A stretch of DNA of 53,279 nt from NCBI GenBank assembly GCA_964448115.1, contig CAYUVA010000001.1:124001-177279 (forward strand), given 5' to 3'. Below, in pieces: positions 1 through 53,279 of the stretch (its first letter is position 1; the number at the start of each line of letters is the position of its first letter). The notes under the pieces were generated by a model, which ran no database searches, was not told the DNA's origin, and saw only the letters and a program-made list of their open reading frames with translations. Origin of the DNA: an uncultured bacterium (GTDB taxonomy: Bacteria > CAYUVA01). The position numbers were made by a program, and so were the translations under genes.

Positions 1-127
1 CATGCACCTCGGAGCCGCAGATGCCAGAGTAGGTAACCTTTATCAACACCTCGTCATCCTTGGGCTCGGGCGCTGGGATCTCATCTACTCGAAGGTCTTT
101 TTTTCCATGCCATCTTAACGCTTTCAT
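1..127 (-). CDS. Zn-dependent alcohol/polyol dehydrogenase (MDR family, butanediol dehydrogenase-like), 5' part only; runs off the window edge
   Basis: Not in the ORF track. Manual translation gives MKALRWHGKKDLRVDEIPAPEPKDDEVLIKVTYSGICGSEVH, the MDR N-terminus with the GICGSxxH catalytic Zn motif. AGGAG RBS at 136-140 on the minus strand. Confidence 0.9.
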   Translation of the reverse strand, partial: MKALRWHGKKDLRVDEIPAPEPKDDEVLIKVTYSGICGSEVH

Positions 128-147
128 AATGTCAACTCCTTATAATT

Positions 148-163
148 TGATTGTTAACAATCA
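148..163. promoter_or_regulatory. Perfect 16-bp palindrome, candidate operator for the dehydrogenase
   Basis: TGATTGTTAACAATCA is its own reverse complement and lies just upstream of the dehydrogenase RBS. Confidence 0.5.
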
Positions 164-170
164 TTAAGTA

Positions 171-186
171 TGCATAGATCATTCCA
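171..186 (-). promoter_or_regulatory. Candidate sigma54 (-24/-12) promoter of the dehydrogenase
   Basis: Minus strand TGGAATG-ATCT-ATGCA has the exact GG-N10-GC spacing; partial match to TGGCACG-N4-TTGCW. Confidence 0.35.
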
Positions 187-411
187 TTCAACGAATGTCA
201 TATTAACATTTACTAAAATTACAAAAAGACCTTTGATATCAGTAAGATAATGGTTATTACCTTAGTAATTTAGGATAATCAAATGGCAAAAGGAATGGTT
301 GAAATAAACTATTTTGGTTTTTAATGTGGTTTAATTGAACTATTCGAGCCAATCTTTAAGCAAATTTCATGAAGCATCCCACAAGGATTATTCAAAAATC
401 GAGTTAAGCGG

Positions 412-440
412 TTGCCAGGTACCCCGAATCATGCTATTGT
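412..440 (+). promoter_or_regulatory. Candidate sigma70 promoter for gamma-CA/cobB
   Basis: TTGCCA-17 nt-TATTGT with an extended -10 TG. Confidence 0.35.
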
Positions 441-496
441 AGTAATCGATTAAATGGCGAGGTTTAAGGAAAATAACAAGCTACAGGATAGATGAT

Positions 497-1030
497 ATGC
501 TCATAACCTTTCGTGGCAATACACCTATGATACACGAGAGTTGCTTTATCGAGCCGAGTGCTCGCATCATCGGCGATGTCAACATCGGCGCTAATTCGAG
601 CGTCTGGTTTAACGCGATCGTACGCGGGGATATCAACTACATAAGGATCGGTGAAAATACCAATATCCAGGACGCCTGTATAGTGCATGTAACCTCTGGT
701 CGATTCCCAACCATCATCGGCAATAATGTTACCCTGGGACACGGAGCAATTGTACACGGTAGCCGCATCGGCGATGGAAGCCTCATTTCAATGGGATGCA
801 TAGTACTTGATAACTGCGATATTGGAGAGAATGTTATCATCGGCGCCGGTTCTGTGGTTACTGAGGGGAGTCGCATTCCCTCTAATACACTAGTCTTAGG
901 CGCGCCAGCAAGGGTGAAGCGACAGCTTACAGATCGGGATCTACAAAAGCTAAAGAATTACTGGAGCGAGTATGTCTCCTTAAAAGACGAGTACATGGCA
1001 GAAGAATATTACAGGAAGTTTCAAAAATGA
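497..1030 (+). CDS. Gamma-class carbonic anhydrase family protein (YrdA/PaaY-like)
   Basis: Hexapeptide repeats; RGD...IG..TNIQD..IVH and VTLGHGAIVHG metal-binding His motifs. Confidence 0.93.
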   Translation: MLITFRGNTPMIHESCFIEPSARIIGDVNIGANSSVWFNAIVRGDINYIRIGENTNIQDACIVHVTSGRFPTIIGNNVTLGHGAIVHGSRIGDGSLISMGCIVLDNCDIGENVIIGAGSVVTEGSRIPSNTLVLGAPARVKRQLTDRDLQKLKNYWSEYVSLKDEYMAEEYYRKFQK

Positions 1031-1770
1031 GTTTACAGATTCCTGATACGCTTATCGAAAGACTCAAGGAGGCGCAAAGGGTCTGCATCATTACCGGCGC
1101 CGGCATCTCCGCAGAGAGTGGAGTCCCAACCTTCAGGGGCAAAGACGGCCTATGGAGGCAATACCGAGCCGAGGAGCTGGCTACCCCGCAGGCATTTGCA
1201 AGGGATCCGAAACTGGTCTGGGAGTGGTATAACTGGAGGCGGAGCCTGATCTACCCCTTGAAGCCTAATCCAGCCCATGAGGCGGTAACCGCGATGGATA
1301 GCCATTACCCAGATTTCTTGTTGATTACACAGAATGTCGATGGATTGCATAGAAAAGCTGGCACCCGACGAATGGTCGAGGTGCACGGCAATATCTGGCG
1401 GGTGCGCTGCACAAGGGAAGGGACGATCAGCGAACGCATCCAGCAGGATCTGGGCGAACTGCCACCTGTATGTGAGAAGTGCGGTGCTATCTTGAGACCG
1501 GATGTGGTCTGGTTCGGTGAGAGCCTCCCCCTTGAGGCATTGAATAGATCCATCGGTTTTGTGTCCGCCTGTGACTTGATGATCGTAATCGGCACCTCGG
1601 CAGTGGTGTATCCGGTCGCCGGGTTTCCCTGGACGGCTAAGCAAAAAGGTGCAACCGTGATCGAGATTAACGCGGAGCAAACGCCGATCACCGAAATTGC
1701 CGATTACTCGATGATCGGCAAGGCTGGGGAGATTATGCCGCTTTTGGTCAAAGGGCTAAGCAGAAAGTAG
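1027..1770 (+). CDS. cobB: NAD-dependent protein deacylase, class III sirtuin
   Basis: GAGISAESGVPTFRG, ITQNVDGLH, HGNI, RPDVVWFGE and GTSAVVYP motifs; WYNWRR (YxxR) suggests desuccinylase activity. Overlaps the upstream stop by ATGA. Confidence 0.95.
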   Translation: MSLQIPDTLIERLKEAQRVCIITGAGISAESGVPTFRGKDGLWRQYRAEELATPQAFARDPKLVWEWYNWRRSLIYPLKPNPAHEAVTAMDSHYPDFLLITQNVDGLHRKAGTRRMVEVHGNIWRVRCTREGTISERIQQDLGELPPVCEKCGAILRPDVVWFGESLPLEALNRSIGFVSACDLMIVIGTSAVVYPVAGFPWTAKQKGATVIEINAEQTPITEIADYSMIGKAGEIMPLLVKGLSRK

Positions 1771-1874
1771 GAATCCATTCTAATGACATTAAGCACTACA
1801 TCGCATATTAAGACCATCCCCCTAGCTCTATCCCAGAGTAGTTTTTTTCAAAAAGTGAAAGAAGCAATCCGATT

Positions 1875-1989
1875 TGTCTCTCCAAGCGATGGAGCTCTGG
1901 TAACTGAGTCGAAAAATCTCTTTATTTACAATACCTTACAGGGATCCCCCGACTTCGCTTCACTTGCTTCCGCTCCGCTCGGGGTGACA
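1875..1989. repeat. Degenerate REP/MITE-like inverted repeat
   Basis: Left arm TGTCTCTCCAAGCGA...GAGTCGAAAAATCTC is an imperfect reverse complement of right arm GGGATCCCCCGACTTC...TCCGCTCGGGGTGACA. Intergenic. Confidence 0.55.
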
Positions 1990-2074
1990 CGGTGTACGGG
2001 TTTGGAGGCAGGCTGGTTAGGGAGAGGATTAGGATGAGGACAAAATTATCATCTATCTTGAGCTTGACGCTATA

Positions 2075-2554
2075 ATGTCCCGTCCATTGAGCGAGCTTAG
2101 CGTATTTGCCTTCTTGTTTATCTTTTTCGGTCTGCTTCTGCTGGTGGAGAACTACACCACGATTTACCCCTTCAGTCGCCTCTGGCCTTTGTTGATCGTA
2201 TTTCTCGGTTTTGGCTTGCTGCTAGTGTTTTATCGCCGTCGGCGCAGCGATCTCTTTCTGTTGGGGATGGCAAGCTTTATGCTTCAGATAGGGCTGTTCT
2301 TCCAGTATCTCAATTTCACGACCTGGAGACAGATGGCAGAACTCTGGCCGTTGTTCATTGGATTTTTGAGCATCTCCTGCCTTTGGGTCGCATTTTACGA
2401 ACGAGTGATAAAGGTGCTATACTATATAAGTATTGTTTTAGGAATGCTATGCGTATCGTTTATGTTGGTATTCAATATAGACCCTAAGCTCTGGCCGATT
2501 ACGCTGGTCTTCTTCGGCATCTCACTTTTGATAATAAGGAGATTTGGGATATGA
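2075..2554 (+). CDS. Small polytopic membrane protein (LiaI/LiaF/DUF5668-like), start uncertain
   Basis: About six hydrophobic segments with three repeated LWP motifs; ATGA-coupled to the next gene. Confidence 0.7.
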   Translation: MSRPLSELSVFAFLFIFFGLLLLVENYTTIYPFSRLWPLLIVFLGFGLLLVFYRRRRSDLFLLGMASFMLQIGLFFQYLNFTTWRQMAELWPLFIGFLSISCLWVAFYERVIKVLYYISIVLGMLCVSFMLVFNIDPKLWPITLVFFGISLLIIRRFGI

Positions 2555-3993
2555 GAAAAAAGGATGTCATTATCGTTGAGCCTTCAGGTGTAGAGGCGAA
2601 TGTGTTCTCCAAGTACATCAAGCTGCCCCTTATGGGCACAGTTTACCTGGGCACTATCCTTAAAAAGCATGGATTTAATGTCCGCATATTGAACGAGAAC
2701 ATACTGGGAAGGAAGCTGATGGTCGATGAGCTACAGGGTGATTTTCTGCTTTTAAGCCTCTTGACCTCCACTGCTCCTCGTGGATACGAGATCGCCCGCC
2801 AGTTCAAGCAGATGAACCGCAATTCCAAGGTGATAATCGGGGGGATACACCCTACATTTATGCCCGATGAGGCGGCTAGATTTGCAGACCATGTCGTGCT
2901 CGGCGAGGGGGAAAATATCATCATTGATCTACTCAAGTACGGCAGCGACGAGACCATAATCCAGGGCGAGTTTTTAACAGATCTCGATCAGCTTCCCTTG
3001 CCCGATTTTAGCCTGATCGCCAAGGGATTAAGATCAAGCACGCTGCCGGTGATGACCAGCCGCGGCTGCCCCTTCGACTGCAACTTCTGCCTGGTTACGC
3101 AGATGTTCGGCAAGCACTATCGCTTCAACTCGGTGGATCATGTGATGGAGGATCTGCGCCAGGTAGATAAGCCGCTGGTATTCTTCTATGATGATAACTT
3201 CACCGCCAACCGCAAGCGCAGTTACCAGTTGCTGGAACGCATGGCAAAGGCGAGAAAACAACTGCGCTTCCGCTGGTGGACCGCGCAGGTCAGAGCCGAT
3301 GTCGCCAAGGATGAGCAGATGGTCAAGCTGATGGCGAGAACCGGCTGCTATCGCGTCTATATCGGCTTCGAGTCCATAAACCCGCAGGCGCTAAAGGAGA
3401 TGAATAAGAAACAGTCCCCCGAGGAGATAGAGGCTTGCATAAGGACGCTGCACAAACACCGGATACGGGTTCACGGTATGTTCATCTTCGGCAGCGATGC
3501 GGATACGCCGGCTACGGTGAAGCAGACGGTGCAGTTCGCCAGGCGTATGCGCATCGACACCGTGCAGTTCATGGTGCTTACGCCGATGCCTGGCACCGAG
3601 ACCTACCGCCGCATCGAAAGCTCTGGCAAGCTGCTACACAATAACTGGCAGTACTTCGACGGTATGCATGTGGTCTTCGAGCCATCGAATATGGAACCGG
3701 ATACGCTTCAGAGCATAACCATCGATGCTTATGAGCAGTTCTACTCTTATTTCAGCGTCATGCGCGAGGCGGTATATGAGCTGGTGCAGGCGGGAAGGGA
3801 GATAGGAGCCTCCTACTTCACCAGGGTGAAGATACCCGATTTCTCCAACCTTGCACATAAGCTCTTTGCCAAGCATATCGTGAAGCGCTGGCAGAAGCTG
3901 AATCTCGATTATATGAGGTATCTGAGCAAGGTAAAGGAGCTTCGTCAATCATTAAGAAACACCACCTCGGCGATAATCAAGGAGAACCTGTAA
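2551..3993 (+). CDS. B12-binding domain radical SAM protein
   Basis: PLMG..YLGTILK and IIGGIHPT B12-binding domain; SRGCPFDCNFC radical SAM motif; FFYDDNF; IGFES. Confidence 0.93.
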   Translation: MRKKDVIIVEPSGVEANVFSKYIKLPLMGTVYLGTILKKHGFNVRILNENILGRKLMVDELQGDFLLLSLLTSTAPRGYEIARQFKQMNRNSKVIIGGIHPTFMPDEAARFADHVVLGEGENIIIDLLKYGSDETIIQGEFLTDLDQLPLPDFSLIAKGLRSSTLPVMTSRGCPFDCNFCLVTQMFGKHYRFNSVDHVMEDLRQVDKPLVFFYDDNFTANRKRSYQLLERMAKARKQLRFRWWTAQVRADVAKDEQMVKLMARTGCYRVYIGFESINPQALKEMNKKQSPEEIEACIRTLHKHRIRVHGMFIFGSDADTPATVKQTVQFARRMRIDTVQFMVLTPMPGTETYRRIESSGKLLHNNWQYFDGMHVVFEPSNMEPDTLQSITIDAYEQFYSYFSVMREAVYELVQAGREIGASYFTRVKIPDFSNLAHKLFAKHIVKRWQKLNLDYMRYLSKVKELRQSLRNTTSAIIKENL

Positions 3994-4022
3994 TCCAATC
4001 GATTATCAGTTGATAAGATTAG

Positions 4023-7000
4023 ATGAATAACCTGCCGGATCGAATCCTGAACATAATCGAGAAAGCCAAACCACTAGCTAACCACAACCTTAAATATGTG
4101 CTGGCAATCTCAAATAATGTTCGCGAACTAATCGAACGACTTGAAAGTAAAGGTGATCGCGAGAAGGTACGGCTGCGCCGCTTGTCTTCAAACTACCGTG
4201 AGGAGATGGATGTGGTGGCGGCTGCCGGGGAGACACAAGAAGAGAAACTGCGATTTTTAGCCTGTTATTATTCCATCCAGTTCCTGATTATGAACCTTAA
4301 TTGCCTTGACTCGCTAAATCTAATGCTTCTGGAGAACAAGGAAAATGTGCAGGCATATACCGAATACCTGGTAAACCTCGAAACCAGCTACAAGGAGCTT
4401 ATATCAGCCTACATTTCAAAGCTGCTTGAGATATTCTATCCCTACCCGGATGATAATGATTTCGTAATCTGCGTTGTAGGTACCCTGGTCGATCAGGATG
4501 ATATCGATGTATGGGTCATCGAAGAGCTTGACGATCATCGCGAGGAATTCAATAGGGCGATCGGCAAACTTAGCCAGCAGATGCTGCGCACCGCTACCAG
4601 GTTTCATTTCTACATGTCAGAGCATGTCGGTCCCAAGGAGAGGCTGACCACTACTATCGAGGAGTTCGATAAAAGACTAGCCGAGGTGCCGGTCGATGTC
4701 ATAGCTGTAACCGAGATACTAAGTGCGGTTCCATTGGTCGGCTCTGAAGCGCTTTATGAGAAGCTCAAAAAAAGGATCATCGACCGATATTATTCCTATC
4801 ACTCGGTGCGTTTCACCCACCATGAAAGGTATCTGCGCGGCATAATCGGCGAGGTGCGCGATTTTCTGGTGCTACAGCCCAGCCCGAACCTCATCAACCT
4901 CAAGGATGACGCACTAAGAATGATCAAAGCACTCGTCTTTGCCGGCAAGGTTGTGCATAACATCAAAAAGACCAGGGCTGATGATATTATAGATAGGATC
5001 ATCCAAAAAGGCGCTTGGAACAACGAACACTTAGCAAAACTAAAGGAAGACCTGGCTTTCTTTCATATCTTTAGGCATCTGTACCAGCTCTTCGTGGTTC
5101 AGGATGAACAGATAGACCTGACCGAGCCTGGAACAGAGGATAATCTGCAGGTCATTGCCGAGCGAATGGGATACAGGGACTTCGGATTGATCAAGGCTTA
5201 CACCCATCTTTTGGTTCACTACTACGAGAGGGTAGAGAAATCCAGCATCTCCGTGAAACAACTAGTGAAGAGCCTCAAGGATGTACTTTATAGACAAAGC
5301 GTTTTCAAGACCCTGATCGAAAAACATAAAGAGATTGCCCAGTACGAAGATTCTCCTCGGAACGCAGAGGAATTCGTTAACAAGTTTATCACCTTGCTTG
5401 GCACTTTTCGGGGGGTTACCTACTGGGACGATGTGCTAAATGCCTTCGAGGTGGATAATGGCACGGTAAGGCGAATGTTCATCAATGGCTTCTTAGCCAT
5501 GCATCCGCGTAAACAAAAGGTAGCAGCTCGCATTGCCATGCTCTGCACGCATTATACTTTATCCACCGCGCTGCGCATGGTTATCATGGTTAACGATAGT
5601 ATCAAGGTTCCGGGATACAAGAAGGTCAGGGATCTACTGAATGAGGCGGTCCTGGAAGCGCTTGCCGACACCCACGACCTGTCGGCTCGCTTTGCCAGGT
5701 TATTTGACTACGATCCGCTGCTTGTGCAGAAATACTTGATGATCCTCGACCAATCAAAGCTTAAAAGGCTGGAGGAATTGACCAAACAAGAGGTAGAACA
5801 AGAGATAATACACTCTCAGACCAACTTTCTGATTTTATTGAAACTTCACCTGATTAGCAGCAATCACTACAAGTATTTTCTCGATAAGACGGTAAAAAAA
5901 CACCCGGAGTTTCTGAAAAACATCACCAATACGACCAATATGAAGGCGATCTCCCAGGGAATACTGGGCGAGATATCGAGCACTGATAGCATCGAGAAAA
6001 AAAAGGAACTAATCGCTTCATATTTCGATATCGAGTTCACTCGCATCGCCATAGACCTTTTTGATAACGAATCTATCGAGAAGATAAATAAAGAATATAC
6101 TATCTTAAGCGATAACTATATCCAGACCCTCTTTTTCACCTGTAAGGAAGAGATAAAACGCAGCATGAAGAAGCCATTCAGCACCGCTGATAAACTCTCC
6201 CTGTTGGCAGCCGGCGGTCATGCCAGGGGAAACGCCTTTGACGATGATTATGATATCATCGTGCTGTTAGACTCGGAGAACAAAGAGATTAAAGAATACT
6301 GCTCCAAGATAGTCATGAAGATGCATACCGAGATGGTCAAGCAAGGCGTAAGACCCCAGTTTCGCTTTGCCGGGCAGTTCGGAAGCTATGTAACATTGCT
6401 TTCGGAACTGGAACAGACGCTTAGTGAAGACAGGGAAGACCTCTTCGTTGACCAGTCGCAGGTCCTGGGATCTAGGATGCTTCTTGGAAGCAAGATATTT
6501 GCCAAGGAGCTGGAAGATAGGATACTTGAGCCTTACATATACTGCCAATGCGACCAGTACCTGCGATCCATCACCGAGGAGATGGAATATCGCCATGCAA
6601 GACCTATCATCCAGGTTGGAGAGCGCGATGAAGATGGACCCTGTATAAATATCAAGGAATGTAAAGGTGGGTTGAGGGATATTGAGCTTCTGCTTCTAAG
6701 TTACAAATCTTGCCTTAGATTCTCCGAAAGCATTAGCGAAAAAATCCTGGATTTACTACTCGAGGTGAATCATGAACGCAGAGGCGAAATCAAGATCCTG
6801 AAGGCTTTGCTAGGTTTCTTCCGCAAGGTGCGTAATATATATCGCCTGACCATCGGGGCAAGCGACCTGATCCATCAGAATCACCTGCAATTAGTGGCTA
6901 ACATTATGAACTTCACGACCAAGGGTGGATTGGCGCTAAGTCATACACTTTTCACCGGCTTGAAGGAACGACTAGAGACATCGGCAGAGATAGTAAGGAC

Positions 7001-7073
7001 ACTGAATAATGACCTCTACACGCGGCGAGGAGTGCTGGCAAAACGAATGGCAAAGCTAGATACAGGACCTTAG
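4023..7073 (+). CDS. Divergent GlnE/GlnD-like protein nucleotidyltransferase with two NTase-like halves
   Basis: Motifs VVGTLVDQDDIDVWVI and LLAAGGHARGNAFDDDYDIIVL, followed by NLKDDALRMIKAL and NIKECKGGLRDIELL respectively. Size matches GlnE. Confidence 0.65.
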   Translation: MNNLPDRILNIIEKAKPLANHNLKYVLAISNNVRELIERLESKGDREKVRLRRLSSNYREEMDVVAAAGETQEEKLRFLACYYSIQFLIMNLNCLDSLNLMLLENKENVQAYTEYLVNLETSYKELISAYISKLLEIFYPYPDDNDFVICVVGTLVDQDDIDVWVIEELDDHREEFNRAIGKLSQQMLRTATRFHFYMSEHVGPKERLTTTIEEFDKRLAEVPVDVIAVTEILSAVPLVGSEALYEKLKKRIIDRYYSYHSVRFTHHERYLRGIIGEVRDFLVLQPSPNLINLKDDALRMIKALVFAGKVVHNIKKTRADDIIDRIIQKGAWNNEHLAKLKEDLAFFHIFRHLYQLFVVQDEQIDLTEPGTEDNLQVIAERMGYRDFGLIKAYTHLLVHYYERVEKSSISVKQLVKSLKDVLYRQSVFKTLIEKHKEIAQYEDSPRNAEEFVNKFITLLGTFRGVTYWDDVLNAFEVDNGTVRRMFINGFLAMHPRKQKVAARIAMLCTHYTLSTALRMVIMVNDSIKVPGYKKVRDLLNEAVLEALADTHDLSARFARLFDYDPLLVQKYLMILDQSKLKRLEELTKQEVEQEIIHSQTNFLILLKLHLISSNHYKYFLDKTVKKHPEFLKNITNTTNMKAISQGILGEISSTDSIEKKKELIASYFDIEFTRIAIDLFDNESIEKINKEYTILSDNYIQTLFFTCKEEIKRSMKKPFSTADKLSLLAAGGHARGNAFDDDYDIIVLLDSENKEIKEYCSKIVMKMHTEMVKQGVRPQFRFAGQFGSYVTLLSELEQTLSEDREDLFVDQSQVLGSRMLLGSKIFAKELEDRILEPYIYCQCDQYLRSITEEMEYRHARPIIQVGERDEDGPCINIKECKGGLRDIELLLLSYKSCLRFSESISEKILDLLLEVNHERRGEIKILKALLGFFRKVRNIYRLTIGASDLIHQNHLQLVANIMNFTTKGGLALSHTLFTGLKERLETSAEIVRTLNNDLYTRRGVLAKRMAKLDTGP

Positions 7074-7109
7074 TTTGACCTTTACAATGGATAAGAATGG
7101 AGACCGATA

Positions 7110-7316
7110 ATGAGTAATCCTGGAATAGCAGCGGTGTTAAGCCTGATCATCCCTGGAGTGGGACAGTTCTACAACGGCGATTTTCTGCGAGGGATCTTCT
7201 GGCTGATAATCACCCCCGGCTTCTGGATTGGAAGCGGTGGGTTACTGGGGTGGATCTGTCATATAATCGCAGCCTTTACCGCCTATAACCGCGCCCAGTG
7301 GAAGATATATTTTTAG
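7110..7316 (+). CDS. Small membrane protein (TM2/DUF5683-like)
   Basis: NPGIAAVLSLIIPGVGQFYNG signature; GGAG RBS. Confidence 0.8.
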   Translation: MSNPGIAAVLSLIIPGVGQFYNGDFLRGIFWLIITPGFWIGSGGLLGWICHIIAAFTAYNRAQWKIYF

Positions 7317-7340
7317 AGGCTAGTTGAAGATTACCTGAGT

Positions 7341-9194
7341 TTATTTACCTATCGCTTCCTCGCCTTCGCCTCCTGATGATTCCGGTCTCTTGCCGCCACC
7401 GTAGAGCATCTCTGAGAGCTTATACGCTACACTCCGCAACTCCTTAACTGCATTTACTATACGCTCAACATTTTGGCTATCCATAACATCCTTGACCTTC
7501 TGCATTGCTTCTTCGATCTCCCTGCGCTCTTCTTCGCTGAGCCTTTGACCATACTCCTCCAGAGACCTTGTAGTAGTATATATCAGAGTCTCCGCTCTAT
7601 TCTTGGTATCGATTAGCTCCTTTTTCTTCTTGTCTTCCTCGGCATGTGCCAGCGCATCCTCCATTATCGAGTTAACCTCTGACTCAGTAAGACCACTTGA
7701 GGCGGTGATGCGCATGGCGTGCTCCCTCCCTGTCCCTAGATCCTTGGCGTGAACATTGACAATTCCATTCGCATCTATGGCGAAGATAACTTCTATCTGC
7801 GGTACTCCTCGAGGAGACGGCGGGATGCCTATAAGTTCGAAACGCCCCAGGCTCTTGTTGTGCGCTGCTAGATCCCGCTCGCCTTGGAGAACATGGATCG
7901 ACACCGCTGACTGGTTATCCTCTGCTGTCGAAAAGATACGGCTTACCTTCACAGGTATGGTCGTATTTCGCTCCACCATCTTGGTGAAAACTCCTCCATA
8001 AGTCTCGATCCCCAGCGATAAGGGCGTAACATCTAATAGAAGAACATCCTTAACCTCTCCTGTCAAAACCGCTCCCTGGATGCAAGCTCCTACCGCTACA
8101 ACCTCATCCGGATTGATACCCTTGATCGGCTCCTTGGTGAAAAACTCGCTAACCTTGCGTTGCACTAATGGCATACGAGTCTGACCCCCTACCAGAATTA
8201 CGCTATGGATATCTTTTACCTCCAGCCCCACATCCTTTAAGGCTTTGATGCAGGGTTCGATGGTCTTCTCCACCAGGTCCGTGGTCATCTCCTCAAGTTG
8301 TTCACGGGTTACCGAGATATGCAGATGCTTGGGACCATCCTCATCAGCGGTGATGAAAGGAAGGTTGATCTCGGTAGTGGTCAGGTTGGATAGCTCGCAT
8401 TTTGCTTTTTCTGCCCCCTCCTTCAGCCGTTGAAGAGCCATGCGGTCTTCTCTTAGATCGATGCCGCTCTCCTTCTCGAACTCCACGGTAAGAAAATCGA
8501 TCATTCTTTGATCGAAGTCATCTCCGCCCAAGAATGTATCACCATTGGTGGAGAGTACCTCGAATAGACCTTCACCTATATCAAGGATCGAGATATCGAA
8601 CGTGCCGCCACCTAGGTCATAGACCGCAATCTTCTGGCTCTCTTTTTTATCCAAGCCATAAGCCAATGCCGCTGCGGTAGGCTCATTTATCACCCTCAGC
8701 ACATCCAGCCCGGCGATCTTCCCTGCATCCTTGGTCGCCTTTCTTTGGCTATCATCGAAGTAAGCAGGCACCGTGATCACTGCCTCGGTTATGCTCTCGC
8801 CCAAGAAGTCCTCTGCGGTCTGCTTTAGTTTCATCAGGATCATTGCAGAGATCTCCTGAGGGGTGTATTCCTTGTCTCGAATGATGATACGGACATCTCC
8901 ATTCGCAGCTTCTGCAATATTATAAGGGCAGTTCTTGACAAATGATTGCACCTGGGGGTCAGCGAATTTTCGACCCATAAATCGCTTAACGCTGAAGACG
9001 GTGTTCTCTGGATTAGTAATCGCCTGTCTTTTGGCGATCTGCCCGACAAGCCGTTCATCCTCATCGGTAATAGCTACCACCGACGGGGTGGTTCTAGAGC
9101 CTTCAGCGTTAGGTATTACTATCGGTTCGCCACCCTCCATAACGGCAACACAAGAATTAGTGGTGCCCAGGTCGATTCCTATAACCTTTCCCAT
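7341..9194 (-). CDS. dnaK: Molecular chaperone DnaK (Hsp70)
   Basis: [44 protein letters not shown] motifs. Confidence 0.98.
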
Positions 9195-10244
9195 CTATCT
9201 CTCACCTCCGTGGTCGGAATTATTATCATTTTCATCATTCGGTGCCTCCTTGGGGTTATGGTTCTCAATCTTATGCTCCAACTCCTCCTCAAATAATTCG
9301 TCATCGCCAGCTGTATCTTTTGATGCCCGTGATATGATATCGCTAAGGTCTTTCACCGTGCTAGGGGTCATATTTTCTTCTACCTCGGAAAGTTCTTTAC
9401 TTATCTCCTTTTTTTGGTCGCTCTTGACGCGCTTGGAGACCGAGACAAGGGCGGGCCTGAGTAGCTTGCCGTTTAACAGGTATCCTTTTTGAAAAACCTC
9501 GACAATGATATTGTCATCCAACTCGGTAGATTCCACCTGCATCAGCACCTCGTGTCGGTTGGGATCGAACTCTTTCCCCTCATCGGTGAATTCTTCGACG
9601 CCGAAGTCCTTCAGTACCTTCAGGAACTGTCCGAGGATCAGCTTCATCCCCTCGACAACGGTATCTATATCCCTAGATTTTAATGTGCTATCAATGCCTC
9701 TATATATATTGTCAAGAACGGGCAGGAATCCCTGAAGCACCTCTCTATTTGCCATTGATATATATTCAGTGCGCTCCCTGGCTAGCCTCTTCTTGTAGTT
9801 CTCGAATTCTGCCTTGAGCCTGAGCATCTGGTCATAATAGGCTTGTCTCTGGCTTTCCTTTTCCCTTGCCAGCGATTCCAGTCTCCTAAGCTCCTCTGGA
9901 TTAAAGAATAGCTCATCCTCGCTGATATTGGTAACAGTAATCTTATGCTCGGTTATTTTATCAACCTTTGAGGCTTGTTTTTTCCCATTGCCGCTGTTTT
10001 CCTTGCTGATCTCCTGCATGGATTCCTTGATCATCTCATCAGGGGATTCATCGGATGGTATAGTATATCTACCGGATTCAGCTTCGCCCTTATCGTCTTT
10101 AGCGATCTCCTCAAGGGAGCTATTTATCATATCATCAGGAGATTCGCCTGCTTCATCTTCAACCTGGTAATATGATTTATCGGGCTTATCTGCTTTATTT
10201 TTCCCTGAGTTTTCCTTTTTATCCTTGTCGTCCTTGTCGCTCAT
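9195..10244 (-). CDS. grpE: Nucleotide exchange factor GrpE with long acidic N- and C-terminal extensions (ATG 10244 preferred over GTG 10274)
   Basis: LRLKAEFENYKKR, LPVLDN, FDPNRHE, QKGYLLNGKLLRPALVSV; abuts dnaK. Confidence 0.93.
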   Translation of the reverse strand: MSDKDDKDKKENSGKNKADKPDKSYYQVEDEAGESPDDMINSSLEEIAKDDKGEAESGRYTIPSDESPDEMIKESMQEISKENSGNGKKQASKVDKITEHKITVTNISEDELFFNPEELRRLESLAREKESQRQAYYDQMLRLKAEFENYKKRLARERTEYISMANREVLQGFLPVLDNIYRGIDSTLKSRDIDTVVEGMKLILGQFLKVLKDFGVEEFTDEGKEFDPNRHEVLMQVESTELDDNIIVEVFQKGYLLNGKLLRPALVSVSKRVKSDQKKEISKELSEVEENMTPSTVKDLSDIISRASKDTAGDDELFEEELEHKIENHNPKEAPNDENDNNSDHGGER

Positions 10245-10291
10245 TTCAAGATCTCTTGAGTTCCCGATTAACACATCATCCGAAATTGAAT

Positions 10292-10320
10292 ATATTATAA
10301 TAAGATAAAAGACTAGTCAA
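10292..10320 (-). promoter_or_regulatory. Candidate sigma70 promoter for grpE-dnaK
   Basis: TTGACT followed by TATAAT (15-nt spacer) or TAATAT (17-nt spacer); no CIRCE element seen. Confidence 0.4.
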
Positions 10321-10508
10321 CGGATCATTCAAGGAACAATTCAGCCACCCTCGATCCCAGGATATCTTTATCTCTTCATCCTTTCCTGCTGCTCTCATGG
10401 TTCATCATCTGCATATTCACAGCATTATAACCCCTTCCCCTTCATATCTACATTAAAACGATTGATTAAGCAAATCTCCTGGTGAAGATGATGGTTCCAA
10501 ATTTGCGG

Positions 10509-11231
10509 TCAGGTATGCTTGTCCCTGTTTTTAAGTTCTCTTCTGAAGCGGATCAGGTTCTTAAAATAAAGATATGAATCACGCCAGAGCTTAACCGTGC
10601 TTTGCACATCCAGCCTCCTGGAAAACAGGGTGGGTATCTCCTCTATACGAAGCCCGGCTCGCTCTGCACGCACCATTATCTCCGTGTCCCAGAACCAGTG
10701 CTGGTCGCGGCATTGTTTCAGGATAGGCAATATCTTCTCTCTATTGAAGAACTTGCAGCCGGTCTCGGTATCCTTGAGCCTCGTTTTAAGCATGATGCGG
10801 GTGAGTTCATGGTATCCCTTGCCGGTTATGAAGCGAAGCAAGGAGTGAAAGTGAAACTTGTAAATGCGCCACGCAGTTGCTATATCAGCTCCATTGAGCA
10901 CCCTTTGAACCATAAGCGGAATATAGTGCGCCGGGGTCTCCAGATCGATATCGATGAATCCTACTATAGTGCCGCGGGCATCAAGAATCCCATCGGTTAC
11001 AGCGCCACCTCGCCCGGTATTGCGCTTGTGAAAAATGTAACGCATGTCCTTGTATTGCCCAACCAGAGCCTTGATGATCTCCCGCGTATTATCCTTACTT
11101 TTATCATCGACCAAGATAACCTCGTAACTGTAACGGGTCGCATCGAGCACGCTAGTTATCTCTCTAATGCTCTCGGCGAGGATAGGCTCCTCGTTGTAGC
11201 AGGCGATTACAAGGGAAAGGTCTTTGGTCAT
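10509..11231 (-). CDS. Glycosyltransferase family 2 (dolichyl/polyprenyl-phosphate sugar synthase-like)
   Basis: SLVIACYNEE, VDDKSKD, NTGRGGAV, FIDIDL (DxD), DTETGCKFF, WFWDTEI. Confidence 0.9.
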   Translation of the reverse strand: MTKDLSLVIACYNEEPILAESIREITSVLDATRYSYEVILVDDKSKDNTREIIKALVGQYKDMRYIFHKRNTGRGGAVTDGILDARGTIVGFIDIDLETPAHYIPLMVQRVLNGADIATAWRIYKFHFHSLLRFITGKGYHELTRIMLKTRLKDTETGCKFFNREKILPILKQCRDQHWFWDTEIMVRAERAGLRIEEIPTLFSRRLDVQSTVKLWRDSYLYFKNLIRFRRELKNRDKHT

Positions 11232-11237
11232 GTCGTT

Positions 11238-12257
11238 TTATTTGAGGTCGAAGTCGGTCAAAACTTCCTCGGTAGTCAAGGGGATGCCATATATAATGAG
11301 TTTAGTTATAGTCTTTAGCGGACCAATGCCTCTGCAATACCAGGAGTCAATCTGAAGCTCAGCATTGCCAGAGCCGGATAATGCACTTGTATAGGTTCGA
11401 TATGTATCGTTGCGGAAGTAGCCAGCCGGTGTGAAGACCGGTTCGGCTCCTATAACTGTGGTAGTGCCGGCGAAATGATAGGTCTGCCCCTGTCCGTACT
11501 CCATGATAGCAACATACTGCCACGAGTCTCCAGGTTGAAAGAAATTCTTTACCAGCAAGCTGCCATTGGTGCCGGCTGCACCATAGTCGATAGGATTATT
11601 CCCCACCGTGGTTCGCTTGATCCAGACCGTGCCGGACTCACTTTCCGGGATCAGGTAGGTGAATCCGCCCTGTTCAGGTTGATCCGGGGTTATCGTCTGT
11701 AACTTGCGGCATAGCTTGCCATCGACTAGCTCCTCGCCGATAACGCTCTTTATGCTCTCGATGGTTATACCGAAGCTCTTCAGGTTCATCTCCCAGACAT
11801 CCCCATCATCAAGCGGATAGAAGGGGTGATACCCCTGGCAGTCAGTGCTGAAGCGAAACGAGGTTACCCCCAGCGGACCCATCGGATCCATCGTCCCCGG
11901 CCACAGAAATGCGCAGTACCACCTGAAGGTATCGACCGGAACTCCTTCGGGAACATAGAAGGTAAACAGCGGCGCCTCGATGTCTATCCCACCGGGGAGC
12001 TGCAAGGGGATGACGGTGAATTCATCCTTGAAGTCAGGGTAAAAATATAGTTTGTCAAAGGCTTCCAGCGCGAGAACGAAATCGAGATCCACCGCTAGCC
12101 CATCGTTCTTTACATGACACATGAGTATATGATCCTGCCCCGGCTGGATGCAGTGCTGGTGCATCCAGATCTCTATCTGCGGTGCGCCATATACGCTAGT
12201 ATAAAGGCTAAGCAGCCCCAGTATTGCTATCGTTAACCCAAGATATCGCATGGCCAT
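11238..12257 (-). CDS. Secreted two-domain hypothetical protein; C-terminal half DUF3108/TapB-like
   Basis: Signal peptide. The C-half has the FYPL..GDVW, VFTPAGYF and WYCRGIGPLK pattern typical of beta-sheet DUF3108-like proteins. Confidence 0.65.
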   Translation of the reverse strand: MAMRYLGLTIAILGLLSLYTSVYGAPQIEIWMHQHCIQPGQDHILMCHVKNDGLAVDLDFVLALEAFDKLYFYPDFKDEFTVIPLQLPGGIDIEAPLFTFYVPEGVPVDTFRWYCAFLWPGTMDPMGPLGVTSFRFSTDCQGYHPFYPLDDGDVWEMNLKSFGITIESIKSVIGEELVDGKLCRKLQTITPDQPEQGGFTYLIPESESGTVWIKRTTVGNNPIDYGAAGTNGSLLVKNFFQPGDSWQYVAIMEYGQGQTYHFAGTTTVIGAEPVFTPAGYFRNDTYRTYTSALSGSGNAELQIDSWYCRGIGPLKTITKLIIYGIPLTTEEVLTDFDLK

Positions 12258-12347
12258 TGTATTTGTACCTCTTAACTTTACAGGTTCTTTTACAATTCGT
12301 ATTCTATATTAGCAGATAGACATCAATATTCCAGCAGCAGATGGAAT

Positions 12348-12363
12348 TGGCAATGCATTTGCG
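12348..12363 (+). promoter_or_regulatory. Candidate sigma54 promoter upstream of the acyltransferase
   Basis: TGGCAAT-GCAT-TTGCG with exact GG-N10-GC spacing. A sigma70-like TTGATA-16-TATAAT also lies at 12381-12408. Confidence 0.35.
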
Positions 12364-12417
12364 AATCGATCCTTTTGCGGTTGATATTCATCGATTGCAG
12401 GCTATAATTCCTTACTT

Positions 12418-13317
12418 ATGAAAGCCATTGGAGACCTCTTCGAGTACTATGGTGCACTTACTCTTAGGTTAATAGCCAGGATACTGCCATATCACTTGCT
12501 CCAGCGGTTAGGTAAGTACATCGGGCTGATCGTTTACTATATCTTTCCAGTGCGCAAAAAGATCGTAAAGAGAAACCTCGATATAGCATTTCCTGGATTA
12601 TCGAATAAGCAACGCAAGCGCATGATCCGAAAAACATATATTAATCTTGTGGTTACCATTCTGGAGGGGCTTAAGATACCTTACCTAGGGGATAGATTCT
12701 TTAAAGACATGATCCAGGCAGAGGGCTTCGAGGTGCTCGATGAACTTAAAAAACAGGGAAAGGGAGCTATTTTGGTCGGTGGGCACCTGGGCAACTGGGA
12801 GCTTAATGCTGTCTATATCGCACACCTAGGCTATCCATTATCGGTCATAGCCAGGCCATTGCATAATAGCCTTACTGATGCGCTCATTACCAAGATCCGC
12901 CATGTCCAGGGGCTTGAGATAATACCGGTAGGGATAGCGGTGAAGAAAGCCCTCAAAAGGCTGCGTGAGAACCGATTTGTCGGCTTTGTAATGGATCAAG
13001 ACGCCCGAAAGGACGGGGTGTTCATAGAGTTCTTCAATAAACCAGCCTCCACTGCGATTGGCCCCGCTACTTTTGCCTGGCAGACCGACCTCCCTATCGT
13101 ATTCTGCCATGCTTTTCGTGCCTACAATGGAAAACACCATCTCCAGGTTGACCAGCCTATATTTATGGATAAATCAAGGGATAGGCATGATGAGATCCTG
13201 AGGGTAACCAGGCTTTACACGAAACGGCTCGAGGAGGTTATCAAGGAGCATCCCGAACAATACTTCTGGTTCCACAACCGATATCGGACACAGAAAGACT
13301 TCAGGCGTGAGGCTTGA
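12418..13317 (+). CDS. lpxL: Lipid A lauroyl/myristoyl acyltransferase family (HtrB/LpxL)
   Basis: GHLGNWE (HxxxxE), VMDQD, FFNKPAST, PEQYFWFHNRY. Confidence 0.85.
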   Translation: MKAIGDLFEYYGALTLRLIARILPYHLLQRLGKYIGLIVYYIFPVRKKIVKRNLDIAFPGLSNKQRKRMIRKTYINLVVTILEGLKIPYLGDRFFKDMIQAEGFEVLDELKKQGKGAILVGGHLGNWELNAVYIAHLGYPLSVIARPLHNSLTDALITKIRHVQGLEIIPVGIAVKKALKRLRENRFVGFVMDQDARKDGVFIEFFNKPASTAIGPATFAWQTDLPIVFCHAFRAYNGKHHLQVDQPIFMDKSRDRHDEILRVTRLYTKRLEEVIKEHPEQYFWFHNRYRTQKDFRREA

Positions 13318-13320
13318 GGG

Positions 13321-13653
13321 GGTAAGAAGTTCGAACCATGTTACCAAACATTAATCCTCATACTGCCCTACTGCATCGAAGAATGGATTCCTCCTGAACA
13401 CGATGCTAGGTTAATCAGGGCTTTCGTTGAACAACTCGACCTATTAGAACTCAGTTTCATAGAAGGGGTTATTGATGCCTTATATTTTATCAAGGAGTCA
13501 GGGGGGATGACTTGCTTGTACTCGGTTAGTGGGTTAAGATATCTTTCGTGGAGACATTTTGTTTTATTGATAGCAATTTTGAGTTGTTCTATGATCATGT
13601 CAGTAAAAACATGAGCACCTTGGGGTTCAAGTATAAGTTTCTGAGACAGACTC
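13321..13653 (+). mobile_element. IS1182-family transposase remnant (N-terminal fragment plus probable right terminal repeat)
   Basis: Start-less + frame reads LILPYCIEEWIPPEHDARLIRAFVEQLDLLELSF, resembling the IS1182 N-terminus (LLPPSxEEWxPxxHxARxxxxxVExLDL). TTTCTGAGACAGACTC at 13638-13653 resembles IS1182-type ends as I recall them. Confidence 0.7.
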
Positions 13654-13766
13654 CAGCAGTAGAGGGCGGTGGGGGGGGAGGGTCTTATTGTACCTATAAG
13701 TAAATAGCATCAGGATTTAGGTTTGAGACAAGAAATTAAATGAATATAATCAAAAAAGGTGATACG

Positions 13767-14537
13767 ATGAGAAGAGTTTTTAGCATAGTTTACATAGCTT
13801 TGCTCATACTTGGCACCCTTGAGCTAGTCTTCGCCACCAACGATCAGGATCGCATACGGGCTGCCCTGGAGGTTATGACCGGCGATGATATGTTCAAGAT
13901 TTCCGAAGCCATCAAAGAGCTTATCTCCATAGGTTCTCCAGCAGTCCCTGTACTGATCGAGAACCTCGACCACAAAGCCAGAGATGTCAGAGCCGGCTGC
14001 GTTGAGGCGCTAGGCAAAATAAAGGACAAAAGAGCCTACCAGCCACTGGTCGATATGCTACACAAGCTCGGTCCTCACCCCAAGTACGCCGAGACCTTCG
14101 CCGATGAGTACATTCGCATCATGACCATCAAGGCACTAGGCGACCTGGGCGTCCCCGATGCTATCGGCGAGCTAGGCAAGGTGCTGGACAGCCCCAACGA
14201 GTACGACCGCACCTGGGCGCTAGTATCGATGGTAAAGCTGGGCAACGATGAGGCATATCAAAAACTGCTCGATCAACTGAAAAGCTCCAATCAGGATATC
14301 CGCAACATCGTCTGCCAGCAGCTAGGAGAGCTTGGGCGCATCGATGCGGTGCCATATCTTATCAAGATGCTCTCCGACGAGAAATGGTTCGTGCGCGACT
14401 CGGCGGTTATCTCGCTAGGGAAACTCGGCGACCCATCAGCGCTTGAAGCCCTGCAAGGGATGCTCGAGGACAAGAATGCCTTCGTCAAGCGAAGCGCCCA
14501 AAAAGCCATTGATAGAATAAAACGAGCAAGGCAATGA
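13767..14537 (+). CDS. Exported HEAT/PBS-lyase repeat protein (ATG 13767 preferred)
   Basis: Signal-peptide-like N-terminus; repeated VR..AxxALGKL/I..AVPxLIxxL units; AAAGGTGA RBS. Confidence 0.88.
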   Translation: MRRVFSIVYIALLILGTLELVFATNDQDRIRAALEVMTGDDMFKISEAIKELISIGSPAVPVLIENLDHKARDVRAGCVEALGKIKDKRAYQPLVDMLHKLGPHPKYAETFADEYIRIMTIKALGDLGVPDAIGELGKVLDSPNEYDRTWALVSMVKLGNDEAYQKLLDQLKSSNQDIRNIVCQQLGELGRIDAVPYLIKMLSDEKWFVRDSAVISLGKLGDPSALEALQGMLEDKNAFVKRSAQKAIDRIKRARQ

Positions 14538-14543
14538 TATTCA

Positions 14544-14567
14544 TTGTGCCTTAGTGCCTTTGTGGTT
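14544..14567. repeat. Dispersed 8-nt-periodic intergenic repeat, copy 1
   Basis: Reverse complement AACCACAAAGGCACTAAGGCACAA is similar to copies at 19752 and 33606. Confidence 0.6.
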
Positions 14568-14597
14568 AAACAACCCTCAAGCCCCAAGACACTTCTG

Positions 14598-15908
14598 TCA
14601 ATCTAAGCCGGGGATGATCTTCACCAGGTCATTATAGAGTACTAGCGCGGCAAGGAGCAAAAGGAGGAATATTCCCACCCGCAAGGCTCGCTCCTTGACC
14701 TTCAAGCTAATCTTTCGCCTGATTATCGCCTCGATGAGTAGAAAGCAGATGTGCCCGCCATCGAGCACCGGTATCGGGAATAGATTGATAATCGCCAAAT
14801 TAAGGCTGATCATTGCAATGGTCAATAGATAAACAGTTAGCCCTTCTTTTGCAGCCTCACCGGTGATCTTGGCGATTATGATCGGTCCCCCTATATTCTC
14901 TAGCGATTCCTTGCCGCTTAGCAATCGTCCCAGGAAACGGAAGATATCCGTTGTCATCCTGAAGGTGCCCAGGGTCCCTTTTTTCAGCGACTCAACTATG
15001 CCATAGCGGACATGGCGTGAGTCCTGGTAATGCCAGATGCCGATGACGACCTTGTCGCGCTTCTCATCATACAAAGGTGTAAGGTTGAGATCGATGACCT
15101 GATCATCCCTTTTTATCTTAAGATTTGTTGTCTTATTCGCCCTGGTCTTGAGCACATCAGCCATCTGCAAGAAATGGTGCACTGGCACATGGTTCACCGA
15201 AAGCACTACATCCCCTTGTTTGATCCCCGCTTTATGTGCTGGTCCGTCTTTAATAATATCATCGATGCGGGTGCTCATCGGCGGCGAGAAGCCTGGAAAC
15301 TCGACCTTCTCGATATCTTCCGGGATGGGTATATCATAGGTTGTTATGCTATTATTGTTATCCATTGCCTTGACCTTGAAGACATGGTCTGATTCGAGCG
15401 TCCTGAAGCTATTGAAGACCTTTCGCCATGTCTTAACCGGCTGGTCATCGACCGATACGATACGCCAACCAGGCTGCATCCCAGCCTCCATAGCTGGCGA
15501 GCCTTCAACGACATAATCGATGACCGGCGGTTCATCGTAGAATACGGGCTGAGCTGTTCCTATTATATAAACTGCAATAAAGATCACCCAGGCGGACAGG
15601 AAGTTGAACAGCGGTCCGGCAAAAAAGGTCATAAACTGCACCGGCTTTGTGCGCGAGGTTAGCTCCCAGTCAGCGCCGGTTGTCTCCTCGAAGGGATTTT
15701 CTCCGGGTATCTTAACATAGCCCCCGAACGGGATGGCAGAGATGCGGTAGTCGGTTTCACCATACTTGAATCCTATCAGGCGTTTGCCGAAGCCGATGGA
15801 GAAGACATCGACCCTGGTGCCGGATAGCTTGGCCACGGTAAAATGCCCCAGCTCATGGATAAATATCATAAAGCCCAAGGCTATTATAAAAGCGATAGTA
15901 GTAACCAT
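14598..15908 (-). CDS. rseP: RIP metalloprotease RseP
   Basis: HELGH zinc motif, two PDZ domains, NLFPIPVLDGGH; directly downstream of dxr. Confidence 0.96.
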   Translation of the reverse strand: MVTTIAFIIALGFMIFIHELGHFTVAKLSGTRVDVFSIGFGKRLIGFKYGETDYRISAIPFGGYVKIPGENPFEETTGADWELTSRTKPVQFMTFFAGPLFNFLSAWVIFIAVYIIGTAQPVFYDEPPVIDYVVEGSPAMEAGMQPGWRIVSVDDQPVKTWRKVFNSFRTLESDHVFKVKAMDNNNSITTYDIPIPEDIEKVEFPGFSPPMSTRIDDIIKDGPAHKAGIKQGDVVLSVNHVPVHHFLQMADVLKTRANKTTNLKIKRDDQVIDLNLTPLYDEKRDKVVIGIWHYQDSRHVRYGIVESLKKGTLGTFRMTTDIFRFLGRLLSGKESLENIGGPIIIAKITGEAAKEGLTVYLLTIAMISLNLAIINLFPIPVLDGGHICFLLIEAIIRRKISLKVKERALRVGIFLLLLLAALVLYNDLVKIIPGLD

Positions 15909-15911
15909 GTT

Positions 15912-17075
15912 CTATTGCAATTCCTTTAAATTGTATTTAGTTTGATTTATCATCTGCATAACAGCCTGGATATCTTCCACCGGCTGTGGTTGGTGGTCTT
16001 GAAGCTGCTTTCTTGTAATCTCGACTATGCGGTTGAAAGGGATCCTGCCGCTCAAGAAACCGTTGACCGCCATGCTATTGGTAGTGCAAAGGGTGATCAG
16101 TCCGCTTGTTCCCTTGGAAAAAGCCTCGCTGGCAAGCGAGAGAGTGGAGTGCTTATCGCCCGCTACCGGCTCTAGATATAATGGTATCGGCTTATTAAGA
16201 TCGATCTCATTGCCAACCGTCGAGCTTGCTCTTAGTGGATAAAACAAGGCATAAGCAACGGACGACCTCATATCCGCAGGGGCGACATGCGAGATCATGA
16301 CACCATCCTTGAGCAACAACAAAGCGTGGATCAGGCTCTGTGGCTGGATCATTACCTTGATCATGCTCGGCTCCAGGTCGAAAAACAGGCAAGCCTCTAT
16401 GATCTCGAAGACCTTGTTCATCCAGGTGGCAGAATCTACCGAGATCTTGGGTCCCATCTGCCAGACCGGGTGATCCAGCGCCATTTCGGGAGTGATCTTG
16501 TCGAGCGATTCAATCTTTTGATCCTTGAACGGTCCCCCGGAGCCAGTGATGATAATCCCTTTAAGATCCAAAGGATCTATCGACCTTACAAGTTGATGCA
16601 ATGCACAGATCTCGCTATCCACCGGGATTATGGTGCTGCCCGAACTCGAAGCAGCCTCAAGGAGCAGTCCGCCGGCTAAGAGCATCGCCTCCTTTGATGC
16701 AAGGGCAATATCTATCCCTTTCTCGGCAGCCTTGTAGGTCGGCATCAGGGATGCTTGATCCGAGATAGCCATAAACATGAGATCCATCTCGTAGTCATCG
16801 ATTACCTCTTCAAGTCCCCCCGCACCCTGGTAAAGTTTGCACGAGTCTAGCCGTTCTAGCTCACTTGCATGTTCCTTGGCTGCCTGTTGGGAGGCGATTA
16901 CGCAGGCTTGGGGCTTGAACTCCTGGGACAGCTCCATGAGTCGTTTCACCCTGGTGTTGGTGGTTATAAAGATAACCTGGAAGTTATCCCTGAATCTTCT
17001 TATTACATCGAGCGCAGCCGATCCGATCGCGCCGGTTGCCCCGAAGATACCGATCTTCTTTGGTGTCCTTGTCAT
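15912..17075 (-). CDS. dxr: 1-deoxy-D-xylulose-5-phosphate reductoisomerase (divergent)
   Basis: GATGAIG, PVDSE, TGSGGPF, HPVWQMGPKISVDSATWMNK..E..E; conserved dxr-rseP synteny. Confidence 0.9.
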   Translation of the reverse strand: MTRTPKKIGIFGATGAIGSAALDVIRRFRDNFQVIFITTNTRVKRLMELSQEFKPQACVIASQQAAKEHASELERLDSCKLYQGAGGLEEVIDDYEMDLMFMAISDQASLMPTYKAAEKGIDIALASKEAMLLAGGLLLEAASSSGSTIIPVDSEICALHQLVRSIDPLDLKGIIITGSGGPFKDQKIESLDKITPEMALDHPVWQMGPKISVDSATWMNKVFEIIEACLFFDLEPSMIKVMIQPQSLIHALLLLKDGVMISHVAPADMRSSVAYALFYPLRASSTVGNEIDLNKPIPLYLEPVAGDKHSTLSLASEAFSKGTSGLITLCTTNSMAVNGFLSGRIPFNRIVEITRKQLQDHQPQPVEDIQAVMQMINQTKYNLKELQ

Positions 17076-17243
17076 TGCAATGCCATGCCTAAATGCCTTT
17101 TCTTTTTAGGCGAACATCCCTGTAAAGTCAAACAAGTACTCTAACAAAGCTATTCTGTGCTTCTTGTAAAAATGGTAATTATATGGTATCTAGGAAAAGC
17201 AGGGATAAGAGTGCCTGGTTAATACCGCATCTTTGACCATGGG

Positions 17244-19724
17244 TTGATGATGATAAAAAAAAAGAGTAGAGCGATGATGATCCTTACCATTGGACAGGTT
17301 GCCTCATATCAGTTGGTAAACAGACGCTCGAAGGCTCTTATCAATAAGCCTTATCTCATCCTGACATTGGCATTGTGTGTTGCTATCAGCCTTGGCGCGG
17401 GTAAAGCTTATACGCAAGGTAGCGACCGCCTGGAGGTTTCCCCTGCCGTTATTACAGTTCCCCCGCAGGTCTCTCGAATCCTGACCTCCTATGATACCAA
17501 GGATACGCTTTATACGATGGCTGGCAAATCCGGAGTATGGCAGGTGCTGGTGGATCACGACTTTGAGGATGGACAAATGCCTGGTGGTTGGGAGGTTGTG
17601 GATAACAACTCCTTTAACGGTTTCCATTGCTGGGGTATAGACAGCATAATCCCTTACCAGGGGAATTATTGCATGTGGTGTGCAGCCGGCTGCACAGAGG
17701 GAGAGCCATCGGATCACTGGGGCGGTAAGTACCCTGCTGGCATGTGGTCTTGGGCTTTTTATGGACCCTTTTCCATGGCAGATGCCCTGGATGGGCAGTT
17801 CACCTTCGCGGTCAAGACTTGCGTCAATCTCAGTGAGCCTGCCGATGATGAGTTGTTCTTCTTCGGCACCTCCATAGATGGCAACTATTTCAACGGATCG
17901 GTCGCCAGGGTATGCAAAGATTGGCATGTATTCACCCATAAGTTTACCGATCGCGCTGGCGAGCCGCAGGTCTGGTATGGACTGCTCTTCGGCAGCACAA
18001 ACACGACAGATGGCAGTTGTGGCACCAACCGATGCGGCACATTCATCGACAACATGCAATTGCTTCGTAAGATCCCGGCAACAGCGACCCCGACACCATC
18101 TCCAAGTCCAACACCGACAGTAACCCCCACCGCCACCAACACGGTTCCCCCGCCCCAGGCACCGATCATGTACACCATGCCACCCTATACCTCTGGCTAT
18201 TCAAGGACTGCCAGGTGGTATGACCCTCCGGGGTCATCCGCTTACATGTATTGGGCTGAGTACGATCTCTCCCCAGGTTTCCCGGCGCCATTGAATAGCG
18301 GGTGGATATTCACCAGGTATCACACCTTCACCAACCTGCATGACGGAAGCACTTATTACTACAGGGTGCGAGCGAAAAATATTCAAGATGTTATGAGTCC
18401 ATGGTCAAATACAGCCTCATCAACCCAGGATGCCTCCCCGCCGGAGACCTGGGTCTGGGATACACTTGACCCAGTTTATTATACAATGGATATATACCTA
18501 CCCTATTCGGCTTATGATGACACTAGCGGTGTCGATCATGTAACCCTGTGGTACAAGAAGGATTACAGCCCCTGGCAGCAGTATAATGGGCATTTCACTG
18601 GCTCACCCATCTTCTTCCACTCTGAGGGTAGCGGGCAATATCAGTTCTATACTATCGGGGTCGATATCGTCGGCAACCAGGAGAGCGCTCCCAGCAGTCC
18701 TGATGCCTCCACGGTGATAAATGCGGATACGCCGACCACCTCGCCGACCCTGACCCCCTCGCCGACCATCTCGGCGACGCCGACAGGAACGCCAACGGTT
18801 ACCAATACACCAACCATCACGCCAACACCAAGCCCCACACCAGATGTGCCCGATACTCCCGAGATGTATCCCGAACCACCGTTCACCCGCGGATACAATA
18901 ACACAGTCTCCTGGAGCGATGAGTCCGAGTCCGGCGCTTATGCCTACTACGCTGAGTGTTATACCATGGATAAAGGCGTGGTGCAGGCTAGCGGATGGAT
19001 TCCTGAGACCATGTACGAATTCGAGGGCTTGGAGAGCGGCGTTCGCTACTATTACCATGTAAAGGCAAAGCGCAACGAGCTTTATGATACCAACTGGTCG
19101 GCTCCCACCTGGTCAACACAGGATGCCTCACAGCCATCGGTAACCATAGAGATACCACAACCAGGGACTTTTCTTCCCGGCGGCGAGAACCTTATCAGTG
19201 GCTACGCTGATGATAATATCAGCTCTATAAGCAAGGTGGAGCTTCGCTTCGATGCTAATGAGACCTGGGTGGAAGCAACTGGTCAGGAGAGTTGGAGCTA
19301 TACCTGGATGCCCCCTTCGGATGGACCTTACACGATAGTGGCAAGATCGACAGATCAGGTTGGCAATCAGAGCGATCCTAGCGCGCCGGTTAATGTAGTA
19401 GTCGATTCAACAGCTCCGGCGGTTCAGATTGGCGGCTATGGAACCACATCGCTCTCCTCGCAGGCGGGCGGAGCCTTGAATATGCTAGCTTTTGTTCCCC
19501 ATCCGGATATCGTTAGCGTGGAGATCTACTTCGATGGAGTCGGCACGGGCATCCTTTTGCGCGATGACGGCAAAGGCGGGGATCTCACCGCTGATGATGG
19601 CATATACACCTTTGCCACTCCGCTATATCCTCCACTATCGCCGCTTCAGGCTCTTCTGGAGGTGGTTGCCACAGATTATGCTGGTAACCAGGGGTGGTTT
19701 CCCAAGCTGATGGTGAAGCAATAG
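17244..19724 (+). CDS. Secreted modular protein: jelly-roll (MAM-like) domain, Thr/Pro linkers, FN3/Ig-like domains, shared C-terminal domain (start uncertain)
   Basis: Signal-like hydrophobic stretch; DFEDG...W...IDNMQL beta-sandwich; TPTP linkers; two YYYxVxAK FN3-like units; C-terminal LRDDGKGGDLTADDGIYT domain at about 19413-19721. Confidence 0.85.
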   Translation: MMMIKKKSRAMMILTIGQVASYQLVNRRSKALINKPYLILTLALCVAISLGAGKAYTQGSDRLEVSPAVITVPPQVSRILTSYDTKDTLYTMAGKSGVWQVLVDHDFEDGQMPGGWEVVDNNSFNGFHCWGIDSIIPYQGNYCMWCAAGCTEGEPSDHWGGKYPAGMWSWAFYGPFSMADALDGQFTFAVKTCVNLSEPADDELFFFGTSIDGNYFNGSVARVCKDWHVFTHKFTDRAGEPQVWYGLLFGSTNTTDGSCGTNRCGTFIDNMQLLRKIPATATPTPSPSPTPTVTPTATNTVPPPQAPIMYTMPPYTSGYSRTARWYDPPGSSAYMYWAEYDLSPGFPAPLNSGWIFTRYHTFTNLHDGSTYYYRVRAKNIQDVMSPWSNTASSTQDASPPETWVWDTLDPVYYTMDIYLPYSAYDDTSGVDHVTLWYKKDYSPWQQYNGHFTGSPIFFHSEGSGQYQFYTIGVDIVGNQESAPSSPDASTVINADTPTTSPTLTPSPTISATPTGTPTVTNTPTITPTPSPTPDVPDTPEMYPEPPFTRGYNNTVSWSDESESGAYAYYAECYTMDKGVVQASGWIPETMYEFEGLESGVRYYYHVKAKRNELYDTNWSAPTWSTQDASQPSVTIEIPQPGTFLPGGENLISGYADDNISSISKVELRFDANETWVEATGQESWSYTWMPPSDGPYTIVARSTDQVGNQSDPSAPVNVVVDSTAPAVQIGGYGTTSLSSQAGGALNMLAFVPHPDIVSVEIYFDGVGTGILLRDDGKGGDLTADDGIYTFATPLYPPLSPLQALLEVVATDYAGNQGWFPKLMVKQ

Positions 19725-19751
19725 AAGAAAGTGTCTGGCGCGAAGGGTTGT

Positions 19752-19777
19752 AAGCACAAGGGCACCAAGGCACTAAG
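19752..19777. repeat. Dispersed 8-nt-periodic intergenic repeat, copy 2
   Basis: AAGCACAAGGGCACCAAGGCACTAAG. Confidence 0.6.
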
Positions 19778-19973
19778 AAGAAGAAACCCTCTTTGGAAGC
19801 TACTTTATTTCTTAGTTGGTAATATACCCTTAATTCTTACACAAAGCCTGCCCCGAAGGCTGGGAGTTGATTGCAAGGTAGAGCATACTATAGTGGCTCT
19901 TTGACCTGTGATGTGCTTCTGATATTATCAGCCTCGTATTAAAACACCATAAACTAAGGTATGTAAACAAGCA

Positions 19974-20969
19974 ATGGATGCCCTAAACTATAGACCAAGA
20001 AGGTTACGTCAAAGCGATCGACTTCGCCGCCTGGTCGCCGAGACAATAGTTACCGTAGAGGATCTCGTCTATCCGCTTTTCGTTATTCCAGGGTCTGAAA
20101 AGACCTGCAAGGAGATCCCCTCCATGCCTGGCTGCTTTCATCATACCATTCCATCCCTGGTGGAGGAGGTGATCGAGGTAGAATCTCTGGGTATTCCGGC
20201 TGTGATTCTCTTCGGCATTCCCGAGACCAAGGATGATCGCGGCAGCGGTGCCTACCACAAAAATGGCATCGTGCAGCGAGCAGTAAGGGCGATAAAAAGC
20301 AAGTGCAAAAGCATTGTGGTCATCGCTGATGTCTGTCTTTGCGAGTACACCTCCCATGGACACTGCGGAGTGGTTGACCAGAGCGGTAATGTGCTTAACG
20401 ATCCCACCTTGGAGCTCCTTGGCAAGACCGCGCTATCCTTGGCAGAGGCTGGTGTTGATGTTGTTGCGCCCTCGGATATGATGGACGGCAGGGTGGGCTT
20501 CATCCGCGAGGTTCTCGATGGTCACGGCTTCATCAACACTGTGATCATGTCTTATGCAGCCAAGTATTGCTCTGCGTTCTATGGACCCTTTAGGGATGCT
20601 GCGCACTCTGCCCCGCAGTTCGGGGATAGAAGATCCTACCAGATGGATGCGCCCAATGCTCGCGAGGCACTTCGGGAGATCGAGCTTGATATCGTCGAGG
20701 GGGCGGATATCGTGATGGTCAAGCCGGCTCTGGCATACCTCGACATAATAACCAGGGCGCGTGAACAGTTCCCGGTGCCTTTGGCAGCCTACAATGTAAG
20801 CGGCGAGTACAGCATGATAAAGGCTGCTGCAAAGATGGGATGGCTGGATGAAAAACAAGCCATGCTGGAAGTGCTCACTGCCATCAAGCGCGCGGGAGCA
20901 GACATGATACTCACCTACTTTGCCAAGGAGTTCGCCTTGCTGAAAAAAGGGGTGCAAAACCAGGAATAA
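19974..20969 (+). CDS. hemB: Porphobilinogen synthase (Zn-type)
   Basis: [50 protein letters not shown]. Confidence 0.98.
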
Positions 20970-20975
20970 TCGGAC

Positions 20976-21929
20976 ATGGACAAGGCTACCAGACAGCTAT
21001 TAGATCTCTTTGCTGCCGGCGATAAGCGTGCCCTGGCGCGGATACTGACCTATATTGAGAACGATAATGAACAACTCCCGGATATACTTGAGGCTCTGCA
21101 CGGTATGTCTAAAGGCTCTCGCATCATAGGCATCACCGGCTCTCCCGGGTCCGGCAAGAGCACCCTGGTCGATAGATTGATAACCCTTTATCGTAACAAG
21201 CAAAAGACCATTGGGATCATTGCGGTGGATCCGACAAGCCCGTTTACTGGTGGCGCGCTTCTCGGTGATAGGATAAGAATGAAGCGCCACTTCCTCGATG
21301 AGGGGATCTTCATACGCTCAACGGCTTCAAGGCGCTCCCTGGGCGGGTTAGCGCCTGCCACCTACAAGATGACCCTTGCCATGGAGGCATTCGGCTTCGA
21401 TTATATTATTCTGGAGACCGTCGGTGTCGGGCAATCCGAGGTCGATGTTGTCTATATCGCAGACCTGGTCTGCCTGGTTCTTACCCCATCAATGGGCGAT
21501 GAGGTTCAGGGTCTCAAGGCTGGCATCATGGAGATCGCAGATATCTTCGTGGTCAACAAGGCTGACCTGGAAGGAACCGAGAGGTTAATTACCGAGCTGA
21601 ACAGCCTGCTTGAGTTTTCCGAGTCAGAACCTAAGCCCAGCATCGTGCCTACTGTCTCCACCGAAAACAAGGGGATCGCCGAGCTTGAACAAGCCATCAG
21701 CGAGTTCATCGAGCTTTTGGCTGTAAGCGATCGCCTGAAAAAGCGCAGGAGAGAGCGGCTGAAAAAGGAGTTCCACGAGGAGATCAAAGGCTTATTAAAC
21801 GCCATCAGGGTAAAGAGTCTCCAGGAAGATAGTGAACTGGCTGCCCTGGAGGCAAGTGTCCTCAACGATGAGCTTAGCCCATACACAGGAGCTCGACGAT
21901 TTATTAAAAAGCTAGGTCTTTCATCCTAA
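20976..21929 (+). CDS. meaB: MeaB/ArgK GTPase (cobalamin mutase metallochaperone)
   Basis: GITGSPGSGKST, AVDPTSPFTGGALLGDRIRM, ETVGVGQSE, VNKAD. Confidence 0.95.
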   Translation: MDKATRQLLDLFAAGDKRALARILTYIENDNEQLPDILEALHGMSKGSRIIGITGSPGSGKSTLVDRLITLYRNKQKTIGIIAVDPTSPFTGGALLGDRIRMKRHFLDEGIFIRSTASRRSLGGLAPATYKMTLAMEAFGFDYIILETVGVGQSEVDVVYIADLVCLVLTPSMGDEVQGLKAGIMEIADIFVVNKADLEGTERLITELNSLLEFSESEPKPSIVPTVSTENKGIAELEQAISEFIELLAVSDRLKKRRRERLKKEFHEEIKGLLNAIRVKSLQEDSELAALEASVLNDELSPYTGARRFIKKLGLSS

Positions 21930-21977
21930 TATACCAGCTAGGTGCACCAACTAAAGCATCAATCTGCCAACAAGATG

Positions 21978-22556
21978 CTATAGGATATCACGAACCAGGT
22001 TTGCCAGGGCTTTCAGATCGAGCGGTTTAGCGAACCAGTTCTCAATCTTGTAGGTCTCGAATATCCTCAAGGCTTGCGGTGTAGGATGCCTGGTAATCGG
22101 GATTATCTTGCATCCTCTTGTAACATTGGTGGAACTAAGTGTCTTGATGACATCAAGTATGTCGGTCTGTGGGATATCCATGTCGAGGATAAGGATAATC
22201 GGCTTATAGGCGCCGGCGAGGATGAGCGCTTGGTTTGGGGTCTCCACGTTGATAAATTCCAATCCCAACTTGAGCCTGCTTAGCTCGGTCTTAATTAGCT
22301 CTTGGATATGGATATCATCATAAACGATCATTACCCACTTTTCATCGACCAAGTTCTTAAGGCATTCTGGCAGCTTCATATTAGAGGCGATCATGAATTG
22401 CCTTAAGGTGTGCGGCTCTATTCTATAGTGCTTCCCTGGAGTGGTAAAAGCAGGTAGTTTTCCATCCCGGATCCACTTCTTGACCGCTTCCACACTGCAT
22501 TGGCATATCTGGGCGACCTTTTTGGTAGTGAGGAGCTTACTATGGGATTCCTTCAT
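21978..22556 (-). CDS. Excisionase-type HTH plus receiver domain response regulator
   Basis: LTTKKVAQIC...KWIRDGKLPAFTTPGKHYRI HTH; receiver elements YDD, ILD and KP. Confidence 0.88.
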   Translation of the reverse strand: MKESHSKLLTTKKVAQICQCSVEAVKKWIRDGKLPAFTTPGKHYRIEPHTLRQFMIASNMKLPECLKNLVDEKWVMIVYDDIHIQELIKTELSRLKLGLEFINVETPNQALILAGAYKPIILILDMDIPQTDILDVIKTLSSTNVTRGCKIIPITRHPTPQALRIFETYKIENWFAKPLDLKALANLVRDIL

Positions 22557-22683
22557 GGCATGATCACAAGGTTGTTAAGCCGGGGTTATTCTACTTGTCC
22601 ACACAAGCGGTGAACCTATCAATAGCCCCAGCGGTTGTCAATAGCAATTTTGTTATCACAACATCTTCACCTTTATAATAAAT

Positions 22684-22712
22684 AATATACTTTATAGTTA
22701 AATTCTTGTCAA
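22684..22712 (-). promoter_or_regulatory. sigma70 promoter for the response regulator
   Basis: TTGACA-17 nt-TATATT on the minus strand. Confidence 0.6.
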
Positions 22713-22931
22713 ACACTTTTTATTCAAGAGTCATGTAGCTGAACACCTAATATATACAAATCCTTACAAGCACCACATAACTTATTAACATGTTCTATGC
22801 CCCTTTAAATATGACTTCCATCAAGTTTGTATCGGATTGATTGGAAATTATATAGAATATTCTTATGAACTATTATCCCTTATGTAAAGATATTTTTTTT
22901 ATTTTTTTAAGACCGATTTTGCCGATTCCTT

Positions 22932-22947
22932 TGGCACATCAATTGCA
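22932..22947 (+). promoter_or_regulatory. sigma54 (-24/-12) promoter
   Basis: TGGCACA-TCAA-TTGCA differs from TGGCACG-N4-TTGCW at one position; AT-rich upstream region; predicted +1 near 22958. Confidence 0.7.
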
Positions 22948-22962
22948 TACATCTTATATGTA

Positions 22963-23152
22963 AACCCCCGATCGCTTGGTGAATACCTTAGCAAAGACAT
23001 AGGGCTTGAGTAGGTAGAGAGAGATTCGAGCCGAGCTCCCCGATTTAGAGAACCTGATAGAAAGGGGAGTTCGGCTGGGGGGCAACAAATTAACCACCCA
23101 ATGACAATTATTGTCATCGAGGGATCGGCTCTCAAGCGCATCGGGGAGGGTT
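22963..23152 (+). ncRNA. Putative structured ncRNA or leader RNA (family not recognised)
   Basis: The 5' end AACCCCCGATCGCTTG pairs with the 3' end CAAGCGCATCGGGGAGGGTT. Internal 13-bp stem 23029-23041/23064-23076; perfect 8-1-8 repeat ATGACAAT-T-ATTGTCAT at 23101-23117; T-rich tail follows. Confidence 0.55.
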
Positions 23153-23273
23153 AGTTTATTTATGCAAATCGTATCTACCAGTAGCCTGCCCGGTAATTTA
23201 TTTTTTGATTTAAAGATGCTATTATCGAGTACCGGAAACTAAGCATTTAATCTCTTTCAGAAAGGGAGCGTAG

Positions 23274-24626
23274 ATGAAAAAGCAAGGTGGATTATTCAGC
23301 GTTCTGGATAGGCACTTTAAGTTAGTCGAGAACAATACGACCATTAGGCAAGAATTCTTCGGCGGAACTACTACATTCATGACCCTTTCCTATATTATCT
23401 TCGTGCAGCCGATAATTCTCGGCGCAGCCGGCATGGATAAGGGCGCGGTAATGATGGCGACCTGCATAGGCTCGGCGATCGCTACTTTAATGATGGCTTT
23501 TCTAGCAAACTATCCCATAGCCTTGGCGCCTGCAATGGGGCACAATGCTTTCTTCACCTATGTAGCCTGCATGACAATGGGATTCACCTGGCAGCAATCG
23601 CTGGCAGCCATTTTTATCTCAGGCATCTTGTTCATCGTTCTTTCTACCATCCAATTCAGGGTAAAGATCATGGAGGCTGTGCCTGGCTGCCTTAAGAACG
23701 GCATCGCTGTTGGCATCGGGCTTCTAATCACCTTCGTCGGCTTGCAGTATGGCGGTGTGGTGGTCGCTCACCAGGCTATCCTGGTGCAATTGGGCAACCT
23801 GACCAGTCCACCGGTTCTGCTCACCGTGTTCTCCTTGATCATCATCGCTGCTTTGCTGATTTACAAGGTTCCCGGCTCTATCCTTTGGGGGATAATTATC
23901 ACCGCCATAGTCGGTCTGCCCTTTGGATTGACCCATTACCATGGCATCATACAGAGACCGCCAAGCATCTCACCGACCTTTTTTCAGCTCGACTTCTCCA
24001 GGGTCTTCTCTGCTGATTTTCTGATGATCATCTTTGTATTTTTCTTTTTGGATCTGTTCGATACGGTAGGAACTCTCATCGGAGTATCGCAGCAGGCTGG
24101 TGTGATGCGAGATGGGAAGCTCCCCAAGGGGCAGCAGGCTCTGCTTTCGGATGCGATCGGCACTTCATGCGGCGCGCTTTTAGGGACTTCCACTATCACA
24201 AGCTACATCGAGAGCGCATCCGGGGTGGCGGTCGGCGCCAGGACCGGACTGGCAAATGTCTTTACCAGCATGTGGATGCTGCTGGCGATCTTTTTCTCAC
24301 CGCTGCTTATGATGGTCGGGGGAGCTTACCAGACGCAAAGCGGAATGAGCCTTTACCCAGCAATAGCCGCCCCGCTTATCATAATCGGTTGTTTCATGAT
24401 GAAAAATGTAACCAATATCTCTTGGGATGACTATACCGAGGCGATACCAGCATTCTTGACCATCGTGATCATGACACTGTCGGTCAACATCACCGAGGGG
24501 ATCTCCTTCGGTTTCATCACCTATTCTGCATTAAAGTTGATATCTGGAAGGGGCAGGGAGGTCAACTGGATAATCTATCTATTCGCCGTGCTTTTTATTC
24601 TAAGATACATATTTCTTCACTCCTAG
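23274..24626 (+). CDS. NCS2 family (AzgA/PbuG-type) purine permease
   Basis: TTFMTLSYIIFVQP, ANYPIALAPAMG, DLFDTVGTLIG, TSYIESASGV..GARTGL; AAAGGGAG RBS. Confidence 0.95.
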   Translation: MKKQGGLFSVLDRHFKLVENNTTIRQEFFGGTTTFMTLSYIIFVQPIILGAAGMDKGAVMMATCIGSAIATLMMAFLANYPIALAPAMGHNAFFTYVACMTMGFTWQQSLAAIFISGILFIVLSTIQFRVKIMEAVPGCLKNGIAVGIGLLITFVGLQYGGVVVAHQAILVQLGNLTSPPVLLTVFSLIIIAALLIYKVPGSILWGIIITAIVGLPFGLTHYHGIIQRPPSISPTFFQLDFSRVFSADFLMIIFVFFFLDLFDTVGTLIGVSQQAGVMRDGKLPKGQQALLSDAIGTSCGALLGTSTITSYIESASGVAVGARTGLANVFTSMWMLLAIFFSPLLMMVGGAYQTQSGMSLYPAIAAPLIIIGCFMMKNVTNISWDDYTEAIPAFLTIVIMTLSVNITEGISFGFITYSALKLISGRGREVNWIIYLFAVLFILRYIFLHS

Positions 24627-24758
24627 CTCTGTTTTACTGTAGATTTGATTGAATTTCATTGCCCATTCCTTAATCTTGTAAATGCAACTATCCTATGATA
24701 GTCTTAAAAGTGATAAAAGTCACTCATTAACAAGCAGGTTTTTTAACCAAAGAAATAA

Positions 24759-26783
24759 ATGAAAATGGAAACAGGATTACCAATAAATTTGGCAGATATT
24801 CTTCATCATAGATCAGTAGAAAGCACTAGAGTTGAATATAAAAGCACCTGGAATGATAAATCTAAATCCTCAGTAATCCGCACCATCTGTGCTTTTGCTA
24901 ACGATCTTTATAACCAAAACGGTGGTTATGTGATAATAGGCGTTGTAGAAGACGACAACGGAAATCCAATTTTACCCCCAAAGGGAGTGGAGCAATCAAA
25001 ACTTGATATTATCCAAAAAGAGATTATAGGTGCTTGTAAAGGATTGCTAGTTCCAGAATATATCCCTTTGATTTTTTTAGCTTCATATACACAACGAGAC
25101 CTAATAATTATATGGTGTCCTGCTGGAGATAATCGTCCATATTCTGCCCCTAAAAGATCTGGCAAAGGGATGGATTATTATATTAGAAGCGGAAATACAA
25201 CGATTGAGGCACAGGGTGATCTAAAAAGGCAGTTACTTGAGCAGGCGGCTAAGATACCATTCGATGATCGAAGAAACCATGATGCCAAAGTGGAGGATAT
25301 TTCATTCTATCTAGTGAAGAAGCACCTTGAGAATGTTAGGAGTTACCTAACTACCGAATTAGAATCCTTTGATAAATTGGGCATTTATCATCGTCTTAGA
25401 TTGTTGATTAGGATGGATGGGTATGAGGTTCCAAGAAATTTTGCTTTACTATTTTTTAATGAATCACCTGAACAATTTTTCCCGGGAGCATATATTGAGG
25501 TTGTACAGTTTGATGATGACGCAGGGGGAGATCTGATTGAAGAAAAACAATTTCGTGGTCCTCTTCCAGAACAAATAAACTCAACACTAAAATATCTGGA
25601 AGGCTTGGGCGGTACATTGGTACACAAAATTCCCAATCAAGCAGAAGCGAAAAGGACAGTTCCATACCCCTATGAAGCTATGGAAGAAGCAATTGTCAAC
25701 GCTGTTTATCATAGAAGCTATGAAGATTCTCAAGAGCCAGTGAAAGTTTATTTGTATCCCAATCGCATGGAAATAACTAGCTACCCCGGACCGGTTTCGG
25801 GTATTAAATTAGAGCATCTTGAGCCTAATAGTGCTATGCCCGCGGTACCTGCACGTAATCGACGCATTGGTGAATTATTGAAAGAGCTACGCTTAGCAGA
25901 AGGAAGAGGTACAGGTATCCCTAAAATTCACAGGAGAATGGCAGAAAACGGCTCCCCGCAGGCTCGCTTCGATTTCGACGAGAATAGAACCTATTTTAGA
26001 GTTATCTTACCTGTACACCCTAAATATCAAACGCTTCATTCGCTCCGTGAGGCTACACACCTCTGGGCAATAGGATACCAAGATAGAGCACTTGAAATAT
26101 TGAAGAATGCTTTTAACTCGCAGCCGTCCTCTGCCGTGATTGCAAGTCAATTGATTGAATACTTGATGAAACTCGAACAATTGGATGAGGCAAACAAGGT
26201 TTTTAATCGATTCAAAGAACAACCAATTGGGGAGCAAAACTCCCAGCCATATTTGGTTTATGCTAAGGAATTGCTTGATCTGGGCATCAGGAAGAAGATG
26301 GAAGATCTTCAAAAAAAAGCAAAGGAAGTATTGAACTCGCTGCCTGCTCACCCTGAATCTTATGAAAATATCGTTAGTGAAGCAATATTGCGAAGGAGAA
26401 CGAGAAATAATAGACAAGCTCACAAGCTCTTCGAGAAAGCCTATGCGCTAAATCCCGACGATCCAAAGCTACTCCATGAATTTGCACAGACCAAAATGGA
26501 TATTGCCCGTAACTGGCGTTTAAATAAAGATATTAGAAGAAAGCTCACCAGAGAGGCAATTGAACTTTTTAGACAAGTAATTCAACTAACAGATGACAGG
26601 ATTAGAAAGGCGTGGTGTTGGTATAACCTTGCAAAAGCGCTCAATTGGATGAGGGAACCGGTCAGCAACATAGAAGAAGCCTATAAAGAAGCAATATCTC
26701 TTCATCCAGATAATGAAATTATTCTGCAAGCATATAACAATTGGAAGGATGCTAAAGGAAAATCTTCAAAAAAGCCATACTAG
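24759..26783 (+). CDS. Schlafen/AlbA_2 domain + HATPase_c_4-like domain + C-terminal TPRs
   Basis: ESTRVEYK, ICAFAN..GGYVIIGV, YYIRSG; EAIVNAVYHRSY, RNRRI...LAEGRGTGI; TPR ends AYALNPDD and AISLHPDN. Confidence 0.85.
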   Translation: MKMETGLPINLADILHHRSVESTRVEYKSTWNDKSKSSVIRTICAFANDLYNQNGGYVIIGVVEDDNGNPILPPKGVEQSKLDIIQKEIIGACKGLLVPEYIPLIFLASYTQRDLIIIWCPAGDNRPYSAPKRSGKGMDYYIRSGNTTIEAQGDLKRQLLEQAAKIPFDDRRNHDAKVEDISFYLVKKHLENVRSYLTTELESFDKLGIYHRLRLLIRMDGYEVPRNFALLFFNESPEQFFPGAYIEVVQFDDDAGGDLIEEKQFRGPLPEQINSTLKYLEGLGGTLVHKIPNQAEAKRTVPYPYEAMEEAIVNAVYHRSYEDSQEPVKVYLYPNRMEITSYPGPVSGIKLEHLEPNSAMPAVPARNRRIGELLKELRLAEGRGTGIPKIHRRMAENGSPQARFDFDENRTYFRVILPVHPKYQTLHSLREATHLWAIGYQDRALEILKNAFNSQPSSAVIASQLIEYLMKLEQLDEANKVFNRFKEQPIGEQNSQPYLVYAKELLDLGIRKKMEDLQKKAKEVLNSLPAHPESYENIVSEAILRRRTRNNRQAHKLFEKAYALNPDDPKLLHEFAQTKMDIARNWRLNKDIRRKLTREAIELFRQVIQLTDDRIRKAWCWYNLAKALNWMREPVSNIEEAYKEAISLHPDNEIILQAYNNWKDAKGKSSKKPY

Positions 26784-27059
26784 AACCAAAATCTAAGGCA
26801 ATGTAGCCGCAACCAGGTATGCTAATGTAGCATAAAAATAATGACGCGCTAAAATGGTGCATGTTTTGAGGGAAGTAATCTAATCAAACTAATGGAAACT
26901 GCTTCTACCTAGCAGGATGTCCAAGCCGTGAAGGAGGGGGGATTCGATGATATTTAGGTTCTCTAGGCATGCCTTGCGGCTGCCAGGAAGGTTGATGATT
27001 AAACCCCCACCCCTGCGCTCCCCCCTTGCTGTTTGTCTCATGGCGAATGCTCCTTTTTT

Positions 27060-29279
27060 TTATTCTAGTGTCGTGGATTTGATTCTATTTTTGATAAAAA
27101 ATGGATAAAAAAACTTTAGGTGGTGTTGCCTGATTTCACCTATTTTGGGTGGTTGGATCGGTTTTTGTCCTGCTGCGAGTTTTTGCAGGGCAGTAAGAAG
27201 TTCGGCATTCTTGGCGTTTCCCTTGAGATAAGGCTCGAACAGCCTCAGAATGGCTGCCGATAGCTTGCTTGCATCATCACCGGCATTGCTCATCAGGTAG
27301 GTAATGTTCCAGAGTGCTTTTATGGCAAGGTCTTCGGATTCTTCCGATTCAAGTGCTATCAAACTAAGGGCAATCAATGGAAAGATATCCGAAGGCTCTT
27401 TATTGAAAGACAAGACAAGATGATTTACCGCAGGTTCAACCAATCCGAGGCGATATTGCAGGATCGCTATGTGGCTAAGCAGTGTCTGATCGTCTGGGTC
27501 GTACTGCTGTGCAGCCCTATAGAATTCAAAAGCGGATTGCGTATCGCCATCGATCAGGCTGCGATCACCGCGCTTGCGCAACACGCGAGCTATCGATTTG
27601 ATTACTTTATCTATATCGTGATGATGCGCCAGGCTCTTCCGGTACCAGAACTCTGCATCCTCATAATGACCAGCAGACTCGTAAGCCAAAGCAACGCAAT
27701 ACCTGGAATCAGGGGAGCGGAACCTCTGCGCCGCCGACTCAAGTTCTGGAAGCCACTTGATAAAATAATCTGGAAGGTTTGCAGGCGGCATGAATTCATC
27801 GAGGCTGCCGCTAAGCAAGAACATCTCCTCGAGAGGCGTTGACAGTAGATCCCGATAAAAATGATTATTGATCAGCGAGGTTGTGATCACGAATCCATTG
27901 TTCATATCCCTCTTGATAAGCTCTCTCTGCTGGGCTGTTGGCTTGAGCACCCACCATGTGGCTAAGAAAATAGCAAACATTGCAGCCGCCTTGAGCATGT
28001 TTCTCGGGTTGATTGAGCCTATCAGCTCGATAAACCTGACTATTGAAGCGGCAGCGAAGATCATCAAGACCGGCAAGATAACGATACGATACCTGCTTAC
28101 CACGAAGAAGGCTATTACCGATGCCGAGTAAGTTATTATAAATAAATATAGTATCAACAGATGAGATCGGCGAGGGATGCTTATGATCATTCCAACCACT
28201 GCCATCGAGATTATGGCTCCATAATCGAGTGGCGATAGCCTTAATAAAGGTGAAAATAGCTCCATGAAATACCAGCTCATGTTATCGGGCAGCTTGTATG
28301 AACCCCAGAATAGCCTGCATTTACGCCACAGCAGCCTGGTGAAATCACGAGGCTTGCTTTTTATCCAAAAAATGCTCTGCCTGAACCAATATCGAGAAGC
28401 CTCGGTTGCGCTCAGCTTTCCCCCTAGTTTTTTCTCCAGGACCACGCTGAAGCTGATCCGCTCTACCTGTGGATTTGCCACCATGAATGGCGGGGGACGA
28501 AAGGAGCCATCGGCTGTCGGATTGTTTCCGATATAGAAATTCTGTCCCGCCTGTGCGGTGATCAGAACCGGCTCCTTGGCGATTATTGAATTACGGATGC
28601 TCGGCAGCGATATGACCATCAGCGCAGAAGCGGCAAAGGCAAAAGCTGGCTTGATCCCTGGGAGCAATCCCCTATTCCAAGCCCCTCTAAATAGAAGCCA
28701 GAGAACTACGATAGGCAAGAAGATAAGCAGGTTTCCCCTCACCATGCAGGCAAGCGCTGCGATAAAACCAGCCGCAAATAACAAATACGGCTTAGGCTCA
28801 GTGCTGCCATTCCCCGCGCCAGAAACAAGAAGATATAAAAAAAAGGTGGATAAAAAGATGCCCAGGCTGGTCTTTTCGATCATCCCCTCGAACATGACGA
28901 ATTCGAGGTAGGTTGCGTATATGATCGCTGCTGCGCTTGCGACCCTGGTATTAAGCAGCCGGCTTGCGAGCAGGTAGATTAGCATCCCGGTCGCGCAACC
29001 GAGCACTGCCTGGATTATACGAACCATCATGTACGAATGCCCGAAGATACTATATACAAAAGCGAGAAAATAAGGATATAACGGATCTTGATAGAAGACC
29101 TCCTTGCCGATCCATCCTTCGCTTAGTATCTTTAGCGCCCAGGAATCATAGCTATAGGGATCGAGAAACAATATATGGAAATAGAGGCTGTTCGACTGAC
29201 TGACCAGGTATATGATGCGAGGGACTGCCAAGAGCGCGAGGATCACGATCAGCCACCATCTATCTTTCCTGTAAGCCAT
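27060..29279 (-). CDS. GT-C (GT39/ArnT/PMT-like) membrane glycosyltransferase with C-terminal TPRs
   Basis: First-loop DPYSYDSWA, YQDPLYPYFLA, NFYIGNNP.ADG, SRYR; many TM segments; TPR-like tail. Confidence 0.85.
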   Translation of the reverse strand: MAYRKDRWWLIVILALLAVPRIIYLVSQSNSLYFHILFLDPYSYDSWALKILSEGWIGKEVFYQDPLYPYFLAFVYSIFGHSYMMVRIIQAVLGCATGMLIYLLASRLLNTRVASAAAIIYATYLEFVMFEGMIEKTSLGIFLSTFFLYLLVSGAGNGSTEPKPYLLFAAGFIAALACMVRGNLLIFLPIVVLWLLFRGAWNRGLLPGIKPAFAFAASALMVISLPSIRNSIIAKEPVLITAQAGQNFYIGNNPTADGSFRPPPFMVANPQVERISFSVVLEKKLGGKLSATEASRYWFRQSIFWIKSKPRDFTRLLWRKCRLFWGSYKLPDNMSWYFMELFSPLLRLSPLDYGAIISMAVVGMIISIPRRSHLLILYLFIITYSASVIAFFVVSRYRIVILPVLMIFAAASIVRFIELIGSINPRNMLKAAAMFAIFLATWWVLKPTAQQRELIKRDMNNGFVITTSLINNHFYRDLLSTPLEEMFLLSGSLDEFMPPANLPDYFIKWLPELESAAQRFRSPDSRYCVALAYESAGHYEDAEFWYRKSLAHHHDIDKVIKSIARVLRKRGDRSLIDGDTQSAFEFYRAAQQYDPDDQTLLSHIAILQYRLGLVEPAVNHLVLSFNKEPSDIFPLIALSLIALESEESEDLAIKALWNITYLMSNAGDDASKLSAAILRLFEPYLKGNAKNAELLTALQKLAAGQKPIQPPKIGEIRQHHLKFFYPFFIKNRIKSTTLE

Positions 29280-29439
29280 GATTTCGCTTATGATATCACT
29301 AAAAAATGGTAAGTGAAAAATTGATCAGGTGATTCTGGGGTATAGTAAAATATTCTTACCTCTCAGACCGTTGCTTGAAAATATATGAATAAGCGATAAT
29401 AATGAAACTGAAAGTTAGCTAATCCAAGGAGTGAATGAT

Positions 29440-29754
29440 ATGAAAGGTTTCAACATGAACATCCTGAAGCAAGCCAAAGAGATGGCACGCAAGCTGGAGG
29501 AAGCCAAGGAGTCGCTAGCAGACATTATCGTCGAGGCATCCTCTGGTGGGGGCATGGTTACAGCATCTACCAATGCTGCCGGCAAACTGGTATCGATCAA
29601 GATCGAACCGGAGGTGGTCGATCCCGATGATGTCGAGATGCTGGAGGATCTGATCGTGGCTGCCGTAAGCGAGGCCCTGGAAAAGGCACAGCAGGCAGCA
29701 AACCAGGAGATGGCAAAGATAACCGGTGGCATGAATATACCTGGACTCACCTGA
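29440..29754 (+). CDS. ybaB: YbaB/EbfC nucleoid-associated protein (ATG 29440 preferred)
   Basis: SSGGGMV, DPDDVEMLEDLIVAAV, TGGMNIPGL; upstream of recR; AAGGAG RBS. Confidence 0.95.
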   Translation: MKGFNMNILKQAKEMARKLEEAKESLADIIVEASSGGGMVTASTNAAGKLVSIKIEPEVVDPDDVEMLEDLIVAAVSEALEKAQQAANQEMAKITGGMNIPGLT

Positions 29755-29806
29755 AGAATAGAAACGGCAGCAACTATCAAGTAAACAGCTTATTTAACCA
29801 TTTCTG

Positions 29807-30409
29807 ATGAACTACCCAAGTTCGCTGATCCGGCTGCTCGATGCGCTGAAAAAGCTACCCGGCATAGGAGAAAAAAGTGCCCGAAGGATAGCTTTTTACA
29901 TCCTTTATCGCCCCATGGAGGAGATCCTGCCCCTGATCGAGGCACTTAAAGATGTCAAGCAGAAGATCGGCTCCTGCCGCAGGTGCTTTAATATAGCCGA
30001 AGGGGAGCTTTGCCCGGTATGCTCGGACCATAAGCGAGCGCAATCGGGCACTATTTGCGTGGTCGAGGAGGCATCGGATCTTTTATTGATCGAAGGCACC
30101 AATGAATACAAGGGGCTTTATCATGTCCTTGAGGGGGCTATCTCGCCGCTTAAGGGCATCACCCCCCAAGACCTGCGAATAAAGGAGCTGCTTCAAAGGG
30201 TGCAAAGCGAGAATATAAAAGAGGTCATTCTGGCCATGGATACTAATGTCGAGGGTGAATCGACCGCTATGTATCTCATGAAGCAGCTAAAGCCGCTCGG
30301 CATCAGGGTAACCCGCCTTGCCCAGGGACTACCGTTAGGCAGCGAGCTGGAATATACCGATGCGATAACCATGGCTCGCGCCCTGAAAAGCCGTGTTGAG
30401 ATGCAATAA
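29807..30409 (+). CDS. recR: Recombination mediator RecR
   Basis: LPGIGEKSARR, C4 zinc finger, ICVVEE, YHVLEG.ISP, EGESTA TOPRIM motif. Confidence 0.97.
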   Translation: MNYPSSLIRLLDALKKLPGIGEKSARRIAFYILYRPMEEILPLIEALKDVKQKIGSCRRCFNIAEGELCPVCSDHKRAQSGTICVVEEASDLLLIEGTNEYKGLYHVLEGAISPLKGITPQDLRIKELLQRVQSENIKEVILAMDTNVEGESTAMYLMKQLKPLGIRVTRLAQGLPLGSELEYTDAITMARALKSRVEMQ

Positions 30410-30422
30410 ACGGAGATAAAAC

Positions 30423-31373
30423 ATGAGACTCGCTCGCATCTTATATAACGACAAGGCATCCTATGCGTTGGTGGTAAATGATGGCATTTTGCCATTGGAT
30501 AGGCTTCTCAAGGGGATTCCTTTAGACCTTAGAACATTTTTATTTAAAGGCTGGAGCGAACGAATACAAAAAGCATTGGAAAAGATCCCTGATTCCTGGC
30601 TGAAAGAAAAGGTGATCCCCTTTGATAAAAGCAGGATACTTTGTCCGGTCACGGAGCCGACTAAGATAATCTGCCTTGGCAAGAACTACCTTGAACACGC
30701 CAAAGAGACCGGCAGCAAACCCCCTAAGCGCCCGCTTTTGTTCTCCAAGGCAAGCTCAGCGCTATGCTCTGCTTACGATGATATCGTAAAGTGGCACAAT
30801 GTCATCCTCATGGATTACGAGGTCGAGCTTGGGGTTATCATCGGCAAACAAGCCAAGAACATCAAGGCTGGCGATGCCATGGACCATGTGTTCGGATACA
30901 CCATCGTCAATGATGTGAGCTGCCGCGAGATGCAAAAGGGAGAAAGACAGTGGTTCAGGGGAAAAAGCCTCGACACTTTCTGTCCGGTAGGTCCCTTTAT
31001 TGCAACCAGGGAGGAGGTGCCAAACCCCCATAACTTGAGGCTTCAATCCCTGGTAAACGGAGAGGTTCGACAGGATTCGACCACCGCCGAGTTCATCTTC
31101 GATATCCCGACCGTAATCGAGGATATATCATCGGTAATGACCCTGATGCCTGGGGATCTGATAGCTACCGGTACACCGTCTGGAGTGGCACTTGGCGATG
31201 CGGTAGATCTACTCGATGCGGTTCTATCAGGAGATTACATGGATGCTATCTTGCGAGATGAGACCCTAGCCAGGAAGTACTCGCGCTTCTTGCAGCCGGG
31301 CATGACGGTTCGCTGCCAGATCGATGGATTGGGATATCAGGAGAATAGGATAATCGCTGACACGAATGAATAA
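30423..31373 (+). CDS. Fumarylacetoacetate hydrolase family protein
   Basis: KIICLGKNY..H..E, DYEVELG, NDVS.R, KSLDTFCPVGP, TGTPSGV. Confidence 0.93.
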   Translation: MRLARILYNDKASYALVVNDGILPLDRLLKGIPLDLRTFLFKGWSERIQKALEKIPDSWLKEKVIPFDKSRILCPVTEPTKIICLGKNYLEHAKETGSKPPKRPLLFSKASSALCSAYDDIVKWHNVILMDYEVELGVIIGKQAKNIKAGDAMDHVFGYTIVNDVSCREMQKGERQWFRGKSLDTFCPVGPFIATREEVPNPHNLRLQSLVNGEVRQDSTTAEFIFDIPTVIEDISSVMTLMPGDLIATGTPSGVALGDAVDLLDAVLSGDYMDAILRDETLARKYSRFLQPGMTVRCQIDGLGYQENRIIADTNE

Positions 31374-33525
31374 ATGCCCTCTGACAGTCGAAGGTGAAAA
31401 CTGCTGGCGCAAGGTTAAGGCACGGCGAGCAGCACTTCTACTGAACGGAGAGCGTTACTTCAGGGCTTTTGTTGATGCCTGCAAGTCCGCACAACACAGC
31501 ATATACATCACCGGCTGGGAGATCCACAGCCGCATCAGGCTGGTAAGAGACGGCAGCGAGACCGAATATCCCATCGAACTAAGGGATTTTTTGAATGACC
31601 TGGTGGAACGCAAGCCCGATTTAAGGATATATATCCTTATATGGAATCACTCCATGATCTTCACCCACAAGCGCGAGCTTTTTCCCTGGTATCATCTCGG
31701 TTGGCGCACTCATAAACGAGTTAAGCTATTGCTAGATAATCATGTCCCTCTTGGTGGCTCACAGCACAGTAAGATAGTGGTGGTCGATGACAAGGTCGCC
31801 TTCTGCGGTGGCTTGGACCTGACCTGGCATCGCTGGGATACCAGTCAGCATCACTTGTACGATGAACGACGGCGGGATCCCAAGGGGCGGCTCTATGGAC
31901 CCTACCATGATGTGATGCTGGCTGTAGATGGGGAGGCTGCTCATGCGCTCGGTGAGCTGGTGCGAGATCGCTGGAACAAGGCTGGCGGTGGAATCCTGGA
32001 GCCACCCTGCCAAAGCGAGGAAGATAACTGGCCATCAAATATAGAAGCGGACTTTGAAAACATCACCATCGCTATTGCAAGAACCGAGCGCTCGGTAAGT
32101 GGCAAACAGACGGTCCGCGAGATTGAGGCGCTTTATTTGGACTCCATAGCAGCAGCACAGAACTACATATACATCGAGAATCAATACATCACCTCGCCTT
32201 TAATCGCCCAAGCGCTCGAGGCAAGGATCTCGGAGCCTGGTGGACCCGAGGTAGTCATGGTTAGCTCCTACCGATCGCCGAGCTTTTTGGAGCGAACCAC
32301 ATTGGACATCCTGCGTACTCGCTTGATCAAGCGTCTATACTCTGCCGATAAGCAATATCGTCTTCGTGCCCTTGCTCCGGTCATACAACATGACTCCATA
32401 CAGGCTCATACACTAGTCCATGCCAAGATATTCATAGCCGACGATTGCTTTCTAAGGATCGGCTCATCCAACCTGACCAATCGCTCCATGTCGCTGGATA
32501 TAGAGTGCGATCTTGCAATCGAGTGCGAGGGGGATCCACAGAAAATCGAGCGGATAAGATACTTGCGTGATAAGATTATCGCAGAACATCTTGGCGCTAC
32601 TGTATCGCATGTATCCGATACTATAGCCCAAAAAGGCTCTTTAGTTGCCGGCATCGATGCGCTCAGAAATGATCAAGGACATACATTGATGCCAATCTAT
32701 GATCTGCCGGATCCATTCTTCGAGGCAGTGCTGCCCGAAAAGACCGTTATCGATCCCGAAGAGCCGATCAGCTCCGATATCATCCTGAGGTCTATTATCA
32801 AAGAACTAGGGCGCGGGGAGGCATCGATCTATCGTCCATTTTTCTTAAGTGGCGGGCTTTTGGTGGTATTATTGCTACTAATCGGCATCTGGAGCTACAC
32901 TGATATCAGTCAATTCATCGATCTTAGCAGCATAAGCAGTATTCTGGATCCCTTGCAATATGGCTTTACCGGGTTTGCAGCAGTGGTCGGGACATTCATT
33001 CTGGGAGGCTTTCTTCGCATCCCAGTTACCATGTTGATGGTGCTTACCGCCCTTGTCTTCGGTCCCTGGCGAGGGAGTGCGTATTCGTTTATCGGGGCGA
33101 TGGGGAGCGCACTTATCCTTTACGCTCTGGGCAGGAGCATGCACAAGGATATCATAAGACTCTTAGCAGGGAAATACTTAAGCAGACTCTCTAAAACGAT
33201 GGGAAGGCAGACGATGTCAATGATAGCGGCACTAAGGGTAGTTCCCATCGCTCCATTCACGCTGGTCAATCTTATTAGCGGAGCGTTCCGGGTAAACATT
33301 TTCGCATACACACTGGGCAGTATCATCGGCATGGCGCCGGGGATCCTGATCCTCTCATTTTTCTCGGACCAAGCCCGGCTGGCTGTTCAATTTCCGAGCC
33401 TGACCAACATTATTGCCCCGATTGCTATCTTGTTCATTTTCGCCTTGATCGGGGAGATAATTCGAAGATGGCTCAATGAGTCCCTAGAACTGGGTCGATT
33501 ACGAAGAAAAACAGAAGGCTATTAA
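31366..33525 (+). CDS. Phospholipase D family protein fused to a VTT/DedA (SNARE-associated) membrane domain
   Basis: Two HKD motifs (HSKIVVVD, HAKIFIAD); C-terminal LRVVPIAPF...G..PG DedA motif. Confidence 0.92.
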   Translation: MNKCPLTVEGENCWRKVKARRAALLLNGERYFRAFVDACKSAQHSIYITGWEIHSRIRLVRDGSETEYPIELRDFLNDLVERKPDLRIYILIWNHSMIFTHKRELFPWYHLGWRTHKRVKLLLDNHVPLGGSQHSKIVVVDDKVAFCGGLDLTWHRWDTSQHHLYDERRRDPKGRLYGPYHDVMLAVDGEAAHALGELVRDRWNKAGGGILEPPCQSEEDNWPSNIEADFENITIAIARTERSVSGKQTVREIEALYLDSIAAAQNYIYIENQYITSPLIAQALEARISEPGGPEVVMVSSYRSPSFLERTTLDILRTRLIKRLYSADKQYRLRALAPVIQHDSIQAHTLVHAKIFIADDCFLRIGSSNLTNRSMSLDIECDLAIECEGDPQKIERIRYLRDKIIAEHLGATVSHVSDTIAQKGSLVAGIDALRNDQGHTLMPIYDLPDPFFEAVLPEKTVIDPEEPISSDIILRSIIKELGRGEASIYRPFFLSGGLLVVLLLLIGIWSYTDISQFIDLSSISSILDPLQYGFTGFAAVVGTFILGGFLRIPVTMLMVLTALVFGPWRGSAYSFIGAMGSALILYALGRSMHKDIIRLLAGKYLSRLSKTMGRQTMSMIAALRVVPIAPFTLVNLISGAFRVNIFAYTLGSIIGMAPGILILSFFSDQARLAVQFPSLTNIIAPIAILFIFALIGEIIRRWLNESLELGRLRRKTEGY

Positions 33526-33556
33526 AAGGATAAGAGCCTCATGTAAAAGTTTGCTC

Positions 33557-33631
33557 CTCGGCGAAGTCGCGGGGACTCAAAGAACGCAAAGAAATGATTT
33601 TCTTTCTTTTTGCCTTTGTGCCTTAGCGAGA
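33557..33631. repeat. Dispersed 8-nt-periodic repeat, copy 3 (degenerate inverted pair between convergent genes)
   Basis: CTTTTTGCCTTTGTGCCTTAGCGAGA at 33606-33631, with a decayed partner (…ACTCAAAGAACGCAAAG) upstream. Confidence 0.5.
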
Positions 33632-33716
33632 CAAACTCCCATGTTGCCTGTCTCATTAACCACCAAAGAATATCCTTCTTGTCTTCGCTTCTAGCGCTAA
33701 GCCCTAAGCCTTCCTC

Positions 33717-35129
33717 TCAATATTGCCTGCGAACCCTGAAAATATGCCTTAATACACGATCCAATGGGATAAGATATGTTCGGCTATAACGATAGATATA
33801 GGTAAGGAAAAAGATCCCCTCGAAGACTATGTTTCGCCTTAACTTAACCAATCGCTTAATAATGCCCGTAAGCCATGGAAAGCGAATGGGCAGGTAAAAC
33901 AACTTCTGTAGATTGACCAGGGCATTGATGTCATCGTTCTTTATTATGCTATCGCTGAAGTATGAGCTGGAAAAATCGTCTAGTGTATAGTTCTCCTTAA
34001 GATACCCACGCTTCAGGCAGTAATCCTCAAGCTCTGTGCGGGGATATGGCTGTACTATTGAACTCCACGGATAGTCTATGTTTGCCTGCTGGTTTATTTT
34101 TATGGTCTCAAAGGCTTTTTCGAGTGTTTCTCCAGGCAATCCGAGCATATTGAACGAGCCTATCTTGATACCATACTTACGAAGCAATCGAGCGGTGCTA
34201 AGTATCTGCTCTCTACTAATTCCCTTTTGAAGCACCTCGTTTCGCAGATGATCGTCTCCGCTCTCGATCCCAAAGTATGCAACATGGCAACCAGATCGAG
34301 CCATGGCGACTATTATAGGCTCGGCTATCAGGTTAGCTCTGATAAGGCATGAATACGGCAATCCGACCTTGTTCTTGTATTCATCGAGGAAATCGAAGAG
34401 CCACCTCTGATCCAAGCCAAATATCTCGTCATCGAATCGTACCTGCTTAAGCGGATATCGTTTCATAGTCGAGGTTATCATTGCTATAGCCTTATCTACG
34501 CTGTGGTGTCGGGTCATCTTACCAAGCCCCTTGTAAAGGCTTCGATAGCGGCTGTTGAAGCAGAAGGTACAATTGTAGGGGCAGCCACGCCCGGTAATGA
34601 AATGCTTGGAGGGGCTTTTACATAAAAAGGGATATCTTGAATAATATAGCTCCCTATCCGGCAGGGGGAGGATATCGAGGTCATGCAATAAGGGACGCAG
34701 CGGATTTTTTATTACACCATTTCCCGTGTTTACCCATAGATTCCTTATATTATCAATTTTGCCACCGTTATCTATCGCCTCTGCCAGCTCGAGCATCGCA
34801 TATTCTCCCTCGCCGATACAGATCATATCTATCCCTCGTTGTTCAATTACCTCGGGGAAAAAAGTGGGATGGGGACCACCCATTATGGCTGTGGCAGAGA
34901 GTGCCTTCTTGAGCTTAAGCAGCATGGAACATGCCCAGCGGTGCTCACCGGTGGTGCAATAGATGCCGATTATATCTGGATTATAGGCTCTTAGCGTACC
35001 AACAATATCATCCTCGCCTCCCTCGATGAAAAGCTCCACATGATGGTTATGCTGTTTCAGCAGGGCGCTAATATACATCGTGCCCATGAACTCGAACCAG
35101 AACCGCTGTATGAAGGCGATGCGAGCCAT
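33717..35129 (-). CDS. B12-binding domain radical SAM protein
   Basis: MGGPHPTFFP, GEGE, GRGCPYNCTFC, FDDEIF, FGIESG. Confidence 0.93.
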   Translation of the reverse strand: MARIAFIQRFWFEFMGTMYISALLKQHNHHVELFIEGGEDDIVGTLRAYNPDIIGIYCTTGEHRWACSMLLKLKKALSATAIMGGPHPTFFPEVIEQRGIDMICIGEGEYAMLELAEAIDNGGKIDNIRNLWVNTGNGVIKNPLRPLLHDLDILPLPDRELYYSRYPFLCKSPSKHFITGRGCPYNCTFCFNSRYRSLYKGLGKMTRHHSVDKAIAMITSTMKRYPLKQVRFDDEIFGLDQRWLFDFLDEYKNKVGLPYSCLIRANLIAEPIIVAMARSGCHVAYFGIESGDDHLRNEVLQKGISREQILSTARLLRKYGIKIGSFNMLGLPGETLEKAFETIKINQQANIDYPWSSIVQPYPRTELEDYCLKRGYLKENYTLDDFSSSYFSDSIIKNDDINALVNLQKLFYLPIRFPWLTGIIKRLVKLRRNIVFEGIFFLTYIYRYSRTYLIPLDRVLRHIFRVRRQY

Positions 35130-35250
35130 ATTGGATTACTTCCCTAGAAAGAGAACACAATTTTGCGCATCATAATTTCCCTGCCTCACCAATAGATCGG
35201 GATCCGCGCTGCTCTTGACATAAGATTCGTTTCGCCAACGGGCATCTCCA

Positions 35251-35379
35251 TGTTATTCCCGCTTCCCCTTACATCTCATTCACGCCCCGCATCAAGGGCG
35301 GGGTAAACTCCAGCGGGAATCCAGGCTGTTAGCCACGAAGTGACCACATAAATTCTTATCTGAACAACTGGATCACCGG
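35251..35379. repeat. REP-like palindromic element (ATTCCCGC...GCGGGAATCCAG type), decayed or nested
   Basis: TGTTATTCCCGC pairs with GCGGGAATCCA; internal hairpin CCCCGC-ATCAAGG-GCGGGG; partner half CTGGATCACCGG at 35368. Confidence 0.55.
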
Positions 35380-35437
35380 CGATCTAGTTGGGCATATCTA
35401 TTCTTGCACACATTGCACAAATGCTTCAACCTTGTTT

Positions 35438-37033
35438 TCATCTCAGATATCCAATACTCTCAAGTTGCCCTTTGACCCGCCTGGTATCGCTATCGAGAAT
35501 GCCAGAAGGCTTGAACCCAGGAATCATGGGGATATCCACATAGCGAGGCTCGATGCCATAATAATAATCATCATAAAGGTTGGCTAGCCACCTGCCATCC
35601 ATGTATGAAGGGATAGGCTCTCCCAGTAAATAAAGGATGTTAGGCGCGATGTCCATAATATGCATACCTTCAAGTTGCCTTCCCTGGGCGATCCCTGGTC
35701 CATGGGCTAAGAAGATTCCATAAGGCTGATGATAACCGCTGAAGATGTCGCGCATATAACCTTGTTCATCGAGCATCCTTTGACTGGTAACTCCGTAGAG
35801 CAAGAAGCCCCCATTCTCCTCGATTACGATATCAGCAGCGTTGTCCAGGCAGGGACCGTGATAGATATCCTCCTTGAATGCGACTGTCCTGAAGTAAGGT
35901 TTGCCACTTTTTTTATCCTTTAGAGAAGCCAGGTATTCGGCGACCTGTTTGCGTACTGCCTGGTAATCCTTTGTCTGCACGATGCCATCAGGATACCTAT
36001 CAGCGAGATTTATCATGAAGCCGTTCTCGACATAAAATGCCAGGAACCCATTTTTTTGTGGGTCATACAGGTTCTTTAGGATATCCCCGACGATGATCTT
36101 ATGCTTCACCGCGCCGAAGCCATGATCTGACATTACTACAAGGTCAGTCTCTGGCGATAGATTCTCCATAATGCGAAGCAGTATATTGGAGCATCCTCGA
36201 TAGTAGATATAGATTATATCCTTGAACTGGTTGCGATCCTTTAGTGATGTCTCCTCGAATCCCTCCTCGAAGTAGCGCCAGTAGTGGTGCTGGATGCGAT
36301 CCAGCGAGGTATAAACCACCCAAAAAAGGTGCCAGGGATGCTCCTCCAATAGGGACATGCTAACCTGGTAACGCTTTATCAGGCTCTCAAAGGTGTAGTT
36401 TGCAAAGTGGCGTGGATTCTCTACCGAAAAGCGCACATCAGCCATCTCGAAGCGATAACCCTGTATCAGGCTGGTGATATCGGGCGGATAGTATAGATTG
36501 CCCTGTCGATAAAAGGGGAATCCACTTAGGAGTATTCCATTTATCGGGGTAGCTGGACTTGTTGAGGGGATATTGATGGCGATGGTTCTCTTGTCCGAGG
36601 TCTCGATAAGCTCCCAGATTGCCTTACACTTTCTGTCATAAGAATTGGTGAAAACCATCTTAATATCACCATTTACGCCCGGCACCGACTTGAAGAAACG
36701 ATAGATATTATGCTTTCCAGGGTTGACGCCGGTGATAGCCGATGTCCAGGCAGCGGGAGATAATGGCGGCGTGGTTGACTTCAGCCTGCCATAAGCCCCC
36801 TTTTCAAGCAGAATCTCAAAGCCAGGGAGCTTGCCCATAGCCACTAGCGGCATAATGATCCTAAAGTCAGCGCCATCGAAGCCGGCGACAATCACCTTAT
36901 GATTAGGGATAGCCTTCATCGAATGGTCGTCTGAGCAGCCTGCCAACAGAAGAATCGCTATTACCAAGGATGCGATTATAGCGTGATGCCGTGATGTCGT
37001 GATACTGTAGCCTTTTCTTAGTCTATGAGACAT
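35438..37033 (-). CDS. Alkaline phosphatase superfamily (type I phosphodiesterase-like) lipoprotein
   Basis: LLAGC lipobox; GFDGAD, STTPPLSPAAWTSAITGVNPGKH, DRIQH, SDHGF. Confidence 0.9.
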   Translation of the reverse strand: MSHRLRKGYSITTSRHHAIIASLVIAILLLAGCSDDHSMKAIPNHKVIVAGFDGADFRIIMPLVAMGKLPGFEILLEKGAYGRLKSTTPPLSPAAWTSAITGVNPGKHNIYRFFKSVPGVNGDIKMVFTNSYDRKCKAIWELIETSDKRTIAINIPSTSPATPINGILLSGFPFYRQGNLYYPPDITSLIQGYRFEMADVRFSVENPRHFANYTFESLIKRYQVSMSLLEEHPWHLFWVVYTSLDRIQHHYWRYFEEGFEETSLKDRNQFKDIIYIYYRGCSNILLRIMENLSPETDLVVMSDHGFGAVKHKIIVGDILKNLYDPQKNGFLAFYVENGFMINLADRYPDGIVQTKDYQAVRKQVAEYLASLKDKKSGKPYFRTVAFKEDIYHGPCLDNAADIVIEENGGFLLYGVTSQRMLDEQGYMRDIFSGYHQPYGIFLAHGPGIAQGRQLEGMHIMDIAPNILYLLGEPIPSYMDGRWLANLYDDYYYGIEPRYVDIPMIPGFKPSGILDSDTRRVKGQLESIGYLR

Positions 37034-37760
37034 CGAGCATCCCCAGCCTTCGCTTCACTCTTTCTATCTTGAGCCTAAAGATGGTGATGAAGGCGTTGAC
37101 GATCTCGCTGCGGGATATCTTTGATAGTCCCTGTACTCGTGCTACATACTCGATCGGCGACTCTACGATCTCGAATCCCGCCTCCTGACAGCGGTAGAGT
37201 ATCTCGACCAGGAAAGAATATCCATTGGAGAATATACTTTTAAGGTCGATACTCCTGAGCACCTGGGCGCGGTATGCCCTGTACCCGGAGGTGCAGTCGA
37301 GCGCATAAAGGTGCAACATCCGCTTGGCGAACAGGTTGGCTCCCTTGCTGATAAATCGGCGATGCCAGGGGAAGTTCACGGTTGCACCCTCGTTGGTGTA
37401 TCTTGAACCGATGACCACATCCGCCGTGCGCGCAGCCGCTATGATCTTGGGCAGATGTCTTGGTTGGTGCGAGAAGTCAGCATCCATGGTCAGAATTATA
37501 CAGGCATCATTATCGAGTGCGTAATTGAAGCCTGCGATATGGGCGGTTCCGAGTCCTAGCTTGGCTGGTCGATGGATGGGGCGTATGCTGGGATGTTGTC
37601 TGCTCATGGCATCGAGCAGATCTCCGGTGCCATCGGGGGAGTTGTCATCGACCACCACGATTTGAATACCGGGAACTGCATCAAGTATCTCAAGGCAGAG
37701 TTTCTCGATATTATCCCGCTCATTGTAAGTCGGGATGACCAGGAATACGGATTCTTGCAT
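37023..37760 (-). CDS. Polyprenol monophosphomannose synthase-like GT2
   Basis: IPTYNERDNI, VDDNSPDGTG, KLGLGTAH, MDADFSH, DCTSGYR. Confidence 0.92.
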   Translation of the reverse strand: MQESVFLVIPTYNERDNIEKLCLEILDAVPGIQIVVVDDNSPDGTGDLLDAMSRQHPSIRPIHRPAKLGLGTAHIAGFNYALDNDACIILTMDADFSHQPRHLPKIIAAARTADVVIGSRYTNEGATVNFPWHRRFISKGANLFAKRMLHLYALDCTSGYRAYRAQVLRSIDLKSIFSNGYSFLVEILYRCQEAGFEIVESPIEYVARVQGLSKISRSEIVNAFITIFRLKIERVKRRLGMLDVS

Positions 37761-39661
37761 TACTTGTTCTTTTTATTGGGGCGTATAATGAGGTCCTTGC
37801 CGTCGGTAATCGCTTCCTTAGGTGGTTTGACTGGACCACCGGTAAGCTCTTCGAGGTTCTTGATGGCGGTCTCGTTGGATGGATCGAGCATCAGGGTTCT
37901 ATAATATTGCTTCTCGGCTTCCTTGAAGTTACCCTGCTTCCTATTGATGTCACCGAGAATGATGTAATAATGCGGGTTCTGCGGTTCGAGATCGATTGCC
38001 TTCTGGCAGTTTTGCTTGGCTTTTTCATACAATCGCGGATTCTTCATCTGTGCCTCGGCTAGCCTGGCATAGTAAAGACTCTCATAAGGGTAAAGATCTA
38101 TTGCCGACTGGAAGAACTCGATGGCTCGGTTATAGTCTCGCTTCTGAAAGCAGCGATTGCCGATGGAGTACTGCAATTTCGCCTTGCTAAGCAGCCGTTT
38201 TTGTGTTTTGCTCTCCGCGGTCTCCCCCTTGAAGCCCATCTGCACATCATAATCATCTCGTTTCTTGGGATTGCTAAGGGTGCTATATGCTTCCTGGATG
38301 CGGCTGAAGATCTCGTTAACCTTGGGGAGAAGCTCCTTGAACAACTGGTCTGAGAACGCATCGGGGTGGAATTCCCTGGCTAGCTTGTTAAACTGCCTTT
38401 TAAGCTCTCCGGGTGAGGCGTTGTGGTTGGTCTCAAGCATCTGGTAGAGATTATCGCTCTTCAGGGCGCGAGCCTTCTTGAGCACCCTTTCGATGCGCTC
38501 CTGATCCTCCTCGGAGATCTCTACGCTGGTGCGAAAGGAGATGCTATCGGTATCCTGAGCCGGGATGGTCTTGGGGTGTCGAAGAGTGATAAGCCCCAGC
38601 TCCAATAGCCGGTAGATGATCATGGTGATCTGCCCTTTTTTAAGCCCGGAGGTGGCTACCAGTTGGCTGAGGTTGATGAAGCCATCGATGCGGGAGAGGA
38701 TGAAACCGGCATTGGTGTCCAGGCTTTCCTTCTGGAACTCGCCGCTTTTAACCTTTGTTGTTACCTCGGGCACGCTCTTCATCGATTTGAGCTTATTTTT
38801 TATGTCTGCCAGTAAAGAATTGGTATATTCCTTCTCTAGCTGCTTAGCCTCCTCGTGATCCGGATTCTGCTCCAGTGCTTCCTTGATCTTCTCCACAGCC
38901 TGGTAGTATTTGCCCAGCTTGAAGGCTTCCTTGGCTTGCTGAACGAGGTCATCCTTCCCGGTAAATGAGATTATGCCTTTGTTATGCGTCTCGGACAGGA
39001 TCTCGCAGGTTCGCAACAGATCATTTAAGCTTGCCCGGTTTACTTCTTTTATGTTTTTCTTTCCGTTGACCTTGCTCAAAACGAACTGCTGTTCGGTGGG
39101 TAGCTCCAGGATCTGTGCTCTTATCTTGGGCGTCAGGTTGATGCGCGGGGTTAGCTCCAGGCTCGGGACCTGTTGCCTTACACGCTCCCAGCGCTGTTTT
39201 CTTTTGTTGCAGATCTGTAGCACCTTGTCGATGGAGAATGATAAGGGAACGAAGCCCTTGCTGGGGAGCTGGTTGAGATAAAAAACGAATTCCCCCTCGG
39301 TCAGATCGAGTATATTGAGGATGATATCCCTGGCATGGTACTTCATCAGGGCAGCCATTTCATCCATGGTGAGCTTGTCCTTATCAACCAGGATCTTGGC
39401 AAGGTTCTTTCCTTTGCTATTGGCTTCCTTGATTATCTTTTTGAATTCCTTGACGGTTAGTTTTCCTTTACGCACCAGGTAGGGACCGAGTTGTTCACTG
39501 GGATCTTTTGAGTAGGCGTGGATAATCCTGCCATCTTTGAAAAAGAGGAATCGAGAGGAGCCATTGGAGTTGATGCTCAGGGTGCCGGTGATCGACTTGG
39601 ACTGCACCCATTCGAGTATCCTTGGTAGTCCGATCTTTTCCAGTTGACCCCGTTTTGCCAT
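37760..39661 (-). CDS. DUF4388 + TPR + DnaJ (J-domain) + TPR protein
   Basis: N-terminal GxL..L..IL...TGTL...LFFKDGRI..A (DUF4388); J domain LAREFHPD...IQEAYSTLSNPKKRDDYD; TPR repeats. Confidence 0.88.
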   Translation of the reverse strand: MAKRGQLEKIGLPRILEWVQSKSITGTLSINSNGSSRFLFFKDGRIIHAYSKDPSEQLGPYLVRKGKLTVKEFKKIIKEANSKGKNLAKILVDKDKLTMDEMAALMKYHARDIILNILDLTEGEFVFYLNQLPSKGFVPLSFSIDKVLQICNKRKQRWERVRQQVPSLELTPRINLTPKIRAQILELPTEQQFVLSKVNGKKNIKEVNRASLNDLLRTCEILSETHNKGIISFTGKDDLVQQAKEAFKLGKYYQAVEKIKEALEQNPDHEEAKQLEKEYTNSLLADIKNKLKSMKSVPEVTTKVKSGEFQKESLDTNAGFILSRIDGFINLSQLVATSGLKKGQITMIIYRLLELGLITLRHPKTIPAQDTDSISFRTSVEISEEDQERIERVLKKARALKSDNLYQMLETNHNASPGELKRQFNKLAREFHPDAFSDQLFKELLPKVNEIFSRIQEAYSTLSNPKKRDDYDVQMGFKGETAESKTQKRLLSKAKLQYSIGNRCFQKRDYNRAIEFFQSAIDLYPYESLYYARLAEAQMKNPRLYEKAKQNCQKAIDLEPQNPHYYIILGDINRKQGNFKEAEKQYYRTLMLDPSNETAIKNLEELTGGPVKPPKEAITDGKDLIIRPNKKNK

Positions 39662-39707
39662 AAATTCCCGCCTTCCTGCGGCATGGTGAGCGCCTATGCA
39701 ATCAATT

Positions 39708-39737
39708 ATTATATTGTCTTATCACTTGCCATGTCAA
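39708..39737 (-). promoter_or_regulatory. sigma70 promoter for the DUF4388/J-GT2-AlkP operon
   Basis: Consensus TTGACA-18 nt-TATAAT. Confidence 0.6.
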
Positions 39738-39870
39738 ACAAGAAAATCAGCCTTTATATGTGAAGGATCACCGAGCTTTTTTAGTGGCATGGACGATAGA
39801 ACTCGCCAAAACATTAGGCTTGTGAGCGATTTTTTGCCTTACCTCACCGTTGAGGACTGAAGGTTGTTTT

Positions 39871-41793
39871 TCAAATTCTACCCCCGGCTCCTCTTGCCCC
39901 TAAGATCAAATAATCCCCTGATGCGAATAGAATAGTGCATCTATGGCTCGATGAGAGGCATGCAGAACCAGCGATAGCATAGGGTTTAGCTTCGGATGAC
40001 AGCCATTCATCTAGCGTTGATGGCGTGCTAAGCAAGATGCTATCGGTCTCTTGCGACCTTGCTGACTCGAAGATGGCAACCCTGATGATATATTCTTGGA
40101 TCGGGTAAGGCAAAACTATATCGACAAGATCGCTATCCAGGTTCAGCGATGCCCATTCTGCGACCGCTATTAGGTCATCGTCTATAACCGGGGCGCGCCG
40201 GTAATCCCACCGAACCAGCCAGTTGATAGACAAAATGATGGCAATGATGGTGATAAGTGCCTTGGCGATATCGAAGCCATGTACGGGCTTGCTTGTTTCA
40301 CCGAAGATAAAATCGAGCAATGAAAAAAAGAAGACAGCTATCGAGACAATGCCTAAAAATAGTATCATGAATATAAACTTGGTGGCTACATAGACTGAAA
40401 AAAGCCCAAACCAGCGGTGGCACGCAAAGATCGATAGAGAGATTGCCATGGTTGTAAAAATCGGCAACAGAACCCACCAGCATCCCCTTTTTTTACTGTA
40501 TCCAAGTAATAATACACCAATGAAAAACGGTACTATAAACCAGTGCTCGTCCATGTTCTTCCAATTGAAGGCTATTATAGCGCCCTCATGGCTGAGTATC
40601 CCCTTGGCTATGGCGGCACGGCTCGCTAAATGGGTCTTGATGGAGAAAAAAAGGGGGGCTAGGATGATCATTAGGCATGTTATTCTTCCTGCGAGCTTAA
40701 CCTTCTTTAAGCTCAGAATCACTACAAAAATTGATACCGCGCCGATTAAAAGCCAATGTGGATAAATAAAGGTGGTGCCAAGTGTCAAGATGGAGATGCA
40801 TATTATCCAGAATCCAATATTGCCTGATTTATCGAGCTTGATAAGACAGATAACTATGCACAATAGCAATAGGATGCAAAGGATCATGGAAAAATAAAAA
40901 CTATGAAAGCTGAGGCTCATAATAAAGGGACTCTCCAGCAAGGCAAAAATGCCGAGCAACCCGCTGATATCAACCAGGGGGCTTTTGGGCAGAATCGACC
41001 TGCACAGTGCGAACCCCGCCATGCAGCTTAAGTATATGGAAAGGAAAAATACGATAGATAAAGCTAGAAAACTGGATATGCCGAGGCTCCTCGACAATAT
41101 GGCCGTGATGACATGTGCGCCCCAGGAATAATGGTTCATCTCCCCTAGATGCGGCTGGTAGCTGGAGACTAGCTTACCGTTTTTAGCGATGTAATCGACC
41201 AGGGCATAGTGATGAACCAGGTCGGAGCTACGATTTATCGGATAAGGCGTAAAATACCCCGGCATCAACAGGTAGCCGAAAACTAGAAGGATGATAATCA
41301 GAAAAATTATAATGTCATATAGGCTTATAAAAATGGATGGAAAGCTGATTAACCTTAGCATTCGTAGGATCAATAGCAGCACCAGGAAAGACATTAAGCA
41401 AGTTAGGTAAAGCCTGCTTAGATGGGGCGAACCGAAATAATCGAGCATGAAAGTGATGATGCAAAAAATGGACGATAACAAGGCGATGAACAGGCTACTT
41501 AAAGAAAAGATATCCAGGTTATCTTTTTGTTCTCCAGTCGCTTGCTTTATGCGCAGGATGCCCAGTAATCGCTTTGCAGCTTGCTTCAGCCTCACAACCG
41601 ACAAATCGCCCATGCGATGAAGCAACAATAGAAACAGCAATAGTGCTAATGGGGACTTCAGATGAGTGATCGATATGCTTAGCGGTCCCAGTCTATGCTG
41701 AAACGGAAGCCGATAGAGCAAGTAGGCAATGAAAATCGTGTAACCAAAAAGCAGCCCCTTGAACCATTTGCTCCTGAAGATACCTATAACCAT
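39871..41793 (-). CDS. Polytopic membrane protein, possibly GT-C fold
   Basis: More than 12 TM segments; SDLVHHYAL loop and YSWGAH motif reminiscent of GT-C-like proteins; soluble C-terminal domain. Confidence 0.6.
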   Translation of the reverse strand: MVIGIFRSKWFKGLLFGYTIFIAYLLYRLPFQHRLGPLSISITHLKSPLALLLFLLLLHRMGDLSVVRLKQAAKRLLGILRIKQATGEQKDNLDIFSLSSLFIALLSSIFCIITFMLDYFGSPHLSRLYLTCLMSFLVLLLILRMLRLISFPSIFISLYDIIIFLIIILLVFGYLLMPGYFTPYPINRSSDLVHHYALVDYIAKNGKLVSSYQPHLGEMNHYSWGAHVITAILSRSLGISSFLALSIVFFLSIYLSCMAGFALCRSILPKSPLVDISGLLGIFALLESPFIMSLSFHSFYFSMILCILLLLCIVICLIKLDKSGNIGFWIICISILTLGTTFIYPHWLLIGAVSIFVVILSLKKVKLAGRITCLMIILAPLFFSIKTHLASRAAIAKGILSHEGAIIAFNWKNMDEHWFIVPFFIGVLLLGYSKKRGCWWVLLPIFTTMAISLSIFACHRWFGLFSVYVATKFIFMILFLGIVSIAVFFFSLLDFIFGETSKPVHGFDIAKALITIIAIILSINWLVRWDYRRAPVIDDDLIAVAEWASLNLDSDLVDIVLPYPIQEYIIRVAIFESARSQETDSILLSTPSTLDEWLSSEAKPYAIAGSACLSSSHRCTILFASGDYLILGARGAGGRI

Positions 41794-41802
41794 TATCTCC
41801 CT

Positions 41803-42012
41803 TTAACTACCATCGCTATTTTCGGTGGCCTGCCCTTTGTTTGTAAGGCTGGCATTTACCTCCACACCCACGCTGTTATCCTTTGCAGGGCATAGGTAAC
41901 CTGAGGCAATGATGACTGACAACAGGATAAGCATTACCGATAGTCTTCTTGCAGCTAGCTCCTTGCTATGCTTCATTATTTTTCTCATGCTTAAGTAACT
42001 AATTTTGTTCAT
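41803..42012 (-). CDS. Small hypothetical single-TM/exported protein
   Basis: Fills the gap with 9-10 bp spacing to both neighbours; one hydrophobic segment. Confidence 0.45.
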   Translation of the reverse strand: MNKISYLSMRKIMKHSKELAARRLSVMLILLSVIIASGYLCPAKDNSVGVEVNASLTNKGQATENSDGS

Positions 42013-42022
42013 GTTTTATACT

Positions 42023-43228
42023 TCATTTCTTATTCTGTATTCCTATAAGATAAATATAGGTAACCGCCCAGTTGGAAAGCACGGTGACGATCCCGAAGAT
42101 CACATTTCCTATGCTCATCAACGCCCAGCCGGACATGATATTGCCTACAACGCATCCCTTCGCAATGGCTGCACCTGCCCCAACTAGGAAGCCACCTAAT
42201 ATTGCGACCAGGATCTCATCCGGTGGTTTTTGCAATAGCCGGGCATTACCTGTTAACATTCCGGATGCGAACGCTCCGAGCATTAGGTTTATAACTAGCA
42301 AGACCAGCCATAAAACGATCTTCTTTCCCTTGGTGCCTGGAACGGCTTCGGATTGTAGTTCCTGTTTTACCATCCCCACATCTTCCTTTTGATAGATAAA
42401 CTTGCTCGGCTGATCAGTAAAGAGATTCTGAATCTGGAGCACTCCATGTGTAACCCCAAGGGGATAGTTTCTTCCGCTGTTAGCCGAGGAAACATAAGCG
42501 AAAAGAGCCAATATACCAATAGCAACGCCCGTATGCCAGGGCTTCCAGGGCTTAAATAGGATGCGGGTCATCAAAGCATCATTAGATTTGGGATGCTTGT
42601 TGCTCCTGGCTGACCTTCGAAGGTGTCGTATTCCCCATATCAGGGTAACCAGTGCGAAGACAACCGCAAGCCATCTATAAGGTATCCCAGTAATTGCCGG
42701 CAGACTAACCGCATCGCCGCCCGGCATTGAAACCTTGTATGACATTAGTTTTTCAACCCAACCGCTTATGGGACCGTATTCTACAAAGCTAATACCGACC
42801 GGCATGGTTAAAATAGCCACTATGGAGTTAAGATTGCCGGTGGCAGCCTTGAATAAGCAGCCGCTGATACATCCACCGGCTAAAACGGTCCCTGCACCGA
42901 AGATTATTCCACCAACCAGGTATGCCCCCCACACTAACGGCTTTGGGTTTAGTTTTATCCATCCCATGGCTTCTCCAAGCGCAAAGCTAAACATTGATAC
43001 TACAATTAGAACCCATAAACCTGCTACCTTGCGCTTGTCCCTCATCAGGATCACCTCGCTGAAGGCTGATGATCCGCATAGATCTCCCTTTTGAAGGAAA
43101 AAACCGAACAGAAAACCGATTGGTGCAGCGGTAATCACCCATAGCCTGGTCAGATAGCTTACCGCCAGGCAGATGACAATATAAACTAGCCCTCCCATGG
43201 CGAAAAGCCATCGTTTCCTAATAGTCAT
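42023..43228 (-). CDS. YeeE/YedE family sulfur-compound (thiosulfate-type) transporter
   Basis: GFFLQKGDLC, FGAGTVLAGGCISG and GAAIAKGCVVG conserved Cys loops; GGAG RBS. Confidence 0.9.
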   Translation of the reverse strand: MTIRKRWLFAMGGLVYIVICLAVSYLTRLWVITAAPIGFLFGFFLQKGDLCGSSAFSEVILMRDKRKVAGLWVLIVVSMFSFALGEAMGWIKLNPKPLVWGAYLVGGIIFGAGTVLAGGCISGCLFKAATGNLNSIVAILTMPVGISFVEYGPISGWVEKLMSYKVSMPGGDAVSLPAITGIPYRWLAVVFALVTLIWGIRHLRRSARSNKHPKSNDALMTRILFKPWKPWHTGVAIGILALFAYVSSANSGRNYPLGVTHGVLQIQNLFTDQPSKFIYQKEDVGMVKQELQSEAVPGTKGKKIVLWLVLLVINLMLGAFASGMLTGNARLLQKPPDEILVAILGGFLVGAGAAIAKGCVVGNIMSGWALMSIGNVIFGIVTVLSNWAVTYIYLIGIQNKK

Positions 43229-43254
43229 AACTAAAGCTCCTTTATTCCAGCCGC

Positions 43255-43497
43255 TTATTCTTCAAGTAGTTTCTTTATCTGTTCAGTGCTAAGAACCTTG
43301 CCTGTGCTTTTCACCTGCCCGTTGATTACCAAGGCGGGCGTCATCATTATTCCCCGGGCGGTTATCTGTTGAATTTCCTTGATCTTCTCAAGCTCGATGT
43401 CATCCCTGTTCAGCTCTTTAACCGCCGCTTGTGCATTAGCAAGCAGTTTCTTACACTTGGGGCATCCTACACCCAAAACTTCAACCTTTAGGCTCAT
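43255..43497 (-). CDS. Small redox-active disulfide protein (MTH895-type thioredoxin family); true start ATG 43497
   Basis: MSLKVEVLGVGCPKCKKL...GIMMTPALVING; GAGGAG RBS upstream. The longer track ORF overlaps the permease. Confidence 0.92.
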   Translation of the reverse strand: MSLKVEVLGVGCPKCKKLLANAQAAVKELNRDDIELEKIKEIQQITARGIMMTPALVINGQVKSTGKVLSTEQIKKLLEE

Positions 43498-43523
43498 TTT
43501 TTTCCATCTCCTCGAATAGTTGT

Positions 43524-44825
43524 TTACATATTTCCATATATCAAGCCGGCAAGAGTCGATAAGACAATTACCAGCAGCATGAATATAACTGTCTTTTTTG
43601 TGCCTAAAACGCTTCTTATGACCAGCATATTGGGGAGTGAGACAGCCGGTCCTGCTAGTAGCAGCGCCAGGGCTGGTCCCTTGCCCATCCCGGCTCCTAT
43701 AAGCCCCTGCAAGATGGGGATCTCGGTCAATGTCGCAAAGTACATGAAGGCACCGATGACCGAAGCGAAAAGATTGGCTGCCAGCGAGTTTCCCCCCACC
43801 AATCCAGAAACCCAACTGGATGGAATGAGACCCTCCTGCCCGGGGCGTCCGAGCAGCAGCCCGGCAACTAAGACGCCAGCAAATAGCAGCGGCAGGATCT
43901 GGCGAGCAAAGTCCCACGAAGCCCCCAGCCACTCGCCACCCTCACCTTGAGCATGGCTTAGTATGATGGAGGAGGCGATAAATGCAATCGAAAACGGTAT
44001 CATCGGCTGCTGGGGGGCAAGCACCGATGCTACTATTACAGCAAGACCCGCCAGCGACAGCTTCCACCAGGCAATCTTGAGCCATAAGAAGAGAAATAAG
44101 CCGAGCGCTGCACCGGCGATGGCCGTGATACTCCACTTTGCGGCATAGATCGCTGCCCACAAGCCGGCATCGCCCTGCGGCTTGCCCCAGTTGGCGAAGA
44201 CTAAAATGGCGATAAGTGCTGCAAAATACAGGATATTCTGCCACAAGGGTCGAGAAACCTCAGCCACAACTGCCATTTCTTGCGCATCAGCTCTTTGTTC
44301 TTGTTCTTTCCTGAATAATATGCTCATGCAAAGACCGATCACGATGCTGAAAGCAATAGCTCCGATCGCCCTTGCTGCGCCGATCTCCAATCCGAGTATC
44401 CTTGCGGTCAGTATTATAGCAAGCACATTTATTGCAGGTCCGGAGTATAGAAATGTCGATGCGGGTCCCAAGCCTGCTCCCATGCGATAAATGCCTGAAA
44501 ATAAAGGCAATATCGTGCATGAGCAGACAGCTAGCACCGAGCCGGATACCGAGGCTACGCTATAGGCGATCAACTTGTTCGCCCGGGCACCGAGGTACTT
44601 CATAACCGACGCCTGGCTCAGAAAAACCGCGATAGCACCAGCGATGAAAAAGGCAGGGATAAGGCAGAGAATAACATGCTCACGGGCATACCACTTGACC
44701 AGGTGAAACGCCTCCATAAGCGCCGAGTCGAAGCGTTCCATGCCCACAGGCAAATAAAAACAGGCGATGAAAATTACTACATAAAGCGCCAGTCGTTTCC
44801 ATTCATCCTTCCAGTCGATCATCAT
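43524..44825 (-). CDS. ArsP/DUF318 family permease
   Basis: LAVCSCTILPLF, FLYSGPAIN, MYFATLTEIP, LLAGPAVSLP. Confidence 0.92.
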   Translation of the reverse strand: MMIDWKDEWKRLALYVVIFIACFYLPVGMERFDSALMEAFHLVKWYAREHVILCLIPAFFIAGAIAVFLSQASVMKYLGARANKLIAYSVASVSGSVLAVCSCTILPLFSGIYRMGAGLGPASTFLYSGPAINVLAIILTARILGLEIGAARAIGAIAFSIVIGLCMSILFRKEQEQRADAQEMAVVAEVSRPLWQNILYFAALIAILVFANWGKPQGDAGLWAAIYAAKWSITAIAGAALGLFLFLWLKIAWWKLSLAGLAVIVASVLAPQQPMIPFSIAFIASSIILSHAQGEGGEWLGASWDFARQILPLLFAGVLVAGLLLGRPGQEGLIPSSWVSGLVGGNSLAANLFASVIGAFMYFATLTEIPILQGLIGAGMGKGPALALLLAGPAVSLPNMLVIRSVLGTKKTVIFMLLVIVLSTLAGLIYGNM

Positions 44826-45166
44826 GAGCAGGATCCTCCTTTAATCGGGCTAGATAGCTGAAGCTGCTCTTGTGCCTTTAAGCGCAGGGTTTCCTCAACG
44901 CAACTGAATATCCTTAGCAGGCACGGAGCCTTGAGGCCATAATAGATATTTGAGCCTCTGCGATCGGCTTCAATGATGCCCACTGATGATAGAGCTGAAA
45001 GGTGCCTAGATACAGTGGACATATCGGCTCCGATCATCTCGGTAAGCTCGCAGACGCATCGTTCACCCTTGGCAAGCTCATCAATAATGAAGAGTCGGGT
45101 CGGATGCGCCAGAGCCTTTATTATCTTTGCCCTTGCCTGGTACTTCGCCCTGGTCTTGCTTTCCAT
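44822..45166 (-). CDS. ArsR/SmtB family transcriptional repressor
   Basis: KALAHPTRL, ERCVCEL alpha3 Cys site, STVSRHLS. Confidence 0.95.
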   Translation of the reverse strand: MESKTRAKYQARAKIIKALAHPTRLFIIDELAKGERCVCELTEMIGADMSTVSRHLSALSSVGIIEADRRGSNIYYGLKAPCLLRIFSCVEETLRLKAQEQLQLSSPIKGGSCS

Positions 45167-45178
45167 TCAATGCACTCC

Positions 45179-45226
45179 CAAATAATGTTCATTTGGCAAT
45201 ATAGCCAAATGAACATTATTTGTCAA
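45179..45226 (-). promoter_or_regulatory. ArsR operator (19-6-19 inverted repeat) overlapping a sigma70 promoter
   Basis: CAAATAATGTTCATTTGGC-AATATA-GCCAAATGAACATTATTTG at 45179-45222. Minus-strand TTGACA (45221-45226)-17 nt-TATATT (45198-45203). Confidence 0.85.
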
Positions 45227-45329
45227 CAGGAAAACCAGTATCATATTCTCATCAGATACCAGTGCTGATTGATTGAACTATGGAGATCTATTATAGTTCT
45301 TCAAACAGGAAAACTTGGGAGAGAACGAA

Positions 45330-47171
45330 ATGTGGCGATTTTGCTATCCGATTTGTCTTATCCTGCTTTGCATATCGATTGCCTGTGTTGGTTCAGCATT
45401 CGGTGGTGCTCTCGACTGCAACAATGCCATCGAGCTGATAAACGGAGCACCCTATACCAATTCCACTTCCATTGGTGCATCTAATGTAGCCGGCTATTCG
45501 TGTATCGGCTGGAACGAGCCGGGCAACGAGGTGGTGCATTACATCGAAATCACTGCTGATTCGAGCCTATTTGTCAACCTTCAGTTCACCAATCCGAGCG
45601 CTGACCTCGATATATTCTTGCTATCTGAGTGTGATGAGCAATCCTGCCTTCGTTTCGGGGATAACTTCTTATTTTATTCATCAGCATCGCCCGCCACCTA
45701 CTACATTGTAGTCGATAGCTTCAAGACAGTCATCACAGATTACACCGTAACCGCATATATTTATCAACATACCCCGACTCCGACCGGCACGCCGGGCACA
45801 GCCCTGGATTGCTCTGAGCCTATAGCTATGATCTGCGGTGTTCCTTATAATGGTAGCACCATCGAGGCACCTTCCCAGGTACACGGTTATAACTGCATTA
45901 CATATCCGCAGGGCGGTCCGGAGGTAGTACACAGCGTCAATATTTATAATCAGGCTAGCCTGACTGCCCGTTTGTCCAATGTAACCATGTTTGAGAACCT
46001 TGATGTATTCATCCTTGATGCCTGCAATGAAAACGCCTGTCTCGCCTTCGGAGATGGCACCGCCGAAGTGCTCAATGCGCCACCGGGTCTATATTATATT
46101 ATTGTCGATGGCAGGAATGATGCACTCGGTGAATATACCTTGACCCTAAGCTGTGGCAGCCAGCCAACGCCGACCTATACCCCATTTTACTCTCCAAGCC
46201 CGACAGGCACTCCACCCCCAAGTGCAACCCCCACCTACCCGGCAACCGCAACTCCGACCTCCACCCCTGACCATCAGCCCCCTAATGCACCACGCAATCT
46301 TACCATTGAAGTCTTTAAACCAGGGATGGTGCTCGAATGGTACGATAACCCAGAGGAGGATCTGGATGGATACAATATCTATCGAGCGCAAGATAATTAC
46401 CAGGATCTCAATGTTATCTACTGGCGGCATAAGGTATCTCATTTTGAGGACTACACGGTTAGACTAGATACTCGATATTATTATGCAGTGAGTGCGATCG
46501 ATATATGGGGCAATGAGAGCGAGCTTTCCAATATCGTCTCCGGGATGATAGACGGCACTCCCCCCCAGGCGCCGACCGGCTTGCAGGCATACTACCAGAA
46601 CAAGGCTATCTATGTAAGCTGGAATCCAAATCAAGAGGATGACCTGCTTGGATATTATCTTTATCGCAGCTTCGAGGATGGCGGTGCCTTCAGCAAGGTA
46701 ACCGGCATGCTGCCCAATCCATCTTACAGGGATACCAGCTTCCTGCCCGACTCAATCTATTATTACAGGGTTACTGCCCTCGATTTCAACGAGAACGAGA
46801 GCGATCCATCCGAGGTGGTCTCGGTGATAACCGATATGGCCGCCCCGCGTATATACATAGCCGGCTACTGGGATACCTACATCGGCAGTGCGGTCGGTGG
46901 AGAGCTAAAAATGTACGCTTATGTGGTGGAGCCACCTCAGGTTCATCCGGTTGGACCGATAAGAACCGAGATATACTACCAGGGTGCCCCAACTGGAGTT
47001 TTACTGCGCGATGACGGCACACAAGGAGACGGGGCTGAAGGGGATGGAGTTTATACCCTGAGGACTTATGTACCGCCAGGGGCACCAGGGGGACAAATAG
47101 AGCTGGAGATCGTATCGATTGATGGCAACGGCAATCATAGCGATCCCTGGCCAGCCCTGACCATACATTGA
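45330..47171 (+). CDS. Secreted modular protein: two Cys-rich PPC-like domains, Thr/Pro linker, two FN3, shared C-terminal domain (ATG 45330 preferred)
   Basis: Signal peptide; duplicated ALDC...EVVH...LDxFxL..C.E..CL.FGD...YYIxVD unit; FN3 YYYxVxAxD..NES; C-terminal LRDDGTQGDGAEGDGVYT...WPALTIH. Confidence 0.88.
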   Translation: MWRFCYPICLILLCISIACVGSAFGGALDCNNAIELINGAPYTNSTSIGASNVAGYSCIGWNEPGNEVVHYIEITADSSLFVNLQFTNPSADLDIFLLSECDEQSCLRFGDNFLFYSSASPATYYIVVDSFKTVITDYTVTAYIYQHTPTPTGTPGTALDCSEPIAMICGVPYNGSTIEAPSQVHGYNCITYPQGGPEVVHSVNIYNQASLTARLSNVTMFENLDVFILDACNENACLAFGDGTAEVLNAPPGLYYIIVDGRNDALGEYTLTLSCGSQPTPTYTPFYSPSPTGTPPPSATPTYPATATPTSTPDHQPPNAPRNLTIEVFKPGMVLEWYDNPEEDLDGYNIYRAQDNYQDLNVIYWRHKVSHFEDYTVRLDTRYYYAVSAIDIWGNESELSNIVSGMIDGTPPQAPTGLQAYYQNKAIYVSWNPNQEDDLLGYYLYRSFEDGGAFSKVTGMLPNPSYRDTSFLPDSIYYYRVTALDFNENESDPSEVVSVITDMAAPRIYIAGYWDTYIGSAVGGELKMYAYVVEPPQVHPVGPIRTEIYYQGAPTGVLLRDDGTQGDGAEGDGVYTLRTYVPPGAPGGQIELEIVSIDGNGNHSDPWPALTIH

Positions 47172-47536
47172 TCAAAGGCATTCTTGTATCATCAGCCTAA
47201 TATTTTGCTTCAATCTAATTATTTACATTCTCTGGTAGGTGAAATCGTATCTTGACATTTTCAGACAAAACCGATAGCCATCGACCCCCACCATCTAGGT
47301 AGTTATAGCCAAAGGCGCACTAGAATGCGATGGAAAACCTCACCAGGAAAGCCAGTAAAGACCTCGCAAACCTTCTTTTGCCTGGACGCGGATACCTGCC
47401 AAACAATAGCTTTCACCAGTTGTATGATTTCAAGTCAGACTTTCGTTTCAAATGAGGGAATTTGTAAAATAAACTCCTCCCTAAAAATCGCTGATTTTAT
47501 CGGGACAAAGATCGCAAAGTAGGAGAGAGCGATACT

Positions 47537-50500
47537 CTACGGCTTATGGAAGTATGGCCACAGGTTGCCTATATTCCCCGAACGGTCAATGGGGATCATC
47601 TGGAATAGCCAATATCCAGGCTCAGGCGTGATGGAATACCGAGGGCAGAATGCTTGGTAGGTAAAGATTCCATCCCCAGGTACCAGGTCGCCGTTTTCAC
47701 CGTTGTCATTGAGGGTGATATCGAGCGGTTCGTAATTGTAATAAATGCCGATGCCGAGTATATCCTCAATCCCCTGCGGATCAACCGCCAGCGCAACCAT
47801 CTGCAACACCCCGCCATCAGTAGCCCTCAGCTCGGTAATTCCGTAGCCAGCAAGTACTATAGCAGGGTCAACATCAGCATTCTTGGAGCCAATCCCCATT
47901 ATAGCCTCCAATTGGGCGACCTCCCAGCTCGTGTGGTATGCCATAGCCTGGCTTTGCTCCTTGGGGTGGATGGTCAGGTAGGGCCAGCGCTCGGATAGGT
48001 TGCCCTCGCTGTCTCGACAATACAGCTCGAAGTAGCCGTAAGGCTCATTATGGTAATGGGGAACTTTTACGCCCAATGCCTGCCAGAGATTATCGTTCAC
48101 CTGCTCCATATAGCGCCCAGTCCAGGCTCCCTCGAACAGGATACTAACCTTCTCAACGGGCGTCTGCCCATCGATTGGTTGTATATATGCAGCGATGTCA
48201 ACCAGGGCATCATCGCCCAACTCGTAATTGGTGTTAAGGTATCCGGCCATGATGATCTTGGGTCTATCTTGGCTATAAGTATGGGTGGCTGTCCCGGTGG
48301 GAGTCGATGTTGGCTCCGGGGTCGGACTTATATATTGCGTATAGGTCGGGGTGGGGGTATAACTCGGTGTATCGTGAGGCAATGGAGTCGCAGCTATGAT
48401 ATTTATTAAATTCATCTGCAAACAATCGTCTTTAGCCCATTTTATTGCTACCGTATCAATATTGCTGACCCTTATCCTATTGAACTGCTGCATCTTTGAA
48501 GCATTGGATATTGTCAATACTTCCTCGAAGATGCCGGTATCAAGGTCGGTCTCCTTAAGTTCCATGATGATTCCCTTTGAGTCATTGAAGGAAACAATCC
48601 AAACCGGCACGGTTCCACGCTTCTTCAGGTCAATATCCGAGCCATATCCGCGAACCAGAACATCAACTGGCAGCGTGGTAAGATATTCAGGCAAGTCATT
48701 CATTGTTGGATACTCGTAAAGCTCCAGGCTATCCAGAGAAGATATCATCTCCGAGTCATAAGGATAGACAATGTAGGCATTATTCGACCCAGGAGCGCCG
48801 ATGATCAGGTCCTGTCCCGACTTGAAATCGAGCTGTGCATCGCCGGCGACCGAGAATCCGACCTTCTGATAGCGTCTGCTCCCGATAAAGGATGCGCTGG
48901 AGTCATCTGCGCTCATCGTGCTTGCCCATTGTATCATGCCCCCTAAATACAGATATGCCTTTCCGGCGTATTTGTAGTATTGGCTGTAGTGCGGTGCTCC
49001 GACCAGGAAGTCCTTCACGCCATCGCAATCAACATCCCCAGCGGTGGCTATGGAGTATCCGAACATATCGCCAGCGGATTCGCCGACTATGATGGAATCT
49101 GCCTGGTCAGCGCTGCTTATCTGCTCCCAGGCATCGCTGCGACCCAAGTAGATATATACCTTGCCGACCTGCTCATTATTCAGATATCGTCCAGGCGCGC
49201 CGATGGCAAAGTCGCTCAAGCCATCGTTATTTATATCGCCAATGTAGCTTAGCGAGTAACCGAAGCGCTGGTCGTGCTCCACGCCGTTTATCGGGTAGTA
49301 GCTTAAATGGTAGCTGGGAGCACCTAGGCAAAGGTATATTCGCCCCGGTGATGTGTCAAGATCTGCATCGTAATATCTCGGTGATCCAATGAGGAAATCA
49401 TCGTAGCCATCTCCATTCACATCGCCGGCATAACCTACAGATTGCCCGAAGCTGGGATCTTTATCAAGAGATGGCAAATAATAAATATTATATATATTAT
49501 AACTATATCTTGATGGATTATAAGATATAATTGCATAGGTATTGTTTAAGGTGCTCTGCAAATCAAGATCAATATTCTTGAAATTAACAGATGTGGCAAC
49601 ATAGTCCTCCAAACCATCACCGTCGATATCTCCGATGCGAGAGCAGTTTATATAAGAATGCCAGGGAAACTTAAAATATAATAAATCATCAAATCCGCCT
49701 GATGTTAACTGATATACATAAATATAGCTCGACGAGTAATCGTCCCTAGTGTAACTGCACAGGAAATCCATATTACTAGTGGGAGTTAAAGATACTGTCT
49801 TATAATATTCACTTTCTATCCTATCGAACTGCCCCACATCGACAAGGCCATATAAGGGATCTTTCAGTCCATGAACGATGAAGCTGATTATGCCTGAGCT
49901 AGACTTCGAATTGCTTTTATAAACATGATCTTGGCTCTTGTAGAGTTTTTCATCCAAATCAGGTATTATTGTAGGTAGTTGAGTCGGTGTGTAAGTAGGT
50001 GTGTGGGTGGGATATTCGAGATGAAAATCAGCGGCTGCGAAACCAAGATCAGTTATAAAATCCCCATCGATATCTCCCAGGGGCATACATTGGTAGCCAA
50101 ATCCTCTACCTGGTGTAGGAGTCGGTGTATTGGGTCCAGTGCTTTGGGCGTCTTTACCAGCTAGGTCGATCGTGGACATTTCAATCTCTATTTCGCTTTT
50201 ATAACTAGTCGCTTGGCGGGCAGCAGATGGCAATCCATCATAATAAATCAATGTACAATCAACCGTATCTACCATGGTGTCGTTCGCATACTCAAGCCCG
50301 CAGCACGGCGTATAGGAGGGGAACGGCTTCAGCGGAGCTATTGTCATGGTTACCGTTGGCGTAAAGGTGGGTGTTGCGGTGGGAGTTTTAGTAACTTCAG
50401 ATGGTTGTGGCGTATTCGTGGCTGTTGGGGTGGGTGTATTGGTTGAGCTGGGAGTATTGGTTATCGTGGGAGTGCTTGTCGGCGTGGGGCTTATCATCGA

Positions 50501-53146
50501 GTCGATCTTGTCAATGGTGAGATATGGCCAAGGATCGCTTTTATTTCCCATGTTATCGATAGCAGTCATCTCGACCAGCCAAGCGCCAGCGCATCCTTGC
50601 AAGGCTCCTGGATCAATTTGAAATGCCCTAGAGAAGATCCCATCGTCAGCTATCCCATCTCCGTTATGCCCATCATCATGAAGATACACGCAGATATCTG
50701 TCCCTGCAAAACAAGCTTTTACTCCCATAATTGGATTATCCAGGGAGTTTCGTTGAGGAACAGCTTCCATATACAATACGCCGCCATCTTCTATAGATAG
50801 CTTGCTGCCAACGAAACCAGCTTCTATAATTTGGGGGCGTTTCCATTGCGGATAAGGATTCGGAATATAAGGATTAGGTGGCTGTAATGGGAAGCCATCG
50901 AAGCCGCTAAAGCTGTACTGCTCATCAGCGGTCTGCGCAATATATAAATAAGGCCATGGAACACTTGTATGACCAAGCTTGTTTTCGGCTACCATCTGAA
51001 AGAGATGATGTCCAGGACTCATTCCAGCCGGCATCTCTTGCTCCAGCACGAAGCGATCTTGCTCCCAATCATAATCGAATTCAGCCTCTATAGGCAGCCC
51101 AGCATAATATATCTTCAGATCAGCATGGTAATTAGAGCTGAGTTTTGCCCTTGCTTTAAGGATTCCGCCGCTCTGTTGGCTGATGCGTGATTCGCCAAGA
51201 CTGCCATTTTCGATGGTCAAAGGGGGTGTTACCGGCTGATAGTCGGGGATATGATGACCAATGTAATAAGTTCCTGATTTATTTAGAAAGATATTATAAC
51301 TATCGTTCAAATCGATAAAAAAGAATTCGGAAGGATCATCTAAGTAAACATCTCGAATCTCGGAATCAATAACGATCTCGCGCATATCTGATATATCGAA
51401 AAGCCTTCCCGCATAACAATAAAAAGTCAATACTTTATCATTTCTTAAATATGCAGATCGATAACTATAACTAGAATAAGGCTTGTCAGTAGGATATGAT
51501 GACCTCAAGAAAAGCAAATCACCATCACCGGATGTTTTATAGATCCTTATATTTCCTGAGAAATTCAGAAAATAATTCTTATAAGCGATACTATCAGATG
51601 GATCAATAGCTCCATAAATGTTTGCATTTTTCCATTTTTTCAATCCTGCATTATTGCCAAAGGGTTGATATGAAAGTAGATATGAATTTCCTACAAGATA
51701 TAGGTAATCATGGAAATAAACGGCAAAGGTGTCATTTGGCTTTATGAATATATTCTCAAGTGTAGGTACCAGCGTTGATGGATCATAAATAAAAAGAAAA
51801 TTACCGCTTTGAATAAATAAATAATCCTTTTGATATGTTGCATGATCGATCTTATATGGTAGTAAAAGATAGTTTATCAAATCAATTGTAAAATTATCAT
51901 TTATCCTCAAATATATAATATCAGTTCCATTGGTTGTTAAGTATAAATAGCGTCCACTACGATTAACAAATCTATATCCCGGAAGCGATATCTCTAAAGA
52001 ATTAATATCAAGTCCAATATTCTCATTGTCAATAAATGTAAATTTCAATACATTCTGATCAGATTCTTCAGTATTACTAATATATACATGATATCTACCC
52101 CACCTGAAAACATTATCATATTTGAATGTCGGATTAATATCGATCTCAAGAGAAGAACATTCTTCCAGGTTACATTCGAGATCGAATCGGTATAGCTTTA
52201 TCGAATTATTTTCCGAGGAAACTATCCATTGATCAAATATGCGATCATCTGCTGAGGTTTTGAATGAAAATTGGCACTTTTGCTCTGGCGAGAAAATGTT
52301 AGATAGATCATATATCTTCCCTGGGTGAATATATGCATAATTTCCAAGTAAATGTAGGTTAGACGCCGTCCATCTAATAATCCCTTGTGGTTGCGGATTG
52401 AACGGATCACTTAGATCAAAAATATTCATAAAAGGATTAAATATCAGTAGGTAATTTTTATATTTCTTTATCAAAATAACATCGCCAGAAATCGGAAATG
52501 ATGAAACATATTGTGGATTATTCAAGTCGTTTATATCATATATTTTGATAACACTATTGTATTTATGCTCCCCCTCATCTACAATATATAGCCTATTAAA
52601 ATCTATGAGATGGTCATACCAGATAGTGTCGATAACGCTATGTTCTTTTAATGTATTTTTATCAATATAATAAATGATAAATTGACTATATGTTTTACAC
52701 GAAGAACATGTTTTAGACCTGGCGCCATACAAAAGATTTCTATCCTTATCAACAAAAATATATCCCTTAAAAGAACTATCACCTAAATAGGAAATATTGT
52801 GCAGATCACTTAAATCATATAGAAATATCTTATCATATCCGCATTTTAATATTAAAATATCGTTATAAATCAAATAAGAATCTAAATAATTAGTTTCTAT
52901 CTCATCTCCTATTATATCAATATATTGCAAATTATAAGGATCAGTAATATCAAAAATTACGATTCGGCTTAGATATTTTGCCTTATATTCAAAAAATAGA
53001 AAATTCTCGTATATAACAGGATTGTCGATGCTCCTGTTGAAATATGGTATATGTTCCAACTTCCAGCTACCACAAGCCATTCCCGACAGAAAAAGGACAA
53101 GCGTTATCGCTAGTCCGACTGTCCTTAATGATTTGATTTTGCTCAT
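47537..53146 (-). CDS. Giant secreted/surface protein: LVIVD-like repeats, FG-GAP (integrin-alpha-like) repeats, Thr/Pro linkers, four copies of the shared domain
   Basis: Signal peptide; IFDITDP/IYDINDLNNP/IFDLSDP repeats; GDVNGDGYDDFLIGSP, GDINNDGLSDFAIGAP, GDVDCDGVKDFLVGAP; four ...WPY-ending domains. Confidence 0.9.
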   Translation of the reverse strand: MSKIKSLRTVGLAITLVLFLSGMACGSWKLEHIPYFNRSIDNPVIYENFLFFEYKAKYLSRIVIFDITDPYNLQYIDIIGDEIETNYLDSYLIYNDILILKCGYDKIFLYDLSDLHNISYLGDSSFKGYIFVDKDRNLLYGARSKTCSSCKTYSQFIIYYIDKNTLKEHSVIDTIWYDHLIDFNRLYIVDEGEHKYNSVIKIYDINDLNNPQYVSSFPISGDVILIKKYKNYLLIFNPFMNIFDLSDPFNPQPQGIIRWTASNLHLLGNYAYIHPGKIYDLSNIFSPEQKCQFSFKTSADDRIFDQWIVSSENNSIKLYRFDLECNLEECSSLEIDINPTFKYDNVFRWGRYHVYISNTEESDQNVLKFTFIDNENIGLDINSLEISLPGYRFVNRSGRYLYLTTNGTDIIYLRINDNFTIDLINYLLLPYKIDHATYQKDYLFIQSGNFLFIYDPSTLVPTLENIFIKPNDTFAVYFHDYLYLVGNSYLLSYQPFGNNAGLKKWKNANIYGAIDPSDSIAYKNYFLNFSGNIRIYKTSGDGDLLFLRSSYPTDKPYSSYSYRSAYLRNDKVLTFYCYAGRLFDISDMREIVIDSEIRDVYLDDPSEFFFIDLNDSYNIFLNKSGTYYIGHHIPDYQPVTPPLTIENGSLGESRISQQSGGILKARAKLSSNYHADLKIYYAGLPIEAEFDYDWEQDRFVLEQEMPAGMSPGHHLFQMVAENKLGHTSVPWPYLYIAQTADEQYSFSGFDGFPLQPPNPYIPNPYPQWKRPQIIEAGFVGSKLSIEDGGVLYMEAVPQRNSLDNPIMGVKACFAGTDICVYLHDDGHNGDGIADDGIFSRAFQIDPGALQGCAGAWLVEMTAIDNMGNKSDPWPYLTIDKIDSMISPTPTSTPTITNTPSSTNTPTPTATNTPQPSEVTKTPTATPTFTPTVTMTIAPLKPFPSYTPCCGLEYANDTMVDTVDCTLIYYDGLPSAARQATSYKSEIEIEMSTIDLAGKDAQSTGPNTPTPTPGRGFGYQCMPLGDIDGDFITDLGFAAADFHLEYPTHTPTYTPTQLPTIIPDLDEKLYKSQDHVYKSNSKSSSGIISFIVHGLKDPLYGLVDVGQFDRIESEYYKTVSLTPTSNMDFLCSYTRDDYSSSYIYVYQLTSGGFDDLLYFKFPWHSYINCSRIGDIDGDGLEDYVATSVNFKNIDLDLQSTLNNTYAIISYNPSRYSYNIYNIYYLPSLDKDPSFGQSVGYAGDVNGDGYDDFLIGSPRYYDADLDTSPGRIYLCLGAPSYHLSYYPINGVEHDQRFGYSLSYIGDINNDGLSDFAIGAPGRYLNNEQVGKVYIYLGRSDAWEQISSADQADSIIVGESAGDMFGYSIATAGDVDCDGVKDFLVGAPHYSQYYKYAGKAYLYLGGMIQWASTMSADDSSASFIGSRRYQKVGFSVAGDAQLDFKSGQDLIIGAPGSNNAYIVYPYDSEMISSLDSLELYEYPTMNDLPEYLTTLPVDVLVRGYGSDIDLKKRGTVPVWIVSFNDSKGIIMELKETDLDTGIFEEVLTISNASKMQQFNRIRVSNIDTVAIKWAKDDCLQMNLINIIAATPLPHDTPSYTPTPTYTQYISPTPEPTSTPTGTATHTYSQDRPKIIMAGYLNTNYELGDDALVDIAAYIQPIDGQTPVEKVSILFEGAWTGRYMEQVNDNLWQALGVKVPHYHNEPYGYFELYCRDSEGNLSERWPYLTIHPKEQSQAMAYHTSWEVAQLEAIMGIGSKNADVDPAIVLAGYGITELRATDGGVLQMVALAVDPQGIEDILGIGIYYNYEPLDITLNDNGENGDLVPGDGIFTYQAFCPRYSITPEPGYWLFQMIPIDRSGNIGNLWPYFHKP

Positions 53147-53279
53147 ATTATCTATCCCCCTATATGGGTATTTTGCTAATACTCTAGGATGTTCAGGTAT
53201 GGCCAGAGAAGGCTATCTCTGCCCCAAATATCATGAGCCACTAGCTCGAAAAGAAAAACCCCCGGCAGCACAGTAAAAT

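Follow-up and report, generated by a model that had tools for sequence, protein, structure and literature searches.

The guanine/adenine aptamer is a three-way junction of roughly 70 nt, and the NMT1 motif is smaller. Purine-sensing riboswitches—the guanine/adenine class with its variants and the NMT1/xanthine class—are found in the leaders of genes for the transport and catabolism of purines (PMC9295807, PMC7373994). Like these riboswitches, the element analyzed here would be a structured RNA situated in the 5′ leader of a gene linked to purines, in this case an NCS2/AzgA permease, and a role in the feedback control of uptake would be logical. It departs from them in size and architecture (~180 nt, with a three-way and a four-way junction), in having no Rfam match at E values up to 10, and in context: It stands behind a sigma54 promoter, has no terminator platform, and is separated from the SD by a 127-nt spacer.

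Qrr and GlmY exemplify small RNAs whose transcription depends on sigma54, and sRNAs that act as protein sponges carry repeated GGA or A-rich loop motifs. CrcZ/CrcY and NrsZ are likewise sigma54-dependent small RNAs (PMC6292655, PMC4253122). As in those systems, a −24/−12 promoter here directly precedes ~200 nt of noncoding sequence with predicted structure, and the genome is rich in enhancer-binding proteins (bEBPs). Unlike CrcZ/CrcY and NrsZ, the element has no recognizable terminator or processing signal, no bEBP neighbor, no repeated protein-binding loops, and no Rfam match, and a permease gene in the same orientation follows its fold after 127 nt.

A more general class comprises structured leaders at the 5′ terminus of mRNAs, which stabilize transcripts or mask ribosome binding sites. 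The element resembles this class in its stable 5′ domain, ~8 nt from +1, and in an SD and AUG that are predicted to be paired; a simple 5′ stabilizer hairpin is much smaller and less branched than the fold predicted here. The element resembles the purine riboswitch leaders in its position and the sigma54 sRNAs such as CrcZ and NrsZ in its promoter, but by their defining features it could be assigned to neither group.

Genomic Setting and Probable Sigma54 Promoter

The element lies in a 717-nt intergenic gap, delimited from the sequence and the ORF list, between a response-regulator gene on the − strand and a divergently oriented purine permease gene on the + strand (Table 1). The window—the whole 53,279-nt stretch of DNA that was analyzed—belongs to an assembly of 3.98 Mb (48% GC, 86 contigs, 94% complete), and its source genome is the sole member of its phylum in the genome set searched. 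The response regulator matches PF12728 (E 7.1e-11) and PF00072 (E 3.2e-8); because Pfam finds no AAA+ domain in it, this neighbor is not a sigma54 activator. Relatives of the permease align with it from residues 1–15 onward. Downstream of the permease, positions 24759–26783 (+) encode a 674-aa protein in which Schlafen/AlbA_2 and HATPase_c_4 domains are followed by TPR repeats, an architecture that is regulator-like or defense-like.

Table 1. Features of the intergenic region and its flanking genes; positions are those of the window, and p denotes pair probability
Feature	Position	Strand	Basis
Response regulator, HTH_17 (MerR/excisionase-type) + receiver domains	21978–22556	−	ORF list; Pfam
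Sigma70-like promoter TTGACA-17-TATATT, 11/12, facing the response-regulator gene	22684–22712	−	Consensus match only
Sigma54 −24/−12 element TGGCAC-N5-TTGCA	22932–22947	+	Sequence, exact match
Closed multibranched RNA domain (candidate)	22966–23146	+	Folds, GC island, no Rfam match, single copy
P1	22966–22977/23134–23146	+	p 0.83–1.0
P2 hairpin	22984–22988/23012–23016	+	p 0.81–0.95
P3	23017–23027/23122–23133	+	p 0.5–0.82
P4, 13 bp, one G-U	23029–23041/23064–23076	+	p 0.72–1.0
P5	23077–23081/23094–23099	+	Predicted fold
P6	23101–23107/23111–23117	+	p 0.8–1.0
Perfect 17-bp palindrome forming P6	23101–23117		Sequence
AT-rich spacer, 33–34% GC, no significant structure	23147–23273	+	Folding z +0.75 and −0.20
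Possible extended −10 TGcTATTAT	23217–23225	+	Sequence
Pyrimidine anti-SD stretch	23249–23258	+	Sequence, fold
SD	about 23263–23269	+	Sequence
NCS2/AzgA-type purine permease, 450 aa	23274–24626	+	Pfam PF00860, E 1.2e-32

Within the window, the pattern TGGCAY-N5-TTGCW has a single exact match, the box upstream of the element, and taking the GC at 22945–22946 as −13/−12 places the predicted +1 near 22958. The genome encodes the corresponding machinery, with one rpoN (a single PF04552 match, 209 bits) and 12 PF00158 matches to enhancer-binding proteins (219–250 bits), plus four weak ones. Exact boxes number 22 genome-wide, nine of them outside ORFs of at least 120 aa. ORF-free DNA, which makes up 9.5% of the genome, holds eight against 0.51 expected, an enrichment of ~16-fold over shuffles whose maximum was three. 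These counts suggest that ~94% of intergenic sigma54 boxes are real, and because of this enrichment the promoter at 22932–22947 is probably real as well. The earlier note on this DNA had proposed a sigma54 promoter with +1 near 22958; the exact box, the encoded sigma54 machinery, and the concentration of boxes in ORF-free DNA all support such a promoter.

In 22690–22935, examined for an upstream activator site, no inverted repeat was found. NtrC-type patterns upstream occur at chance level only, the nearest copy (22598–22614) having two mismatches, and an NtrC-type enhancer for this promoter was dropped as a candidate, there being no site beyond chance.

Two features of the DNA around the promoter are recorded as observations. 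A 10-nt inverted repeat, 90% complementary (22943–22952/23158–23167), flanks the whole element, its left arm overlapping the −12 element; because this arm lies upstream of +1, the repeat could be relevant solely at the DNA level, and since the element is single-copy there is no sign of mobility despite the repeat. The pentamer CCGAT/ATCGG occurs seven times in 314 nt (22831–23144) vs. about once per 344 nt across the window, with two tandem copies directly 5′ of the −24 element (22913–22917 and 22922–22926). This cluster is given no weight, because it was found post hoc and four of its seven copies are the two strands of helices, in P1 and the P3/P4 region.

Predicted RNA Domain

Downstream of the promoter, the + strand is predicted to form a closed domain in which P1 encloses P2 and P3, and P3 in turn encloses P4, P5, and P6; a weaker outer extension pairs 22960–22965 with 23154–23159 (p about 0.5). 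The fold begins 8 nt 3′ of the predicted +1, and the element forms an island of 47–53% GC within a spacer of 26–34% GC. G-U pairs account for 4 of the 65 pairs in the best fold of 22958–23165. A closed, multi-hairpin RNA of ~190 nt after the promoter, with structure beginning within a few nucleotides of +1, had been described in the earlier note, and the predicted domain agrees on both counts; the 13-bp stem with one G-U pair that had been singled out there reappears as P4. The CCTTA/TAGGG hairpin placed at 22986–22990/23000–23004 did not hold up: It is absent from the best fold (p 0.02), and enforcing it costs 2.0 kcal/mol.

When both strands of 22955–23170 are folded, the + strand is the stronger, reaching −78.1 kcal/mol (z −4.88, with 0 of 200 dinucleotide shuffles as good), whereas the − strand reaches −64.5 kcal/mol (z −3.16) and is 13.6 kcal/mol less stable. 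By composition-adjusted folding energy, the 200-nt window containing the element ranks 51 among the 2078 intergenic window-strands of the genome. Its z of −4.07 compares with a mean of −0.78 (sd 1.63) in a random intergenic sample of 183 window-strands, eight of which reach z ≤ −4. The fold is thus beyond chance yet not unique: It falls in the top 2.5–4.5% of the genome's intergenic windows, and comparably good structure is present at dozens of places in the genome.

These ranks bear on the reading in which the structure has no dedicated RNA function, being a fortuitously stable stretch of 5′ UTR or intergenic DNA, or lying behind a fortuitous promoter match. Both the 8 of 183 random window-strands at z ≤ −4 and the rank of 51 are in keeping with it, as are the nil support from conservation—homologue searches in genomes and at permease loci were negative, as detailed below—and the about 0.5 exact sigma54 boxes that chance would place in ORF-free DNA. 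We nevertheless consider this reading somewhat unlikely, given that an exact box coincides with a fold starting no more than 8 nt from +1 and with a sharply bounded GC island in very AT-rich spacer, that the excess of observed over expected boxes suggests that most intergenic boxes are real, and that P1, P4, and P6 have high pair probabilities.

Known Families and Homologues

Rfam 15 returned no match in the whole window at the gathering score and none on either strand of 22700–23350 at E values up to 10, in a test that covered purine, ZTP, cobalamin, and NMT1 riboswitches, 6S, SRP, tmRNA, RNase P, and curated sRNAs. This result agrees with the earlier note, in which the element could not be matched to purine, ZTP, or cobalamin riboswitches, SRP, tmRNA, or RNase P. 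ARAGORN identified no tRNA or tmRNA. The earlier note had raised the possibility of a MITE with many dispersed copies; such copies are not seen, since the element occurs once in the genome by BLAST and once by covariance model, the other covariance-model matches having E about 2. With its predicted fold, the element is a candidate for a new orphan structured RNA.

In searches for relatives that took in some 300 further genomes and about 100 loci with a permease gene, no credible homologue of the element emerged. At the level of the phylum, the search comprised the source genome itself and no other member. BLAST in 60 genomes that share only the domain Bacteria with the source gave one 29-nt match (G058); it falls within long ORFs, in a genome that is GC-rich, and was set aside as chance. 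With nhmmer, no element was found in 100 permease loci at E values up to 100, nor in 42 loci searched in the same way. The covariance model (R1) was built from a single sequence, is weak for distant relatives, and was run with stricter filters beyond 40 genomes. Under these terms it gave 0 matches in 78 of 98 permease loci, nothing credible in 150 domain-wide genomes or in the five genomes with the best permease loci, and, in 151 genomes of one phylum containing a permease relative (that of G153), a single 38-nt match with E 0.89, attributable to chance.

The permease itself has relatives in several phyla, the closest being 56–61% identical in a protein search of genome and metagenome contigs (best identities 58% in genome contigs and about 60% in metagenome contigs). 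Their upstream regions are organized differently from the one described here: The ORF-free gap has a median of 23 nt and reaches 400 nt in 0 of 36 measurable cases (two further loci gave no measurement), vs. 717 nt at this locus. No sigma54-like box was found within 700 nt upstream at any of 80 permease-relative loci, and no Rfam family at the 40 closest. A conserved sigma54 or riboswitch link among these permease relatives was therefore rejected, on the short gaps and the lack of a box or an Rfam family. The linkage to NCS2 genes that the earlier note had suggested examining likewise failed to appear, with no R1 match in those 78 loci and no Rfam family in those 40.

Three public DNA sequencing runs, all from one sample in one study, contain the stretch, and no RNA run was listed as containing it; one of the three may be its source. 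Their contigs are identical wherever they cover the stretch. The element itself is covered only by X1, which shows no variants, X2 and X3 having no coverage there.

Possible Connection to the Permease Gene

Between P1 and the permease gene lie 127 nt of AT-rich spacer (Table 1). A scan of 22400–23400 detected no terminator-like site on the + strand. The T-rich tail described earlier exists insofar as a T run follows P1, but the run is interrupted and no + strand terminator-like site accompanies it; P1, moreover, closes a 160-nt multiloop, which is unlike an intrinsic terminator. The motif TGcTATTAT, proposed as an extended −10 for the permease, is present in the sequence, but it is not listed by a promoter scan that requires both hexamers.

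Because no terminator lies between the fold and the permease, a leader acting in cis is the likeliest role for the domain. We tentatively interpret the element as the 5′ domain of a ~316-nt sigma54-driven purine-permease leader that would be specific to this lineage, a serious possibility short of a firm assignment. The analysis shows the promoter motif with its genomic enrichment, the fold, the lack of a terminator-like site, and the lack of a known family. Under the leader interpretation, transcription would start near 22958 from the sigma54 promoter and would require one of the enhancer-binding proteins of the genome. The first 190 nt would fold into the closed multibranched domain, and, with nothing to terminate transcription between the fold and the permease, the transcript would continue into the permease mRNA. 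Transcription itself, this read-through, and any part in regulation or sensing are what we infer. Basal permease expression may come additionally from a weak proximal promoter of the sigma70 type.

Such a leader would most likely act on the stability of the mRNA or on the access of ribosomes to it, because pairing of the SD and AUG is predicted for the long transcript: In the whole-leader fold, the SD (23263–23267) and the AUG (23274–23276) have unpaired probabilities of at most 0.1. The hairpin containing the SD folds to −8.0 kcal/mol (z −1.5), with 22 of 200 shuffles as good. The pyrimidine stretch predicted to mask the SD (23249–23258) is also complementary over 10 nt to the 5′ strand of P3 (23017–23026; inverted repeat I3), and the conformer built on this alternative pairing costs 8.6 kcal/mol more. 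The complementarity may be compatible with a switch model, weakly so, since the stretches are purine/pyrimidine-rich and the chance expectation is ~0.1 by rough estimate. Against the leader interpretation stands the 127-nt unstructured AT-rich spacer before the SD, with its possible separate promoter, a layout unusual for a riboswitch-type platform. The negative homologue searches, the rank of the fold among intergenic windows, and the dissimilar upstream regions of the closest permease relatives also weigh against it.

A 26-codon ORF on the + strand (23162–23242) is a possible leader peptide by reading frame alone. Its start follows a GGAGG at a distance of 12 nt, this GGAGG being half buried in the 3′ strand of P1, and 32 nt separate its end from the start of the permease.

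Alternative Readings

An independent sigma54-dependent sRNA of ~190–200 nt, acting in trans or sequestering a protein while the permease is transcribed from its own proximal promoter, would account for several features of the locus. With P1 as its 12-bp closing helix, the domain is self-contained, and it begins immediately behind +1; a T-rich stretch follows P1, the possible extended −10 at 23217–23225 could serve the permease, and a comparable leader is missing from the closest permease relatives. In the same genome, two further intergenic sigma54 boxes (C2:86174 and C12:72962) precede noncoding RNA-like regions and not ORFs, and the chances of this reading are raised because other sigma54 promoters in the genome thus appear to drive stand-alone noncoding RNAs. 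We still judge an independent sRNA unlikely: The + strand offers no terminator-like hairpin with a U run, given the large multiloop and the interrupted T run, and the element has no bEBP gene beside it. Among the sRNA families of Rfam it has no match, and in the sequence and the fold the repeated GGA or A-rich loop motifs of protein-sponge sRNAs were not seen.

The leader interpretation could be taken further, with the domain serving as the aptamer of an undescribed class of riboswitch or protein-binding leader that would sense a purine or a nitrogen-status metabolite and gate translation of a permease mRNA produced only upon firing of a sigma54 activator. We regard this extension as improbable. 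A ligand-sensing role for the leader has no direct support, and the 40 closest permease loci are without an Rfam family. If the aptamer reading were true, purine scavenging would be under two-layer control, enhancer-dependent and by an RNA sensor, in a phylum known from a single genome.

Readings in which no + strand RNA is involved, and the element is instead transcribed from the − strand, encodes a small protein, forms a cluster of DNA operators, or is a remnant of a repeat or mobile element, are very improbable, for although the − strand also folds, has a promoter-like and a terminator-like match, and carries an 80-aa ORF, and the DNA holds the perfect 17-bp palindrome, the flanking 10-nt inverted repeat, and the seven CCGAT/ATCGG copies, the − strand is the less stable by the margin given above and has no sigma54 box, the ORF has neither relatives nor a Pfam match, the palindrome does not recur, and the element is single-copy with no tRNA or tmRNA. 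A protein-coding gene was rejected on finding no relatives of the 80-aa ORF among proteins of 44–140 aa; Pfam gave no match at E values up to 1 for this ORF or for a 43-aa ORF on the + strand. As a recurrent operator, the palindrome was discarded because it has no further genomic copy with two or fewer mismatches; 12 sites have exactly three.

If functional, the element would add a new structured RNA for a phylum with one genome in the set searched, and large sensor-like leaders preceded by a sigma54 promoter, of which there are few cases, would gain another. Its present value is that of a single-sequence candidate, a target for wider metagenome searches and in-line probing.

Other Sigma54-Linked Noncoding Candidates

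Outside the window, two further sigma54 boxes of the same genome precede noncoding stretches. Together with the element, should it be functional, they suggest that the lineage uses sigma54 promoters for regulatory RNAs. At C2:86174–86189, a TGGCAT-N5-TTGCA box has an NtrC-type palindrome ~90 nt upstream (C2:86072–86088); after the box come a GC-rich hairpin of 13 bp (−23.8 kcal/mol) and a U run, and then 272 nt before the next ORF of at least 120 aa. The candidate has no Rfam match at E values up to 1, and C2:86072–86270 has the look of an sRNA, about 75 nt long, under nitrogen regulation.

The second box, at C12:72962, lies just 3′ of a bEBP gene, with a perfect 14-bp palindrome ~40 nt upstream. 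C12:72914–73305, which has no Rfam match, is a candidate sigma54-dependent sRNA adjoining its putative activator. The stretch that follows the box is ORF-free and C-rich; it contains CCUCC three times as well as a strong GC hairpin (z −4.5 in a 200-nt window), and it ends against a convergent 788-aa ORF.
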